NCBI GenBank assembly: GCA_038142325.1 | Contig: JAYQJW010000002.1 | Location: 683,328 to 747,327, forward strand | DNA: 64,000 nucleotides | Direction of reading: 5' to 3' | Origin: Gammaproteobacteria bacterium | GTDB taxonomy: Bacteria > Pseudomonadota > Gammaproteobacteria > GCA-002705445 > GCA-002716945 | In this document: positions 1 to 64,000 of the stretch, piece by piece | Layout of the letters: each line of letters begins with the position of its first letter | Numbering within the stretch: the stretch's first letter is position 1 | Notes under the pieces: model-generated | Told to the model about the DNA's origin: nothing | Database searches by the model: none | The model's input: only the letters and a program-made list of their open reading frames with translations | Made by a program: the position numbers and the translations under genes

Positions 1-199
1 ATATTCATTTAATTAAATTAGTTTGATGATAATGGCTATCATTGCTATATTAGTGTTTTATAAAGTTCAAATGTATCAACATAAGCATTTATTTTAGAAA
101 ATAAGTATATTAAGTATACAAGCGCTTGAGAAAAAATTAATGAAATGCGCTAAAAATTGACAAAAAATTACATAATAAAAATGATAAAAAGGATTCACA

Positions 200-2010
200 A
201 TGAAAAAAATATTACTCAATGCCTCTCAAAAGGAAGAGGTGAGACTTGCTGTTGTAGAGAACAACAAACTTACAGATTTAGACATAGACTTTCCATCGAG
301 GAATATAAAATCAAACATATATAAAGGCGTTATATCCAGGGTTGAACCAAGTCTAGAAGCAGCATTTATTAATTTTGGAAGAAAGAGGCACGGCTTCCTT
401 CCTTTCAAAGAAATCTCACCTGAAATATTTACTAATTCGAATAAGACATCACGTGACTGTTTAGAATCTGGAAAGGAAATAATAGTTCAAGTCGACAAAG
501 AAGAGCGAGGCAACAAAGGGGCTGCGTTAACAACATATCTAAGTCTAGCTGGAAAGTATCTTGTTCTTCTTCCTAAGAATCCTTCAACTGGAGGAATATC
601 TAGAAGAATTGAGGGTGAAGATAGATCTAAAGCAAAAAAGCTTATGGAAAGTCTTGATGTACCCGAGGGTATGAGCGTTATATTAAGAACTTCTAGCTTA
701 GATTCATCTGAAGATTCTATTAAGTGGGATATTGATTACTTAATACAAATATATGAATCAGTTCTAGAAACATCTGTCCAGCAAGACGCGCCATTTCTCA
801 TTTATCAAGAAAGCAGCATGATGGCAAGATTGATAAGAGATTATTGTGATGAAACTGTAGATGAAATTTTTATAGATGATAAAATTTTTCATGATAATTT
901 CATAAATGCTAAAAAACTTTTTCTACCACATCATGACGTAAAGACTGAGTATCATTCTGATTTAACACCCATATTTAGTAAACACAAAATAGAAAAACAA
1001 GTTCAAACAGTTTACAAAAGAAATATTAATTTACCTTCAGGTGGAAATATTGTTATCGATTCGACCGAAGCCCTAGTAAGTATAGATGTTAATTCTGCTC
1101 GTTCTACTAAAGGAAGTGATATTGAAGAAACAGCATTGAACACAAATATTGAAGCAGCAATAGAAATATTGACTCAATTAAAATTGAGAGATATAGGAGG
1201 TCTAGTTGTAATTGATTTTATTGATATGATGTCAATAAATTCTCAAAAAATGTAATGCGAAAAGTAGCAGAATATGCAAAAAAGGATAAAGCCAAGGTTC
1301 AATTCGCAAGGATTTCTAAATTTGGTTTAATGGAATTATCAAGACAAAAACTAAAGTCATCTATAATTCAAAATAATTATGAGAACTGTCCAACTTGTGA
1401 TGGAACTGGACAAATTAAATCTTTATCATCTCAAGCTATATCACTCTTAAGAATTATTGAAGAGGAAGCAATTAACAGTAAAGATAAAGAAACTGTATAT
1501 CTACCTGTAAGACTAGCCACATATCTTTTAAATGAGAAAAAAGATGTCATAAAGAATATTGAATCAAGACATAATGTTGAAATTAAAATTGTTCCTGACC
1601 CAGATCTAGAAGCATCGAGTTTTGAGATTGATAATGAAGGCCTTAGTGAATCTGAGTTTAAAAATAAGTTAAAAAATCATTCGAGAGATAATAGAAAAAA
1701 AAGAAATGATGAATCTACTGATGGGATTATTATTCAAGATAAAGAAGTAGCATTAATGTCTGCTGTTGCCCCTAAAACAAAACCACCAAAGCCAAGAACT
1801 CATAAGACAAAAGAAGATATTAATAAGCCAAGCATCTTTAGAAGATTCTTGAATATCCTTTTTGGCACAAAAGAAAAGTCTGATAATAAAAATAAAAGAC
1901 CAAGACGATATTATAGTAAAAATAGAAGATACAACAAGAATTTCAAATATAATAAATTTAAATCCAATAATAAGAGAAACTTTTCAGATAATAAAAATAA
2001 TAAAAATTAG
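200..2010 (+). CDS. rne: Ribonuclease E, split by one apparent frameshift near 1250
   Basis: S1 motif NIYKGVISRVEPSLEAAF, catalytic IDVNSAR and RDIGGLVVIDFIDM in ORF 200-1255. ORF 1255-2010 continues with ISKFGLMELSRQ, the Zn-link CPTCDGTG, an amphipathic membrane helix SIFRRFLNILFG and an Arg/Lys-rich tail. Confidence 0.93.
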
Positions 2011-2016
2011 TTACAA

Positions 2017-3324
2017 GTGTTAAAAGTTATAACTAGATTATTTATCATTAGCATCTCATTACTAATCATTTATATTATATTCTCTAATGTACAGTTCACA
2101 TCTCTTGATAATTTTAATAAGAAAAAAAATATATTTGTAAAATTTCAAGAGTTTCCTGAATTTGCTCTGCCAAATAAAGAGCAAAAAACAGGATATCAAT
2201 ATGAATTAGCAATACATTATTTGGATAGATTAAACAAAAAGCTTCTTGTAGCTGAAAATGATAATTTAGATATTAACATTTATTATACGAGTAATGTTTG
2301 TGATGACTGTGTAGTAATAAAGAACGAAGACTTATTATTAATTGGTACAGAGAGTAATCCTGATAAATATGTTGAAACTACTAGATCATTAAATAATATA
2401 TCTTATGAAACACTTCTAAAAAATGGCTATAACATAAGTTTTACTAATGAATCAATTGATGAATTAATAGAAGATATAAATAATGGATTGATATCGAATA
2501 TTTTAATAAGCAGAAGTACATATCTATTCTATAAAAAGTATTTTCCTAATTTGAAAATTAGAGATATTGTTTCAAACATTCATCTAGTTTGGGAATTTGT
2601 TGATGATGATGGAACATTAAAGGAGGATTTTTAAAATATATAAAATCTAAAAACACAAAAGATTTTATTGCTAATCTAGAATCAAAATATTACTCAAAAA
2701 ATAGTATTTCTTCATATATATTCATTGGGTCAAGAATATTTATTACTGATATGATTACTAAACTTCCACAATATGAGCTTACTTTCAGAGAAGTGTCTAA
2801 ATTTCATAACCTTGATTGGAAACTTCTAGCAGCTATCGCTTATCAAGAATCTAAATGGGATAATCAAGGCTGTCTCACCGACTGGTGTAAGAGGATTAAT
2901 GATGTTAACAAAAAATACAGCAAAAATGCTGAAAGTTGATCGACTTAATCCAAATGAAAGCATTGAGGGAGGAGCTAGATATTTAAAATCTTTGTTAAGC
3001 AAATTTTCAAAATTTAATCAAACTACTAGAGTTCATTTAGCATTAGCAGCATATAATCTTGGTCCTGGGCATGTGGATGATATTTTATTATTAGCTACAA
3101 GAGATAATAAAAATATAGATGATTGGAAAATATTAAAGAATTATTTGCTTAAGTTGAGTCAAAAAAAATTCTATCTCAATATGAAGTATGGATATGCCAG
3201 AGGATGGGAAGCAGTTCAATATATTGAAAATGTGAAACAATATTATGATATAATTACTTTTCTTGATAATAAAGATAAACAAATTAAAGATAATATATTT
3301 GATGAGGCTCCAAAAACATTATGA
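2017..3324 (+). CDS. mltF: Membrane-bound lytic murein transglycosylase F-like protein, in three ORF pieces (two apparent frameshifts)
   Basis: N-terminal TM and GYQYELA motif; SLT motifs [28 protein letters not shown] across the shift, ALAAYNLG and [16 protein letters not shown]. Confidence 0.8.
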
Positions 3325-4130
3325 CAAAAAATGATTTAATTAACGATGCATTCGATAACGGGTTAAATGATAACAATAAAAGTGATGTTGATGCCGCTGT
3401 AAAAGAAATAATATCAAGTATTGATAAAGGTATTATAAGAGTTGCAGAAAACCATAATGGTGAGTGGTCAGTTAATGAAACTGCAAAAAAAGCAATACTT
3501 CTATCTTTCAGGTTAGGGCAAAATAAATTAATAGATACTAGTTATACTAAGTTTTTTGATAAAGTAGATTCAAAGTTCTCTCATACATCAGAAGGATATC
3601 TTAAAGAAAATAATATAAGAATAGTGCCACAAGCTATTGCACGATATGGATCATTCATTGATAAAAATGTTGTATTAATGCCCTCTTTTATAAATATTGG
3701 CGCATATGTAGGTGAAGGAACTATGGTTGATACTTGGGCTACAGTTGGTTCATGTGCGCAAATCGGATCCAACGTTCATTTATCTGGTGGAGTTGGAATC
3801 GGAGGAGTTCTTGAGCCTTTACAAGCATCACCAACAATTATTGAGGATAACTGTTTCATAGGCGCCAGATCGGAAGTTGTGGAGGGTGTAATCGTTAGAA
3901 AAAATTCTGTTATATCGATGGGTGTATTTATTGGAAAAAGTACAAAGATATATGATAGAGAAACACAAACCGTTTCGTATGGTGAAATCCCTGAAGGATC
4001 TGTTGTTGTCTCAGGATCTTTGCCATCTAAGGATGGCACATGTAATCTTTATTGCGCTGTAATTGTTAAGAAAGTTGATGAAAAGACTTTAAGCAAGGTT
4101 GGGATTAATGAAATTTTGAGAGAAGCTTAA
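3321..4130 (+). CDS. dapD: Tetrahydrodipicolinate N-succinyltransferase
   Basis: [24 protein letters not shown], hexapeptide repeats, [11 protein letters not shown]; intact 269 aa; ATGA overlap with mltF. Confidence 0.97.
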
Positions 4131-6111
4131 GCAATTCTTTTTCATATATAATTTTTATTCCGTAATCTTTCGCTTTATTAAATTTGCTGCCAGGATTATC
4201 ACCACAGATTAATAAATTAGTATTTTTTGAGATACTACTTGTTATTTTATATCCACTAGACTCTAATGTATCTACTAATTCAGATCTTGAATATTTATTA
4301 AATGTCCCTGTTATTACAGCATTAGTCAATTTCTGACTTTTAGTAGCTTTCTCATAAATTATATTTATTCCATGAGAAATAAGATTTTTGATATTACTCT
4401 TATTATCTTTATCATCCAAATAAGTGATTATATTTTTTGCAACAATAGGTCCAACATCATTAATTTCTATTAGTGTTTCAAATTTACAATCAAGAAATTC
4501 ATAGATAGAATTAAATTTTTTAGCAATAGATTTAGATGACGATTCTCCAACTTCTTGGATTCCTAAAGCATATATAAATTTATTGAACATAACATTTTTT
4601 GCTAAATTAATGGAAGTTAGATAATTGTTAATCGATTTATCACCAACTCTATCAAGTTTTTAAAATCATCTTTGTTTAGTTTGAATAGGTCAGCAGAAGA
4701 TTTAATTATTTTTTTAGAAATCAATTCTTTAATGATTTGATTACCAATACCTTGAATATTCATTGCTTTTCTAGAAATAAAATGAATTATTGATTGTTCA
4801 ATTTGAGGGGTACAACCTTTATTATTCATGCACTTAAAAGCAACTTGATTATCAATTTTAGAGAGTATGCTATTACAACTTGGACATTTTTTAGGAGGAA
4901 TTATCTTTTTTGTTATTTTTCTTTTATTTAACTCAACTCTATCTATATCGGGTATAACGTCACCAGCCCTTTTTACATAAACAAAGTCATTTATATTAAT
5001 ATCCTTTGCTTTAATCTCTGAAAAATTATGGAGAGTGGCCCTAGAGACATTAACGCCACCAATATTTACGGGTTCAAGCTCAGCCACAGGCGTGATGGTT
5101 CCTGTTCTCCCAACCTGAAAAGTAACATCCAAAATTTGTGTCATCGCTTCTAGAGATTTAAACTTATAAGCTATGGCCCATTTAGGTGATTTACTTGTAT
5201 AGCCAAGCTTACTGTAATACTGTAACTCATTAACCCTATAAACTAAACCATCGATATCATAGGGGATCTTATGTCTGTCAGAATTCATCTGATCGAAATA
5301 ATTATATGATTCATTAATATTTTTTACTACTTTAGAATAGTTATTAATTGGGAATCCAATCTTTTGTAAATGATCCATCAATTTACTATGAGTTTTATAA
5401 TTTAAAAAACTTGATGGATCAGAAACTCCATGTATGAACAATCTTAGTTTTCTAGAACTTGCTATAGCGGGATCTAGTTGTCTAACACTCCCAGCTGCAA
5501 GATTGCGTGTATTGGAATACACTTTTTTATTAGTTTTTTTTAATTCTTGATTAATAGATATAAAATCTTTTTTATCTATAAATACCTCACCTCTTAATGA
5601 AAATCTTTTTGGAAGATGAGTGTTATCTATAGTCAGAGGAAGAGATTTAATTGTTTTTACATTTAGGGTTACATCTTCACCAATAAAACCATCGCCTCTT
5701 GTGGTGGCATTAACATATTTACCATTTTCATATGATATGCTGACTGCAAGTCCATCAAACTTAGGTTCTGCAAATAAATTTATAGAAGAAAGACTTATGC
5801 TTGATAATAATTTTGAATAAAAGTCTTCAAAATCATTTTGAGAAGTTGCATTTGAAAGTGATAACATAGGTTTGTCATGTTTTTTTTTATCAAAACTACT
5901 TAATAAATCAGAACCAACTCTCTGAGTGGGAGAATCACTAGTAATTATTTTAGGATTTTCGGATTCAATGTTTTTGAGCTCATTATAAAGTTCATCATAT
6001 TTCAAAGTCAGATATACTTGGTGAATCATATGTATGATAAAGTAGATTGTGTTGATTAATAATTTTTATTAACTTCTGATATCTTTCGTTAAGTCTCTTT
6101 GCGCTATTCAT
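4105..6111 (-). CDS. ligA: NAD-dependent DNA ligase, split by apparent frameshifts near 6010 and 4640
   Basis: Adenylation motif [28 protein letters not shown], Zn finger CPSC...C...C, C-terminal BRCT. Start ATG at 6111 read from the sequence. Confidence 0.95.
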
Positions 6112-6133
6112 ATTTATTTTAAATTTAATTCTT

Positions 6134-8916
6134 TTATGATTGAGTTGCCAATTCTAGAGCATCTTCCACATTTACAGATACAAGTTTTGACACACCCGCT
6201 TCTCTCATTGTAACGCCAGAAAGTACATCGGCAATTTGCATTGTTGATTTATTATGTGTGATAAATATAAACTGAACTGACTCAGACATTTCTTTGACTA
6301 CATTACAGAATCGTTCATTGTTAGCTTCATCAAGTGGAGCATCAACCTCGTCTAACAAACAAAATGGTGCTGGGTTTATTTTAAATATAGAGAAAACAAA
6401 AGCTATTCCTGTTCCGGCTTTTTCTCCTCCAGATAATAGATTAAGATTTTTAACGAGTTTTCCGGGAGGTTTTGCCATTATATTTACTCCAGTATTAAGT
6501 AAATCATTATCAGTAAGCTCTAGAAAAGCTTTGCCACCACCAAAGATTTTAGGGAAAAAATATTCAAGATTACCGTTAATTGAATCGAATGTTTCCTTGA
6601 ATTTAGTTTTTGTTTCAAGATCAATTTTTTTAATTGCAGCTTCAAGTGTATCTATTGATTTTGTTAAATCATCAAACTGTCTATCAAGATAACTTTTACG
6701 CTCTTCATTTTCTTTTAATTCATCTATTGCAGCAAGATTTATAGCTCCAAGTTTTTCAATCTTAGCTCTTGTTTTCTCTAGAGCTTCTTCATCATCTTTT
6801 AAAGGCGTTTCATCAATATTTTTTATAGCATTTAATATTACATCTTTGTTAAAGTCAGAATTATCAAATAAAGAACTTTTGTTAGTTTTAATTTCCGTTA
6901 TTTCTATTTTGTTATTATTTATATCAGAATTAAGTTCATTTAAATTCAAAGATAATTCACGTAATTGTTCATCGATATTACGAATATCATTATCTAATGA
7001 GGATATTTTATCTTGAATATTTGCAAGTTGATTATCCTTGTCCCGTTTTTTATCAATTAAAGCATTTAATTTATTTTTACCCTCTACTTTTGTAGGTTGC
7101 TTAACATCAGATAGTAAATCTTGTTTTTTTATTGAAAGAACACTCATGTTTGCTTTTAATTTGCTCAAAGTCTCTTCTTGTGAAACAATTTGGGTTTTGA
7201 GTGTCGAAGAAGTAACATTATTTACATTTAAATTTTCAGCTGCTTCATTATATTGCCAGTTATACTTATCATGAGATTGTTTTAAATCAATCTTTTCTTT
7301 TTCAAGTTTATTTTTATATATTTCATAATCTTTCTGTTTTTGTTCATACTGAATAAGATTAGACTCAGATTTATTAACTTTATCTTGATAACTTTTAATA
7401 TTTCTCTCAATTTCATTGACTTGGTCAACCACTGATTTATTATTTTCTTTAATTTTTATAGTAATTTTTTTAAATAAATCAATTAAATTATTAAGAGATG
7501 CTGTTAGTGATTTTTTTGTTCAGAAGGTAAATCTGGTAAGTGCCTCTCATAATCAATTTTAAAATTAATCAATTGTGACTGATAAGATTCAGATAGCTCT
7601 AAAAGTTCTGCTTGAATAGTTAAATCATTTTTATTTTGAGATGATTCAATAAGCTTGTTTAATCTTTTCTCTAAATTGAAAATATTTTCGAGATATGATT
7701 CTATTTTTGATTTTTCAAGCTCAATCTCTTTATCTAATTCAATTTTTTCAGACAAAAATTTATTAAAATTAGACTGCCAGTTTTGAAGAGAAAAAGAAGA
7801 TTCTTTGATATTTTTATTAATTTCATCAACTTTGATTTGAAGATTGTCTTTCTCTTTTATGCTTTTAGTTAATAGTTGATTATCTGATTCTATCTTATTA
7901 ATTATAGAATTGATTTCATCTTCTGTTTTTTTTATATCAGAATTAATTTCATTAATATTATCTTTTTTGCTAGTTTGAATTTGTTCAGTGTATTCTATAT
8001 CTTTCTCAGCTTTTGCTATTTCTGCTGCCACTTGAAATGATTCAGATTGCACCTTATTGAATATCTCTTGTTGATCATCTCGTGATAATTTAAGACTATC
8101 TATTTTTCTATTATATCCAGTTTCTTGAGCATCATACTTGTCTTTTTTTAGAAGTAGTTCTTTTTCTTTTTTATGTGATTTATTAAGTAACTCATCAAAC
8201 TGCATTATTTTTTTACTAATTATTTTAATTTTATATTCTTCTTCTTGGTCTTTATAATTTTTATATAACTCAGCATCATTTGCTTGTTTTTGTAGCTTAG
8301 TAAGAGATAAATTTATTTCTCGCATAATATCTTTTAGCCTACTGAGGTTTTCTGATGTGTGTTTAAGTCTAAGTTCTGTTTCTCTTCGTTTTTCCTTGTA
8401 TTTACTTATACCTGCAGCTTCTTCTAAATATGTTCTAAGCTCCTCAGGTTTTGAATCAATTATCTTTGATATCATGCCTTGCTCGATTATCGCGTAACTT
8501 CTTGGCCCTAAACCAGTACCAAGAAACACCTCTCTAATATCTTTTCGTCTGCACCTAGTGTTATTTAGAAAATAACTTGACGTTCCATCTCTATTAGCTT
8601 CTCTTCTTATTAAAATTTCATTAAATTTGGCAAATTTGGAATCTAACTTATTCAGAGAATTATCAAATAATAATTCAATACTTGCATGACTGACTTCAGA
8701 GCGAGATGATGAACCAGAGAATATGACATCATCCATTGTATCACCTCTAAGGTTACGTGCTGAAGATTCTCCCATAACCCATCTAATTGCATCAATAATA
8801 TTAGACTTACCGCATCCGTTTGGGCCAACAATACCGGTCAAATTACTGGGAAAATTTAATGAGGTAGAATCAACGAATGTTTTAAAGCCTGATAATTTAA
8901 TTCTAGATAGTCTCAT
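6134..8916 (-). CDS. smc: SMC chromosome segregation ATPase, about 927 aa after restoring one A in the A7 run near 7511-7517; no recognisable hinge
   Basis: Walker A GPNGCGKSN, GTGLGPRSYAIIEQG, EEAAGISKYK, LGAINLAAIDE, signature LSGGEK, Walker B/D-loop LLDEVDAPLD, FIFITH. Confidence 0.93.
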
Positions 8917-8980
8917 TTAATAATTTTAAATTATAATATGATATCTTGTATTATACTATAAGGATTAATCCTTTGTTCAT

Positions 8981-9349
8981 ATGAAAGATATTTTAGAAAC
9001 TTTTGACAATCCACAGATAAAAGATGACTATTTAATCAAGATGGATATACCCGAATTTACCTGTATATGTCCACTAACATCGCAACCAGACTTTGCAGAA
9101 TTTAATTTAAAATATGTCCCTGATAAACTATGTGTAGAGCTAAAATCGCTTAAACTATATATGGGTTCTTACAGAGAAATCGGCGCTTTTCATGAAGACG
9201 TTACAAATCAAATATTTCAAGATCTATTTAGACTAATCAAACCAAGATTTATGAGTCTTTATGCACACTGGAAAGTTAGGGGTGGAATTACGACCTATGT
9301 TGAAGTAAAAAAAACTAAAACAGGATGGAAAAATAAAAATAATTATTAG
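8981..9349 (+). CDS. queF: PreQ0 reductase (short type QueF)
   Basis: PEFTCICPLTSQPDFA, VELKSLKLY, FHEDVTNQI, VRGGI. The 3' end may be altered by the same missing A that affects the next gene's start. Confidence 0.93.
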   Translation: MKDILETFDNPQIKDDYLIKMDIPEFTCICPLTSQPDFAEFNLKYVPDKLCVELKSLKLYMGSYREIGAFHEDVTNQIFQDLFRLIKPRFMSLYAHWKVRGGITTYVEVKKTKTGWKNKNNY

Positions 9350-10157
9350 AGCAATTCTGCTAATACTAATTTGTTTTCCATGGTTAAATAATCATGCAAG
9401 CTCACAAGCTTTTAATGGTGGGGTGGTACTAATTCCCTTGAAAAAAAGTGAATTGAATTATAATTTCTCATATAACAATACCCCTGTCTCAAAAGTTAAA
9501 CAAAATGGGAGTGAATTCATTCTTTTTGGAATACCATATAATACTAATGATGGGCTTAATAAATTTGTTCTCAAGTCAAATGGATATGAAAAATTATTTG
9601 ATGTAAATGTGCAACGAAAAAATTATTTGTCACAAAATATTAATATTAATAAATTTAAAAAAAAATCTAAAGATGAGTTGGACAGAATCTATAAAGAGAA
9701 GTTGGAGATGATAGAAGCTAAAAAAAATCGATATAATAATTATCCGGATTTTAATTTTATAAAACCTTTAGATGGCATAGTCACTGGCGTCTTTGGAACA
9801 CAAAGGTTTTATAATGGAAAGAAAGGAAAATTTCATAACGGACATGATTTAGCTGCTCCAATAGGTACCCCCATAAAGGCACCATCGGGTGGCAAGGTTA
9901 TACTTACAGGGCATTATTATTATAACGGCAAATTCGTAATGTTAGATCATGGAAATGGCCTTGTGAGCATATTTCTTCATATGGATGATATTCATGTATC
10001 AAAAGGAAATGTTATTAAAAAAAATCATATTATAGGGACTGTTGGAAATACCGGATTGTCAACTGGACCACATTTACATTGGTCAGTGATGGTTAACAAT
10101 GTATATGTTGATCCATTAGAATTTATTAATAAACCTATGTCCAAACTTGATAATTAG
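9325..10157 (+). CDS. M23 family metallopeptidase (peptidoglycan endopeptidase)
   Basis: HNGHDLAAP (HxxxD) and STGPHLHW (HxH). A hydrophobic signal IRAILLILICFPW is in frame upstream of the called GTG; likely ATG at 9325 with a one-base slip. Confidence 0.88.
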
Positions 10158-10204
10158 GGCATATAATTAGATAATATCAAAACACAACAAAGGAGGGGTA
10201 TAAA

Positions 10205-10477
10205 ATGCCACAATATGTAATAGAAAGAGAAATAGCTGGAGCAGGTGATTTAACTGCGGACGACTTAAAAGGTATTTCACAAAAATCATGCGGTATCCTA
10301 AAAGATATGGGTACAGGTATTGAGTGGGTTCAAAGCTATGTAACAGGAGACAAAGTCTACTGTGTATACAATGCTGATAATGAACAACTGATTAAAGATC
10401 ATGCAAACACTGGCGGATTTCCAGCAAATAGTATCTCAGAAGTTAAAAATATTATTAGCCCTAAAACAGCTGAATAA
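10205..10477 (+). CDS. DUF4242 / SCO4226-type nickel-binding family protein
   Basis: MPQYVIEREI...WVQSYVTGDKVYCVYNA...HA..GGFPANSISEV matches the family as I recall it; strong RBS AAGGAGGGG. Confidence 0.82.
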   Translation: MPQYVIEREIAGAGDLTADDLKGISQKSCGILKDMGTGIEWVQSYVTGDKVYCVYNADNEQLIKDHANTGGFPANSISEVKNIISPKTAE

Positions 10478-10485
10478 TAAGTAAA

Positions 10486-11803
10486 TTAAGAACCCATTTG
10501 ATATGGGTTCTTTTCTTTTTTAAAAATTAGTCTTATAGGTATTCCAGACAACCCTAGTTGATCAGAAAAATAATTTACTAGATATTTTCTGTATGAATCT
10601 GGTATTTTATCAGTTTGATTACCATGTATTGAAATTGATAAATCTGAACTTTTATTTTGTCTAGCAAACTTTAGTTTAATAAGTCTATTAAGACTATTTT
10701 TGATTGGATGCTTATTACAGGCATCATTAAGGATTTTAGTTAATTTAGAAGCTTTGTATTGTTTATTGAGGTTCAGAGCAAGATTATTTATTGTAAATAA
10801 TAATTTTCTGATATTTCTATTTTCAAGAGCAGATAGGTATATTATTTTAGTGCCAAATAAAATATTTGAAAAATAATCTATACTACTTTTCAAAATCTTA
10901 AGTTCATCTTTAGTAATTAAATCTATTTTATTAATTACAAGAATAAATGGTTTATGATTATCTTTGATAATATTGAAGATTGATTTATCTTGTTTAGTAA
11001 CAAAATCTTTTGCAGATATAACTAAAATACATATGTTAGATTCAGAAATAGATTGTAATGACATATTAATAGAATATTTATCAATCAAATCTTTTGTTGA
11101 TGATTTTTTCATTATTCCAGCAGTATCATAGATCAAATAATTATTTCCTTTGAATGAGAAAGGAATTTCAAGAGAATCTACTGTTGTTCCAGGAGTTTCA
11201 GAAGTAATTGATCTATTCTGGTTCAAAATGCTATTAATAAGAGTTGATTTACCAACATTAGGCTTTCCTATAAAGGCAATTCTTTTGCTTAACTTTGGAG
11301 TATAAATGTCCGTACAACAGGATTGAAATAATTTTCCCACAAGATTCGCTAGTCCTTTATTAGTCTTCGCTGAAACTTCATATACATCAGAAAATCCTAA
11401 TTCAGAGAATTCATATTTTTTGAGAAGTGATTTTTGTTTATCACACTTATTGATGACAAGTAGAATATTTTTATTAAGTTTTCCTTAAAAAGGAGCAAAT
11501 TTTATGATCACTTGCTGTTAATCCATCTTCAATAGATGTTACAAAAAGTATCATAGATGATTTATCAATAGCCGAAATGGTTTTTTCATATGATAGCTGA
11601 GAGAACTCCTTGTCGTTGGAATCAATGCCTGCAGTATCAAATATATTAAGATATTTGTCTTCATAGAGAATTTTACCTTGATTAACATCTCTTGTGACAC
11701 CATGCTTATTTAGTACAATGGAGTTCTTGAACTGTGTAAGTTTATTAAATAGCAATGATTTGCCAACATTAGTTCTACCAACAAGACTTACAAAATCTGG
11801 CAT
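10486..11803 (-). CDS. der: Ribosome biogenesis double GTPase Der, apparent frameshift near 11480
   Basis: Two P-loops (GRTNVGKS, GKPNVGKS), DTAG twice, NKCD/NKID, C-terminal KH-like domain YRKYLVN...GIPIRL; downstream of bamB. Confidence 0.93.
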
Positions 11804-11806
11804 TTT

Positions 11807-13065
11807 CTATATTGTAATTTGAAGACAGACTATTTTTCCATTTTCTGATTGAAAATAGACTTTATTTTTATTAGTAGTGAATTGGGTTTGATGGTTAATA
11901 TCTAACCCGATATCTTTTTCAAATAATATAGATCCATTCTCTAAATCATGTCCTATGAGTAAACCAGAAGTAGTAAAGACCATAGCAATATTATTAATGA
12001 TAAAAGGTTCAGTAATAGTATCATTAACTTCTTGCTTCCAATTCAAAAAACCAGATGTTTTATCCAAGGATATAAGCATATTATCAGTGGTTGATCCAAT
12101 GATAGAGTTGGAAGTTAGACTGATATTACTTGCTATAGAAAATGGACTTGACCATATAATTTTTCCAGAATTTTTATCTAATGAAACTAGATTTCCCTGA
12201 AAATGACCATAATATAATTTATCTCTTTCTACCCTAATATCCATTTCTGCATCTCTTTGCGACTCGAGATCATTTCTACCTGAACGTGATGATGTAATAG
12301 TAAACCAATTTAATGCGCCATTAACTTTATTGTAAGAGGCAATTGACCCATTGTCTCTTGCAATAAAAACATTATCTTCATGTATTAACGGCATTGAGGA
12401 TCCTTTAGTTCTAAGAGGAATATTACGACTTTCGCTTTTCCATATAATATCTTGACTAACTGGATCAATAAGATATAAATCATCATTGTCTAGTTTAAGT
12501 AAAAATAAATTATTTATAGATAATATTGGCGATGCTAACTCTGTAACAAGATTAATGTCAATATCAGCTCCATATTCAGAAAATGTAGCAATGTTTTGTA
12601 TATTTGATACAAGAGGAATATGCTTATTGCTAGCTAAATTTGGTAATTCATAACATAATAGTTTTGCATTAATTGTCCCTATACAAGCTTTATTATCCAC
12701 AATACTAATACCTGAGCTAACATCATAGTTTGTTGGAACTTGCCATAAAATATCACCATCCTCAGTCGAAAGAGCTGATAGCATTCCATCATTATCAACG
12801 GTGTATATGGTATTATTAATTTTTTTATTCTTAAATAACCTGTATTACCATCAGGTGCACTATTGACAGATGTTGACCAAAGAATATTTGATTTGATATT
12901 CATGTTTTTGACCGGTAATGCGTTCACAGAATTGATGGTATCAATTTTCTCGCTTTCTTTAGTTTTTTTATGGATTCCTTTATCAAGATGCCAAGTTAAC
13001 AGATTTGAACATGATGAAATAACTATTGTGATAAATAGTAGTATATGAAATTTAAATGCAATCAT
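11807..13065 (-). CDS. bamB: Outer membrane protein assembly factor BamB (PQQ-like beta-propeller lipoprotein), apparent frameshift near 12820
   Basis: Lipobox ISSC, repeated GxxxW propeller motifs, position between yfgM and der. Confidence 0.8.
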
Positions 13066-13652
13066 TTAACAAGGTTGATTTTAGCTAGAATATTTTTTCT
13101 TTCATTTGGAGTAATTTCAAAAGCTAAGACTTGATTATAATGATTTAAGGCTTCATTCTTATTATTTTGTAAAAGATATATATCACCTCTAAGCTCAATG
13201 TGTTGATAGTTATCTAAGCTAGTTAAAATATTGAGAGCAGTAGAATAATCACTTTGTTCAATTAATATTTTTGCTTTTCTATATTTAGCTAAGTTTATGA
13301 TATCACTATCTGAAGTATTAGAAATAATATGGTCAAGAAATATATAAGCTTCATCAAGTTTGTTGTCTGAATACATAGCTTTTGCAGAGTACAAATTTGC
13401 TAATGCTGTGTAAATATTTTCTGGATTATCAGTCATATTCATTTTTGCATATTCAATAATTTGATCTGTTTTGCCTTTTTGAAAATTATTAACTGCTATA
13501 TCAAATTGACGAGATAACTCTAGCTGTGCGCTATTTTGACTTGATAATAATGATTTATATCCAAATAAAATTGATAAACCAAGAAAAAGGCCTAACAATA
13601 ATCCCTTATAGTTATCCTCTAACCAACTTATAGCCTTTTGTTCATCACTCAT
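13062..13652 (-). CDS. yfgM: YfgM family TPR membrane-anchored chaperone
   Basis: EQKAISWLEDNY plus TM, ELRGDIY..., position hisS-yfgM-bamB. Confidence 0.85.
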   Translation of the reverse strand: MSDEQKAISWLEDNYKGLLLGLFLGLSILFGYKSLLSSQNSAQLELSRQFDIAVNNFQKGKTDQIIEYAKMNMTDNPENIYTALANLYSAKAMYSDNKLDEAYIFLDHIISNTSDSDIINLAKYRKAKILIEQSDYSTALNILTSLDNYQHIELRGDIYLLQNNKNEALNHYNQVLAFEITPNERKNILAKINLVK

Positions 13653-14915
13653 CTAAGTACCCACTTATGAAATTTGTAAAGTTATCAAGATCTATGATTT
13701 TATCATCTTGATTGCTTTTCAAATATTTAATAGTCAGAGTATTATTACGTATTTCATCTTCACCCACAATAACTAAAATGTCACAATTATTTTTAACTGC
13801 ATTTTTAATTTGTTTTGATAGAGATTTATTATTATCCATTTGAATAAGTCGAAAGATAGTTTTACTATTTCTTAAAATAGAAGAATATTTTAAAAGATCT
13901 TTCAGAAGAAGTTGGATAAAACTGCAATACCAACAACAAGCTCCTTATCTTCATAATCAAGCAATTCAACTATACGATCGATACCCATTGCAAATCCAAC
14001 TGCAGGAATTTCTTTTCCTCCTATAATTTTGGATAGGATATCGTATCTACCTCCTGCGCAAATGGCATCTTGTGAACCAAGCTTATTAGTTTTCCATTCA
14101 AAAACTAAATCATTATAGTAATCTAAGCCTCTAACTAATTTTGAATTATTAATAAATTTAATACCAATATTGGTCAGACTGTTTAATATTTCCTCATGTC
14201 TTTTTTTTGAATTAGTATTAATATAATCATGTATAACTGGTGCTGATTCAATAATATCTTTTAACTTATCGTCTTTTGAATCTAACAGTCTTATTGGATT
14301 TTTTTGAATTGTTTTCTCATGTTTATCTGATAAATCTTTTTTGTAGCTATTAAAATAATCTTGCAAGACTTTTGAATATTTTTCTCTATCAGATACTGAT
14401 CCCAGGGTATTAATATGAAGGCTTAGGTCTGTTAATTTTATACGATTAAAAAATTCGCGGGACATTGAAATTATATCGATATCATTATGAATCGTATTGT
14501 CACCCATAAACTCAACTCCAAACTGTATAAACTGTCTATATCTACCTTTTTGTGGTCTTTCGTGCCTGAACATAGGCGCATAATAATAAAGGCGATTTTT
14601 TTTAATACCTCTGTCGTAAATTAAGTTATTTTCAAAAGCAAGTCTCATACATGATGCAGTACCCTCTGGTGTTAAACAAAGTTCATCATCATTTCTATCT
14701 TTGAAGGAATACATTTCTTTTGTAACAATATCTGAGGTTTCACCGATAGATCTTTTAAATAGATTAATTGATTCTAAAGATGGAATTTTGACATGATTAG
14801 TATTAAATAAAGTGCATATATCACGAATTTTTTTTTCAATAAAAAGAAATTTTTTAGATTCTTCTGGCAGAATATCACGGAAGCCTCTAATTTTTTTTGA
14901 GATCAATTGATCCAT
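13645..14915 (-). CDS. hisS: Histidine--tRNA ligase, anticodon domain separated by an apparent frameshift near 13860-13905
   Basis: RGFRDILP, KEMYSFKDR, PEGTASC, MFRHERPQKGRYRQF, LVRGLDYY, AGGRYD; downstream piece SLSKQIKNA...IVGEDE. Confidence 0.95.
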
Positions 14916-14916
14916 G

Positions 14917-15316
14917 CTAACCAAATATTATTGATATTTCTTTGCTCGCATTTTCATCTGAATCAGAGCCGTGGACTGAGTTATATGACTTATCAATTGC
15001 ATATAGTTTTCTTATTGTTCCCTCATCAGCTGTTTGAGGATCAGTAGAACCTATTAAGTTTCTATATGATGTAACCGCATCATTTTTTTCTAGAACCAAT
15101 GCAACAATTTTCCCTGAGGTCATATATTTGATAAGTTTTTCAAAAAAGGGTTTACCTTGATGACAAGCATAGAACTTTTTTGGCCGCAGGAACTGTCATT
15201 TTCATCAACTTCATATCTTTGATTGTGAAACCATCATTTTCAATAACCGTAATTATATTACCAATCAAATTTCTCTCTACAGCATCTGGCTTGATTAGTG
15301 CTAATGTTTGATCCAT
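14917..15316 (-). CDS. ndk: Nucleoside diphosphate kinase, apparent frameshift near 15180
   Basis: [19 protein letters not shown] read from the sequence at 15316; C-terminal piece GTIRKLYA...NSVHGSDS with the catalytic His. Confidence 0.93.
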
Positions 15317-15519
15317 TATTCTATCTCTTCAATCCAATTCATCTGAATTGCTTCAAGTATTTTTTCATTAGAATTATCAGGTTCGTCATCAAATGAGTCG
15401 AGTTCACATATCCATTTATGCAAATCGGTAAAACGGACGTATTTAGGATCCGTATCAGGAAATTTTTCAGCAAGTTCAATTGCAATATCAAGGCTATCTG
15501 TCCACTTTAAAGACATCAA
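15316..15519 (-). CDS. iscX: Fe-S cluster assembly protein IscX
   Basis: [13 protein letters not shown]...[10 protein letters not shown]...[12 protein letters not shown]; follows fdx. Confidence 0.95.
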
Positions 15520-15854
15520 TGATTCTCCGATGCATGATTAATTGTATATTTAGGAATCTCAACCACCAAATCTTGATCTGATACTTTAGCTTGACAACTA
15601 AGGCGCGATTCTGGTTTTAAACCCCAAGCTTTATCAAGATAATCATCTTCATCATCTGTAGGTGGATCAATTGAATCATAACCTGAATTGATGTATACGT
15701 GACATGTAGTGCAAGCGCATGACATCTCGCACGCATGCTCTAATTTAATATTATTATCTAGTGCAATCTTACAGATAGTTTCACCTGGATTTGCAGTGAT
15801 TGTTATTCCATTTGGACATAAATCTGGATTTGGTAAGAAAGTAATCTTTGGCAT
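15516..15854 (-). CDS. fdx: ISC-system 2Fe-2S ferredoxin
   Basis: [35 protein letters not shown]. Confidence 0.97.
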
Positions 15855-15856
15855 AT

Positions 15857-17668
15857 TTAAATTATATCATTAATATCTTTACCTGTAATGAGTGACTTAA
15901 TGCTACTGTTCATTCTTCTCTCCACATAAAACTCACAAGTATTCTCGAGATTTTCGATAGAGTTTTTAATTACATCAACTTCTTTAGAGATTATTGCATT
16001 TTTTAATTCTAAAATTGATTTATTTATTCTATCTAAGTTCTGTCTCACTAAGGAGTTGATTACCATCTGACTTAATTGCTTCATTTATAGCATAGATAGT
16101 TCTTTCTGCTTCGACAACATACTCTTGTAGTAATCTAAAATTCTTATCATTCTCCGCTAACGCATTGGATGAATCTAACATTTCTTTTATTTTTTCAGGT
16201 GAGAGGCCATGAGATGGTTTAATTTCAATTGAAGTTTCTTTATCCACAGTTTTCTCTCTAGCACTTACTGTAAGCAGTCCATCAGCATCGACTTGAAATT
16301 TCACAACTATTCTGGCTCCCCCCGCAACCAAAGGGGGTATATCTGTGAGAATAAATTGACCTAAATTTATACATTTAGACACATCCTCTCTTTCGCCCTG
16401 GACTATGTTGATCATCATTTTTGTTTGTCCATCTTTGAATGTAGTAAATGTTTTTTCTGATGATGTTGGTATTGGAGTGTTGCGTGGTATTACTTTTTCA
16501 GATAGTCCTCCATATGTTTCCACGCCCAAAGACAAAGGTAGTACATCTAGAAGAAGCATATCATCTTTAGAGTTGCCTGAGAGTACTTCAGCTTGAATAG
16601 CAGCGCCAGCTGCGACAACTGTATCAGGATTTAGATGATCAAGAATTTCAACATCATAGATTTTATTAAGTGTTTCTTTAATTATTCTCATACGTGTTGA
16701 ACCACCAACTAGAATGATGTTATTTATATTATTATATTCAATGGATGAGTCTTGAATTACTTCATCAAATATTTTTATAGTTTTATCTATTAATGGCGTT
16801 ATCAGTTTATTGAAGTCATTTAAAGTAAGTGAAATATCATAATTCTTCATTTTTAGCTAAATCAGAATTAGATAATTGATGTTTTAGATCTTTTGCTATC
16901 TTAAGTTTTTCATTTTGCACTAATCAATTTAGCTTTTTCAAAGTTTTTAGATATATACTCACTTATAATAATATCAAAATCATCACCGCCTAAATGAGTA
17001 TCACCTTTTGTAGATAAAACTTTAAATATACCCTTATCAATTGATAGTAGAGAAACATCAAATGTCCCGCCACCCAAATCATAAACAATATAATTACCTG
17101 ATTTTTTATCATCAATACCATATGCAATAGCTGCAGCAGTTGGTTCACTTATTAAACGTAAAAGTGTAATGTTCGCCATCTGAGCAGCAAGTTTTGTAGC
17201 CTGTCTTTGCATATCATTAAAGTATGCTGGGACTGTTATTACCGCAGAATCTATATTTTTATTTTTATTATTTTTTGCAATATCAGCAAGCTTTAAAAGA
17301 ATTATTGAAGACAGCTCGATGGCAGAATATTTTTTTTCACCAAACTTAATTAATGGTAAATTATCATCCAAATCTAAGTCTAAATTTTGAAAACTATATT
17401 TGGATATATCGCTTGATGTTAAGCCCATCAACCTTTTAATAGATAATATTTGTTCTGAATCACTATTATTTTCTCCAACTACCAAACCATTGTCTGATTG
17501 TGTCAATACAGATGGTAATATTTTTGAATTATCATTGAGAAAAAATGTTATTTCATTATTTACACTTTCTGCAATAAGAGAGTTTGTGGTGCCTAGGTCA
17601 ATACCTACAGAAAATTTTTTTTCTACAGTAATATTATCATTGGGATCAGATATTTGTATTAATGCCAT
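15857..17668 (-). CDS. hscA: Fe-S chaperone HscA (Hsp70), in three ORF pieces
   Basis: [56 protein letters not shown]; isc context. Confidence 0.93.
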
Positions 17669-17677
17669 TTTGTTAAC

Positions 17678-18160
17678 TTAAATTTGAAATGCTTTTTTAT
17701 AAAATTTAACCATAGAAATGTTTTCATGAAGTATATCAAATTTTTTATCAGATAAATTCTTTTCCATTTCAGATATTAATTGTTTAATTTTAATTACTAA
17801 TTCTTCTTTAATTTGAGCATGCTCAGTGGATTTACATTGCGTGATTTTTTCAGATAATTCTATTTGCATAGTTAAAAAGTCAGTATTCTTAAATGTTTTA
17901 TTTTCATCAACATTATAATTATTTATTTTAAGTATATAATCTACACGTAATACGAGATCTTTAAGTGTATTATAAGCATCATTTATATAAGTTGAGTTTC
18001 TAGTCGCAAGACTTTTCTCCATGTTAGATGAATTGATAAATTTATCTGGATGAAACTTAGCTTGAAGTATTAGATATTTTTTATTCAGTTCTTCAAGTTC
18101 AATTGATACTTCTATATTTAAACCGAATAGTTCAAAATAATTTAGATTTAAGGTAGACAT
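17678..18160 (-). CDS. hscB: Fe-S co-chaperone HscB (J-domain)
   Basis: NYFELFGL, FHPDKF, INDAYNTLK, DFLTMQIEL; ATG at 18160 overlaps the iscA stop. Confidence 0.9.
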   Translation of the reverse strand: MSTLNLNYFELFGLNIEVSIELEELNKKYLILQAKFHPDKFINSSNMEKSLATRNSTYINDAYNTLKDLVLRVDYILKINNYNVDENKTFKNTDFLTMQIELSEKITQCKSTEHAQIKEELVIKIKQLISEMEKNLSDKKFDILHENISMVKFYKKAFQI

Positions 18161-18480
18161 TAAACATTGAAGCTTTCGCCACAGCCGCATGTATCCTTAA
18201 CATTAGGATTAATAAATTTAAAGCCCTCATTGATGCCTTCTTTTGCAAAGTCGACTTGAGTGCCTTTTAGATAAACATAGCTTTTAGGGTTAATAATTAG
18301 TTTAATACCTTTGTCTTCAAAAACATTGTCATCATCGTTTTCATTATCTGCAAACTCAATTACGTAGGCCAAACCTGAACATCCAGTTGTTTTAACACCC
18401 AATCTTATACCAATTCCTTTACCTCTTTGTTGAAGCTGAGATTTAATATGGTCTGCTGCCTTTTCAGTAACACTAATCAT
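18160..18480 (-). CDS. iscA: Fe-S cluster A-type carrier IscA
   Basis: [28 protein letters not shown]. Confidence 0.97.
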
Positions 18481-18483
18481 TTT

Positions 18484-19729
18484 TTAATGTGTATTCCATT
18501 TAATTGATTTTATATCTATACCTTCTTTATACATATCCCATAGGGGCGAAAGGTTACGAAGCTTTTCAACTGATTTTTTAAGCAAATCAACTGCATAATC
18601 AACCTCTTCTTCTGTTGTATATTTTCCAATAGTGATTCTTATTGAACTATGTGCTAACTCGTCATCTCTACCAAGTGCTCTTAACACGTAGCTAGGTTCA
18701 AGGCTAGCAGAGGTACAAGCTGACCCAGATGATACTGCAATATCTTTAATTGCCATTATTAAACTCTCGCCTTCAACATAATTAAAGCTGATATTTAAAT
18801 TACCCGGTATTCTATTTTCAAGATCACCATTGAGATAAATTTCCTCAACATCCTTAATCTGATTCCAAAATTTATCTCTTAATGATTTAATTCTTAAATT
18901 ATCACTTTCCATTTCATCATTCGCTATCTTAAAAGCTTCACCCATGCCAACTATCTGATGAGTAGGAAGAGTGCCAGATCTAAATCCTCTTTCATGACCA
19001 CCGCCATGCATTTGCGCTTCTAATCTAACTCTTGGTTTTCTTCTTACATAAAGAGCTCCTATACCTTTAGGTCCATAAACTTTATGAGCCGATAGCGACA
19101 TTAAATCAACATTAAATTTATTTACATCTATATCAACTTTACCAGGGCTTTGAGCAGCATCTACATGAAAAAGAACTTTTTTACTTCTAGTCAGTTTACC
19201 TATGCTCTCTAAGTCCTGTATGACACCAATTTCATTATTTACATGCATCACAGAAACTAAAAGAGTTTGATCTGTTATAGCGTCCTCGAGTTTTTTAAAT
19301 CTAGCAGTCCGTTTGGTTCAGGATCAAGATATGTAACTGAATAACCCTCAAGCTCAAGTTGCCTCATAGTATCCAATACTGCTTTATGTTCAGTTGATAT
19401 TGTAATTAAATGATTTCCTTTAGACTTGTAAAAATGTGCAGCTCCCTTTATTGCAAGATTATTTGATTCCGTTGCACCACTTGTCCACACAATCTCTTTA
19501 GAGTCACATTTAATAAGATTTGCTACATTCTGTCTTGCGTCTTTTATTAATTGGTCACTGTCCCAACCAAATGAATGGGATCTAGAAGCAGGATTACCAA
19601 AAGCTCCATCAAGAGTTAGACAATCAGTCATTTTTGATGCAACTCTCTTATCAACTGGTGTTGTTGAAGAGTAATCCAAATATATTGGAATACTTAGTGA
19701 TGGATTTATTTTTTAGAATTAGTTGACAT
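18484..19729 (-). CDS. iscS: Cysteine desulfurase IscS, apparent frameshifts near 19710 and 19295
   Basis: [33 protein letters not shown] lysine [10 protein letters not shown], catalytic [19 protein letters not shown]. Confidence 0.96.
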
Positions 19730-20165
19730 TAAGATTGCCCTCCCTTGCGTCGTACATTTCATGCACTATGTTTTTATTAGCCACATCTCCTATGGTTATT
19801 TTATTCATGTAATCATAAATAATCTTGTTTAAACCAGTCCAAACATGATGTGTAGAACATGGTTTTTCTTTATTACAATTCAAGCTGCCACCACATTGGG
19901 TTTGATCAATATTTTCATCTACAGCAGTGATAATTTGCAGCAAAGTAATATCTTGAGCATTTCTTCCAAGCTTATAGCCTCCACCTGGTCCACGTTGACT
20001 CTTAACGATACCAGAGTTTTTCAGCTTACAAAAAAGCTGCTCTAAATAAGATAATGAAATTTTTTGACGATCAGAAATTCCTTTGAGTGATACTGCTGAC
20101 TCTTCACTGTTTGCTAGATCAACAATGGCAGTAATTGCGTATCTTGATTTAGTGCTTAGTTTCAT
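19719..20165 (-). CDS. iscR: Fe-S cluster transcription regulator IscR (Rrf2 family)
   Basis: MKLSTKSRYAITA, RQKISLSYLEQLF, RGPGGGY, ligands C-x5-C-x5-C-x2-H (TQCGGSLNCNKEKPCSTH). Confidence 0.95.
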   Translation of the reverse strand: MKLSTKSRYAITAIVDLANSEESAVSLKGISDRQKISLSYLEQLFCKLKNSGIVKSQRGPGGGYKLGRNAQDITLLQIITAVDENIDQTQCGGSLNCNKEKPCSTHHVWTGLNKIIYDYMNKITIGDVANKNIVHEMYDAREGNLNVN

Positions 20166-20179
20166 GCTCGAATTATTAT

Positions 20180-20204
20180 ATACTTGACTTATATAGTCAA
20201 CTAT
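20180..20204. promoter_or_regulatory. Type 1 IscR operator upstream of iscR
   Basis: ATAGTTGACTATATAAGTCAAGTAT (minus strand) is a 25-bp imperfect palindrome matching the recalled type 1 consensus ATASYYGACTRwwwYAGTCRRSTAT at all but one position; a TATAAT lies at its promoter-proximal edge. Confidence 0.8.
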
Positions 20205-20917
20205 TATTTTTTTAGGGCTTTTTTAATACTATTTAAAACACCAAGGAACAAATTAGCTTCATTATCATTAATGTTAAGTTTATTAAATATAATGTATATA
20301 TTTTGGGTAAGCGATCTTTTATTTTGATCAGTTATGATATTTAAATCTGTCATAATTGATAAAAATACTTCAATCAAATGGTTTTTAGTTGATTGCTTAG
20401 CAATATCAGCATCTATTTTATTTATTGTTTTAGATTCTGAACTGCGAAACTTGAAAAACTCATAAGAGAAGATTTGAACAGCAAATGCAAGATTTAATGA
20501 AGAGTAAGCTTTGTCAGTAGGAATAGTTACAATATAATTACAAAGCCGGAGATCTTCATTAGATAAGCCTGATTGCTCATTACCGAATACAATTGATACT
20601 TCATCATCATAACGTGAAAGAAGTTTGTTCAGGTCATCTATAGAAAGTGATGGGATATTAGATTTTCTCGATCTAGCAGAAAAACCTACTATTAATTTAG
20701 AATTACACACGGCACCTGAAAGTAAGTTTGTGACTTTGGCATTATCCAATATATCAGTGCAACCAACAGCTTTTGCATTAGCAATTTTAGATGGAAAATC
20801 TTTTGGTGAAACAAGAGTCAATTGGTTCAAACCCATTGTTTTCATAGCTCTAGCAGTTGAACCAATATTACCAGGGTGACTAGTATTTACTAAAACAATA
20901 TTAATGTTTGAGGACAT
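20204..20917 (-). CDS. trmJ: tRNA (C32/U32) 2'-O-methyltransferase, SPOUT family
   Basis: VLVNTSHPGNIGSTARAMKTMG, VFGNEQSGLSNE, YSSLNLAFAVQI; upstream of iscR. Confidence 0.93.
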   Translation of the reverse strand: MSSNINIVLVNTSHPGNIGSTARAMKTMGLNQLTLVSPKDFPSKIANAKAVGCTDILDNAKVTNLLSGAVCNSKLIVGFSARSRKSNIPSLSIDDLNKLLSRYDDEVSIVFGNEQSGLSNEDLRLCNYIVTIPTDKAYSSLNLAFAVQIFSYEFFKFRSSESKTINKIDADIAKQSTKNHLIEVFLSIMTDLNIITDQNKRSLTQNIYIIFNKLNINDNEANLFLGVLNSIKKALKK

Positions 20918-20946
20918 AATGTAATATACATTAACTAAATAATAAT

Positions 20947-21680
20947 ATGCAACCAAGGATAAATATAACTAAATCTGCATGAAAAATTCTTGAAGAGGAA
21001 GTCAAAAGGCTTTTCATAAATAAAAGCTATAATGCTTTGAAGAATATGCCAGTTAGAGAAATTCTTACTAGTAAGGTTGTGGAGCATATTAATAATTATT
21101 ATAAGTTAGGAGATAATGATTTCATTGGTTTCTTTAATACTGATGATAAAAAAAGATTAAGGATAGATGATGAGAAAATAATCTATGATACAAATCACAA
21201 TGAAAAAAATGTTTCGTATGGATGATCAATTTCTTACAAGATTATGATAATTTTTGTAGGAAACTTCCGTTTTGGGCTTTATCACTATCTCTAAAACAAG
21301 ACAAAGATATCCTTTACTCAATTATTATTAATCCATTCTTAGATATATTTATGTTTAGTGAGAAAGGGTCCGGTGTAGTCAATAATCAAAGAAAAGTAAG
21401 AGCTGTATCATACTCAGATGAAATGATTATTGCAAAATCAAAAAATATTGTGATGCCAAAACAATTTGAAAAGTATCAAAAAATTTCATTAAACTCAATT
21501 TCGATAGAACTTATTTATCTATCAATGGGTCTCATAGATCTGTATATTATAAGTAAAGAAGAATATGAAATGTTTTTGGATTGTATACTAGTAGCGAAAG
21601 AGTCAGGAATTTTAGTAGAATCACACGATGAACATATCATTCTTGCAAATCAGGATAATATTAAAAATATAAATTTATGA
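20947..21680 (+). CDS. Highly divergent SuhB / inositol monophosphatase-like protein, with an in-frame TGA at codon 12 and a frameshift near 21205
   Basis: Start MQPRINITKSA resembles SuhB MHPMLNIA; WMINFLQDYDNF...LPFWALSLSL...IINPFLDIFMFSEKGSG aligns to WVIDPLDGTTNF...LPHFAVSIA...VYDP...LF.A.RGQG; divergent from trmJ, as suhB usually is. Confidence 0.65.
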
Positions 21681-22565
21681 TTCTTCAGGTCTTTTAATAC
21701 CAAAATAAGATAAGCTTGCACTAGCTACAAATATCGATGAATAAGTCCCAACCACAATTCCTATAAACATTGCAATAGAGAAATTTCTGACGGCATCCCC
21801 GCCAAATATAAGAAGAGAAAAGATTACTAGTAATGTTGTAAGTGATGTTACCAATGTTCTAGATAAAGTCTGATTTATAGATTTATCAAGAACATCAACT
21901 ATAGATAGTTTTCTTAAGACTATATTATTTTCTCTTATTCTATCAAAACAACTATTGAATCATTTAAGGAATAGCCTATCACTGCTAAGACGGCAGCGAG
22001 TACACTCAAGTCAAATGTTAAATCAAAAAATGAAAATATACCGAGTGTAATAATTACATCATGAATAAGTGCAGTTATTGCTCCCAATCCATATATAAGT
22101 TCAAACCTCATAGCCACATAAATTAAGATACTAAAGAGTGCGATTAACATTGCCCACTCACCCTTTTCTCTTAGTTCGCTACCAACTTGTGATCCTACAT
22201 ATTCTAGCTTAGATATTGTAAATGTATTATCTGAAAATATTTCATTTAGATAATTATTAATATTTTTCTGTTGAAATAATTTATCATCTTTTAAATTTAA
22301 GAAGTATATCTTTACTTGAACCATATAGCTGAACGCTTACATCATCTATGTTATTTTGTGAAAACTTATTTTGAATATCTAAAACCGATATTTGTTGATT
22401 GAATTTTAACTGGACTATATATCCACTTGAAAAATCTATTCCAAAATTAAATCCTTTAAAAATTATACTAAATAGAGAAATAACTAATAAAATCGAAGAT
22501 AATGCTACAGGTATCTTTTTAAGAGACATAAATTTGATATCAGTATTTTTTAAAATTCTTAACAT
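21675..22565 (-). CDS. secF: Protein translocase subunit SecF, two apparent frameshifts
   Basis: FGIDFSSG, VGSQVGSEL, ALIHDVII, IGYSLNDSIVV, then RIREN...QTLSRTLVTS...GTYSSIFVA read from the sequence. Confidence 0.93.
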
Positions 22566-24345
22566 TATATTGATAGACCTTTATTATTCTTATTTTCATA
22601 AATAATACTTATAACAGCCCTAGTCCCAATAATTGCAGTAAACATAGATGACAGTATTCCGATTACTAGAGTAACTGCGAATCCCTTAACAACGCCTGTT
22701 CCAATAGTGAGAAGAGCAATTGCGGCAATTAATGTTGTAATGTTTGCGTCTGATATAGTTGAAAAGGCTTTATTATAGCCAGATATTATACTGGCATTGG
22801 GGCTATTGCCATTCAAAAGTTCCTCTCTAATTCTTTCATAGATTAAAACATTAGCATCCACGGCCATACCAACAGTAAGGACAATTCCTGCAATACCAGA
22901 CAGTGTCAAAGTAGCCTGAAAAAGTGACAAAGTAGCAGCTATGATTAAAATATTAGCTAGAAGTGCCAAGTTAGCAACAAAACCAAATTTCTTATAATAG
23001 ATAAACATAAAAGCTATGACCAAAATCATTCCTAGGATCATAGAGTCTCTTCCAGATATTATATTTTCACTCCCTAAGCTAGGGCCAACAGTTCTCTCTT
23101 CTATTATGGACATCGGTGCACTTAGAGAACCTGAGCGTAGTAAAATTGCTAAATCTTTAGCTTCTTGCATGTCAATTCCTGTGATTTGAAAACGTTTACT
23201 AAATGCTTCACGTATGGTTGCAACATTTATTACTCGGTTTTTATCTTGCTCAACAAATACAACTGCCATTCTATTGCCAATATTTTTAGATGTTGTTTCT
23301 AGCATATTCGATGCGCCAAAAGAACTTAAATTTACGAAAACAGCAGGCTGATTAGTTTGACCATCAAATCCTGAGTTTGCGACCTCTATGTCTTTTCCAG
23401 AGGCAATTACGTTTCGTGAGAGAAGTATGGGTGAACCATTTTTGTGTCTATATAATAACGATTCGCTAACTGTATTTGTACCTATGGTATCTGACGCTGT
23501 CCAATCATCAGGTGTTCCTTTTGTTAATCTAAATTCAAGAGTTGCTGTTGAGCCTAGAATATTTTTAGCTCTCGTTGAATCTTGTAATCCAGGAAGTTGA
23601 ACAATAATTCTATCCTTACCTTGTCTTTGGATAATAGGTTGCGAAACTCCTAATTCGTTGACACGTGATCGAAGTATAGCAAGATTTTTCTTCATAGAAG
23701 CTTTGACATCATTAGCAATTGATTCATTAGATAAGCGAGTAATTATATCTATCTGATTGTTATTATTAGATATAGTTATTTCATAGTCTGAAAATGTGTC
23801 TTTCAACGCATCAAAAATTTCAGTTTTAATTTCTTGATTTTTAATTGCAAATATTACCTCATTATTTTTCGCAGTAACATTTGTATATCTAATGCCATTA
23901 TCTATTAAAAAATTTCTTAAGTTGCTTTCTATTTGATTAAGACGTGATTTGACTACGTTGTCAGTATCAATTTGAAGCAAAAAGTGTACCCCACCTTTTA
24001 GGTCTAGTCCTAAAGAAATAGGTTTAGCGTTAATCACATCTAACCATTTGGGTATATGATTGTAGTTACTCAATGTATAATTATATTTTGAATTAGAGGA
24101 CAGCTTATTGTAAGCATTGAGCTGCTGATCAATCGAGTCAAAATAAATACTGTTGTCATCAATACCTCTATAGGAAATTGAATTCTGCTTAACCAAATTA
24201 TTTAATTCATCAGACGAAATGCTATTATCATATGCTTGAATATTTATTGAAGGATATGTGTTATAAAAATTTGGTAGTGTATATATAACAGCATACGCTA
24301 TTACTAAAGCAACTAATATATATTTCCAAAGCGGGTATTTATACA

Positions 24346-24346
<1 letters not shown>
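22565..24346 (-). CDS. secD: Protein translocase subunit SecD
   Basis: LGLDLKGGVHFLL, RVNELGV, IVQLPG, ERTVGPSLG, GMAVDANVLIYERIREE; intact 593 aa. Confidence 0.97.
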
Positions 24347-26786
<2,440 letters not shown>

Positions 26787-26845
26787 GAAATTGAATTATA
26801 GATTAAGATCATTGCAAATATAAAAAAAATTTGATAAAAAAAAGC

Positions 26846-27286
26846 ATGAGTCTTATAAAAAATTTTCCACATGACGGAATTGTCACTATCAATCGAGTCA
26901 TAATTAAAGAAGGTCATACACTAGATGAACTGCAAGAGAGGGTTGCACTAATGTGTGAAAATGTGAAGACGTATCATTCAGAGACTGGATTTATTGGAGG
27001 AATGGTTGTTTTAAACAGTGGCCAGATTTCAAACGAAGGAAGTAATGTTGGTAAAGCTCTTGATAGTAACTTGAAAAACAAAGAGGCTTTAATCATTACA
27101 TTTTGGAAATCATACGATGATCATGAAAATTCACATAAAAGCGATACTTTTCAGCCACTCTTTCAAAAGGTGATAGATCTTTGTGAGAATGGTAACGAAG
27201 AGACAGTCTACGATATGATGTGGCAAGGGGAAGCCTATTCACCTGAAATGGCAAAAATGGCTCAGATTGCAAAAGAAGATAATTAG
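26846..27286 (+). CDS. Small ferredoxin-like (dimeric alpha/beta barrel) protein resembling the N-terminal half of sulfur oxygenase reductase
   Basis: RVALMCENV...GFIGG, TFWKSYDDHENSH and GNEETVYDM parallel the SOR motifs KVC...GFVG, YWKDWKDHEEMH and GPWEPIYEI (recalled). The ORF is clean; the function is inferred. Confidence 0.6.
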   Translation: MSLIKNFPHDGIVTINRVIIKEGHTLDELQERVALMCENVKTYHSETGFIGGMVVLNSGQISNEGSNVGKALDSNLKNKEALIITFWKSYDDHENSHKSDTFQPLFQKVIDLCENGNEETVYDMMWQGEAYSPEMAKMAQIAKEDN

Positions 27287-27481
27287 ACTATCGGCGGATT
27301 CTTTTTATTTGTACGCTTGTGTCTTCCGCCAATGAGCTTATGCTTTTTTAATTTCTCATCGAGCTGTTCAAGAGTTGTATCCTTCAAGTCTTATCTCGCG
27401 TGATAATGAAATTTGTTTTTTTATGTAAAGTAGAACTAAAACAACTAAAAACGCTAAAACAAGATATATGATATAATCCAT
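27283..27481 (-). CDS. Small single-pass membrane protein (about 65 aa, one apparent frameshift), not in the ORF track
   Basis: MDYIIYLVLAFLVVLVLLYIKKQISLSREI, then after a shift DLKDTTLEQLDEKLKKHKLIGGRHKRTNKKNPPIV-stop; the stop overlaps the convergent gene's stop. Confidence 0.5.
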
Positions 27482-27515
27482 TTATACATAATATCATAAA
27501 TATAAAAAATATTAT

Positions 27516-27599
27516 GCCACTGTGGTGGAATTGGTAGACACGAGGGACTCAAAATCCCTTTTTCGCAAGAAAGTATCGGTTCGAGTCCGATCAGTGGTA
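27516..27599 (+). tRNA. tRNA-Leu (CAA), long variable arm, CCA not encoded
   Basis: Acceptor GCCACTG/CAGTGGT, D arm GTGGAATTGGTAGACAC, anticodon arm AGGGA-CTCAAAA-TCCCT, T loop GGTTCGAGTCC. Confidence 0.95.
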
Positions 27600-27619
27600 T
27601 TAAAAAAAGGAAATATAAA

Positions 27620-28612
27620 ATGAATCAAACACTAGTATGCGGAATTGGAAATGCGCTTGTTGATAGTGAATATAAGGTTGAGGACTTTGAACTAGAAAAA
27701 CTCAGCTTAACTAAAGGTTGCATGGAGTTGAATGATTACGATAATCATATTGAATTATCAAATAATCTTAAAAAGAGTCATGACGTGAAAAAAATAATGC
27801 CTGGAGGCTCAGTTGCAAATTCTTTGTATACTTTATCACAGTTTGAAATAGCAACATCATTCATAGGTAAGATAGCTGATGACGATACGGGTAATACCTT
27901 TAAAAACATTCTACAAGACGTTGGAATGAATGTTCAAACTAAGCAAGTTAATGAAGGAATTACGGGTGAATGTCTGGTTCTAATTACTCCTGATCATGAA
28001 AGAACAATGTATACACATCTAGGTGTATCATCTAATTTAAGTGTCAATGACATAAATGAAAATAATATATTGAATTGTGAATATTTGCTTATTGAAGGTT
28101 ACCTTGTTACATCAGATAGTACTCAGAATGTAGCAAATCACTGTTTGAATATTGCTTCAAATAATAATATAAAAAAAATAATTACTTTGTCAGATCCTAA
28201 TGTAGTGAGTTTTTTTAGAGATAATATGATTGAATTACTTGAAAATAAATTTGATATTATATTTTGCAATAAGCAAGAAGCCTTAAACATAGCTATGCAA
28301 GAATCTTTAGATGATTCAATTAAATTTTTACATCAATACGCTAATGAGGTAGTAGTTACATGTGGAAGCGAGGGTGCTAGCGTAAGTGTCAATGGTAATC
28401 TAACCCATGAGAAGGCTGACCCAGCGCAACCTGTTGATTTAACGGGTGCGGGTGATATGTTTTTAGCTGCATACTTATTTGCTAAATTTAACAACAAAAC
28501 TACATCAGAATGTATAATGTTCTCAAATCTTTGTTCTGGTAAAGTTATAGAAATATATGGTGCCAAGCTGGAAAGTCGCAATGATTATATTAAGCTCAAA
28601 TCAAAGTTATAA
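27620..28612 (+). CDS. PfkB family carbohydrate/adenosine kinase
   Basis: GIGNALVD, GGSVANS, TGECLVLITPDHERTMYTHLG, FCNKQEA, VDLTGAGDMF. Confidence 0.9.
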   Translation: MNQTLVCGIGNALVDSEYKVEDFELEKLSLTKGCMELNDYDNHIELSNNLKKSHDVKKIMPGGSVANSLYTLSQFEIATSFIGKIADDDTGNTFKNILQDVGMNVQTKQVNEGITGECLVLITPDHERTMYTHLGVSSNLSVNDINENNILNCEYLLIEGYLVTSDSTQNVANHCLNIASNNNIKKIITLSDPNVVSFFRDNMIELLENKFDIIFCNKQEALNIAMQESLDDSIKFLHQYANEVVVTCGSEGASVSVNGNLTHEKADPAQPVDLTGAGDMFLAAYLFAKFNNKTTSECIMFSNLCSGKVIEIYGAKLESRNDYIKLKSKL

Positions 28613-29287
28613 TTCTGAAACTAGTTTTCTCAGAGTTTCATTAGGTTTATTACTGGCGGTAATACTTCTGCCAAGAACTAGATAGTCGGATCCTAATTCA
28701 AGCGCTTCTCTAGGAGAAATTACTCTATGATGATCATCAATATTTTTGTCTATTCTTATTCCTGGAGTCACAAAAATCATATTTGTATCATCAAGAATAT
28801 TAATATCAAATGGTGAGCATACAAAACCGTCCAGTCCTGATTCCAGACCTATCACCTTTAATCTTTTAAGTTGATCATCTCTATTACAACCATAAACAGA
28901 AAAACAGTCATCATCAGAAAGTGAAGTTAAAGCAGTTACGCCTAACAATATACATGATGATTGAGAATCTTGTTTTGCTTTTGATGCTTGCAATGCCATA
29001 TTAAGTCCACCGGACAAATGAATATTTAACATCCAAATATCTAATGATAATGCTGAAAGACATGCCTTATAAACAGTAGTAGGTATATCATGAAACTTCA
29101 AATCAAGGAATATATCAAAACCTTTTTTTTGAATATCAAAAACTATTTTTGGGCCATATTTTGTAAAGAGTTCTTTACCTATTTTCATACGACATAGGCT
29201 GGGATCAATATTATCAATAAATCTCATCACATCATTAATATCATGATAATCTAGTGCAACTATTATTTTTTTTTCATTAAGCATCAA
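28607..29287 (-). CDS. pyrF: Orotidine-5'-phosphate decarboxylase
   Basis: IIVALD, KIGKELFT, FLDLKFHDIPTTV, VTPGIR, LVLGRSIT. Confidence 0.96.
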   Translation of the reverse strand: MMLNEKKIIVALDYHDINDVMRFIDNIDPSLCRMKIGKELFTKYGPKIVFDIQKKGFDIFLDLKFHDIPTTVYKACLSALSLDIWMLNIHLSGGLNMALQASKAKQDSQSSCILLGVTALTSLSDDDCFSVYGCNRDDQLKRLKVIGLESGLDGFVCSPFDINILDDTNMIFVTPGIRIDKNIDDHHRVISPREALELGSDYLVLGRSITASNKPNETLRKLVSEL

Positions 29288-30425
29288 TAGTCATTTTGTC
29301 ATTTATAGTATTAAGTTCAATAGTTTCCCATCTGTTACATGAAGGGCATTGCCAAATATAATTATTTGAGGCATAACCACAGTTATTACATTTATATGAT
29401 ATAAAATTATCTTTCAATAATTCTATTAGATTAGGTTGTGAGTCTTCTACATTATTCTCGTTTGCATGAAGATTAATATAAATTTTAGCAAATGAATTAT
29501 TATTCATTTTATAAATATATTCATCAGGAACTTTATGATTATTCAGGTTAAATAAAAATTCATAAATATCAGGAGAAAATAAATTTTCAGTTGAATTATT
29601 TACTATAAGTTCATATAGCATTTCATCCAGATCTGGATTTTGATGAAGGTAAGATAATTTGAGAATTTCATTTGATGAAATCAAAATAAAATCGGATTTA
29701 ATTTGGATTAATTTTTTAAGATAATCAAATGATAGTTTGAAATTAGAATTCATATTTAATTCAAAGAGATATTTGTATGCTCGCGAGCATTGATCATTTA
29801 TATCAATTGCATTTTTTAAAACTGTAATACTTTTGTTGTTTTGATTATCTTTTCTATAATATTCGGATTTTTCACAATAATAATTTGATAGTAATTTATC
29901 TCTAGATATATTTCTTATAGTATCTACCTTTAAGCTTTTACATAAATTAATAGCTTTGTCCCAATCTTTTGATAGTTCATAAATAAGTAAAAGGTACTCA
30001 TTGCAAGTAGGCTGATAAATTTTATTATCTTTCAAATTTAATAATATTTTTTCAGATTTATCATATAGACCAGCTGAGAAAAAATCTTTTGATAATTCAT
30101 ACAATGACTGATTTTTAATACTTTTATCTAAATTCGGCCTTGATAATAAATTCTGGTGAATGAGTATTGCTTTGTCAAACTCTCCTCTACGTCTATATAC
30201 ACCACCAAGAGCTAGATGAGTTTCAATTGTTGAACTATCAACATCTATTAAATCCGTAAAAATTTTCAGAGCTTTATCATCTTCATTGTTAAGCAAATAG
30301 TTAAGGCCTCTATAATATTCAGCGCTATAGATCGGCGGAGTACTATTATTTTGTATTGATGTTCTCTTGAAGAGGTAAATTATAGTAACGACTAGAATAA
30401 TTACAGCTATTATTGTTTCAATCAT
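29277..30425 (-). CDS. lapB: LPS assembly protein B (TPR repeats plus rubredoxin domain)
   Basis: N-terminal TM, YYRGLNYLLN, ETHLALGGVYRRRGEFDKAILIHQNL, C-terminal CNNCGY...WQCPSC. Confidence 0.93.
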   Translation of the reverse strand: MIETIIAVIILVVTIIYLFKRTSIQNNSTPPIYSAEYYRGLNYLLNNEDDKALKIFTDLIDVDSSTIETHLALGGVYRRRGEFDKAILIHQNLLSRPNLDKSIKNQSLYELSKDFFSAGLYDKSEKILLNLKDNKIYQPTCNEYLLLIYELSKDWDKAINLCKSLKVDTIRNISRDKLLSNYYCEKSEYYRKDNQNNKSITVLKNAIDINDQCSRAYKYLFELNMNSNFKLSFDYLKKLIQIKSDFILISSNEILKLSYLHQNPDLDEMLYELIVNNSTENLFSPDIYEFLFNLNNHKVPDEYIYKMNNNSFAKIYINLHANENNVEDSQPNLIELLKDNFISYKCNNCGYASNNYIWQCPSCNRWETIELNTINDKMTIDA

Positions 30426-30745
30426 TCAGTCCCATCTCTTAATGGATTTCTCCTTAGATTGTCTAATTCTTGTTTATTATTCTCAAGGGATATTTTCATT
30501 TGCCGCATTCTTTTTTTGTATGAAAAAACAATAACGACAAGATATATCAAAGTTGTGAGAGCTCCGATAATAAATGAATAAAGTATTATAATTGAAAGTG
30601 ACGTTTCGTATGATTTCACGTATAGGTCAACAGTTGTAATGACAGTATTGTTTGTTGCCACTACGACGGCTATTACTACTAAAGCAATAGTTACCAGAGA
30701 AAAAATAGTCTTCCCATTTACGTATTCTAAAATAAAATTCAGCAA
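30422..30745 (-). CDS. lapA: LPS assembly protein A-like (two TM helices plus coiled coil)
   Basis: Two TM segments, C-terminal ELDNLRRNPLRD, position between ihfB and lapB. Confidence 0.8.
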   Translation of the reverse strand: MLNFILEYVNGKTIFSLVTIALVVIAVVVATNNTVITTVDLYVKSYETSLSIIILYSFIIGALTTLIYLVVIVFSYKKRMRQMKISLENNKQELDNLRRNPLRDGTE

Positions 30746-30754
30746 ATCAATAGG

Positions 30755-31033
30755 TTAAATATTATTTACTCGTGCTTTAAGTTCTTTGCTTGGTTTAAAA
30801 TGTATTGTATTTCTTCTTTCAAGTGCACTCTTCTCTCCAGTCTTTGGGTTTCTTGCAATTCTTGATTGATGTGTATGAAGACTAAATGAACCAAAGCCTC
30901 TAATTTCTATCCTCTCGCCCTTGTATAAGTTGGTTCCCATATAATCTATCATTCTTTTAATTGAATAATCTATATCAGAAATATTAAGATTATTAACCTT
31001 TGAAACGAGATCAATTATGTCAGATTTATTCAC
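30755..31033 (-). CDS. ihfB: Integration host factor beta subunit
   Basis: GERIEIRGFGSFSLH, RNPKTGE, HFKPSKELKARVN; follows rpsA. Confidence 0.93.
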   Translation of the reverse strand: MNKSDIIDLVSKVNNLNISDIDYSIKRMIDYMGTNLYKGERIEIRGFGSFSLHTHQSRIARNPKTGEKSALERRNTIHFKPSKELKARVNNI

Positions 31034-32600
31034 TATTTTTTTGTAATGTACATATCAATTGATGATTTTTCTTATCAATTGACTTGATATCACATTTGAT
31101 GGTTTGTGAAATTTCAAATTTATTGGATTCAAGGATATCTTTTAATTCTTTTTGTAAAAGTTTGAGTGAGCCAGTTAAAGATCCGTTTATCTTAAGGTAT
31201 ACGCCTGTTTCAGATATACTTACAATCTCGGCGTCAACTGAACTTCCTATCTCAATATTTTCAGTCAGTTTTAAAAAATTAGATTCTATAAATTGTTTAA
31301 TACCAAGTGAAATTCTCTCTCTATCAGAGTCAATTGAGATTACGACGAAATCGATTTGATCACCCTTTTTATATGTTCTTATAAAGTCTTCAGGCTTGCC
31401 AAGGCTAGTAATGTCAGAAATGTGAACTAGGCCATCAATCCCTCCTTCTAAACCAACAAAAATTCCAAAATCAGTGATAGATTTGATTTCACATCTAAGC
31501 TCATCACCCTTTTGATGATTATTTGAAAACTCAATCCATGGATTTGGCAAACACTGTTTATAACTTAACGATAGTCGTCTTTTATCATCATCTATTTCGA
31601 TTACCTTAACATTGATTTTATCGCCAAGATTAAGTACTTTGTTTGGATTTATATTTTTATTAGTCCAATCAAGTTCAGATGTGCGAACTAAACCCTCTAT
31701 GTTATTTCCTAAATCTACAAAAACACCGTAGTCTGCAATATTAACAACCGTACTTTCATAAACTTCATTGAGCTCAATATTTCCATCAACTTTTTCCCAT
31801 GGATCTTCAGTTAATTGTTTCATGCCAAGGCTTACTCGGTTCTTGTCTTCATCATATTTCAAAACAGAAACCTCAATTTCATCACCAACTTTAAGTACTT
31901 CTTGAGGATGGTTAATTCGTTTCCATGAAATATCTGTGATATGCAATAGTCCATCCATGCCTCCAAGATCAATGAATGCGCCATAATCTGTTAAGTTTTT
32001 AACAAAACCTTTTGTAACATTACCTTCAGCATATTTTTCTTTGATCTCTTCACTGCTTGAATTTTGATCCAACAAAACAGCTTTTCTTGATAAAACGATA
32101 TTGTTTCTTACTTTGTCCATTTTAATTATTTTAAAATCAAGAGTTTTCCCTTCAAGGTAGTCCGTCTCTTTAGTTGGTCTAACATCAACCAATGATCCAG
32201 GTAGGAAAGCCTTTACATCCATTAATTCAACAGTGAACCCACCTTTAACTTTGCCGCAAACTTTCCCAGATATTATTTCTTGATTATCAAGATAATTTTC
32301 AAGAGTCGACCATACTTTGATTCTTTTTGCTTTTTCTCGTGAAAGTATGGTTTCTCCATAACCATCCTCTACAAGATCAAGTGTTACTTCCACAGTATCA
32401 CCTATGGAGACTTCAAGCTCGCCATCGGAGTTCATGAACTGTTGTTTTGGAATAATTCCTTCTGATTTAAGACCAGCGCTTGTGATTACAAAATCATTTT
32501 TGATGTCTATTACTTTAGCAGGGATTATTTCACCCGGAGTCATGTTAAGCTTAGATATATTAGATTCTAATAATTCTTCAAATTCTGTTAACGTTGCCAT
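31026..32600 (-). CDS. rpsA: 30S ribosomal protein S1
   Basis: Repeated S1 domains (AFLPGSLVD, DYGAFIDLGG.DGLLHITD, DFGIFVGLEGGIDGLVHISD); the last repeat is degenerate. Confidence 0.96.
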   Translation of the reverse strand: MATLTEFEELLESNISKLNMTPGEIIPAKVIDIKNDFVITSAGLKSEGIIPKQQFMNSDGELEVSIGDTVEVTLDLVEDGYGETILSREKAKRIKVWSTLENYLDNQEIISGKVCGKVKGGFTVELMDVKAFLPGSLVDVRPTKETDYLEGKTLDFKIIKMDKVRNNIVLSRKAVLLDQNSSSEEIKEKYAEGNVTKGFVKNLTDYGAFIDLGGMDGLLHITDISWKRINHPQEVLKVGDEIEVSVLKYDEDKNRVSLGMKQLTEDPWEKVDGNIELNEVYESTVVNIADYGVFVDLGNNIEGLVRTSELDWTNKNINPNKVLNLGDKINVKVIEIDDDKRRLSLSYKQCLPNPWIEFSNNHQKGDELRCEIKSITDFGIFVGLEGGIDGLVHISDITSLGKPEDFIRTYKKGDQIDFVVISIDSDRERISLGIKQFIESNFLKLTENIEIGSSVDAEIVSISETGVYLKINGSLTGSLKLLQKELKDILESNKFEISQTIKCDIKSIDKKNHQLICTLQKNSE

Positions 32601-32612
32601 ATATAATAGTAA

Positions 32613-33290
32613 TTAATTTTTAGATATAGTATACAAATTTAATATTTTATCAACAATTGCATCAGGATTAAGGTGAGAAGAATCAAGTATCACAGCATTA
32701 TCAGGCACTTTTAGTGGTGAAATTGCCCTATTCTTATCACTTTCATCTCTTTTTTTTAATAATTCTAAAATATTCTCCAAACTAACAGATTCGCCTTTAT
32801 CACATAATTCCTTATGTCGTCTTTGTGCTCGTATCTCAAGAGATGCACTAATGAAGAGTTTAAGTTGTGCATTCGGATAGACTTCCGTACCCATATCTCT
32901 CCCGTTTGCTATTAATCCTTCACCTTGTATACATGAATGTTGAATGTGTAACATTTGACTTCTTACTTCAGGAATTTTGGAAACTTTGGATGCGCTTTTT
33001 CCAACTTCCTCAGTATATAGCAGATGGTCAATTTTAGTATTATCTGCATATACCTCATACTCAGAATTATTATTTAATTTAAGGTTTATGCTTGAAATAA
33101 GTTCCATTATTTTAGGAATATTATTAACTGAAAAATCAGATTGTGATAAAAGATATCCTGCAGATCTATAAAGTTTTCCGCTATCTAATAAACTAAAATT
33201 AAGTTTTTTAGCAAGTATGCGAGATATAGTTGTCTTTCCAGAACCGCTTGTACCATCCATAGTGATAATATATGTAGAACTATACTTCAA
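32613..33290 (-). CDS. cmk: Cytidylate kinase
   Basis: DGTSGSGKTT, LDSGKLYR, GRDMGTEVYP, RDESDKNRAISPL. Confidence 0.95.
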   Translation of the reverse strand: MKYSSTYIITMDGTSGSGKTTISRILAKKLNFSLLDSGKLYRSAGYLLSQSDFSVNNIPKIMELISSINLKLNNNSEYEVYADNTKIDHLLYTEEVGKSASKVSKIPEVRSQMLHIQHSCIQGEGLIANGRDMGTEVYPNAQLKLFISASLEIRAQRRHKELCDKGESVSLENILELLKKRDESDKNRAISPLKVPDNAVILDSSHLNPDAIVDKILNLYTISKN

Positions 33291-34585
33291 AGATTTCTAC
33301 TCCTTGCTCTCTCAATAAAGAGATAAATGTCGGAAAAGATGTGGCAATATTTTTTGTATCAATAATTGTTATTGATTTTTTAGCTACAAGTCCAGCTACT
33401 GCAAATGACATAGCAATACGATGATCGCCATAGCTTTTTATTTTTCCACCCGATATTTTACCTCCAGTTATTTCGATAGAGTCTTTGGTAGAGTTAACAT
33501 CTATCCCAATAGATTTTAATCCTTCTTCCATAGACTTAATTCTGTCACTTTCTTTATGTCTTAATTCTTCAATTCCGGATATTGTAGATTTTCCCGCTGC
33601 TAATGCACATGCAATGAAGAGTATAGGTAACTCATCAATTAGAGACGGAATGATATCTCCATCAATATGAATAGATTTAAGATTAGAGCACTTAACTCTT
33701 ATATCACCAATAAGTTCATTTGAAATTAAGTTTTGTATTGGTAATAGAAATATTGCCTCCCATGTTTTTTAAAACAGTAATGAGTCCAGTTCTGTAAATA
33801 TTAATATTAATATTTCGAAAAAGTAATTCAGATCCATCTACAATCAAGGCAGCCACGATGAAAAAAGCTGCCGATGAAATATCTGATCCAATTTCAATAT
33901 CTTTTGCTATTAATGTTTGTCTCCCTTTGAATGATAATGAATTTTCACTTCTATCAATTTTATAATTAAAATGTTGAAGTAAATTTTCAGTATGATCTCT
34001 AGTTGGAATTGTTTCATAAAATGTTGATTCTCCCTCAATGAACAACGCTGCTAGAATTAGACATGATTTAACTTGTGCACTTGCTATAGACTGATTATAT
34101 CTTATAGGTGAAAGGCCAGTACATTTATCAATAACAATAGGTGCTTTATGATTATTAGATGATATTTGGGCACCAGAATTTACTAGAGGCTCTATTATTC
34201 TTGCCATTGGTCTTTTTCTCAATGAATCATCTCCAGTCAATGTAGATGTAAAATTTTGTGATACGAGGATGCCTGACAATAATCTTATCAAAGTTCCAGA
34301 ATTACCAGCGTCAATCATAACGTCAGGTTGTTTAAGTCCATCTAATCCTATGCCGTTGATTATAATTTCATCTTCAACAAATGAAATATCAGCACCTAAT
34401 AATTTCATTGCTGAGACAGTCGCAAGACAGTCATTAGAATTTAGGAAGTTTTTAATTTTAAGTGTTCCAGATGATATTGAACCTAGAATGATGCTTCGAT
34501 GAGATATCGATTTATCACCAGGAATTCTTACCAGCCCAATAAGGGGTTTTGATTTATTTACGATAAGATTATTTGACAAATTCAT
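33280..34585 (-). CDS. aroA: 3-phosphoshikimate 1-carboxyvinyltransferase (EPSP synthase), split by apparent frameshift(s) near 33540-33730
   Basis: PGDKSISHR, DAGNSGT, LRKRPMAR, ASAQVKS, TRDHTE, ELRHKESDRI, DHRIAMSF. Confidence 0.95.
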
Positions 34586-35432
34586 CGAGTTTTCTGTCCA
34601 ATTTCCTCTAAAAGTTTATGTATCTTATCGTAACTCGATGAATCAAGAAGGCTCTTGAAGTTTTCTAATATTTTTTTGAATACGATCTAATGATTCAGAT
34701 ATATTTTTACTATTATTAAAAAATATATCTGACCACATAGTGGGGTCGCTTTTGCTTAATCTTACATGTTCTTTGATCCCGCCGCCAAGCAATAAAGGAA
34801 GATGATTATCTAGAATAGATTGTGGTAGTGCCTGAATGAAGATGTAAGCCATTAAATGTGCAACATGACTTGTCTGAGACATTAATGAATCATGAACAGT
34901 ATGGCTTATGTTGTGTGTTTGCGCTCCAATAGATTCCCAAAATTTTTTCAATTTAAGATATTGGGTTTTTGATGAATTATTATTATCAATTAAAAAGACT
35001 ACTTTATCCTTATACATATCATTTTTACTGTTTGAAAACGAGGTCTTTTCAGAGCCTACCATTGGGTGTGAACTAATAAAGTTACTCCCGCTCTTCTTTA
35101 TAAGGTCAGCAGTTTTAAGATAAGTTTTACCTTTGGAGCTGCCTATGTCAGTTATTAATGTATTCTTATTAATGTACGGAATTATTTTTTTGATTAGCAG
35201 CTCATAAGCACTCAATGGCGTACAAAGAGATTATAATATCAGGTCTAGTAATCGCTGAAAAATCATCGATTGCAAAATCGATAATTTTATTTTTAAGACA
35301 ATACTCTATTGATTTATGATTCAGATCGTAAGCAGATATATTATAATTCAGGTTATACTTTTTAATGGACTTACACAATGATGTGCCCATCATGCCTAAT
35401 CCAATTATATATATTTTTTTAAGTCTCTTCAT
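34582..35432 (-). CDS. tyrA: Prephenate dehydrogenase (TyrA family), two apparent frameshifts
   Basis: IIGLGMMGTS, ITDIGSSK, SHPMVGSEK, HDSLMSQTSHVAH, MWSDIF; between hisC and aroA. Confidence 0.88.
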
Positions 35433-36521
35433 GATAGAAAGATACTAACGCTTTCGAAAATTTTTTCATATCATTTTGAGTGCCAATGGAGACTCTGAGA
35501 TAGTTTGGGAGTTTGTAATTATCAAGTGGACGCAAAACGATACTCTTTTTAAGCATGTAATCAAACAATTTTTTTGAGTTTGGGCCAACATTAAACGTTA
35601 TAAAATTACAGTATGTACCTAAATAGCTTATAGAAAGTTTATCAAATAGATTTGTTATTTGAGAAACAGCACTAAAATTATTTGTTTTGCTTATTTTAAT
35701 AAATTTCTTATCTTTTATTGCAATTTCTGCACATTTTTGTGCGAAAAGGTTAGTATTAAAAGGTTGCTTGTAAAGCGTAAGGTTTTCTATATTTTTGTAA
35801 TTAGAAACTCCATAGCCAATCCGTAATGAGGCTAATCCAAATATTTTAGAAAAGGATCTTGTGACATATAAATTATTATATTTTCTTAAAAGAGTCACGG
35901 CGCTAGGATTGATAGAAGAATTCAAATATTCATAATATGCTTCATCAATGACAATCGAAATATTTTTAGGTATAGATCTTATAAACTCATCAATTTTAGA
36001 TATTTTAATATATGTTCCAGTTGGATTAGCTGGATTAGCAATGAAAATTAATTTAGTTTTTTTAGATATTTTTTGTTTAACAGATTCTAAATCTATGCCT
36101 AAATAATTATCAGTATTTATATTTCTATCGGGTTTACTGGTAATAACTTTCGCTTTTTGAAGTTTAGATATAATCTCATAAACAAGGAAAGAGTGTTTGG
36201 GAATTATTACTTCAGATGAACTGTCTAACAATGAGCGTGAGATGAATTCAAGAATCTCATTACTGCCATTACCTAGAATAATATTTTTTGCTGAAATGTT
36301 AGATCCAAGTGATTGTGCAATAGAGTCTTGCAAGATTGAGAGGTTTACTCTCTGGATATAGATTGATTTGATGTTTATATTTAGTTATATATCTGGCAAC
36401 TTTATCTGATATAAATGGATTCTCATTGGATGAAAGCTTGATGATTCGATTAACATTATATTTCTTACGAACATCGTTTATATTAAATCCAGGTGTATAT
36501 TGAATAATTTTTTTCTGCCAC
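35419..36521 (-). CDS. hisC: Histidinol-phosphate aminotransferase family, N-terminus separated by an apparent frameshift
   Basis: YTPG...IIKLSSNENP...YP read upstream of 36333; GNGSNEI, IANPANPTG, VIDEAYYEY, RSFSKIFGLASLRIGY. Confidence 0.9.
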
Positions 36522-37590
36522 TAGTCTATACTCTTTGGATAAGACCCTAGTATCTGAAAATATCTTGCTTTTGATGCTATTCTGTTCAAAGCATCAGATA
36601 TTTTTTTGTCATTAATATGACCAGAGATATCTACTATGAAAAGGTATTCCCAATTTTTATCTTTTGTAGGTATGGATTCAATTTTAGTCATAGAAATCTT
36701 GCTTTTAGCTAATATTTCAAGTGAACTGGATAGAGCTCCTGCTTTATTATCCAAAGACATGACAAAGGTTGTTTTGTCATTTCCTGATTTATCTACATCA
36801 GTGTTACCAATGATTAAAAAGCGAGTTGTATTATTGTGTATATCATGAATATTTTCAGCATTTAATTTTTAGATTATAAATTTTTGAACAGACTCTACTA
36901 CCAATGCATGCTGAATTTTTATATTTTTTAACAAGCAAAGCAGCTTGGGCATTACTATCAGAAGAAATATATTGTGCATTTGGTAAATTTTTTGATAACC
37001 ATGAATCACACTGAGAGAGAGTTTGGTTATGAGCATATACTTTGTTGATTTTACTTAATGATGATGTATTTGACATTAAACAATGTTTTATTGCTATATT
37101 CTGTTCACCACATATATTAATTTGATACTTAATTAGAAAATCAAGTGTCTTTTTTATACTTCCCTGATTAGAGTTTTCAACAGGCACAACACCATAGTCA
37201 CTAATATTGTTTTTAATATCATTAAAGACATCGAAAATAGTATTTTTACTATTCTTTATTACACTTTTACCAAAAAATTTATTTGTAGCAATCTCACTGT
37301 AAGTTCCCTCTGGTCCAAGATATGAAACATTTAGTTTAGTCTCCAAGGATAAACATGAAGAAATTATTTCTCTATAAATCGTAGTAACATGTTTAGATGT
37401 GAGGGGGCCATTATTAAGCTGTCGAAGCTTACGAATTATCTGTGACTCTCTTTCTGGTCTAAATATAGTTTTATTAGTTGATGATTGTTTATGTTTTGCA
37501 ACATTTTTAGCAATTTCTGCACGTTGATTTAGGATTTCCAGTATTTTTCTTATCCAATCTATCTATCTTATTTCGAAATTTTTTTAGCAT
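36521..37590 (-). CDS. pheA: Chorismate mutase / prephenate dehydratase (P-protein), apparent frameshifts
   Basis: Mutase domain MLKKFRNKID...FRPERESQII; YLGPEGTYS, VPVENSNQG, NTTRF, ACT domain MTKIESIP...WEYLF...LGSYP. Confidence 0.92.
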
Positions 37591-37592
37591 TT

Positions 37593-40118
37593 TTAGTTAT
37601 CTATATGTTCAGATGATATTGTTGTGATTTTCTCGTCGTCAGACATATCTTGCAGTCTAACTCCTTGAGTATTTCTATTTATTGTACTCATATCAGATGC
37701 TGAGATTTTAATAGTTTTCCTTTGTTTGTTATAAGTATAATAAAATCATTTTCATTTACATTTACTGAACCAACAACATTGCCGTTACGTTCTGAAGTTT
37801 TAATAGATATAACACCTTGTCCTCCTCTATTTTGAGCGTTGTATGAATCTATTGATACCTTGTTGCCAAATCCGTTCTCAGTAACAAATATCAACTGGCT
37901 ATTTTTGACATTAATTGATGATATCAGTTTATGTTGTTGATTGAATTTGATGCCTAAAACTCCTTGAGTGCCTCTGGATCTCTCTCTTATTTGCGTTTCT
38001 TCAAATAGTATTGATTTTCCTGAGGATGATGTTAACAAAATATTGTCTGAGCCACTTGTATGAATCGCATTAAATAAATAATCATCCTCTTTTAAAAGAA
38101 TAGCTTTAAGACCACTGTTTCTAACTTTCTTAAATGATGATAAAGACAATCTGTTAACCATACCATTTCTGGTGGTTAAAAATAAAAATCCTTCCTGATC
38201 AAAACTTTTTATAGCAACAATTGCTGATATAGTCTCATCAGAATCTAGTGGCAGAATATTATTAATAGATTTTCCTCGAGCCTGTCTGCTATTGTCTGGA
38301 ATGTCAAAAACTCGAATTGAAAAAGCCTTACCTTTTGTTGAAAAACATAAAATAGTATCATGGGTATGAGCACAAACTAATAATTTAGCTTTATCGCCTT
38401 CTTTAAAGTTAGCTGCATTAACTCCTCTTCCGCCTCGTTTCTGACTTTTGAATTCGCTATTGGGCATACGTTTTACATAATTTGCTTCAGTGAGTACAAC
38501 TATCACGTCTTCCTTTTTAATCATGTCTTCACGATTTAAAAGCCCTTCATCTTGAGAGATAGTTGATAATCGACTTTCACCATATTCGCTTTTAATATCA
38601 TCTAGCTCATCAAGCATGAGTTTATCCAACTCTGCAGTATTCGAGAGTATATTTAAAAATTTTTCAATAGATTTGATTGCATCATTGTAATCGTTGAGAA
38701 TAGAATCCTGTTCTAAATTGGTAAGTTTATTTAACTTCATATCAAGAATAGCTTGAGCTTGATCTTGACTTATCTTGTATGCCTCATTAATTAGTCCTAC
38801 TGAATCATCTATAGATATAAACTGTGAACATTCATTCATTAACTTAGATAAGTTCCACGACATGTTTGATGTCGACCATGATTTATTGATAATTTTATTT
38901 CTAGCCTCTTCTGTAGATTTTGATGTTTTGATAAGTTCTATCATCTCATCTATATTTTTCAAAGCTACGCTAAGTCCTTCAAGTAGGTGACCTTTTGTAT
39001 AAGTTTTATTTAATAGATAAAGCGTTCTTCTTGTTATTACTTCTCTTCTATGTTTAATAAATTCTGATAACGCCCTTGGAATGTTAATTGTGCATGGTTC
39101 TCCATCAACTAGACAAACCATGTTCGCAGAGAACGAAGTTTGTAAATTAGTCTGTTTATAAAGACTGCTTAAAATCACATCAGATTGTTCACCTTTTTAA
39201 GTTCTATAACGACACGCATACCATCGCGGTCTGATTCATCTCTTAAATGGCTAATTCCAGATACTTTTTTTCTTTTACTAGAGTTGCAATAGATTCAATA
39301 AGTTTAGCTTTATTAACCTGATATGGAAGTTCTGTAATTATGATTGATGTTTTATCCTTTTTTTCTTCAAGTTTATGTTTTGCTCTAATTTTAAATGATC
39401 CTCTACCTGTTTTAATCATTTCATATATGCCACCGTTATCTTTAATTTCGGCTCCAGTTGGAAAATCTGGTCCAGTAAACCAAGATTGCTCAATGAAACG
39501 ATCTATTTCTTCATCTGAGGCAAGTGAAGGGTCTTTGATTAAAACTTTTACAGAGTCAATAATTTCATTTAAGTTATGTGGCGGAATATTTGTAGCCATA
39601 CCAACAGCAATCCCTGAAGCTCCATTTATTAGAAGATTGGGTAATCGCGTTGGAAGAACTGTAGGTTCATTTTCAGAACCATCATAGTTTGGATTAAAAT
39701 CTACTGTATTCTTATCAATGTCAGAGAGAAGTTCATGAGAAAGTTTAGACATTCTTACTTCTGTATATCTCATTGCCGCAGGTGAGTCTCCATCAACTGA
39801 ACCAAAATTACCTTGGCCATCAACCAGTGGATAACGCATGGAAAAAGGCTGTGCTAGTCTTACTATAGTATCGTAGACTGCAGTATCTCCGTGAGGGTGA
39901 TATTTACCAATTACATCGCCAACTATTCTTGCTGATTTTTTATAAGCCTTGTTATGCCCGTTATTCAGTTCGTGCATTGAATAAAGCACACGCCTATGAA
40001 CAGGTTTTAGACCATCTCTCACATCTGGAAGTGCCCTACCAACAATAACAGACATGGCATACTCGATGTAGGAATGACGCATCTCATCATCAAGCTTAAT
40101 CTGTGAAATTTCAGACAT
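37593..40118 (-). CDS. gyrA: DNA gyrase subunit A, apparent frameshifts near 39270, 39195 and 37710
   Basis: [24 protein letters not shown], catalytic AAMRYTE, GyrA-box QKRGGRG, C-terminal pinwheel repeats. Confidence 0.97.
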
Positions 40119-40211
40119 TAAAAAAGGTTTGTAAGTGCCATATTTATCGACTTATTTTAGCATAAATTAGTCTTATAAACGATATAAATTAACTGTGTAA
40201 AAGTATAGAAT

Positions 40212-41295
40212 TTGAAGATGATTATCTTGTCTCCCAAATGGATATATCTTGATAATAAAAGTTTAGCTAGTGATAGATCAATTCTTGTTGACGGTGGAAA
40301 AATTGTAAATGTACTTAGTGAAAATGATATTAATAAGAATTTTAATCGAGTGAAACGTATATACTATAAAAACCATATCATGATGCCCTCATTCACAGAT
40401 ACATATATCAATTTCGATGATTGCACCAGCATGTTTCAATATGAGCAGAAAATAAAAAATATTTTACATAATGGTGTTACTAAGATACAAATCGTTACAA
40501 AAGATTATAAAAAGTTATTAAAGCTTAAGCATGATGATTATATGGATATAAGCTTCATGATTACACTTGATGGCTGCAAAGTGTACTCAGACTGATATTA
40601 ATAATATGATCAAAACTCTTGATTTTTATAAATCAAATCCTAATCAATTATTTAATATCAATATCATAAATATTTTAAAGTTTGATAATCAGATAATTGA
40701 GAAAGTAGCTTCAATAGCGAATGAAATACAGTTTAATATACATATACATCTCAATGACCTAACACGTTTAACTAATAAAGAAATAGAGACTAAGATTAAA
40801 TACTTCGATGATATTAATATTTTAAATAATTGCGCTGTCCATGATGCAATCATGAATAGAGATTACGTTTTTGAACATTTTAATAAAAAGAATACATCAA
40901 TATGTGTAAAGTATTGTGAGTTAAATACTTTTGAGAATATAAATTACTTTATATCTCTAATTAAGGATGGATATAATTGTATTTTAATATCTGATAAAGA
41001 GAAATCTTTTAGATTTTATGACTTAATTAAAATTACAGATATTCTGAGTAGAAATACCGAAACATTTGATGCAAATAAAATTATAAATTGTGTTACAGAG
41101 AATACTGAAAGATATCTATCAAATTCATCTCATAAAAATATTTTAAATAAAGGCGCAACTGCATCATTTAATCTTTATGATCAATCGAAAAAGCTTTTGT
41201 TAAATAATCAATATAAACCTAAATTAGTCTATATTGACAATGAAAGCTTAACTAATGTATGGTCGAATGGTAAAGAAGTATATGGAAAATATTAA
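40212..41295 (+). CDS. Degenerate amidohydrolase-superfamily protein in the MtaD / TRZ-ATZ position, apparent frameshift near 40585
   Basis: N-terminal ILSPKWI...ILVDGGKIVNV...HIMMPSFTDT, internal IHIHLND, C-terminal GATASF...VWSNGK; divergent from gyrA and upstream of ubiG, as mtaD is. Confidence 0.65.
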
Positions 41296-41972
41296 AAAAA
41301 AATAATCAAGAAGAACATTTTGATCAGTATGCATATGATTGGTGGAACAAAACTGGTCATTATAAAATATTACATAAACTTAATCCTCTAAGATTAGAAT
41401 ACATAACATCGCGTTGCGAAGTAAAAGATAAAAAAATATTAGATATTGGTTGTGGAGGAGGACTCTTAGCAGAAGAGCTTTGTAAAAAAGGTGCATCTGT
41501 TACTGGGCTTGATTCATCTGAAAAGTCTATAAAGATAGCCAAAAAACATGCTGAAGAAAATAAATTAGATATTAACTATATACACGGATCAATATTAAGT
41601 TTAAAAGATGTACAATCATATGATTGTATAGTTTGCTTTGAAATGATAGAGCACATGAATCATCCAAGTAAAATTGTAGATAAAATATTTGATATCTCAA
41701 AAGAAAAGGCGGATATATTTTTCTCAACTATAAATCGTAATTTAAAGTCATTTATATTTGCTAAAATATTCGCAGAGTATGTACTAGGTATTGTTCCTAA
41801 AGGAACTCATCAATATGCTAAATTTATTTCTCCTTATGAACTTAGTACAATGTTAGAAAAAAAATCTATTAAAACAAAAAAGATTGATGGTATATTTTTT
41901 AACCCTTTGAATGAATCATTTAAATTATCAAGTGATATAGATATTAACTACTTTTTATATGCAGAAAAATAA
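41282..41972 (+). CDS. ubiG: Ubiquinone biosynthesis O-methyltransferase, apparent frameshift in the A9 run at the 5' end
   Basis: HFDQYAYDWWNKTGHYKILHKLNPLRLEYI, LDIGCGGGLLAE, CFEMIEH, FSTINRNLKS, PKGTHQY. Confidence 0.93.
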
Positions 41973-42636
41973 CCTTGATATTAAGTCTGTTCTATTTGAT
42001 TTAGATGGAACTTTAGCTGATACATCTATAGATATGTGTAACTCGCTCAATCGAGTATTAGAAACTAGAAATCTTAAACAAGTCAATTGCTCTGACTTAA
42101 AAAATATATTTCTAGAGGCGCTGTAGGTATTATTGAGTATGCATCAATTGTCAATGATAGAGAAATAGACTCATCTTTACTTAGAGCTGAATTTCTTGAA
42201 GATTACAAACATAACTGTTTCATAGAAACTAAACTCAATATGAATATTCAAGATCTTCTTAATTTTCTTGTTGAGAAAAATATTAAGGTTGGCATAGTTA
42301 CAAACAAGCACTCTAGGTATGTTGATAAAATAATAGAAGGTCTTGGTATATCAAAAATTTTAAGTTGCGTTGTGACAGGTGATATGGTGTTACATGCAAA
42401 ACCTGCTTGTGATGGTCTTTTGAAGGCATCTGAACTTATAAATTGTTCTAACGAGAATACTATATATGTAGGTGATGATGAGCGAGACATTATTGCTGGC
42501 AAAGATGCTGGAATGACAACAGTAGCTGCAAATTTTGGTTTTATACATCATGATATGAATATTAATTCATGGAGAGGCAGACTTAATCATAGACGATCCT
42601 ATGGAGCTTAGAGACTACCTAATCAATAAATACTAG
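41959..42636 (+). CDS. gph: HAD phosphatase (phosphoglycolate / MurNAc-6P phosphatase type), two apparent frameshifts
   Basis: VLFDLDGTLADT, GIVTNK, KPACD, YVGDDERDIIAG; follows ubiG. Confidence 0.85.
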
Positions 42637-43080
42637 AGTTCCAACATCAACCTGATTAAAAAGTTCCACAATATCTTCATCACACATTCTTATACAACCA
42701 TGTGATTTTGAAAGCCCCAGTTTATCTTTATGCGGAGTACCATGAATATAGATATATCTCTTGTAAGAGTCAACGTTATCATTTTGATTGAAACCATTTT
42801 CAAGTCCCCCTAATCTAATTATTCTTGTTGTAATATAATCCTCATCATCACTAGGGATGTAGTCAATAATTTTGTTTGTAGGTCTTCTATGCTTAAATAG
42901 AGTACCAGGTGCTAATCCTTCACCTATTTTAGAAGTAATTGTATGCAAGCCTATCGGCGTCTGAAATGAGCCTTCTCTGCAGCCCATACCGTTGCATGAT
43001 GTGGAGATTTTGCTCTCAAATTGAATGGAATTTTGTTTTAATAAATATAAAGTTTGATTAGACGAATTAATGAAAATCAT
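42619..43080 (-). CDS. L,D-transpeptidase (YkuD domain)
   Basis: SFQTPIG, RYIYIHGT, SHGCIRM with the catalytic Cys. Confidence 0.9.
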   Translation of the reverse strand: MIFINSSNQTLYLLKQNSIQFESKISTSCNGMGCREGSFQTPIGLHTITSKIGEGLAPGTLFKHRRPTNKIIDYIPSDDEDYITTRIIRLGGLENGFNQNDNVDSYKRYIYIHGTPHKDKLGLSKSHGCIRMCDEDIVELFNQVDVGTLVFID

Positions 43081-43094
43081 AAGTTATAATGTAG

Positions 43095-44606
43095 TTAATA
43101 TACAATTACTTCATCAAATGAATCACTTGTTTGTGCATTTTTTCTTTTTTCTGAATCGTTTCTTAGAGCGTCTAATTCTATTAAGTAATTTTCATCAACA
43201 TCACCCGTTACATATTTGCCATCAAAACATGATGAGTCAAAATTAGAGACATTTTTACTGTTACTCTTAACCGATTCAATCAAATCGCTTAGATCTTGAT
43301 AAAATAACTTGTCACATCCTATAAATTTAGCTATTTCATCAATAGATCTATTGTCTGCAATAAACTCTTTACTTGCAGGCATGTCAATGCCATAAACATT
43401 GGGAAATTTGACTGGAGGGGCAGCAGAAGCCATATATACTTTTTTAGCGCCTGCCTCTCTTGCCATTTCAACAATTTGTTTTGATGTTGTTCCTCTGACG
43501 ATTGAATCATCTACAAGAAGGACATTTTTATTTTCAAATTCAGAATTAATAGCATTTAATTTTCTTTTGACAGATTTAGATCTTTCATTTTGCTCTGACA
43601 TTATGAATGTACGACCAATATATCTATTCTTAATAAAACCTTCTCTAAAAGGAATTTTTAATTCTGTAGAGAGTTCTAATGCTGAAATTCTACTTGTATC
43701 TGGAATAGGAATAACAACATCAATATCATGTTTAGGAAAATTTTTTATAATATTATTCGCAAGAAATTTTCCCATTGCCATTCTAGCTTTATATACAGAA
43801 ATTCCATCTATGATTGAATCAGGTCTAGCAAAATAGACATATTCGAAGATACAAGGAGTATGATTATTAATTTCAGAGCATTGTCTTGTGTGAACATCAC
43901 CATTTAAATCCACAAAGATTGCCTCGCCTGGATTTAAATCACGCTCTAATTTAAAGCCGGATGAATCTAATGCTACAGATTCTGAGGCAATCATAGTTTC
44001 AGTTTTACCCTCGTTTTTACGAGTACCATAACATAATGGTCTTATTCCATATGGATCTCTAAATGCAACAATGCCTCTATCCGTAATAAGAGAAACAACA
44101 GCATATGCGCCTTTAACTCTTCTATGAACACCTGCTACAGCATAAAAAATACTGTCAGGTGTAAAAGCCTCTTTGCTGTGCAAGTAAAGTTCATGTGCAA
44201 AAATGTTTAATAAAATTTCAGAATCAGATTTTGTATTAATGTGCCTTAAATCTTCTTTAAATAAATCAGATTTTAACTTATCGGAATTAATTAAATTACC
44301 GTTATGAGCTAAAGCAATTCCATACGGAGAATTGACATAGAAAGGTTGAGCTTCAGATGAATTTTCAGCATGACCTGCTGTCGGATAGCGGACATGACCT
44401 ATGCCAATTGGGCCCTTTAATCTTTCAATATGTTTTTTTGAAAAACCATCTCTTACAAGGCCAAGTGATTTTCTAAGGGTTATTTTACCATTACTGTTTG
44501 TTAAGATCCCGGAGGCATCCTGACCACGATGTTGAAGTACAGTAAGAGATTCATAAATATCATGAATAACATCTTGATTACCTGATACAGCTACTATGCC
44601 ACACAT
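43095..44606 (-). CDS. purF: Amidophosphoribosyltransferase
   Basis: MCGI, LQHRGQDA, GHVRYPTAG, CIFEYVYFARPDS, LVDDSIVRGTT; intact. Confidence 0.98.
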   Translation of the reverse strand: MCGIVAVSGNQDVIHDIYESLTVLQHRGQDASGILTNSNGKITLRKSLGLVRDGFSKKHIERLKGPIGIGHVRYPTAGHAENSSEAQPFYVNSPYGIALAHNGNLINSDKLKSDLFKEDLRHINTKSDSEILLNIFAHELYLHSKEAFTPDSIFYAVAGVHRRVKGAYAVVSLITDRGIVAFRDPYGIRPLCYGTRKNEGKTETMIASESVALDSSGFKLERDLNPGEAIFVDLNGDVHTRQCSEINNHTPCIFEYVYFARPDSIIDGISVYKARMAMGKFLANNIIKNFPKHDIDVVIPIPDTSRISALELSTELKIPFREGFIKNRYIGRTFIMSEQNERSKSVKRKLNAINSEFENKNVLLVDDSIVRGTTSKQIVEMAREAGAKKVYMASAAPPVKFPNVYGIDMPASKEFIADNRSIDEIAKFIGCDKLFYQDLSDLIESVKSNSKNVSNFDSSCFDGKYVTGDVDENYLIELDALRNDSEKRKNAQTSDSFDEVIVY

Positions 44607-44621
44607 ATATGCTCATTATAT

Positions 44622-45107
44622 TTATATTTGTAAACTATTAAAGAGAGAATCATCATAATTGGAAATATAATCTATCATTTCAAGATAATACGGTAAAAAA
44701 AATGAACTCTTGAAAATATCTTCTTGAAAGGGCGTATTTATAACTAACAAGATGAAGATGAATATATAAATTTGTGATTTCATCAAAGCCACGATGAATC
44801 CAAACAATCTATTAGATTGTTGAAATACAGTTGCTGCCAATAATTTCCCCAGAGTTACATTTAAAATTAAAATCAATAAGAACGTAGCTATCACCATTGA
44901 TATTATTGTGATGATTCTGATGTAAGTATAATCAATTGATATGTATTCAGAAAATATATCTGTAAAGAACTTCAAGTGAAAGAATAAAATAAATATAAAT
45001 AAAGACCATGAAATAAAAGAAATTAATTGACTGGAAAACCCTCTCATCATACCCATCATGGAATATGCAAGAGCAACAAATAAAAATATATAATCTATCG
45101 TTACCAT
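44622..45107 (-). CDS. cvpA: CvpA family membrane protein
   Basis: IDYIF...GMMRGF...SW, NRLFG, four TMs; directly upstream of purF. Confidence 0.85.
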   Translation of the reverse strand: MVTIDYIFLFVALAYSMMGMMRGFSSQLISFISWSLFIFILFFHLKFFTDIFSEYISIDYTYIRIITIISMVIATFLLILILNVTLGKLLAATVFQQSNRLFGFIVALMKSQIYIFIFILLVINTPFQEDIFKSSFFLPYYLEMIDYISNYDDSLFNSLQI

Positions 45108-45511
45108 TAAAATACGAAACTTGATATTGTATTTTCAATATTATAAATCTTTTTCATTTTTGTTGATTCCTCTCTAGCTTGTGACAGATCAGCAAATGGA
45201 CCTATGATAAAATGTTTTTTATTTTTATTATTTTCAAATGAATAACCACTATTAAGAAGTTTATCCCTAGTTTTATTATAATTTTCTTTATTATATTCAA
45301 CTGTTATTAACCATGCGTTAACTTTTTTGTCGATGATAGTAATATCATCTAGAGACTTCCTGTTAAACACATCCACTTCATTTTTATTGATATAAATTTC
45401 TTCTTGAGAGCTAATGTAGTACTGGCCGTTATTTTCTGTAAAAAAATTAATAAATGAGCCTGTAAAGATATATGAAAATAAAATTATGATTATTATAACT
45501 TTATATGGCAT
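45107..45511 (-). CDS. dedD: SPOR-domain cell division protein (DedD-like)
   Basis: N-terminal TM, AWLITV...LLNSGY...IGPFADLSQA; folC-dedD-cvpA order. Confidence 0.65.
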   Translation of the reverse strand: MPYKVIIIIILFSYIFTGSFINFFTENNGQYYISSQEEIYINKNEVDVFNRKSLDDITIIDKKVNAWLITVEYNKENYNKTRDKLLNSGYSFENNKNKKHFIIGPFADLSQAREESTKMKKIYNIENTISSFVF

Positions 45512-46794
45512 TTTTTTTTGAAGCAGACGATATATCTGCTTGAAGCGCTTCTGAAACCGTATAAAAAGAGCCATATATAAGTAAGAGTGACCCTTTTGTA
45601 TAACTACTCTTTGCAGATAGAAATGCAGATTTAATTGATGAATATGTGTTTATAGACAATGTATTTTTTTGTATTGAATTCATTCGATATTTAATCTCCT
45701 GCGAGTTCATACCTCTTTCGCTATTGATAGTGCCTACGTACCAGTTATTTATTGATGACAAAAATGGACCAACTATGCTATATATATCTTTATCTGATAG
45801 AACACCAAGTACTGCATCAACTTTATCATATCCAAGTTTGTTGATGTTATCTGCTAAACTTTTAGCAGCATCTTCGTTGTGTGCAACATCGAGCAAAATA
45901 TCAGGAGAGCGTGATAGATATTGAAAGCGTCCTGAAATTTTTGTTGATGAAATTGCTTGTTTTACGGAGTTACCATTATTAATCTCTGGTAAAATTGATT
46001 TCAATGCTAGTAAAGAGGCTGCTGCATAATTATATTGATAGTCACCAATCATTTTAAGATTAGGAATATCTTGAACAGTATAATTTTTTGATTTTAATGA
46101 CCAGGTATCTTTATGTTTGATTACAGAATAATCATTATTATGAATCAATAAGTTAACAGATTGATTTTTTGCATATTTCATTAACGCCATAGGTGGATTT
46201 GATTGAGTAAAAATACATTTTTTAAATGGTCTCATTACTCCAGCTTTTTCAAGTGCTATGCTATCAATTGTATTGCCTAAAAATTCAGTATGATCTATTC
46301 CTATGGAGGTTATTATTGATACGTCAGAGTCTACAATATTTGTTGCATCTAATCTTCCGCCTAAGCCAACTTCAAGAACTACAACATCCAAATTTGCCTT
46401 ATTGAAGAGATAAAAAGCTGACAAGGTTGCAAATTCAAAATAAGTTAAAGTTGTGTCTCCTCTAATGTCATCAATCAGACTAAATGCTTCTAACAAAGAC
46501 TGATCATCGATTTCAATTCCATTGATTTTTATTCTTTCGTTGTATCTAAGAATGTGGGGTGATGTAAAGGTACCAACTTTGTAGTTCTCTTTAATAAGAA
46601 CAGACTCTAAAAAAGAAACAGTTGAACCTTTACCATTAGTTCCTGCAACAGTTATGATCTTTTCTAGCAATTTTTGAAACATTAAGTTTTTTGTAAACGC
46701 TTAATATTCTCTCAAGTTTGAAATCTATATTGAGTGGATGAACAGTCTGTTGCCATTCAAGCCATTGATTGACAGTGTCAAATTTTTTTGCCAT
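45501..46794 (-). CDS. folC: Bifunctional folylpolyglutamate / dihydrofolate synthase, apparent frameshift near 46665
   Basis: [18 protein letters not shown] upstream; [46 protein letters not shown]. Confidence 0.94.
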
Positions 46795-47644
46795 CAGCAA
46801 AACCAAGTATTTGAAGAATTGAGGCTATTTTATCAGGTTGACTCTTACGTTCAACTATCATGTCTATCGTGCCATGTTCTTGAAGGAATTCACTACGCTG
46901 GAAACCTTTTGGTAATTTTTCCCTGACTGTTTGTTCTATCACGCGTGGTCCAGCAAAACCTATCAGAGCATTTGGTTCTGCAATATTGATATCCCCTAAC
47001 ACAGCCAAGCTTGCTGACACTCCTCCCATGGTTGGGTCGGTTAAAACAGATATATATGGAATACCCTCATCAGATAATCTAGCCAATGCAGCACTAGTTT
47101 TTGACATTTGAAATAAAGAGAACAAAGACTCTTGCATTCTTGCTCCACCACTTGCAGAAAAACAGATCAGAGGACGTCTCTGTTCTATAGATAAATTAAC
47201 AGCTCTGCAGAATTTTTCTCCAACAACGGATCCCATTGAACCTCCAAAAAAAGAATATTCAAAAACACAAGTAACCACTGGTATTGATTTCAATGATCCA
47301 GTAAAAACCAAAAGAGCGTCTTTTTCACCTGTTTTCTCTTGTGTTTGTTTGAATTTATCTTGATATTTTTGTTTATCTTTAAACTTAAGCATATCTTTTG
47401 GTGACAAATTGTTGAACATTTCAGTCACGTTGTCTTTGTCTAGAAAAATACTTATTCTTTTCCTTGCTGAAATTCGCTCATGATGATTGCATTTGGGGCA
47501 AACATGATTATTTTTATCAAATTCTGCAGCGTATAAAACTGCGCCACAATTAGAACATTTATGCCATAGCCCTTCAGGTACTGATCCTTTTTCGTCTTTG
47601 GTTGCCCTTATTCGAGACGGCAATATTTTATCTAACCCGCTCAC
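46778..47644 (-). CDS. accD: Acetyl-CoA carboxylase carboxyltransferase beta subunit
   Basis: [11 protein letters not shown]...[34 protein letters not shown]. Confidence 0.97.
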
Positions 47645-48450
47645 TATATTGCTTTGGACACAGATTTAAGAAATGAGGATAACTTACTATTCATGATTTT
47701 TTTATTATGCGAATATTTATGTATTAATTCTACTATAGAACTACCTATTATAATACCATCTGAAAAAGCTGCCATTTTACGTGCAGATTGCGCATCTTTA
47801 ATTCCAAACCCAACTGCTACAGGAAGAGATTCTCTAGAAAATCCTTTAATTTTATTAACATTTTTTTTAATGCTACTTAGATTTGAAATTTTTGACCCCG
47901 TAATTCCTTTGATAGTCACGTAATAAACATAACCTGAAGACATTGCAGTGATACTTTTCATTCTGCTGTCAGTAGTAGTTGGTGAAGCTAGATAAATATG
48001 TGATTTTTTATACTTATTGAGATATTTGTTTAAATGTTGTGATTCTTCAGGTGGCGAATCAACTACCAAGACACCATCAACATCTATATCATTTATATAT
48101 TTTGTGAACTTAGGGATACCCATTTTATGAATTGGGTTCATATAGCCCATTAATACAACAGCAGTTTCACGATTTTTTTTTCTAAATTCTTTGACGACAG
48201 ACATTACATCCATCAAAGATATATTTTTTTTAAGAGCTCGATCAATGCTTCTTTGAATTGTAGGTCCATCTGCAATAGGATCTGTAAATGGTATACCTAG
48301 TTCTATTATATCTACACCTGAACTTGCCATAGTATGCATTGCAGATAACGTATAGTCTTTTGATGGATCGCCGCAAACTAAATAACTTATAAATGTTTTT
48401 TTATGATTACTTTTGTTATCTTTAAATATTTGTGAAATACGAGAAGTCAT
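47644..48450 (-). CDS. trpA: Tryptophan synthase alpha chain
   Basis: [37 protein letters not shown]. Confidence 0.97.
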
Positions 48451-49652
48451 AAATTAATGTTTTTTAATTTTGCAATTGTATCTATATCTTTGTCACCACG
48501 TCCAGATAGATTAAGTAAAAGTTTTTTATTTTTAAGTTTTCTTGCTAATTTAAATGCATAGGCAAGTGCATGAGCGGTTTCAAGCGCCGGTATGATACCC
48601 TCTTTTTGTGTAAGCATAAAAAATGCATCTAACGCCTCTTTATCTGTTACAGCAGTATACTCAACTCTTTTCATATCCTTTAGCCAAGAATGTTCAGGTC
48701 CTACTCCTGGGTAATCTAAGCCTGCGGATATGGAATGTGTATTTTTGATTTGACCATTTTTATCTTCCATTACATATGTTTTATTTCCATGAAGAATACC
48801 TGGCGTACCAGCGCTTAGTGGTGCAGCGTGCTTACCAGATTTAAGTCCAGAGCCTCCAGCTTCTACACCAACAATTTTAATTTTATCATTTAGAAAAGGA
48901 TGAAATAGTCCAATAGCATTAGAACCTCCACCTACGCAGGCAATGAGATAATCAGGTAAACATTTATAATCTTTTTTAAATTGATCTCTGGCTTCATGCC
49001 CAATCACGGATTGAAAATCTCTTACAATCATAGGATAAGGATGGGGTCCTGCAACAGAACCAATGATGTAGTGTGTGTCATCAACATTTGTTACCCAATC
49101 TCTAAGTGCTTCATTAAGTGCATCTTTAAGTGTCTTTGTTCCAGAGTCTACAGAAATAACCTCAGCTCCAAGGAGTTTCATTCTATAAACATTAACTGAC
49201 TGTCTTTTTATATCTTCTTCTCCCATATACACTACACATTTAAGATTCAGTCTTGCGCAAGCTGTAGCAGTTGCTACACCATGTTGACCAGCACCAGTCT
49301 CAGCTATTATTCTTGTCTTTCCCATTTTTTTTGCGAGCATGGCCTGACCTAGTGCATTATTTATTTTATGTGCGCCAGTATGATTTAAATCCTCTCTTTT
49401 TAAATAGATATGAGAGCTACCTAAATATTTACTCAAAGACTCAGCATAATAAATAGGCGTTGGCCGTCCAACATAATCTTTTAATTCATTATTAAGTTTT
49501 CTTTTGAATGATGCTGAGGTTGCAATTTTCTTATATGCCTTAAAAAGCTCTTCTAAAGGGTGAATAAGAGTTTCTGAAACATAAACTCCACCAAATTCAT
49601 CAAAATGTCCTGTTTTGCTGGGATAATTCTTTAGATTAATTTTACTTTTCAT
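48447..49652 (-). CDS. trpB: Tryptophan synthase beta chain
   Basis: [59 protein letters not shown]. Confidence 0.98.
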
Positions 49653-50269
49653 TTATATGCTCTTATTTTCGCGACAAAATCTTTCATAAGGCTTTTATCT
49701 TTATGACCAATACTTTTCTCAATTCCACTACTAACATCAAGGCATTTAGGTCTGCTAATGTTTAGTAAGTCTAATATATTATCAGGTTTCAACCCGCCAG
49801 CAATAAATAACTTCTCTGATGGTATAGTTTCTAGGATTTTCCAATCAAATGACATTCCTGTGCCTCCCATCATTTGTTTATTGGAAGTATCTAGAAGATA
49901 ATCAATATCATCAAAGTTTAATGTATTAATTTTTTCATAAATATTATCTGTAACATGAATAGTTTTAATAATTTCTTTACCAAGCTTTTTATATACATCT
50001 ACATTTTCATTGCCATGTAGTTGAATTACGTCTAAGTCAACTGAACTTAAAACAGACTCTATCGCTGACACATCTTGATTCAAGAATACGCCAACAGATT
50101 TAATCTTATGTTTTTTACAAATATTTACTGCTTCTTGTGCTGTTGTAATATCGATAGTTCTTGGGAGATTTTCTACAAAAATCATACCTAGATAATTAAT
50201 ATCAAGAGATGCTGCAAAGGAGATATCATCAATATGTTTAAAACCACATAGTTTAATAAGTGTGTTCAT
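49649..50269 (-). CDS. trpF: Phosphoribosylanthranilate isomerase
   Basis: [35 protein letters not shown]. Confidence 0.95.
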
Positions 50270-50278
50270 ATACGCATA

Positions 50279-51061
50279 CTATAATAAGATAGATTCATTG
50301 TTATATTTAATTTGATATTTTTGTGGGTAAGTCGTACGCCATAAAAATAAAGCATTTGCTGGTGCCATTTTGCTGCAGTACTTTCTATTCTTTTCATTCA
50401 TTATTTTATTGATATCACTAGGTTTAAGTTTTGATGTTCCAACATCTAAAATACTACCTACTATATTTCTAACCATATGGTAAAGGAATGCATTTGCTGT
50501 GATAGTAAATACAATCAATTTATTCTCTTTCTCCAGGGACAATGACAGAACATTTCTTTCAGGGCTATTTGCCTGACAACCAGAAGATCTAAAACTCGTA
50601 AAATCATGCTTACCTTTAATATATTTCAATGAAGATTTCATTTTTGTCAAAGATAGTTTGTCTCTAACGATGCAAGTAAATGACCTATTAAAAATTGAAA
50701 GTGAATCATCATTACTTATAAAATATTTATAAGTCCTAGAGACAGCTGAAAACCTAGCATGAAAATCTTTGGGTACTTTATAAATATTTTTTACTCTAAT
50801 ATCTTCTGGCAAATTAGAGTTTGCTCCATCTATCCAATTTTTCTCCGATCGTTTAGAGGAAGTATCAAAGTGAATAATTTGATTTAATGCATTTACTTTT
50901 GTATCGGTTCGCCCAGAACAAATTGATTTAATTTTATGGTTAGCTATTTTTGATAAAGCGTTATCTACAAAATATTGGACAGTGTTATTGGAATCGATAT
51001 TTTGTCTCTGCCATCCATAATATTTTTTCCCGATATACTCAATGGATAAAGCAAGGCGCAT
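50279..51061 (-). CDS. truA: tRNA pseudouridine(38-40) synthase
   Basis: YYGWQRQ, SGRTD, FHARFSA, HDFTSFR, NAFLYHMVRNIVG. Confidence 0.96.
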   Translation of the reverse strand: MRLALSIEYIGKKYYGWQRQNIDSNNTVQYFVDNALSKIANHKIKSICSGRTDTKVNALNQIIHFDTSSKRSEKNWIDGANSNLPEDIRVKNIYKVPKDFHARFSAVSRTYKYFISNDDSLSIFNRSFTCIVRDKLSLTKMKSSLKYIKGKHDFTSFRSSGCQANSPERNVLSLSLEKENKLIVFTITANAFLYHMVRNIVGSILDVGTSKLKPSDINKIMNEKNRKYCSKMAPANALFLWRTTYPQKYQIKYNNESILL

Positions 51062-51834
51062 TAATTTATCTGTAGATTAAGAATTTTAGCCTCATGAGCT
51101 TCATCGGATGTTCCTTTTTTTATTATATCCATAATAATTTCTCTTGCTCTATCCTTCTCTCCACTTTCTATAAGAGCACGTGCAAGGTCAATTTTTGACA
51201 TATTATCATCGATTTCAGTTTCTGAACTATTATCTGATTCAGTATCTTCACTGAGTTGATCACCTTGATTTAACTCCTCATCAATATGTGTGCTATTGGA
51301 TTGCTCATCTGTTATTGAAACATCTTCAGGTTGATCAATAGTATTTGAAGAATCAATTGCTACATTTTCCGCAGCAACTCTTCTTATTTTTTTTGATCTT
51401 ACAGGAACTGAAGGATTAACAGTTACAGATTCAGCTAACTTAGAGAGAAATGCTCTAATATCCTCGGCAATTTCTTTCATTTCATTGTCTTTTTTATTAT
51501 CTTCATTCTCAACATTTGTATGTGACGCATTAATAGCTTCTTTAAGTTTTTGAATTCTCTTCACAAGATCAATATTATTTTGCTCTAGAGTTCTGAATCT
51601 CTCTAATACATAACCCACAACGAAGAGGATTAATAATGTAGTTAAAATACCAGACGTAGTAAAAGTAATATTTGGAATAATCAAATAATAGCTATGAATA
51701 TTAAGTGACTTAATAAATGCTGCAATCATACTCAGTGTACTTAATACACCGAAAGAGGTTGAAGGAATAATAGATTTGGATTCTAAGATGCCCAAAATAG
51801 TTAATATTATTATTACTAAAATGAAGATTCTCAT
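51061..51834 (-). CDS. Reduced FimV/HubP-like membrane protein (TM segments, acidic linker, FimV C-terminal domain)
   Basis: C-terminal SKIDLARALIESGEKDRAREIIMDII...EAKIL; asd-fimV-truA order. Confidence 0.72.
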   Translation of the reverse strand: MRIFILVIIILTILGILESKSIIPSTSFGVLSTLSMIAAFIKSLNIHSYYLIIPNITFTTSGILTTLLILFVVGYVLERFRTLEQNNIDLVKRIQKLKEAINASHTNVENEDNKKDNEMKEIAEDIRAFLSKLAESVTVNPSVPVRSKKIRRVAAENVAIDSSNTIDQPEDVSITDEQSNSTHIDEELNQGDQLSEDTESDNSSETEIDDNMSKIDLARALIESGEKDRAREIIMDIIKKGTSDEAHEAKILNLQIN

Positions 51835-51838
51835 ATGT

Positions 51839-52861
51839 TTACTCCTCTATAAGATGCTCAGCTATTTGTATACTATTTAAAGCAGCTCCTTTTCTTACAT
51901 TATCAGCTACAACCCATAAATTTAAAGAATTTTTTTTATCAAGTCCGTTTCTCAATCTGCCAACATACACATCATCAGTCCCATGACCATGTTCAAATGA
52001 AGTTGGAAAATCAATTGTTGACACATCATCAATTATTTGAATGCCACTGAAGTTTTCAAGGCATTTTCTGGCATGATTAATATTAATATCTTTTTCAGTC
52101 TCTATGTATACACTTTCAGCATGACCAATCAAAACCGGTACCCTGACTGCAGTTGGATTGATAGTAATTTTCTCATCCATAATTTTATGAGTCTCCCAAA
52201 CCATCTTCATTTCTTCTCTTGTATAATCATTATCAAGAAAACAATCTACAAAAGGAATTGTATTAAAAGCAATTTGTTTTGGATAAACTTTCATATCCAT
52301 TGACCTTTGATCAATATATGCAGATGATTGTTGAAGTAACTCTTCTACTCCATCTTTTCCTGAACCAGACACAGCCTGATAAGTACTGACATTAATATGT
52401 TGAATATTAAATTCATCATGAAGAGGTTTTAATGCAACCAACATCTGAATGGTTGAACAATTAGGATTAGCTATTATGTTTGTCTCTTTATATTTAGATA
52501 TATCTTCAGGATTAACCTCAGGTACAACTAAAGGTATATTATCAACATATCTAAATTCAGATGTATTATCTATTATAATACAATCTTCTTTTGCAGCTTT
52601 GGTTGCATACTCTTTTGAGATAGAGCCTCCAGCGCTAAAAAAAGCAATATCGATATTTGTAAAACTAAATTCATCAAGTGCTTCAACTGTAATAAGTTCA
52701 TCACCAAATTTTGCTTTAGAACCTTTAGATTTTTGACTAGCAACTGCATGGAGCTTTTCGATAGGAAATTTTCGACTGTGTAGGATATCAAGTAACGACT
52801 CACCAACTATTCCTGTTGCGCCAACAACTGCAACATTATATCTTTCTTTTTTAGTTAGCAT
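51839..52861 (-). CDS. asd: Aspartate-semialdehyde dehydrogenase
   Basis: VVGATGIVG, FFSAGG, PLVVPEVN, IANPNCSTIQM, STYQAVSG, DNVRKGAALN. Confidence 0.97.
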   Translation of the reverse strand: MLTKKERYNVAVVGATGIVGESLLDILHSRKFPIEKLHAVASQKSKGSKAKFGDELITVEALDEFSFTNIDIAFFSAGGSISKEYATKAAKEDCIIIDNTSEFRYVDNIPLVVPEVNPEDISKYKETNIIANPNCSTIQMLVALKPLHDEFNIQHINVSTYQAVSGSGKDGVEELLQQSSAYIDQRSMDMKVYPKQIAFNTIPFVDCFLDNDYTREEMKMVWETHKIMDEKITINPTAVRVPVLIGHAESVYIETEKDININHARKCLENFSGIQIIDDVSTIDFPTSFEHGHGTDDVYVGRLRNGLDKKNSLNLWVVADNVRKGAALNSIQIAEHLIEE

Positions 52862-53931
52862 AGTTTTTTTATCATATCTAAAACTTTATCGCCCATTTCT
52901 GATGTTGAAATATAATCTTTAGACGATAAATCTTTTGTAAAGTAGCCTGATTGTAATACATCATTAACAGATTGCTTAACAATCTTTGCTAAATCTTGTC
53001 TATCTAGTGTGTAGTCAAACATCATACCTAAAGATAAAATCATAGCTAATGGATTGACAATACCTTGGCCAGCTATATCAGGGGCTGATCCATGAATAGG
53101 CTCAAACATACCGGTATCATCAGACAGTGATGCTGAAGGTAAAAGACCAATTGAACCCGTAAGCATAGAGGCTGCATCAGATAATATATCACCAAATAAA
53201 TTTGGTGAGAGAATGACATCAAATTGTTTTGGATTTTTAATGATTTGCATTGCAGCATTATCAACATACATATGTTGTAACTCAATGTCATCATGTCCTG
53301 ACATCATTCGGTCAACAGTCTGTCTCCATAACTGTGAACATTCAAGGACATTTGCCTTATCAACCGATGTAATTTTTTTATCTCTTTTTTTTGCAGTCTC
53401 TATAGCAAACTTAGTGATTCTTTGTACTTCAGATTCAGAATAAAGCATTGTATTGTAACCAACTCTATCTCCATTTACATCTTTGAATCCTCTAGGTTCG
53501 CCAAAATAGACATCACCTATCAATTCTCTGATAATCACAATATCAAGATCATTTATTAAATCAGCTTTAAGAGATGAATATTTAGATAGCGTATTGAATA
53601 CAAAAATTGGTCGTATATTGATATATAGGTTTAAATGTTTTCTTAATGCAAGTAATCCATATTCAGGTTTAAGTTCTCGAGGATTGTTATCATATTTTGG
53701 AGTACCAACTGATGCTAACAATACAGCGTCGCAATCCCTGGCTCTTTCTAGCGTTTCATTGGTGATAGGTTTATTACATTTATCTAAAGATGCTCCACCT
53801 ATGTCTGCAAATTCATAAGATATATTAGTTAATTTAGATTCATTGAAGTAATCAATGATCTTTAAAGCCTCTGTAGTGATTTCAGGTCCAATCTCATCTC
53901 CAGGAAGTATTAAGATATTCTTTTTATTCAT
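52855..53931 (-). CDS. leuB: 3-isopropylmalate dehydrogenase
   Basis: LPGDEIGPEI, RELIGDVYFG, VDKANVLE, YVDNAAMQ, NLFGDILSD, EPIHGSAPDIAG. Confidence 0.97.
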   Translation of the reverse strand: MNKKNILILPGDEIGPEITTEALKIIDYFNESKLTNISYEFADIGGASLDKCNKPITNETLERARDCDAVLLASVGTPKYDNNPRELKPEYGLLALRKHLNLYINIRPIFVFNTLSKYSSLKADLINDLDIVIIRELIGDVYFGEPRGFKDVNGDRVGYNTMLYSESEVQRITKFAIETAKKRDKKITSVDKANVLECSQLWRQTVDRMMSGHDDIELQHMYVDNAAMQIIKNPKQFDVILSPNLFGDILSDAASMLTGSIGLLPSASLSDDTGMFEPIHGSAPDIAGQGIVNPLAMILSLGMMFDYTLDRQDLAKIVKQSVNDVLQSGYFTKDLSSKDYISTSEMGDKVLDMIKKLC

Positions 53932-54562
53932 TACCGAACAACCAAGGTTTATTTTGCCTCATTTTACTCTCATAAGATTTAATTTCATCTTTAAACCTCA
54001 AAGTTAACTCAATATCGTCCAAATTATTAATAATGCGATCTTTATAAGAGTCATCGATGGAAAAGCTAATTTGTTCACCATTTGGCTTAGTAATGTTTTC
54101 ACTTTCAAGATCTATGCTTAAAATATATTCGCTTTCCTTTAGAGTAGTATTGATAATGTCTTCTATAACTTGTGCATCTAGCGAAATTAACAATAATCCA
54201 TTTTTAAAACTGTTACGTGAGAATATATCAGCAAAGCTTTCGGCAATAACAACATCAATGCCATAATTTTGAATTGCCCATACTGCATGTTCACGTGATG
54301 AGCCGCAACCGAAGTTTGCTTTAGCAATTAAAATTTTTCCATTTCTATATGGTGTTTTATTTAATATGAAACTAGAATCTTCTTCTCTTTCTTTAGTACT
54401 ATCAAGAGTAGCTGTTTCGTTATATCTCAAAGAGTCAAACAAATACGGTCCAAAGCCAGATTTTTTAATAGATTTTAAGTATTGTTTTGGGATGATTAAA
54501 TCTGTATCAACATTATCCCTATTAATAGGAATTACTTGGCCTGAAAATAATTTATTTTTCAT
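53924..54562 (-). CDS. leuD: 3-isopropylmalate dehydratase small subunit
   Basis: [38 protein letters not shown]. Confidence 0.97.
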
Positions 54563-55955
54563 TCATAAAATCCTTTACGTTATAGAAATGTCCTTTAATA
54601 GCTGCAGCAGCTGCCATGCTTGGACTCACTAAATGTGTTCTTCCTTTATCGCCTTGTCTTCCTTGGAAGTTTCGATTAGAAGTAGATGCACATCTTTCAT
54701 ATGGCTCCAAAAAGTCATCATTCATACCCAAACACATCGAGCATCCGGGGTCTCTCCATTCAAATCCCGCTTGTAAAAATATTTTATCAAGACCTTCGTT
54801 TTCTGCCTGTGCTTTAACAAGACCTGAACCTGGTACTATGATAGCTTGTTTGATATTTGATGAAACTTTTTCCCCTTTAACCACATCAGCGGCTTGGCGA
54901 AGATCTTCAATTCTGGAATTTGTACAAGATCCTATAAATATTTTATCCAAATGAATCGCTTTAATTTCAGTGACTGGCTCTAACCCCATATATTTAAGAG
55001 TGTCTAAATACTCTTCTTGATTATTAATACTGTCTGCATTAGGAATTTTATCATCGACCGAGACTACCATCTCTGGTGATGTTCCCCAGGTAACTTGCGG
55101 ATCAATATTACTTGCATCAAATTTTTCAACTCTATCAAATACAGCATTATCATCACTTTTAAGTGTTTCCCAATATTTGAGTGCTTGATCATAATGCTTA
55201 GCTGATGGTAAAAATTCTCGATCTTTTAAATAATCATGAGTTGTTTGATCAAAAGACATTAAACCTGACTTTGCTCCTGCCTCAATCGTCATATTACAAA
55301 TTGTCATACGCGACTCTATACTTAGATCAGCAATTGTTGATCCGGCATACTCTATTGTATAACCTGTCCCACCTGATGTTCCAATTTTACCAATTATATG
55401 TAGTATTAAATCTTTTGATGTTATGTGAGGATTTAAGCTTCCATTAACTTCAATTTTAAAATTTTTTTCTTTTTTCAAATTGAGACATTGAGTTGCAAGT
55501 ACATGTTCTACATCACTTGTACCAATCCCAAAAGCTAGCGATGCAAGAGCTCCGTGTGTAGAAGTATGTGAATCACCACATACTAATGTCATACCAGGTT
55601 GAGTCATTGCTAATTCTGGTCGAATTACATGGACGATACCTTGTTTGACGTTACCTAAATCATAAAATTGTAAATTATGCTTTTTGCAGTTGTTGCGTAG
55701 TGTTTCTATTTGAAGTTTTGAAACAGGATCCGCTATTCCTTTATCTCTATTAATAGTTGGGACATTATGATCTGTTGTAGCAAGTATAGAATGCTGATTC
55801 CATATATCTCTTTGTTTGATATCAAGTCCGTCAAAAGCTTGAGGTGATGTTACTTCATGTATTAAATGACGATCAATATATATCAAGGATGTTTTATCAT
55901 CATTATTGCGTATGCAATGTTCATCCCATATTTTATCGTACAAAGTATTATTCAT
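54552..55955 (-). CDS. leuC: 3-isopropylmalate dehydratase large subunit
   Basis: [50 protein letters not shown]. Confidence 0.97.
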
Positions 55956-55966
55956 ATTTTAAGAGT

Positions 55967-57025
55967 TTATTTGTTTTGAGCTTTATGCCTTAGATATAAA
56001 TCACATAAAGTTAATGCCATCATTGCTTCTGCTATTGGAACAGCTCTTATACCTACGCATGGGTCATGTCTTCCCTTGGTTCTTACAGTAGTAGGTTTAT
56101 TTTTTTCATCAATAGTTTTACCTGGAATCAAAATACTTGATGTAGGTTTCAAAGCAATATTCACTTTTAAATCTTGGCCGGTCGAGATTCCACCAAGCGT
56201 ACCTCCTGAAAAATTACTCAAGAAACCTTTGGGCGTAATTTCATCTCTAGCTTCAGATCCTTTTTGATTTACCACATCAAACCCAGCGCCTATTTCAACG
56301 CCCTTAACAGCATTAATTGACATCATAGCTTGCGCAAGGAGCGCATCAAGTTTATCAAAAACTGGCTCACCTAATCCTACAGGTATATTCTTACCAACAA
56401 TTGTCACCTTTGCACCAATAGAGTCTCCAGCTTTTCTAATACTTGTTATATATTTTTCTAATTCAGGAACTTTTTTATTATCTGGAAAAAAGAACGGATT
56501 AGTTTCAATATCTTTTGTTTTTATCACGCTCGGTGTAATCTCGCCTAATTGAGATACATATCCAAATATTTTTGTTCTATTAACTTTTTGTAAATATTTT
56601 TTTGCTATGGCACCTGCAGCTACACGAGCAACAGTCTCTCTTGCAGACGATCTACCGGCGCCTCTGTAATCTCTTATTCCATATTTTTTTTGATATGTAA
56701 AATCTGCGTGACCTGGTCTGAATTTACTCTTAATTTCTGAGTAGTCCTTAGACTTTTGGTCTTTATTAAAAATTAAAAGTGCTATCGGTGTTCCTGTTGT
56801 AACGCCGTTAAAAACACCTGATAGGATCTCTACTTTATCGTCTTCTTTTCTCTGAGTAGTATATTTTGATTGTCCAGGCTTTCTTCGATCAAGATCTTTT
56901 TGTATATCAGATTCATCAATTTTAATATTAGGTGGACATCCATCAATAACACAACCAAGGGCTTTTCCATGGCTTTCGCCAAAGGTTGTTACTCTAAAGA
57001 TCTTACCGAATGTGTTGCCAGACAT
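55967..57025 (-). CDS. aroC: Chorismate synthase
   Basis: [47 protein letters not shown]. Confidence 0.97.
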
Positions 57026-57120
57026 AATTAATATTTTTATTGCATTATAGACAAAATATCATATATTTGCTGATAAATTTCATGGGTCAGCTGTAAATAG
57101 TTAACACATGAAGATAAGAT

Positions 57121-57996
57121 ATGAATTCAATGGTCAATTTCATTATAAGACTGAAAAAAATCATACTCTCTTACTGGCTATATTTTATTCCTCATCATTT
57201 GGTATCTCGCTTTACGTATATAATAACTAGAACTCACCACCCGCTTACTCATTACTTAATTAAGCTGTATATAAAAATGTTCAAGATTAATATCAGTGAG
57301 TGCGAAGAGGAAAATATCGAAAAATATAATACATTCTGCGACTTCTTCACAAGAAAACTCAAAAAAGGCATACATGTCGTAGATAAGAATAATAAATCAG
57401 TAGTCTCATCGTGTGATGGGAGAATTTTACAGTTTGGGAAAATTGAAGATAAATCAATTCTTCAAGTCAAAGGTATCAAGACTTCTGTTCAATCGCTCTT
57501 GTGTAACGATAAAGAATTATCATCTATTTATAGTAAAGGTTCATTTTTAACTATTTATTTATCTCCAAAAGATTATCATCGTGTTCATAGCCCTGCTAAT
57601 GACAAACTTATGAAGACACTACATATTCCTGGAAGACTGTTTAGTGTCGCAGATCATGCTGTAGAATGTATCAAAGATTTATATGCAAAAAATGAGAGAT
57701 TAGTTTGTCACTTCAAGGATGATAGTATTAATTTTTCAGTAATTTTTGTAGGCGCTATTAATGTCTCGTCAATTGAAACTCAATGGAAAGGCGAAGTCTC
57801 ACCTCCAATGCCAAAAAAACTAATTTCTACTAAATATGGAAATAAAAATATTGTAATTAATAAAGGTGATGAGGTAGGAATGTTTAAATCAGGATCAACT
57901 GTTGTTTTGCTTTTTACAGAAAATGTTAAGTTATCCGATAAGATTAAAGTTAATCAAGCAATAAGAGTTGGTCAGAAAATTGGCATGATTCATTAA
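57121..57996 (+). CDS. psd: Phosphatidylserine decarboxylase proenzyme
   Basis: FFTRKLK, DG motif, TIYLSPKDYHRVH, KNER, VGAINV, cleavage motif FKSGST. Confidence 0.93.
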   Translation: MNSMVNFIIRLKKIILSYWLYFIPHHLVSRFTYIITRTHHPLTHYLIKLYIKMFKINISECEEENIEKYNTFCDFFTRKLKKGIHVVDKNNKSVVSSCDGRILQFGKIEDKSILQVKGIKTSVQSLLCNDKELSSIYSKGSFLTIYLSPKDYHRVHSPANDKLMKTLHIPGRLFSVADHAVECIKDLYAKNERLVCHFKDDSINFSVIFVGAINVSSIETQWKGEVSPPMPKKLISTKYGNKNIVINKGDEVGMFKSGSTVVLLFTENVKLSDKIKVNQAIRVGQKIGMIH

Positions 57997-58628
57997 ATAG
58001 TATGTCCTGCATAACTCGGTAAAGCATCTTTATAATCAAAACTCTCTTTCAAACTACAATATGTTTTGTAATATTCAATTAATAATTCTGAATTAATATA
58101 ATCATCTATTAAAATATGATTAGATATTTCTTCATTGATAATATCTTGTGAATCAGTAGCAATCGTATAGTCAGTTAAAGGTTTGACATCTGAGAATATC
58201 ATTGTAGTACATGGCTCTTCCATAATGCATTCATTTAAATTTATTTTGATAAGACCATGGAAGATTTGATTGCCAAAGGCTTTTTTTATAATTTGTAAAT
58301 TCTCTATTTGATGTTTTTTATAAATAGAATATGCATCTAAATTGAGTGAATTAATTCCATAGACAGGACAGTCATTGCTATAACCAATTGCTTGGACTAT
58401 TGCAGATGACACTCTTACACCTGTAAAACTTCCAGGGCCACTGTTGAAAATAACTGAATCAATTTGATTAGGACTTATTTCACATTTTGAAACAAGATTA
58501 TCAATTTCAACTAAAATACTTTCACTGGATACAGATTCAGATGTATCTTGAAATGTTTTAACCTCATTATCCTTAGATAAACTTAGAGAAAAAGATTTTC
58601 CAGATGAATCAATAGCAAGTATATTCAT
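57993..58628 (-). CDS. tsaB: tRNA threonylcarbamoyladenosine biosynthesis protein TsaB
   Basis: MNILAIDSS, GPGSFTGVR, C-terminal ALPSY. Confidence 0.88.
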   Translation of the reverse strand: MNILAIDSSGKSFSLSLSKDNEVKTFQDTSESVSSESILVEIDNLVSKCEISPNQIDSVIFNSGPGSFTGVRVSSAIVQAIGYSNDCPVYGINSLNLDAYSIYKKHQIENLQIIKKAFGNQIFHGLIKINLNECIMEEPCTTMIFSDVKPLTDYTIATDSQDIINEEISNHILIDDYINSELLIEYYKTYCSLKESFDYKDALPSYAGHTI

Positions 58629-58663
58629 ATGTCATACTATACTATAGAATATACAAAAATTAT

Positions 58664-58734
58664 CTCCCCGTAGTTAAACTGGATATAACAAGACCCTCCT
58701 AAGGTTTAGTTCCTGGTTCGAGTCCGGGGGGAGG
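58664..58734 (+). tRNA. tRNA-Arg (CCT); 3' acceptor strand appears about 2 nt short and CCA is not encoded
   Basis: CTCCCCG-TAGTTAAACTGGATATAAC, anticodon arm AGACC-CTCCTAA-GGTTT, T arm CCTGG-TTCGAGT-CCGGG. Confidence 0.85.
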
Positions 58735-58773
58735 AAAGCTAAGTCATAATCATCAATGCTTAAAATAATTGCT

Positions 58774-59232
58774 TTATAGACCTCTATAAATACACTGGAG
58801 ACTAGCTACTTCAGTAACAATTATATTACCTGAACTTTTAGATTTGCTAACTGCCCTAACTGGACAAATCTTCATAATATTATATTGGGTGCCTCTGTAT
58901 ATACCTGCTGTTTCCATTACTACACCGCACAAATTATCAAATACCCCTACAGTTGTATTTACACCATTAGCTTTTGCTAAAGCTTCGAAAGCAGGTGCTG
59001 TATCGTAGGGATATGCTACAAGTTTAGTTACGCCAAATTCATTTGAAGATTGACAGATATTATTTAAATCCTCTTTACTTACACATTTCCTGTTAGCACT
59101 TTCAGTACATGAGCCGTCAGCATAATGTATATAGGCTACACCAGGCTCCATATCATCTGCTGGATTAGAAGAACACGAGGTTATGATAATACTAATACAA
59201 AAAATAAATAAATACTTACTAAGTTCTCTCAT
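58774..59232 (-). CDS. Hypothetical Cys-rich lipoprotein
   Basis: Signal peptide with lipobox ITSC, six further Cys, RBS-like AGAGGA upstream; no family recognised. Confidence 0.7.
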   Translation of the reverse strand: MRELSKYLFIFCISIIITSCSSNPADDMEPGVAYIHYADGSCTESANRKCVSKEDLNNICQSSNEFGVTKLVAYPYDTAPAFEALAKANGVNTTVGVFDNLCGVVMETAGIYRGTQYNIMKICPVRAVSKSKSSGNIIVTEVASLQCIYRGL

Positions 59233-59360
59233 GACAATCCTCTCTTATATTATGAATATTCTTCTACTTAAATTCATAGTAACTTAGATTCAAAGCCTGA
59301 TTTCAATAAGAGTTAGGAATGATGTATTAAATTTATATAAATTATTGATATAATTAATTA

Positions 59361-61243
59361 ATGAAAAATCTTTCACTCATAGCTTTGTTTCTTATAAGTT
59401 CTTTAATTACAGTTACAGCTTTGTCTGATGATACACTCTCGGCTTTATCAATAGAAAATTATGAAAAATCTAATATAAGTTTTAATTCAATTTATACTGG
59501 TACTAAAGAAGGGGTTTTGTATAAGAATACTAAAAACACCAACAATAACTTGTCCATTTTCATATCAAAAAATTCAAATTATTATCTTATGACAGACTTT
59601 GATAAATTAGGCAAAGAGACTGGTCTATGGTATCAACAAAGAGGAAATAATAGAGATGATCCCGATACAATAAGATCAGGTATATTCAAGAATAATCAAT
59701 TTATTGGGCATATTAAATGTAAATCGGGATGTAGCGATAACTACTTCTCAAGATCTAAGAGCGATCGTAAAGGTAATTCAAGAAATATTATTTGGTCAAA
59801 TGATAAAGGCATAATGTATTTATCGAATTCAGATTATGAAGAAGCGATCTACTACATAGAATTTGAAAAAAAAATACAAAGTTATGGTCAGGAGATTTCT
59901 TAAACCTGAATATGATGGAATAGTTGATGTCTATGCCATGCAAGACAAAAAACGTGTTGGAATAATCTTAGTTTTAAAATCAAAAGAAAAGAGTCATTGA
60001 GAAAACATATAATTTTTATACTAATTTAGATACATCTAAAAAATATCCGTCACAAATGATGAAAAGTGAAGATGCAATTGAACCCACCTATCCTATTGTA
60101 AGAGGTAATAAGATAAATGATGTATCTGCAGAAGCATATGATATAGCGGTGGCACTAATAGACTATATAGATGGTAATTTTAAAACAATTAAAGACATGG
60201 TGTTTAATGATAAAGAGTTTGAAACAAATCAATCATCATTTAAAAAACTTTATAATATGATTGTAGCATATGAGAAAGACATCGAGGATAAGAAATTGCT
60301 TGCTATCAAAAACAAACAAGATGAAATAAGCGCTTTGTTTGAGAGAAAAAAAGAGATTCTTAAAGATGTATATTTTGGTGATAGGGTACTAATTAGAAAT
60401 GCCGCAGTCAGTCCATATAAAGGCTTAGCAAGTCAAAAAAATATAAAACATTTTGATTCATGCGAAAATATTAAAGATGGTTTAATTAATTATATGCAAA
60501 TTAAAACAGACTCAAATGGAGTGAAGACGCTTTATCAAGGAAAATTGCTACTTAAAGATAGTAGTGTAAGTGAACTCACTGATATATTATTTGTAAAAAC
60601 TAAAAAGGAAGCATCAAACTATTCATTGCCTGAACAATCTGTCGAAGACAAGATTTCTACAGAATATATAAAAGAATCTGCATCGCACGAGAAAATTTAT
60701 TATATAAACCCTACTCATCTCGCATATGGAAACAGTACATGGACTGTTGATGCGAAACAATCTGAGAGAAAAATTGATCATAATAGTAAAATTTTTAAAT
60801 CTGATGCCCTTATTTTATTACAGGTAGACAAAGCATTAGAAGACGATAAACATAAAAAATCAGCATCAAAGAGACAGGCTGATATAGATTTATCGAAAAA
60901 GGAAATCGGCGGCCTTATGTTTGGTTCGTGTCCTGCAGATGATTTTGAAAAATTACAAGCAAGATTATCTAAAAAAATATAGATCAAACATTATTAGCAA
61001 AGGAATTAAGCAGTTCAAAAAAGAGATGGAATCGAGCAGTTGAGAATGAAAAACAAAGACAATTACAACAAGCAAAAAATGCTGATCAATGTAATAGATA
61101 TCAACGTTTTATATGGGATACATGGGGTTCAAGTAAAATATATATTTCCAATTTATTGCTGGTGGCGTATACAGAAATGAATGGCTACCATTTATAAGAA
61201 GTAATTGTAATATTACAGTTCCGCATACCGGTGGAAATGGATA
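59361..61243 (+). CDS. Hypothetical exported protein, probably one gene of about 620 aa broken by several indels (ORFs 59361-59903 and 60056-60982 plus flanking frames)
   Basis: Signal peptide MKNLSLIALFLISSLITVTALS; both called ORFs end just after A-runs, and open alternative frames bridge 59870-60056 and 60975-61243. Confidence 0.5.
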
Positions 61244-61255
61244 GTAATAAAAGAA

Positions 61256-61612
61256 TTATTCTTTTTCGATTTTTAAATATATGTGTGACGCAGACCAGGC
61301 AATCATGATTAGTCCAAAAATAAGCTTGTATACCTGAAACAATTCTAGCACTACCATAAAAATGAATATCTCCGATTCCCAAAGTCGTATATGTGCTAAT
61401 TGAGTAATAAATTAAATCAATATAAGAATTGTCATGACTTCCCTGCATGTTATCAATTTCAATGAAATAGATAAATGAAAATAGAAGAACATGAAATAAG
61501 TGAGAAAATAATACAAGGATAATTGAAAAACTAAGGTTTGATGATAACTTTAAAAAAAGTGATGTGATCTTACACATACCAGAATTATTAATATTGTTAA
61601 AATAAAAACCAT
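61256..61612 (-). CDS. Pore-only potassium channel family protein (Ion_trans_2-like), apparent frameshifts
   Basis: TM with SHLFHVLLFS, pore helix LIYYSISTYTTLGIGDI, ARIVSGIQ, then in the shifted frame GLIMIAWSAS. Confidence 0.75.
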
Positions 61613-61643
61613 TTAAATAAATTATATAAGATAATATTAAGTT

Positions 61644-62724
61644 ATGAGAAATATTATATTTATCCTTATAGCATTTATATATCTACCCAATGTTTATGCA
61701 TCAGAAAACACTTAGTGTCTTTGATATATCCAATAATCTTAATGAGCCATGGGGAATGACATTTATAAATAATAAAACATTACTTATTACAGAAAAAACA
61801 GGAGCGATTATTAATGTTGATAGCACAACAGGTGATAAATATGAAATTGAGCATGATTTAGATTTTTATTATTACGGTCAAGGAGGATTGCTAGATATTT
61901 TATATCATGATGGCTATGTGTATGTTAGCTACTCTGAAGATAGAGGTGATGGGAAGTCATCAACATCTATTGCAAGAGGATTATATGATGATACAAAAAT
62001 AAATTTTCAAAATATTTTTAGAGCAGAACCACCTATCAATAGTGGTTATCATTTTGGATCTAGAATCGTTATCAAAGATAATCACTTGTATGCAACAGTG
62101 GGTGAACGTGGTAGAGGTATGATTGCACAAGATGTAACAAACCATCCAGGAAGTATAATAAGAATACATTTAGATGGATCAATACCAATAGATAATCCAA
62201 AGTTTATTGACAAACCAGATTGGCTACCTGAGGTCTATCAAATTGGTGTAAGAAATCCTCAAGGAATGTTCCTCTCCCCTTTTGATAATAAAATTTATAT
62301 TTCTAATCATGGAGCAAGAGGCGGTGATTTTTTTGGAGAAGTGAAAAAAGGAGAAAATTATGGGTGGAAGATTATTGGTTGGGGTGGAACGAACTATATA
62401 GGAACTAAAATTGGAGATGGAAGTGACTGGAAGCCAGGCTTTACAAAGCCATTATGGACATGGGTACCTTCAATTGCGCCAAGTAATATACTTATATATA
62501 GCGGTGATAAGTTTCCCGAATGGAATGGTGATGTGTTAGTAACTTCTCTTAAAAGCAAAACTTTGTTTAGACTTGATTTTGAAAATGGAGTTGTAAAGGA
62601 TCAATATATAGTTTTTGAAGACCTTATAGGAAGAATTAGAGATATTGAAATAAATAATAATGGAGAAATTTTCTTAATAGATTCAGGTAGTTCTGCAAGT
62701 CTATGGAAATTGAAAAATAAATAG
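61644..62724 (+). CDS. PQQ-dependent sugar (aldose / glucose-sorbosone) dehydrogenase family; signal peptide separated by an apparent frameshift
   Basis: MRNIIFILIAFIYLPNVYA signal at 61644; LNEPWGM, GQGGLLDI, HFGSRI, GVRNPQG, HGARGGD, GENYGW, SIAPS, GRIRDI. Confidence 0.92.
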
Positions 62725-62733
62725 GAGAGATAA

Positions 62734-63102
62734 ATGTATAGAATAGTTCAATTCTTGTTGATATATATTTTTATAGTACCTGCCTCAAGTGCAGAGACAT
62801 ATTTAGCAACGAGACAAGAATTATGGTTTCATGATTCAAGCTACTACAAAACATCGCATCATATTAAATTAGGAAAAAGTATGATGTTCAATGAATATAA
62901 GGTTTTTGGAGAAGTTGGTGTAGGAGAGGATATTCTAGAGGGTACGCCTGTTGGCTCAGGGGCTTCATATGATTATTTAAGATTTGGCTTTACCAAAACA
63001 TTTTATGATACTTTGAGGCTAAACATAAACTATAGAAGTAAAATGAAATCAGTCGGTAGAGATTTGAACTGGATTGTCATAAATACAAAATATAAATTCT
63101 AA
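62734..63102 (+). CDS. Small exported beta-strand protein with a C-terminal YKF (outer-membrane beta-signal-like)
   Basis: Signal peptide ending ASSA, alternating amphipathic strands, terminal Phe; RBS AGGAG. Confidence 0.65.
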   Translation: MYRIVQFLLIYIFIVPASSAETYLATRQELWFHDSSYYKTSHHIKLGKSMMFNEYKVFGEVGVGEDILEGTPVGSGASYDYLRFGFTKTFYDTLRLNINYRSKMKSVGRDLNWIVINTKYKF

Positions 63103-63154
63103 ACTATATTGTATTTAATACGAGTATCTAATCATAAGTTTGCTACAATAAATC

Positions 63155-63247
63155 ATGAGTTATGCGTTTTACATAATCACATTCTTTTTCCTTGCTATAG
63201 CTTATGCGGTTGTAATGATGTGTTTGGATGATAATACTGATATTTAG
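63155..63247 (+). CDS. Possible 30-aa single-TM microprotein
   Basis: MSYAFYIITFFFLAIAYAVVMMCLDDNTDI; a TACAAT -10-like box lies a few nt upstream; fills an otherwise long gap. Confidence 0.35.
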   Translation: MSYAFYIITFFFLAIAYAVVMMCLDDNTDI

Positions 63248-63269
63248 TAGTTCCAGTCATTAATAAATT

Positions 63270-63711
63270 ATGGTTAAAAAAGAAGACATAATTAATTTCG
63301 TCTCCTCATGGAAAAACGGAATTTTAAATATTGGAGAATATTTATAAAAAAGGTGGCGACTATAAAAAAGAAGCTGATCTTTTTTTAAAAAGACATTACC
63401 TTTTTGATAGTGAAGATGTTTTATTTAAGCCAACTTTAACTAGTGAAATAATATTCCGTAACTCGTTTGAAGGCGCTAAGTCCTATTTTGTCAAAGGTGA
63501 AATAGATGAAGATAAGGGGTTTGCAATTCAGAATTGGCAATCAATAGAACTACTTGAACTAAATACCATAATTGAAGAAAATTTAACTATAGCAATGGGT
63601 AAGATATGCTTTAAATCAGACCAAGTTACCAATGTCGCATTTACATTTGTTTTAAAGAACATAGATAATGAGCTTAAAATTAAAGTCCATCATTCGTCAC
63701 TTATACAATAA
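63270..63711 (+). CDS. Iota-class (COG4337-type, NTF2/SnoaL fold) carbonic anhydrase-like protein, apparent frameshift near 63340
   Basis: MVKKEDIINFVSSWKNGILNIG upstream; VLFKPTL, EGAKSYFV, EDKGFAI..W, AMG, C-terminal HHSSL. Confidence 0.75.
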
Positions 63712-63724
63712 TATTTAAAAATAT

Positions 63725-64000
63725 ATGAAAGAAAATAATTTAGAAAAATTAATAGGACAATGGCATAGAGACAGAAATCTCATTGATGGTAGTACAGACA
63801 AAGATCAGTTTATGAAACTATTGCAAGAAGTTGGAGAGTTATCAGACAGTCTGTGTAAGGGAAAAGACTTTAGAGACGATGTAGGTGATATTATGGTTGT
63901 TCTTATTAACATACTAGTAAGAAATGGAGTAACCATAGATGAATGTTTAGAGATTGCTTATAATTATATTAAGTATAGTAAAGGAAAAATGGTTGATGGA
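63725..64000 (+). CDS. MazG-like nucleotide pyrophosphohydrolase; runs off the window and is not in the ORF track
   Basis: WHRDRNLIDGSTDKDQFMKLLQEVGEL...DDVGDIMVVLIN...ECLEIAY..IK..KGKMVDG, with the ExxE...DxxD metal motif. Confidence 0.85.
   Translation, partial: MKENNLEKLIGQWHRDRNLIDGSTDKDQFMKLLQEVGELSDSLCKGKDFRDDVGDIMVVLINILVRNGVTIDECLEIAYNYIKYSKGKMVDG

What the first reader, a model, noticed from the sequence alone, without database searches (positions are those of the whole stretch)
6134..8916. SMC protein with intact ATPase heads but no hinge domain
Seen: adding one A to the A7 run at about 7511-7517 fuses the two ORFs into about 927 aa with all head motifs (GPNGCGKSN, EEAAG, LGAINLAA, LSGGEK, DEVDAPLD). 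Between the two coiled-coil arms there is only a short helical segment, DLTIQAELLELSESYQSQLINFKIDYERHLPDLPSEQKKSLTASLNNLIDLFKKITIKI. It has no Gly-rich alpha/beta hinge and no CxxC zinc hook; the middle of the protein, over several hundred residues, is almost free of Gly. Known: canonical bacterial SMC is about 1150-1190 aa and dimerises through a hinge of about 150 aa that closes the ring used for loop extrusion. Inference: a miniaturised condensin with shorter arms and a new helical-hairpin apex, dimerising by a different mechanism or working with an open apex. I cannot say whether similar short SMCs in other streamlined marine genomes have already been characterised.
Basis: partly seen in the sequence, partly recalled or inferred. 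Interest (0 to 1): 0.75.

Follow-up and report, generated by a model that had tools for sequence, protein, structure and literature searches.

The report
Natural Smc condensin without a hinge
This small marine bacterium and its whole order carry a conserved chromosome-organising Smc protein that lacks the hinge domain and ends in a small helical cap; the break in the gene is almost certainly a sequencing error.

Summary
The smc gene (8916..6134, minus strand) is split by one missing base in an A7 run. Read through, it gives a protein of about 927 aa with complete Smc heads and no hinge.

The frameshift is an assembly error. The nearest relative and public metagenome contigs carry the extra base. 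Seventeen of 21 single-base indels in 26 kb break frames in this window only. dN/dS stays at 0.06-0.09 on both sides of the break.

The hinge loss is real. In 24 of 28 genomes of the order (one family, six genera) and in the 120 listed metagenome protein clusters, the protein is 925-956 aa with no PF06470 match. Most other families of the class keep a hinge-bearing Smc of about 1170 aa. ScpA, ScpB and ParB are retained.

AlphaFold2 predicts an all-helical arm ending in a cap of about 62 residues. The cap is two helices, a 6-residue loop and matched breaks below. Whether the cap dimerises is untested.

Hinge-less ocean SMCs were published in 2025, assigned to Actinobacteria. This scan has already reported hinge-less Smc on other DNA, including SAR86 and probably this lineage. 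It is therefore a new member of a known kind.

The parts
7504..8916 (-). smc, N-terminal part: Walker A head half, N-terminal arm helix and the first cap helix. It ends at a false stop created by the frameshift.
   Evidence: ORF. TIGR02168 profile positions 1-443, E 4.5e-132. SMC_N 9.4e-32.
7511..7517 (-). A7 homopolymer (T7 on the plus strand) where one base is missing. This is the frameshift site.
   Evidence: The nearest relative, G003, has one more base here and an intact 927-aa frame. Public metagenome contigs put one base in behind 7510 or 7511.
6134..7519 (-). smc, C-terminal part: second cap helix, C-terminal arm helix, and the head half with signature motif, Walker B and D-loop.
   Evidence: Frame open from 7519. 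TIGR02168 profile positions 746-1180, E 1.6e-115. dN/dS 0.089 against G003 downstream of the break.
7439..7623 (-). Coding region of the helical cap that stands where the hinge should be. In orthologue numbering it is residues 432-493: helix 432-458, loop 459-464, helix 465-493.
   Evidence: AlphaFold2 models of the intact orthologue. Coordinates were mapped by codon counting from 8916 and from 7510.
4105..6065 (-). ligA directly downstream of smc. It is also split by a missing base, in an A5 run near 4657, which shows the same assembly error type.

Best explanation
This is the organism's one Smc, the ATPase of an Smc-ScpAB condensin loaded through ParB. In the ancestor of this gammaproteobacterial order it lost the globular hinge and about 30-35 residues of coiled coil on each strand.

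The two arm helices now run into a cap of about 62 residues. The cap is two helices of 27 and 29 residues joined by a 6-residue loop, and it is set off from the arm by matched helix breaks.

Shown here: the protein is intact in relatives, strongly constrained, lineage-wide and keeps its partners. The split in this window is a homopolymer sequencing error.

Inferred: the cap replaces the hinge as the constitutive dimerisation module, most simply by two hairpins packing into a four-helix bundle. That would leave effective arms of about 260 residues, a length that works in engineered B. subtilis Smc. Head engagement, ScpA bridging, ParB-joint loading and loop extrusion would then proceed as in canonical Smc-ScpAB.
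For: Orthology:
- TIGR02168 is the best family for both halves.
- Intact orthologues sum to 757.7-866.1 bits against a cut-off of 567.
- The closest solved chains are B. subtilis Smc heads, 5xg3 at 2e-116.
- In the Smc tree the family sits among Gammaproteobacteria as one clade with support 100.

The hinge loss is real and lineage-wide:
- PF06470 was found in 0 of 25 family genomes, against 14 of 16 other families of the class.
- 24 of 28 order genomes have one open frame of 927-956 aa that matches the profile only at about 1-450 and about 730-1180.
- All 120 listed metagenome clusters are 925-927 aa, and none carries a hinge among its precomputed Pfam hits.
- No joints appear in public contigs laid over 7200-7900, and one contig spans 7269-7631 with a single 1-base gap.

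The frameshift is an artefact. dN/dS is 0.060 before the break and 0.089 after it.

Partners are kept:
- ScpA and ScpB are each present in 27 of 28 order genomes.
- ParB is present in this genome.
- MukB and RecN were not found in this genome.

Structure:
- The full-length model has mean pLDDT 79 and is all-helical from 170 to 792.
- The apex model has mean pLDDT 88. It has helices 351-426, 432-458, 465-493 and 496-579, with breaks at 427-431 and 494-495.
- Foldseek returns only coiled-coil hairpins, with Smc arm fragments 5xg2 and 5nnv among the top hits.

The cap as an interface:
- The cap helices are 36% and 41% hydrophobic, against 28% (SD 3.7) for arm windows. No arm window reaches the value of the C-side helix.
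- D455 is invariant and R458 nearly so.

Precedent from B. subtilis (PMC5344682, passages read):
- A Rad50 zinc hook can replace the hinge.
- Arms work at 344-321 aa and at 267-253 aa but not between.
Against: - The cap as a whole is no better conserved than the arms: entropy 1.68 bits against 1.40 and 1.71, with heads at 0.38. That is weak for a specific interface.
- The loop differs in length and sequence between genera.
- Counted to the loop, the arms are about 290 aa, which falls in the length range that failed in B. subtilis. The match to the working 253-267 window depends on where I place the head and cap boundaries, about +-10 aa.
- Cap pLDDT is only 67-86.
- No expression, dimerisation or chromosome data exist for this lineage.
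Confidence: 0.65

Rival explanations
1. Open-apex Smc. The cap only caps the hairpin and does not dimerise. Two Smc molecules are held together only at the head end, by ATP-dependent head engagement and by ScpA bridging the neck of one Smc and the cap of the other. The complex would then work without a closed Smc lumen.
For: The cap is poorly conserved and its loop varies between genera. ScpA and ScpB are retained. ParB acts on the head-proximal joint, not the hinge (PMC9449133, passages read).
Against: The cap helices carry more hydrophobic residues than a two-stranded coil needs. The cap is a discrete module bounded by matched breaks. In B. subtilis a dimerising module of any fold was still present in every working construct. 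From recall, hinge-dimerisation mutants of B. subtilis Smc are defective (Hirano and Hirano 2002, seen here only as a reference).
Confidence: 0.2
2. The gene is really broken in this strain, as a recent pseudogene or a phase-variable A-run. The cell then lacks functional Smc or depends on slippage at the A7 run.
For: The deposited sequence has A7 and a stop. In X1 and X5, part of the contig depth at the site shows no added base.
Against: - 17 of 21 single-base indels in 26 kb break frames in this window only, and none breaks a frame in the relative only. The broken genes include the essential ligA.
- scpA is split only in this genome out of the 27 that have it.
- dN/dS downstream of the break is 0.089.
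- Contigs from three studies carry the extra base.
Confidence: 0.05
3. Changed job. With the hinge gone and RecN absent, the protein has moved towards a RecN- or Rad50-like role in DNA repair or tethering rather than loop extrusion.
For: RecN was not found in a 98.5% complete genome. Hinge-less head-coil-head proteins in bacteria are typically repair factors (recall). Sussfeld et al. raise a change of function for their hinge-less cluster.
Against: It keeps ScpA, ScpB and ParB. It keeps near full-length arms and Smc-type heads. It is the only Smc-family match in the genome. It has no zinc hook.
Confidence: 0.07
4. Assembly collapse removed a hinge-coding segment.
For: None was found. The assembly is error-prone, but only in single bases.
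Against: The same architecture appears in 24 of 28 genomes from six genera and in 120 independent clusters. Public contigs from several studies are colinear across the apex with no joints.
Confidence: 0.01

Closest known systems
Canonical bacterial Smc of Smc-ScpAB (NCBIfam TIGR02168; B. subtilis Smc, PDB 5xg3 and 3zgx heads)
   Same: Head motifs, head sequence (E 2e-116 to 5xg3), antiparallel coiled-coil arm with internal breaks, ScpA, ScpB and ParB partners, and a single copy per genome.
   Different: No hinge: about 235 aligned residues are missing, comprising the hinge and about 30-35 residues of coil per strand. A 62-residue two-helix cap stands in its place. Total length is 927-956 aa instead of about 1165-1240.
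Oceanic 'hinge-less SMC' cluster of Sussfeld et al. 2025 (Environ Microbiome 20:65, PMC12153180; section 15 read in full, supplements searched)
   Same: Marine and abundant, with SMC heads and coiled coil, no hinge and no CxxC hook. It groups with SMC rather than Rad50/SbcC.
   Different: Their cluster is assigned to Actinomycetes and branches with actinobacterial seeds. This one branches within Gammaproteobacteria. The paper gives no genomes, partners, cap anatomy or arm lengths. Its supplements list only gene-catalogue ids, so I could not test sequence overlap.
Engineered B. subtilis Smc(Zh) and Mini-Smc (Burmann et al. 2017, PMC5344682; passages read)
   Same: Smc heads and arms carry a non-hinge dimeriser at the tip. 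The arms are shortened to about 260 aa if the cap is counted as the module.
   Different: Those are laboratory chimeras with a zinc-dependent hook. Here the tip is a natural, metal-free helical hairpin, and its dimerisation is not shown.
Shorter hinge-less Smc of SAR86-type bacteria
   Same: Gammaproteobacterial, marine, with small genomes, no hinge and a helical tip.
   Different: They lack much more of the arms: the profile is matched only to 361 or 466 and from 857 or 795. Whether the two groups share one loss is unresolved. They are sisters under LG+G4 with SH-aLRT 89 but not under the C20 mixture model.
RecN and Rad50/SbcC (SMC-like ATPases without a hinge; properties from recall)
   Same: Head, antiparallel coil and non-globular tip.
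   Different: Rad50 and SbcC dimerise by a CxxC zinc hook, which is absent here. RecN is about 550 aa, and its model finds nothing in this genome. Neither works with ScpAB.

Membership tests
Bacterial Smc (Smc-ScpAB; TIGR02168) | ABC-type head with Walker A, signature motif, Walker B and D-loop, split between the two termini | tested here: met
   The motifs are in the translations. SMC_N is found in both halves. 5xg3 matches at E 2e-116.
Bacterial Smc (Smc-ScpAB; TIGR02168) | Score over the equivalog cut-off (567 bits) | tested here: met
   Intact orthologues sum to 757.7-866.1 bits in one frame. The two pieces in the window score 442 and 387 bits separately.
Bacterial Smc (Smc-ScpAB; TIGR02168) | [quoted passage not shown] | tested here: met
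   AlphaFold2 predicts helices from 170 to 792 that fold back at 459-464. This is a prediction only.
Bacterial Smc (Smc-ScpAB; TIGR02168) | Central hinge dimerisation domain (PF06470) | tested here: not met
   No match at E<=1 in the halves or in the whole genome. No match in 0 of 25 family genomes. No match at E<=10 in apex fragments, with a positive control. The model has no strands in the middle.
Bacterial Smc (Smc-ScpAB; TIGR02168) | Kleisin ScpA and kite ScpB encoded in the genome | tested here: met
   for this genome. Each is present in 27 of 28 order genomes.
Bacterial Smc (Smc-ScpAB; TIGR02168) | Constitutive homodimer | not testable with these tools
   No measurement was possible. See Tried and rejected for the one prediction job.
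Rad50/SbcC | CxxC zinc hook at the coiled-coil apex | tested here: not met
   No CxxC in any of 22 orthologues, and 0-2 Cys in the whole arm region.
RecN | Match to TIGR00634, length about 550 aa | tested here: not met
   No match in the genome at E<=1e-5.
MukB | MukB N-terminal domain PF04310 | tested here: not met
   No match in the genome at E<=0.01.
Oceanic hinge-less SMC (Sussfeld 2025) | SMC-type heads and coil, no hinge, no CxxC, marine | tested here: met
   (Tara and marine metagenome sources). The runs are estuary, marine or seawater metagenomes.
Oceanic hinge-less SMC (Sussfeld 2025) | Membership of their monophyletic, actinobacteria-affiliated cluster | tested here: inconclusive
   This protein groups with gammaproteobacterial Smc. 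Their sequences are available only as catalogue ids, so no direct comparison was possible.

The most novel reading that the evidence does not exclude
The cap does not join two Smc molecules. This condensin would work with an open apex, held together only at the heads by ATP and ScpA. Chromosome organisation by an Smc-kleisin motor would then need neither a hinge nor a closed Smc ring. This has happened in an abundant free-living lineage and possibly more than once.
Probability: 0.15. Interest if true: 0.85.

Novelty: new member of a known kind. Interest (0 to 1): 0.5.

Why it matters
The hinge is treated as a defining part of SMC proteins. It is credited with dimerisation, with closing the ring and, in some models, with DNA binding or DNA entry.

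Here a free-living lineage keeps Smc heads, nearly full-length arms, ScpA, ScpB and ParB, but ends the arms in a 62-residue helical cap. That makes it a natural counterpart of the B. subtilis hinge-swap experiments. It offers a small, metal-free candidate dimeriser to test, and a way to ask which hinge functions are dispensable in nature.

The value is tempered in three ways:
- Hinge-less ocean SMCs are already in print.
- This scan has reported the same phenomenon on other DNA.
- Nothing about the mechanism was measured here.

For annotation, the split gene should be read as one gene with an assembly error.

Tried and rejected
- Dimer prediction of the apex (residues 385-540, two copies, alignment A2). 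The score was 0.31 against a mark of 0.42 and the tool's verdict was 'no answer'. It is not used for or against binding.
- Foldseek of the apex model against the PDB. Nothing reached E<=0.001. The hits were generic coiled-coil hairpins, so they say nothing about how the cap might pair.
- Naming the lineage. The genome-contig scan returned full-length Smc of other Gammaproteobacteria and one SAR86 record, but none of the close family.
- One or two hinge losses. The LG+G4 tree puts this family next to the SAR86-type short forms with SH-aLRT 89. The C20 mixture tree does not, and no strongly supported branch forces either answer. Amino-acid composition is biased in these rows. The question is left open.
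- Apparent shared tip motif with the SAR86-type forms. The alignment of low-complexity coils is too weak to use.
- Run X8 gave no cover at the frameshift site, so nothing is concluded from it.
- Literature searches. 'SMC + hinge + SAR86', 'hingeless + SMC' and 'lacks the hinge + SMC' found nothing relevant. 'hinge-less + Smc + marine' found only Sussfeld et al.
- Considered and rejected: a hinge encoded as a separate gene (no PF06470 anywhere in the genome), and a second SMC-family protein (only the two pieces of this gene match TIGR02168).

Full report
**What is in the window.** Two ORFs lie on the minus strand, 7504..8916 (470 aa) and 6134..7432. The first starts with the Smc N-terminus and Walker A. 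The second ends with the signature motif, Walker B and D-loop. The minus strand carries an A7 run at 7517-7511. The upstream frame stops at 7506-7504 and the downstream frame is open from 7519, so one more base in the run joins them.

NCBIfam's Smc equivalog TIGR02168 matches profile positions 1-443 with the first piece (E 4.5e-132) and 746-1180 with the second (E 1.6e-115), out of 1181. Pfam finds SMC_N in both pieces and no hinge.

**The frameshift is an assembly error.**
- The nearest genome, G003, is 94.9% identical over the gene. It has one more base at this spot and an open frame of 927 aa. Five further same-genus genomes are also open there.
- Over 25.9 kb of synteny with G003 there are 21 indels, and every one is a single base.
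- At 17 of these 21 indels a frame spanning +-150 nt is open in G003 and closed in the window. At none is the reverse true, and at 4 neither is open.
- ligA, just downstream, is split the same way in an A5 run near 4657. scpA is split only in this genome, out of the 27 order genomes that have it.
- Logan contigs of public marine and estuary metagenomes put one base in behind 7510 or 7511. In X1 this is 17.2 of 33.7 depth, in X5 20.9 of 27.3 and in X7 8.38 of 8.38. X8 has no cover there.
- dN/dS against G003 is 0.060 before the break and 0.089 after it.

These are contigs, not the raw reads of this assembly, so a real strain-level lesion is not strictly excluded.

**The missing hinge is real and lineage-wide.**
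- SMC_hinge (PF06470) has no match in this genome at E<=1. The genome is 98.5% complete.
- Among relatives, hinge was found in 0 of 24 further genomes of the family. It was found in 14 of the 16 other families sampled from the class at E<=0.01.
- The order as held consists of this one family with six genera. Of its 28 genomes at 80% completeness or better, 26 match TIGR02168. Twenty-four do so as one open frame of 927-956 aa matched only at about 1-450 and about 730-1180. G045 is fragmentary, G000 is the split case, and G005 and G009 gave no match.
- A search of 5.8 billion proteins listed 120 best clusters. All are 925-927 aa at 69-96% identity, and none has PF06470 among its precomputed domains. 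Only 8000 candidates were scored.
- No joints were seen in contigs laid on 7200-7900, and one X7 contig spans 7269-7631 with only the 1-base gap.
- Apex fragments of two genera give no hinge even at E<=10, while a full-length class relative gives 1.9e-8.
- Aligned to seven full-length class relatives, about 235 residues are missing. These are the hinge and roughly 30-35 residues of coil on each side.

**Anatomy of the intact protein.** AlphaFold2 was run on the G003 orthologue with a 29-row alignment and gave mean pLDDT 79. The model shows a head, then helices from 170 to 792 with no strands. Matched low-confidence breaks lie at 306-317 and 598-612, and the turn is at 459-464.

The apex alone (residues 350-580, 15 rows) gave mean pLDDT 88. 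It has helices 351-426, 432-458, 465-493 and 496-579. The tip is therefore a discrete cap. It consists of two helices of 27 and 29 residues and a 6-residue loop, separated from the arm by breaks at 427-431 and 494-495. Foldseek finds only coiled-coil hairpins, with Smc arm fragments 5xg2 and 5nnv among the top hits and nothing at E<=0.001.

There is no CxxC in any of 22 orthologues, and Gly is rare. D455 is invariant and R458 nearly so. Just before the loop the motif is I/V-D-F/Y-E/D-R. The loop itself varies in length and sequence between genera.

**Is the cap an interface?** Two results point in opposite directions. The cap helices are 36% and 41% hydrophobic, against 28% (SD 3.7, maximum 40%) for 27-residue arm windows. 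That is more than a two-stranded coil needs. On the other hand, the cap is no better conserved than the arms, at 1.68 bits against 1.40 and 1.71, with heads at 0.38.

**Context.**
- ScpA and ScpB are adjacent genes and are each present in 27 of 28 order genomes.
- ParB is present in this genome.
- MukB and RecN were not found.
- No other TIGR02168 match exists in the genome.
- The closest solved chains are B. subtilis Smc heads.

**Most likely mechanism.** The components point to an ordinary Smc-ScpAB cycle. ParB binds the head-proximal joint in B. subtilis (PMC9449133, passages read).

Burmann et al. 2017 (PMC5344682, passages read) reported three relevant results:
- A Rad50 zinc hook can replace the B. 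subtilis hinge, with normal growth.
- Arms work at 344-321 aa and at 267-253 aa but not between.
- Natural arm lengths peak at 238, 341 and 515 aa.

Counted to the loop, the arms here are about 290 aa. Counted to the breaks below the cap, they are about 258-265 aa, which lies inside the short working window. This depends on my boundary choices and is an inference.

I therefore read the cap as the replacement dimeriser, with about even odds. The main rival is an open apex.

**How far it is from what is known.** Sussfeld et al. 2025 (PMC12153180, section 15 read in full) describe an abundant oceanic 'hinge-less' SMC cluster without CxxC. They assign it to Actinomycetes and report no genomes, partners or tip anatomy. 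Their supplements hold only catalogue ids, so I could not test overlap with this family.

In my class sample, 271 of 300 genomes match Smc. Follow-up of ten genomes with split or weak matches gave the following:
- G263: a hinge-less form of 815 aa.
- G072: a hinge-less form of 733 aa.
- G233 and G053: full length with a gap in the match at the hinge.
- G267: 1062 aa with a weak middle match.
- G099: two separate frames.
- The other four: pieces at contig ends.

A SAR86-titled record carries a 727-aa form.

Trees without the hinge columns place this family next to those short forms under LG+G4 (SH-aLRT 89) but not under a C20 mixture model. One loss or two remains open.

Earlier notes of this scan describe hinge-less Smc in SAR86, Woeseiaceae and an unnamed marine gammaproteobacterium that shares words with this gene. 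My searches found nothing in print on hinge-less Smc in Gammaproteobacteria.

**Verdict.** This is a real, conserved, hinge-less Smc with near full-length arms and a small helical cap. The split in this window is an artefact. It is a new member of a kind first reported in 2025 and already seen by this scan, and its mechanism is untested.

Noticed in passing
window 4105-6065 (-), break near 4657: ligA is split into two frames by a missing base in an A5 run. G003 has A6 there and an open frame.
   Followed up: yes
window 1-25909 against G003 (L044, L045): All 21 indels in 25.9 kb are single bases, many in A/T runs. Seventeen close a frame in the window only, so gene calls throughout this assembly will be fragmented.
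   Followed up: yes
G000:C2:472808-473441 (outside the window): scpA is split into two frames in this genome only, out of the 27 order genomes that have it. scpB follows intact at 473468-473947.
   Followed up: partly
window 6030-6133: Only about 100 nt separate smc from ligA, with no ORF between them. From recall, and from earlier scan notes on SAR86, zipA often sits there in Gammaproteobacteria. I did not search the genome for zipA.
   Followed up: no
G000, whole genome: No RecN (TIGR00634) and no MukB match in a 98.5% complete 1.1-Mb genome. Smc is the only long coiled-coil SMC-family ATPase detected.
   Followed up: partly
G263:C1:643373-645772 (L048); G072:C10:27102-29270 (L050); L107:552-2732: Other gammaproteobacterial families carry still shorter hinge-less Smc forms of 815, 733 and 727 aa, with different deletion boundaries.
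   Followed up: partly
orthologue residues 306-317 and 598-612 (window about 7964-7999 and 7081-7125, -): Matched low-confidence breaks in the two arm helices of the model, possibly an elbow. Conserved arm patches lie at 376-420 and 541-555 and face each other across the coil.
   Followed up: no
G267:C1:1459874-1462942 (L049); G233:C1:649594-653034 (L047): Two class genomes have near full-length Smc (1062 and 1191 aa) whose middle matches the profile weakly or not at all. The hinges may be divergent.
   Followed up: no

Follow-up and report, generated by a model that had tools for sequence, protein, structure and literature searches.

A single-domain relative of sulfur oxygenase reductase encoded between queA and a tRNA-Leu gene in a gammaproteobacterial genome

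A short open reading frame (ORF) between queA and a tRNA-Leu gene in a gammaproteobacterial contig carries motifs that recall sulfur oxygenase reductase (SOR), and we asked whether this likeness reflects homology and what the encoded protein might do. The analysis started from a stretch of 64,000 nucleotides, referred to as the window, for which an initial annotation had described a 146-aa ORF with an SOR-like Cys and His/His motifs and a Glu 22 residues past the second His. The ORF and all the quoted motifs are present in the translation, His97 and Glu119 are 22 residues apart, and the two flanking genes were verified. The features of the locus are as follows.

26846..27286, plus strand: half-size SOR-like ORF (P0001), with ATG at 26846, TAG at 27284-27286 and 146 aa
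26954-26956, plus strand: codon of Cys37, in helix alpha1
27122..27136, plus strand: codons of His93-Glu-Asn-Ser-His97, in helix 90-97 (His93 at 27122-27124, His97 at 27134-27136)
27182-27184, plus strand: codon of Cys113, in the column of the first Cys of the SOR CxxC (hhalign)
27200-27202, plus strand: codon of Glu119, in strand beta4
25764-26786, minus strand: queA (Pfam Queuosine_synth, E 1.9e-111)
27515-27600: tRNA-Leu(CAA), 3' of the 146-aa ORF

An alternative TTG start at 26831 would add five residues, and the ATG at 26846 was taken as the start because homologues begin there. The half-size gene is solitary on its strand in the window. Its minus-strand neighbours were identified with Pfam as secD, yajC, tgt and queA, and on the 3' side tRNA-Leu(CAA) is accompanied by genes for a pfkB-family kinase, pyrF and lapB. 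A promoter and terminator scan of the plus strand near the ORF start yielded nothing exceeding shuffled sequences, and the tRNA was the sole match in an Rfam scan. Parts of the ORF were covered by RNA-library contigs from three runs of two studies, with zero to two differing letters, which is a mere hint of transcription because such libraries can contain DNA. The queA and kinase genes were without cover in these runs (X1-X3); missing cover counts for nothing here, and such contigs do not allow expression to be ranked.

The 146-aa protein matched the Pfam SOR family (PF07682) with an E-value of 3.5e-5, aligning residues 13-142 with positions 4-132 of the 300-position profile, and the NCBIfam model SulOxRed (NF047630) with an E-value of 3.1e-5. 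Both scores are under the curated cut-offs (23.2 bits vs 25 for Pfam, 23.1 bits vs 400 for NCBIfam), which would count against an SOR-like reading. The top PDB sequence match of the single protein was the SOR of Sulfurisphaera tokodaii (StSOR; E 2.3e-4). When a profile built from 17 diverse members of the family (A1) was searched against the PDB, ranks 1-9 of the 15 matches were SORs with E-values of 1.8e-4 to 9.2e-3, and the first non-SOR match was IsdI with an E-value of 0.099. Profile-profile comparison by hhalign between A1 and ten full-length SORs of bacteria belonging to the window organism's class (set A3) gave a probability of 92.7% and an E-value of 4.3e-7 over 107 columns, with the match confined to the N-terminal half of SOR. 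The family falls into two subfamilies, A, which contains the window protein, and B. Subfamily A alone matched SOR with 84.5% and an E-value of 6.9e-6, and subfamily B alone with just 76.6% over 50 columns. Seven of the 17 A1 members matched Pfam SOR directly at E ≤ 0.01, and one of these seven, the distant member P0165, exceeded the Pfam SOR cut-off with 28.2 bits; of five subfamily B members, none matched Pfam SOR directly. No fused or longer relatives (269-2000 aa, E ≤ 0.01) were found among 7998 scored candidates, which is weak evidence.

These comparisons indicate that the SOR likeness is a remote homology, beyond a chance motif. Relative to the SORs of known structure (2cb2, 6m35), it extends across the whole N-terminal half and takes in the insertion between strands 2 and 3 as well as the segment past strand 4. 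The protein thus consists of one domain of the ABM (dimeric alpha-beta barrel) superfamily, and among characterised proteins the N-terminal catalytic half of SOR is its nearest relative; the suggestion of a single-domain SOR relative made from the letters alone was borne out by the A1 profile search and hhalign.

The candidate catalytic residues were located in the same alignments. In hhalign, Cys37, His93, His97 and Glu119 align with invariant columns of the ten bacterial SORs, and HMMER pairs these columns with Cys31, His86, His90 and Glu114 of StSOR; Cys37 corresponds to C40 in the first row of A3 and, in the HMMER alignment, to the column of the StSOR 'kvC' (Cys31). According to one SOR study (PMC7398979), iron in SOR is held by His86, His90 and Glu114, Cys31 is essential, and Cys101 and Cys104 mutants retain approximately a tenth of the activity. 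The half-size family has equivalents of the three ligands of this mononuclear iron at the level of sequence, and Cys37 aligns with the essential Cys, the residue that carries the substrate sulfur in SOR. The CxxC pair is represented by Cys113, which aligns with its first Cys, the second Cys being absent. The SOR equivalents proposed by the initial annotation, including the second Cys preceding the Glu, were therefore all recovered by alignment.

Conservation of these residues was counted in 355 family sequences, a redundant set that includes fragments, among those with a residue at the given column. Cys37 was found in 282 of 299 sequences, His93 in 289 of 299, His97 in 295 of 307 and Glu119 in 291 of 305, so that each of the four is retained at 94-97% across the family alignment, and Cys113 in 292 of 307. 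Among the 17 A1 rows, Cys37 was present in 16 and the His pair was missing from three divergent rows. The protein as a whole is also under strong sequence constraint, far above that on the neighbouring housekeeping QueA. The window protein shares 66-68% identity with its homologues in five genomes of other families, and the adjacent QueA 38-39% in four of those five; in the fifth (G137), QueA was aligned in two pieces of 49% and 32%.

The protein also differs from SOR. SOR consists of two tandem ABM-like halves that form one 8-stranded barrel of approximately 300 residues, with chains of 307-318 aa, a length that the 146-aa protein lacking the C-terminal half does not approach. SOR, which disproportionates sulfur in an O2-dependent reaction, is large and self-compartmentalising and is known chiefly from thermoacidophiles, with a few bacterial examples. 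The half-size family comes from mesophilic bacteria of marine and sediment habitats, and both proteins are found among sulfur-oxidising prokaryotes. The same study (PMC7398979) describes SOR as a 24-subunit hollow sphere with chimneys and assigns the chimney segment to residues 125-152. Nothing points to such an assembly for the half-size protein, and the chimney segment falls at and past the end of the aligned region. That the protein lacks the second CxxC Cys, the chimney segment and the entire C-terminal half weighs against an SOR-like reading.

An AlphaFold model of the protein (pLDDT 88.5) predicted a ferredoxin-like beta-alpha-beta-beta-alpha-beta domain with approximately 40 residues more than ABM proteins, placed in a hairpin (57-75) and a C-terminal helix (133-145). 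Structural comparison with VIA-align gave 56 of 48,161 representative chains at Z ≥ 8, and the best 50 of the 56 (all Z ≥ 8.7) were ABM or dimeric ferredoxin-like proteins. The best match was SnoaB (3kg0; Z 14.2, rmsd 1.5 over 97 residues), followed in Foldseek and VIA-align by RslO4, LsrG and IsdG. SOR reached a Z of 10.6-11.0 in VIA-align, matched on its C-terminal rather than its catalytic half, and gave the longest alignment of all matches (120-122 residues); in Foldseek against the PDB it was absent among the 29 matches listed, which reach rank 50. The model thus assigns the protein to the ABM superfamily without singling out SOR, and it neither favours nor rules out a special tie to the SOR catalytic half. 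That a fold search with the predicted structure ranks a generic ABM protein first would speak against an SOR-like reading. The structural check proposed in the initial annotation accordingly went two ways: the best matches were generic ABM barrels such as SnoaB and IsdG, and the His/His/Glu and Cys residues proved conserved.

The structural results raise the question of whether the protein could be one of the usual ABM monooxygenases that work without a cofactor, or a similar enzyme, with a quinol or other small organic molecule as substrate; common ancestry or habitat, and not sulfur chemistry, would then account for its occurrence in sulfur oxidisers. We regard this as quite improbable. The top structural matches, namely SnoaB, RslO4, LsrG, ActVA-Orf6 and others with Z-scores of 10.7-14.2, are of this kind, ABM proteins commonly have a His in the helix that follows strand 3, and P0165 scores higher on Pfam ABM (PF03992; 35.3 bits, passing its cut-off) than on SOR. 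The known ABM proteins (SnoaB, 3kg0; ActVA-Orf6, 1lq9; LsrG) share the modelled fold and fall in a similar size class. The window protein, by contrast, scores 14.2 bits on Pfam ABM, under the cut-off of 23.1 and below its SOR score, and carries the extra residues noted above. Nine SORs outrank every other ABM protein in the profile search, and Cys37 and Glu119 are conserved in common with SOR; to our knowledge, the cofactor-free ABM enzymes do not have the Cys/His/His/Glu set of the half-size family.

A heme-binding or heme-degrading protein of the IsdG type was also considered, in which Asn16, Trp87 and His97 would form the Asn/Trp/His triad, and this seems very improbable. IsdG, IsdI and MhuD share the fold, and the triad of IsdG and MhuD would correspond to these three residues, which are comparably placed. 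The identities to IsdG and IsdI were the highest among the structural matches listed (18-22% in Foldseek; in VIA-align, 1xbw at 25% and 8avh at 22%), IsdI heads the non-SOR profile matches, Asn occupies position 16 in 14 of the 17 A1 rows, and Trp87 is invariant. However, the Asn, Trp and His positions are equally invariant in SOR and so do not discriminate, and no family match was significant, the NCBIfam heme oxygenase model PRK13315 giving 11.2 bits against a cut-off of 119. We know of no role for His93, Glu119 or Cys37 in the IsdG mechanism, and the conservation of these three residues points to a non-heme site.

We then surveyed how widely the family is distributed. At E ≤ 1e-3 it comprised 3,780 clusters in a 90% identity collection, represented by 143 sequences at 50% identity, with members of 124-153 aa. 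The gene was found in 20 of 24 genomes of the window organism's family, all of approximately 1 Mb, in 73 of the 400 genomes sampled evenly across the class (G271 being left unscored), mostly of 2.5-5 Mb, and in eight of 300 additional genomes of the phylum. The carriers in the class sample span 61 genera. The proposal that the gene is a feature of streamlined bacteria did not hold, since it is widespread in sulfur oxidisers of 2.5-5 Mb, including Thiohalophilus, Thioalkalivibrio, Sedimenticola, Thiogranum and Thiobacillus. Carriers with names, at 62-75% identity, are sulfur oxidisers; they comprise Thiohalophilus thiocyanatoxydans, Thioalkalivibrio thiocyanoxidans and MAGs under the labels Sedimenticola, Thiogranum, Thiobacillus, Thiohalomonas, Ectothiorhodospiraceae and Chromatiales. 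In a quick tree, the window's clade was monophyletic (18 rows, SH-aLRT 100) and the remaining branches were unresolved, so vertical descent and transfer are not separable.

The family was near-exclusive to genomes with dsr and/or sox genes. In the 400-genome sample, it was present in 65 of 124 genomes with DsrA, seven of 78 with SoxZ only and one of 198 with neither, corresponding to 72 of 202 genomes with either marker. DsrA was encoded by 65 of 73 carriers vs 59 of 327 non-carriers (odds ratio 37), and SoxZ by 68 of 73 vs 127 of 327, the SoxZ and combined tallies including one unpublished SoxZ-positive non-carrier (G319). Fisher p-values for this co-occurrence overstate independence because the carriers are kin. 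The family was absent from 59 of the 124 DsrA genomes, so the Dsr pathway does not strictly require it. The phylogenetic profile suggested by the initial annotation shows a strong association of the family with dsr/sox sulfur oxidisers. The contrast between genomes with and without SoxZ or DsrA, drawn across so many genera, argues against an ABM monooxygenase that owes its distribution to ancestry or habitat, and heme degradation leaves the dsr/sox link unexplained. Full-length SOR was encoded by 13 of 401 genomes, eight of which also have the half-size gene.

The genome that contains the window was examined for the same pathways. It is 1.10 Mb in size, 98.46% complete and 5.33% contaminated, and the window's contig (C2) has a G + C content of 31.7%. 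It encodes soxXYZA with a Sulf_transp permease and tusA close by, soxB with an adjoining molybdoenzyme, dsrAB with a CCG-domain protein on a contig (C7) separate from that of the window, sat and aprA, and a rhodopsin, whereas a search for the RuBisCO large subunit in this genome found none. Within the window organism's family, the cleaner genomes G013 and G018 likewise encode DsrA and SoxZ. The remark that no sulfur-oxidation genes lie nearby is thus correct for the immediate surroundings of the ORF and incorrect for the genome, which carries soxXYZA, soxB, dsrAB and aprA-sat.

Gene context was surveyed at 74 loci outside the window's clade. The commonest neighbours were degP and hsp20: a gene for a DegP/HtrA-type protease was located upstream on the same strand at 16 of the 74 loci, hsp20 within 3 kb at ten, and the order hsp20-degP-gene recurred in at least six. 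The ATP sulfurylase gene sat followed directly downstream on the same strand at eight loci, with gaps of approximately 240-490 nt, which favours a role in sulfur oxidation. Conserved adjacency to dsr, sox or sulfur-carrier genes was not found across the 74 loci; the lack of any conserved sulfur-gene neighbour other than sat weighs against a sulfur enzyme and is a point in favour of an ABM monooxygenase with an organic substrate. The next downstream gene was hemF (coproporphyrinogen oxidase) at five loci, as would suit a heme-related protein. A neighbour cluster at 17 of the 74 loci, at first taken for sigma-54 response regulators, was really a mixed receiver-domain set of hybrid kinases, receivers of approximately 128 aa and NtrC-type proteins.

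These neighbours suit a further explanation, in which the protein is a small sulfur-linked metal- or persulfide-binding carrier, sensor or buffer of sulfane sulfur, or a protector of proteins under sulfur or heat stress, without oxygenase chemistry, the conserved Cys and the His/His/Glu site serving binding and not reaction with O2. We consider it unlikely, although more probable than the two preceding alternatives. It accounts for the dsr/sox phyletic link as well as the best explanation does, and the recurrent hsp20-degP-gene order, with degP and hsp20 as the commonest neighbours, and the small receiver-domain proteins immediately upstream in several loci are in its favour. So is the coexistence of the half-size gene with full-length SOR in most of the SOR genomes, which indicates that the two are not simple substitutes. 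Chromatiaceae and Sedimenticola, the labels of some carriers, are groups that include anaerobes; this agrees with a binding role and sits uneasily with an O2-dependent reaction. On the other side, the residues required for catalysis in SOR are retained at the high frequencies given above, and the ABM fold is typically enzymatic or binds small molecules, the VIA-align list including oxygenases, cyclases and isomerases. We know of no sulfur carrier with an ABM fold among TusA, DsrE and Rhd.

The best explanation, which we favour only tentatively, is that the protein is a cytoplasmic, probably dimeric enzyme with a non-heme iron and a cysteine that oxidises sulfane sulfur. Its location would be cytoplasmic because no signal peptide is seen at the N-terminus (MSLIKNF...). 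Judging from homology and fold, two copies would pair their sheets into one barrel, as in other ABM proteins, with one non-heme iron per subunit. Cys37 may capture sulfane sulfur from a persulfide, a polysulfide or a sulfur-carrier protein, and the iron site with O2 would then oxidise the captured sulfur to sulfite or thiosulfate; the sulfide-forming half-reaction that accompanies this step in SOR may or may not be present. Persulfide dioxygenase (ETHE1/PDO/SdoA) provides a functional analogue of the proposed reaction only. This enzyme uses a mononuclear non-heme iron bound by His/His/carboxylate to convert the sulfane sulfur of a persulfide with O2 to sulfite, and its metallo-beta-lactamase fold is unrelated, with no sequence relationship to the half-size family. 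In Dsr/Sox oxidisers, the putative sulfane-sulfur-oxidising enzyme may act as an O2-dependent side route or as a guard against excess reactive sulfane sulfur, either of which fits its frequent place behind the hsp20-degP stress genes and ahead of sat.

A broader proposal is possible, although we hold it to be on the doubtful side: the protein may be a free-standing 'half SOR' of ancestral type that provides mesophilic Dsr/Sox oxidisers with an O2-dependent cytoplasmic route from sulfane sulfur to sulfite and that was duplicated into archaeal SOR. If so, duplication of this unit would explain the two-domain, 24-subunit archaeal enzyme, a previously unrecognised step would join models of marine sulfur oxidation, and abundant marine gammaproteobacteria with streamlined genomes of 1 Mb would be among the carriers of the protein. 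Should the protein be a sulfane-sulfur-oxidising enzyme, gene inventories of sulfur oxidisers overlook a widespread component, and the protein would offer a simple model for SOR chemistry and a view of the evolutionary precursor of SOR. Inventories of SOR filter by length or coverage; for example, one such study (PMC6382920) demanded more than 50% query coverage. Even if it has another role, the protein is unusually constrained and marks sulfur oxidisers. The description that suits it best is that of a new SOR-related variant with one domain inside the ABM superfamily, and it makes a good candidate for a sulfur enzyme not yet studied.

A literature search at the level of listings and abstracts found no description of half-size SOR relatives, no work under the name 'ligand-binding protein SH3' and none on SOR together with SAR86. 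Database entries of the family are named 'hypothetical protein' or 'ligand-binding protein SH3', and the ESM Atlas returned just the family's own clusters under the latter name. Transcriptome or proteome tables of sulfur oxidisers may carry the gene as 'hypothetical protein'.

The genome to which the window belongs (G000, 1.1 Mb) carries a compact sox cluster on the same contig (C2), approximately 220 kb from the window, with a Sulf_transp (YeeE/YedE-like) permease gene beside it and tusA 2 kb away. The genome also retains soxB, dsrAB, aprA-sat and a rhodopsin gene, and a search for the RuBisCO large subunit in it returned no match. Judged from these genes, and from the RuBisCO large subunit not being found, the gene set is that of a streamlined, light-assisted, sulfur-oxidising heterotroph. 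The soxB match, obtained by six-frame search, contains one in-frame TAA, which could represent a sequencing error, a pseudogene, or reading past the end of the gene.

C2:451000-470999 (locus L124), compact soxX-soxY-soxZ-soxA cluster
C2:623988-625598, minus strand, soxB match (709.9 bits)

In several sulfur oxidisers (loci L070, L082, L102, L090 and L104), the SOR-like gene was preceded by genes for a hybrid sensor kinase and a receiver-only protein (approximately 128 aa) and followed by sat, an arrangement that may constitute a regulatory unit. In the window, the interval separating the SOR-like gene from tRNA-Leu contains a small ORF whose product has a single hydrophobic helix.

Window 27368-27481, minus strand, 37-aa ORF, convergent with the SOR-like gene (plus strand)

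The tblastn search covered 18 loci (L044-L061), including 17 of the window-like loci, and detected this ORF in syntenic position in 10 of them, with identities of 43–61% and E-values of 4e-8 to 0.06. The ORF may encode a small membrane protein that has escaped annotation.

A second, full-length but divergent SOR-like clade was found in six of the 401 sampled genomes (L132-L137, in G189, G197, G298, G043, G238 and G081), with ORFs of 312–344 aa. Its members scored 204–218 bits against Pfam SOR, versus 446–481 bits for the canonical bacterial SORs, to which they showed approximately 32–34% identity. This clade retains the Cys, the His-x3-His and CxxC motifs, and the Glu. The canonical SOR gene is itself adjoined in four loci (L126, L128, L129 and L130) by a conserved ORF of 425–430 aa, the N-terminus of which, by visual inspection, resembles a flavoprotein disulfide oxidoreductase (SQR-like).
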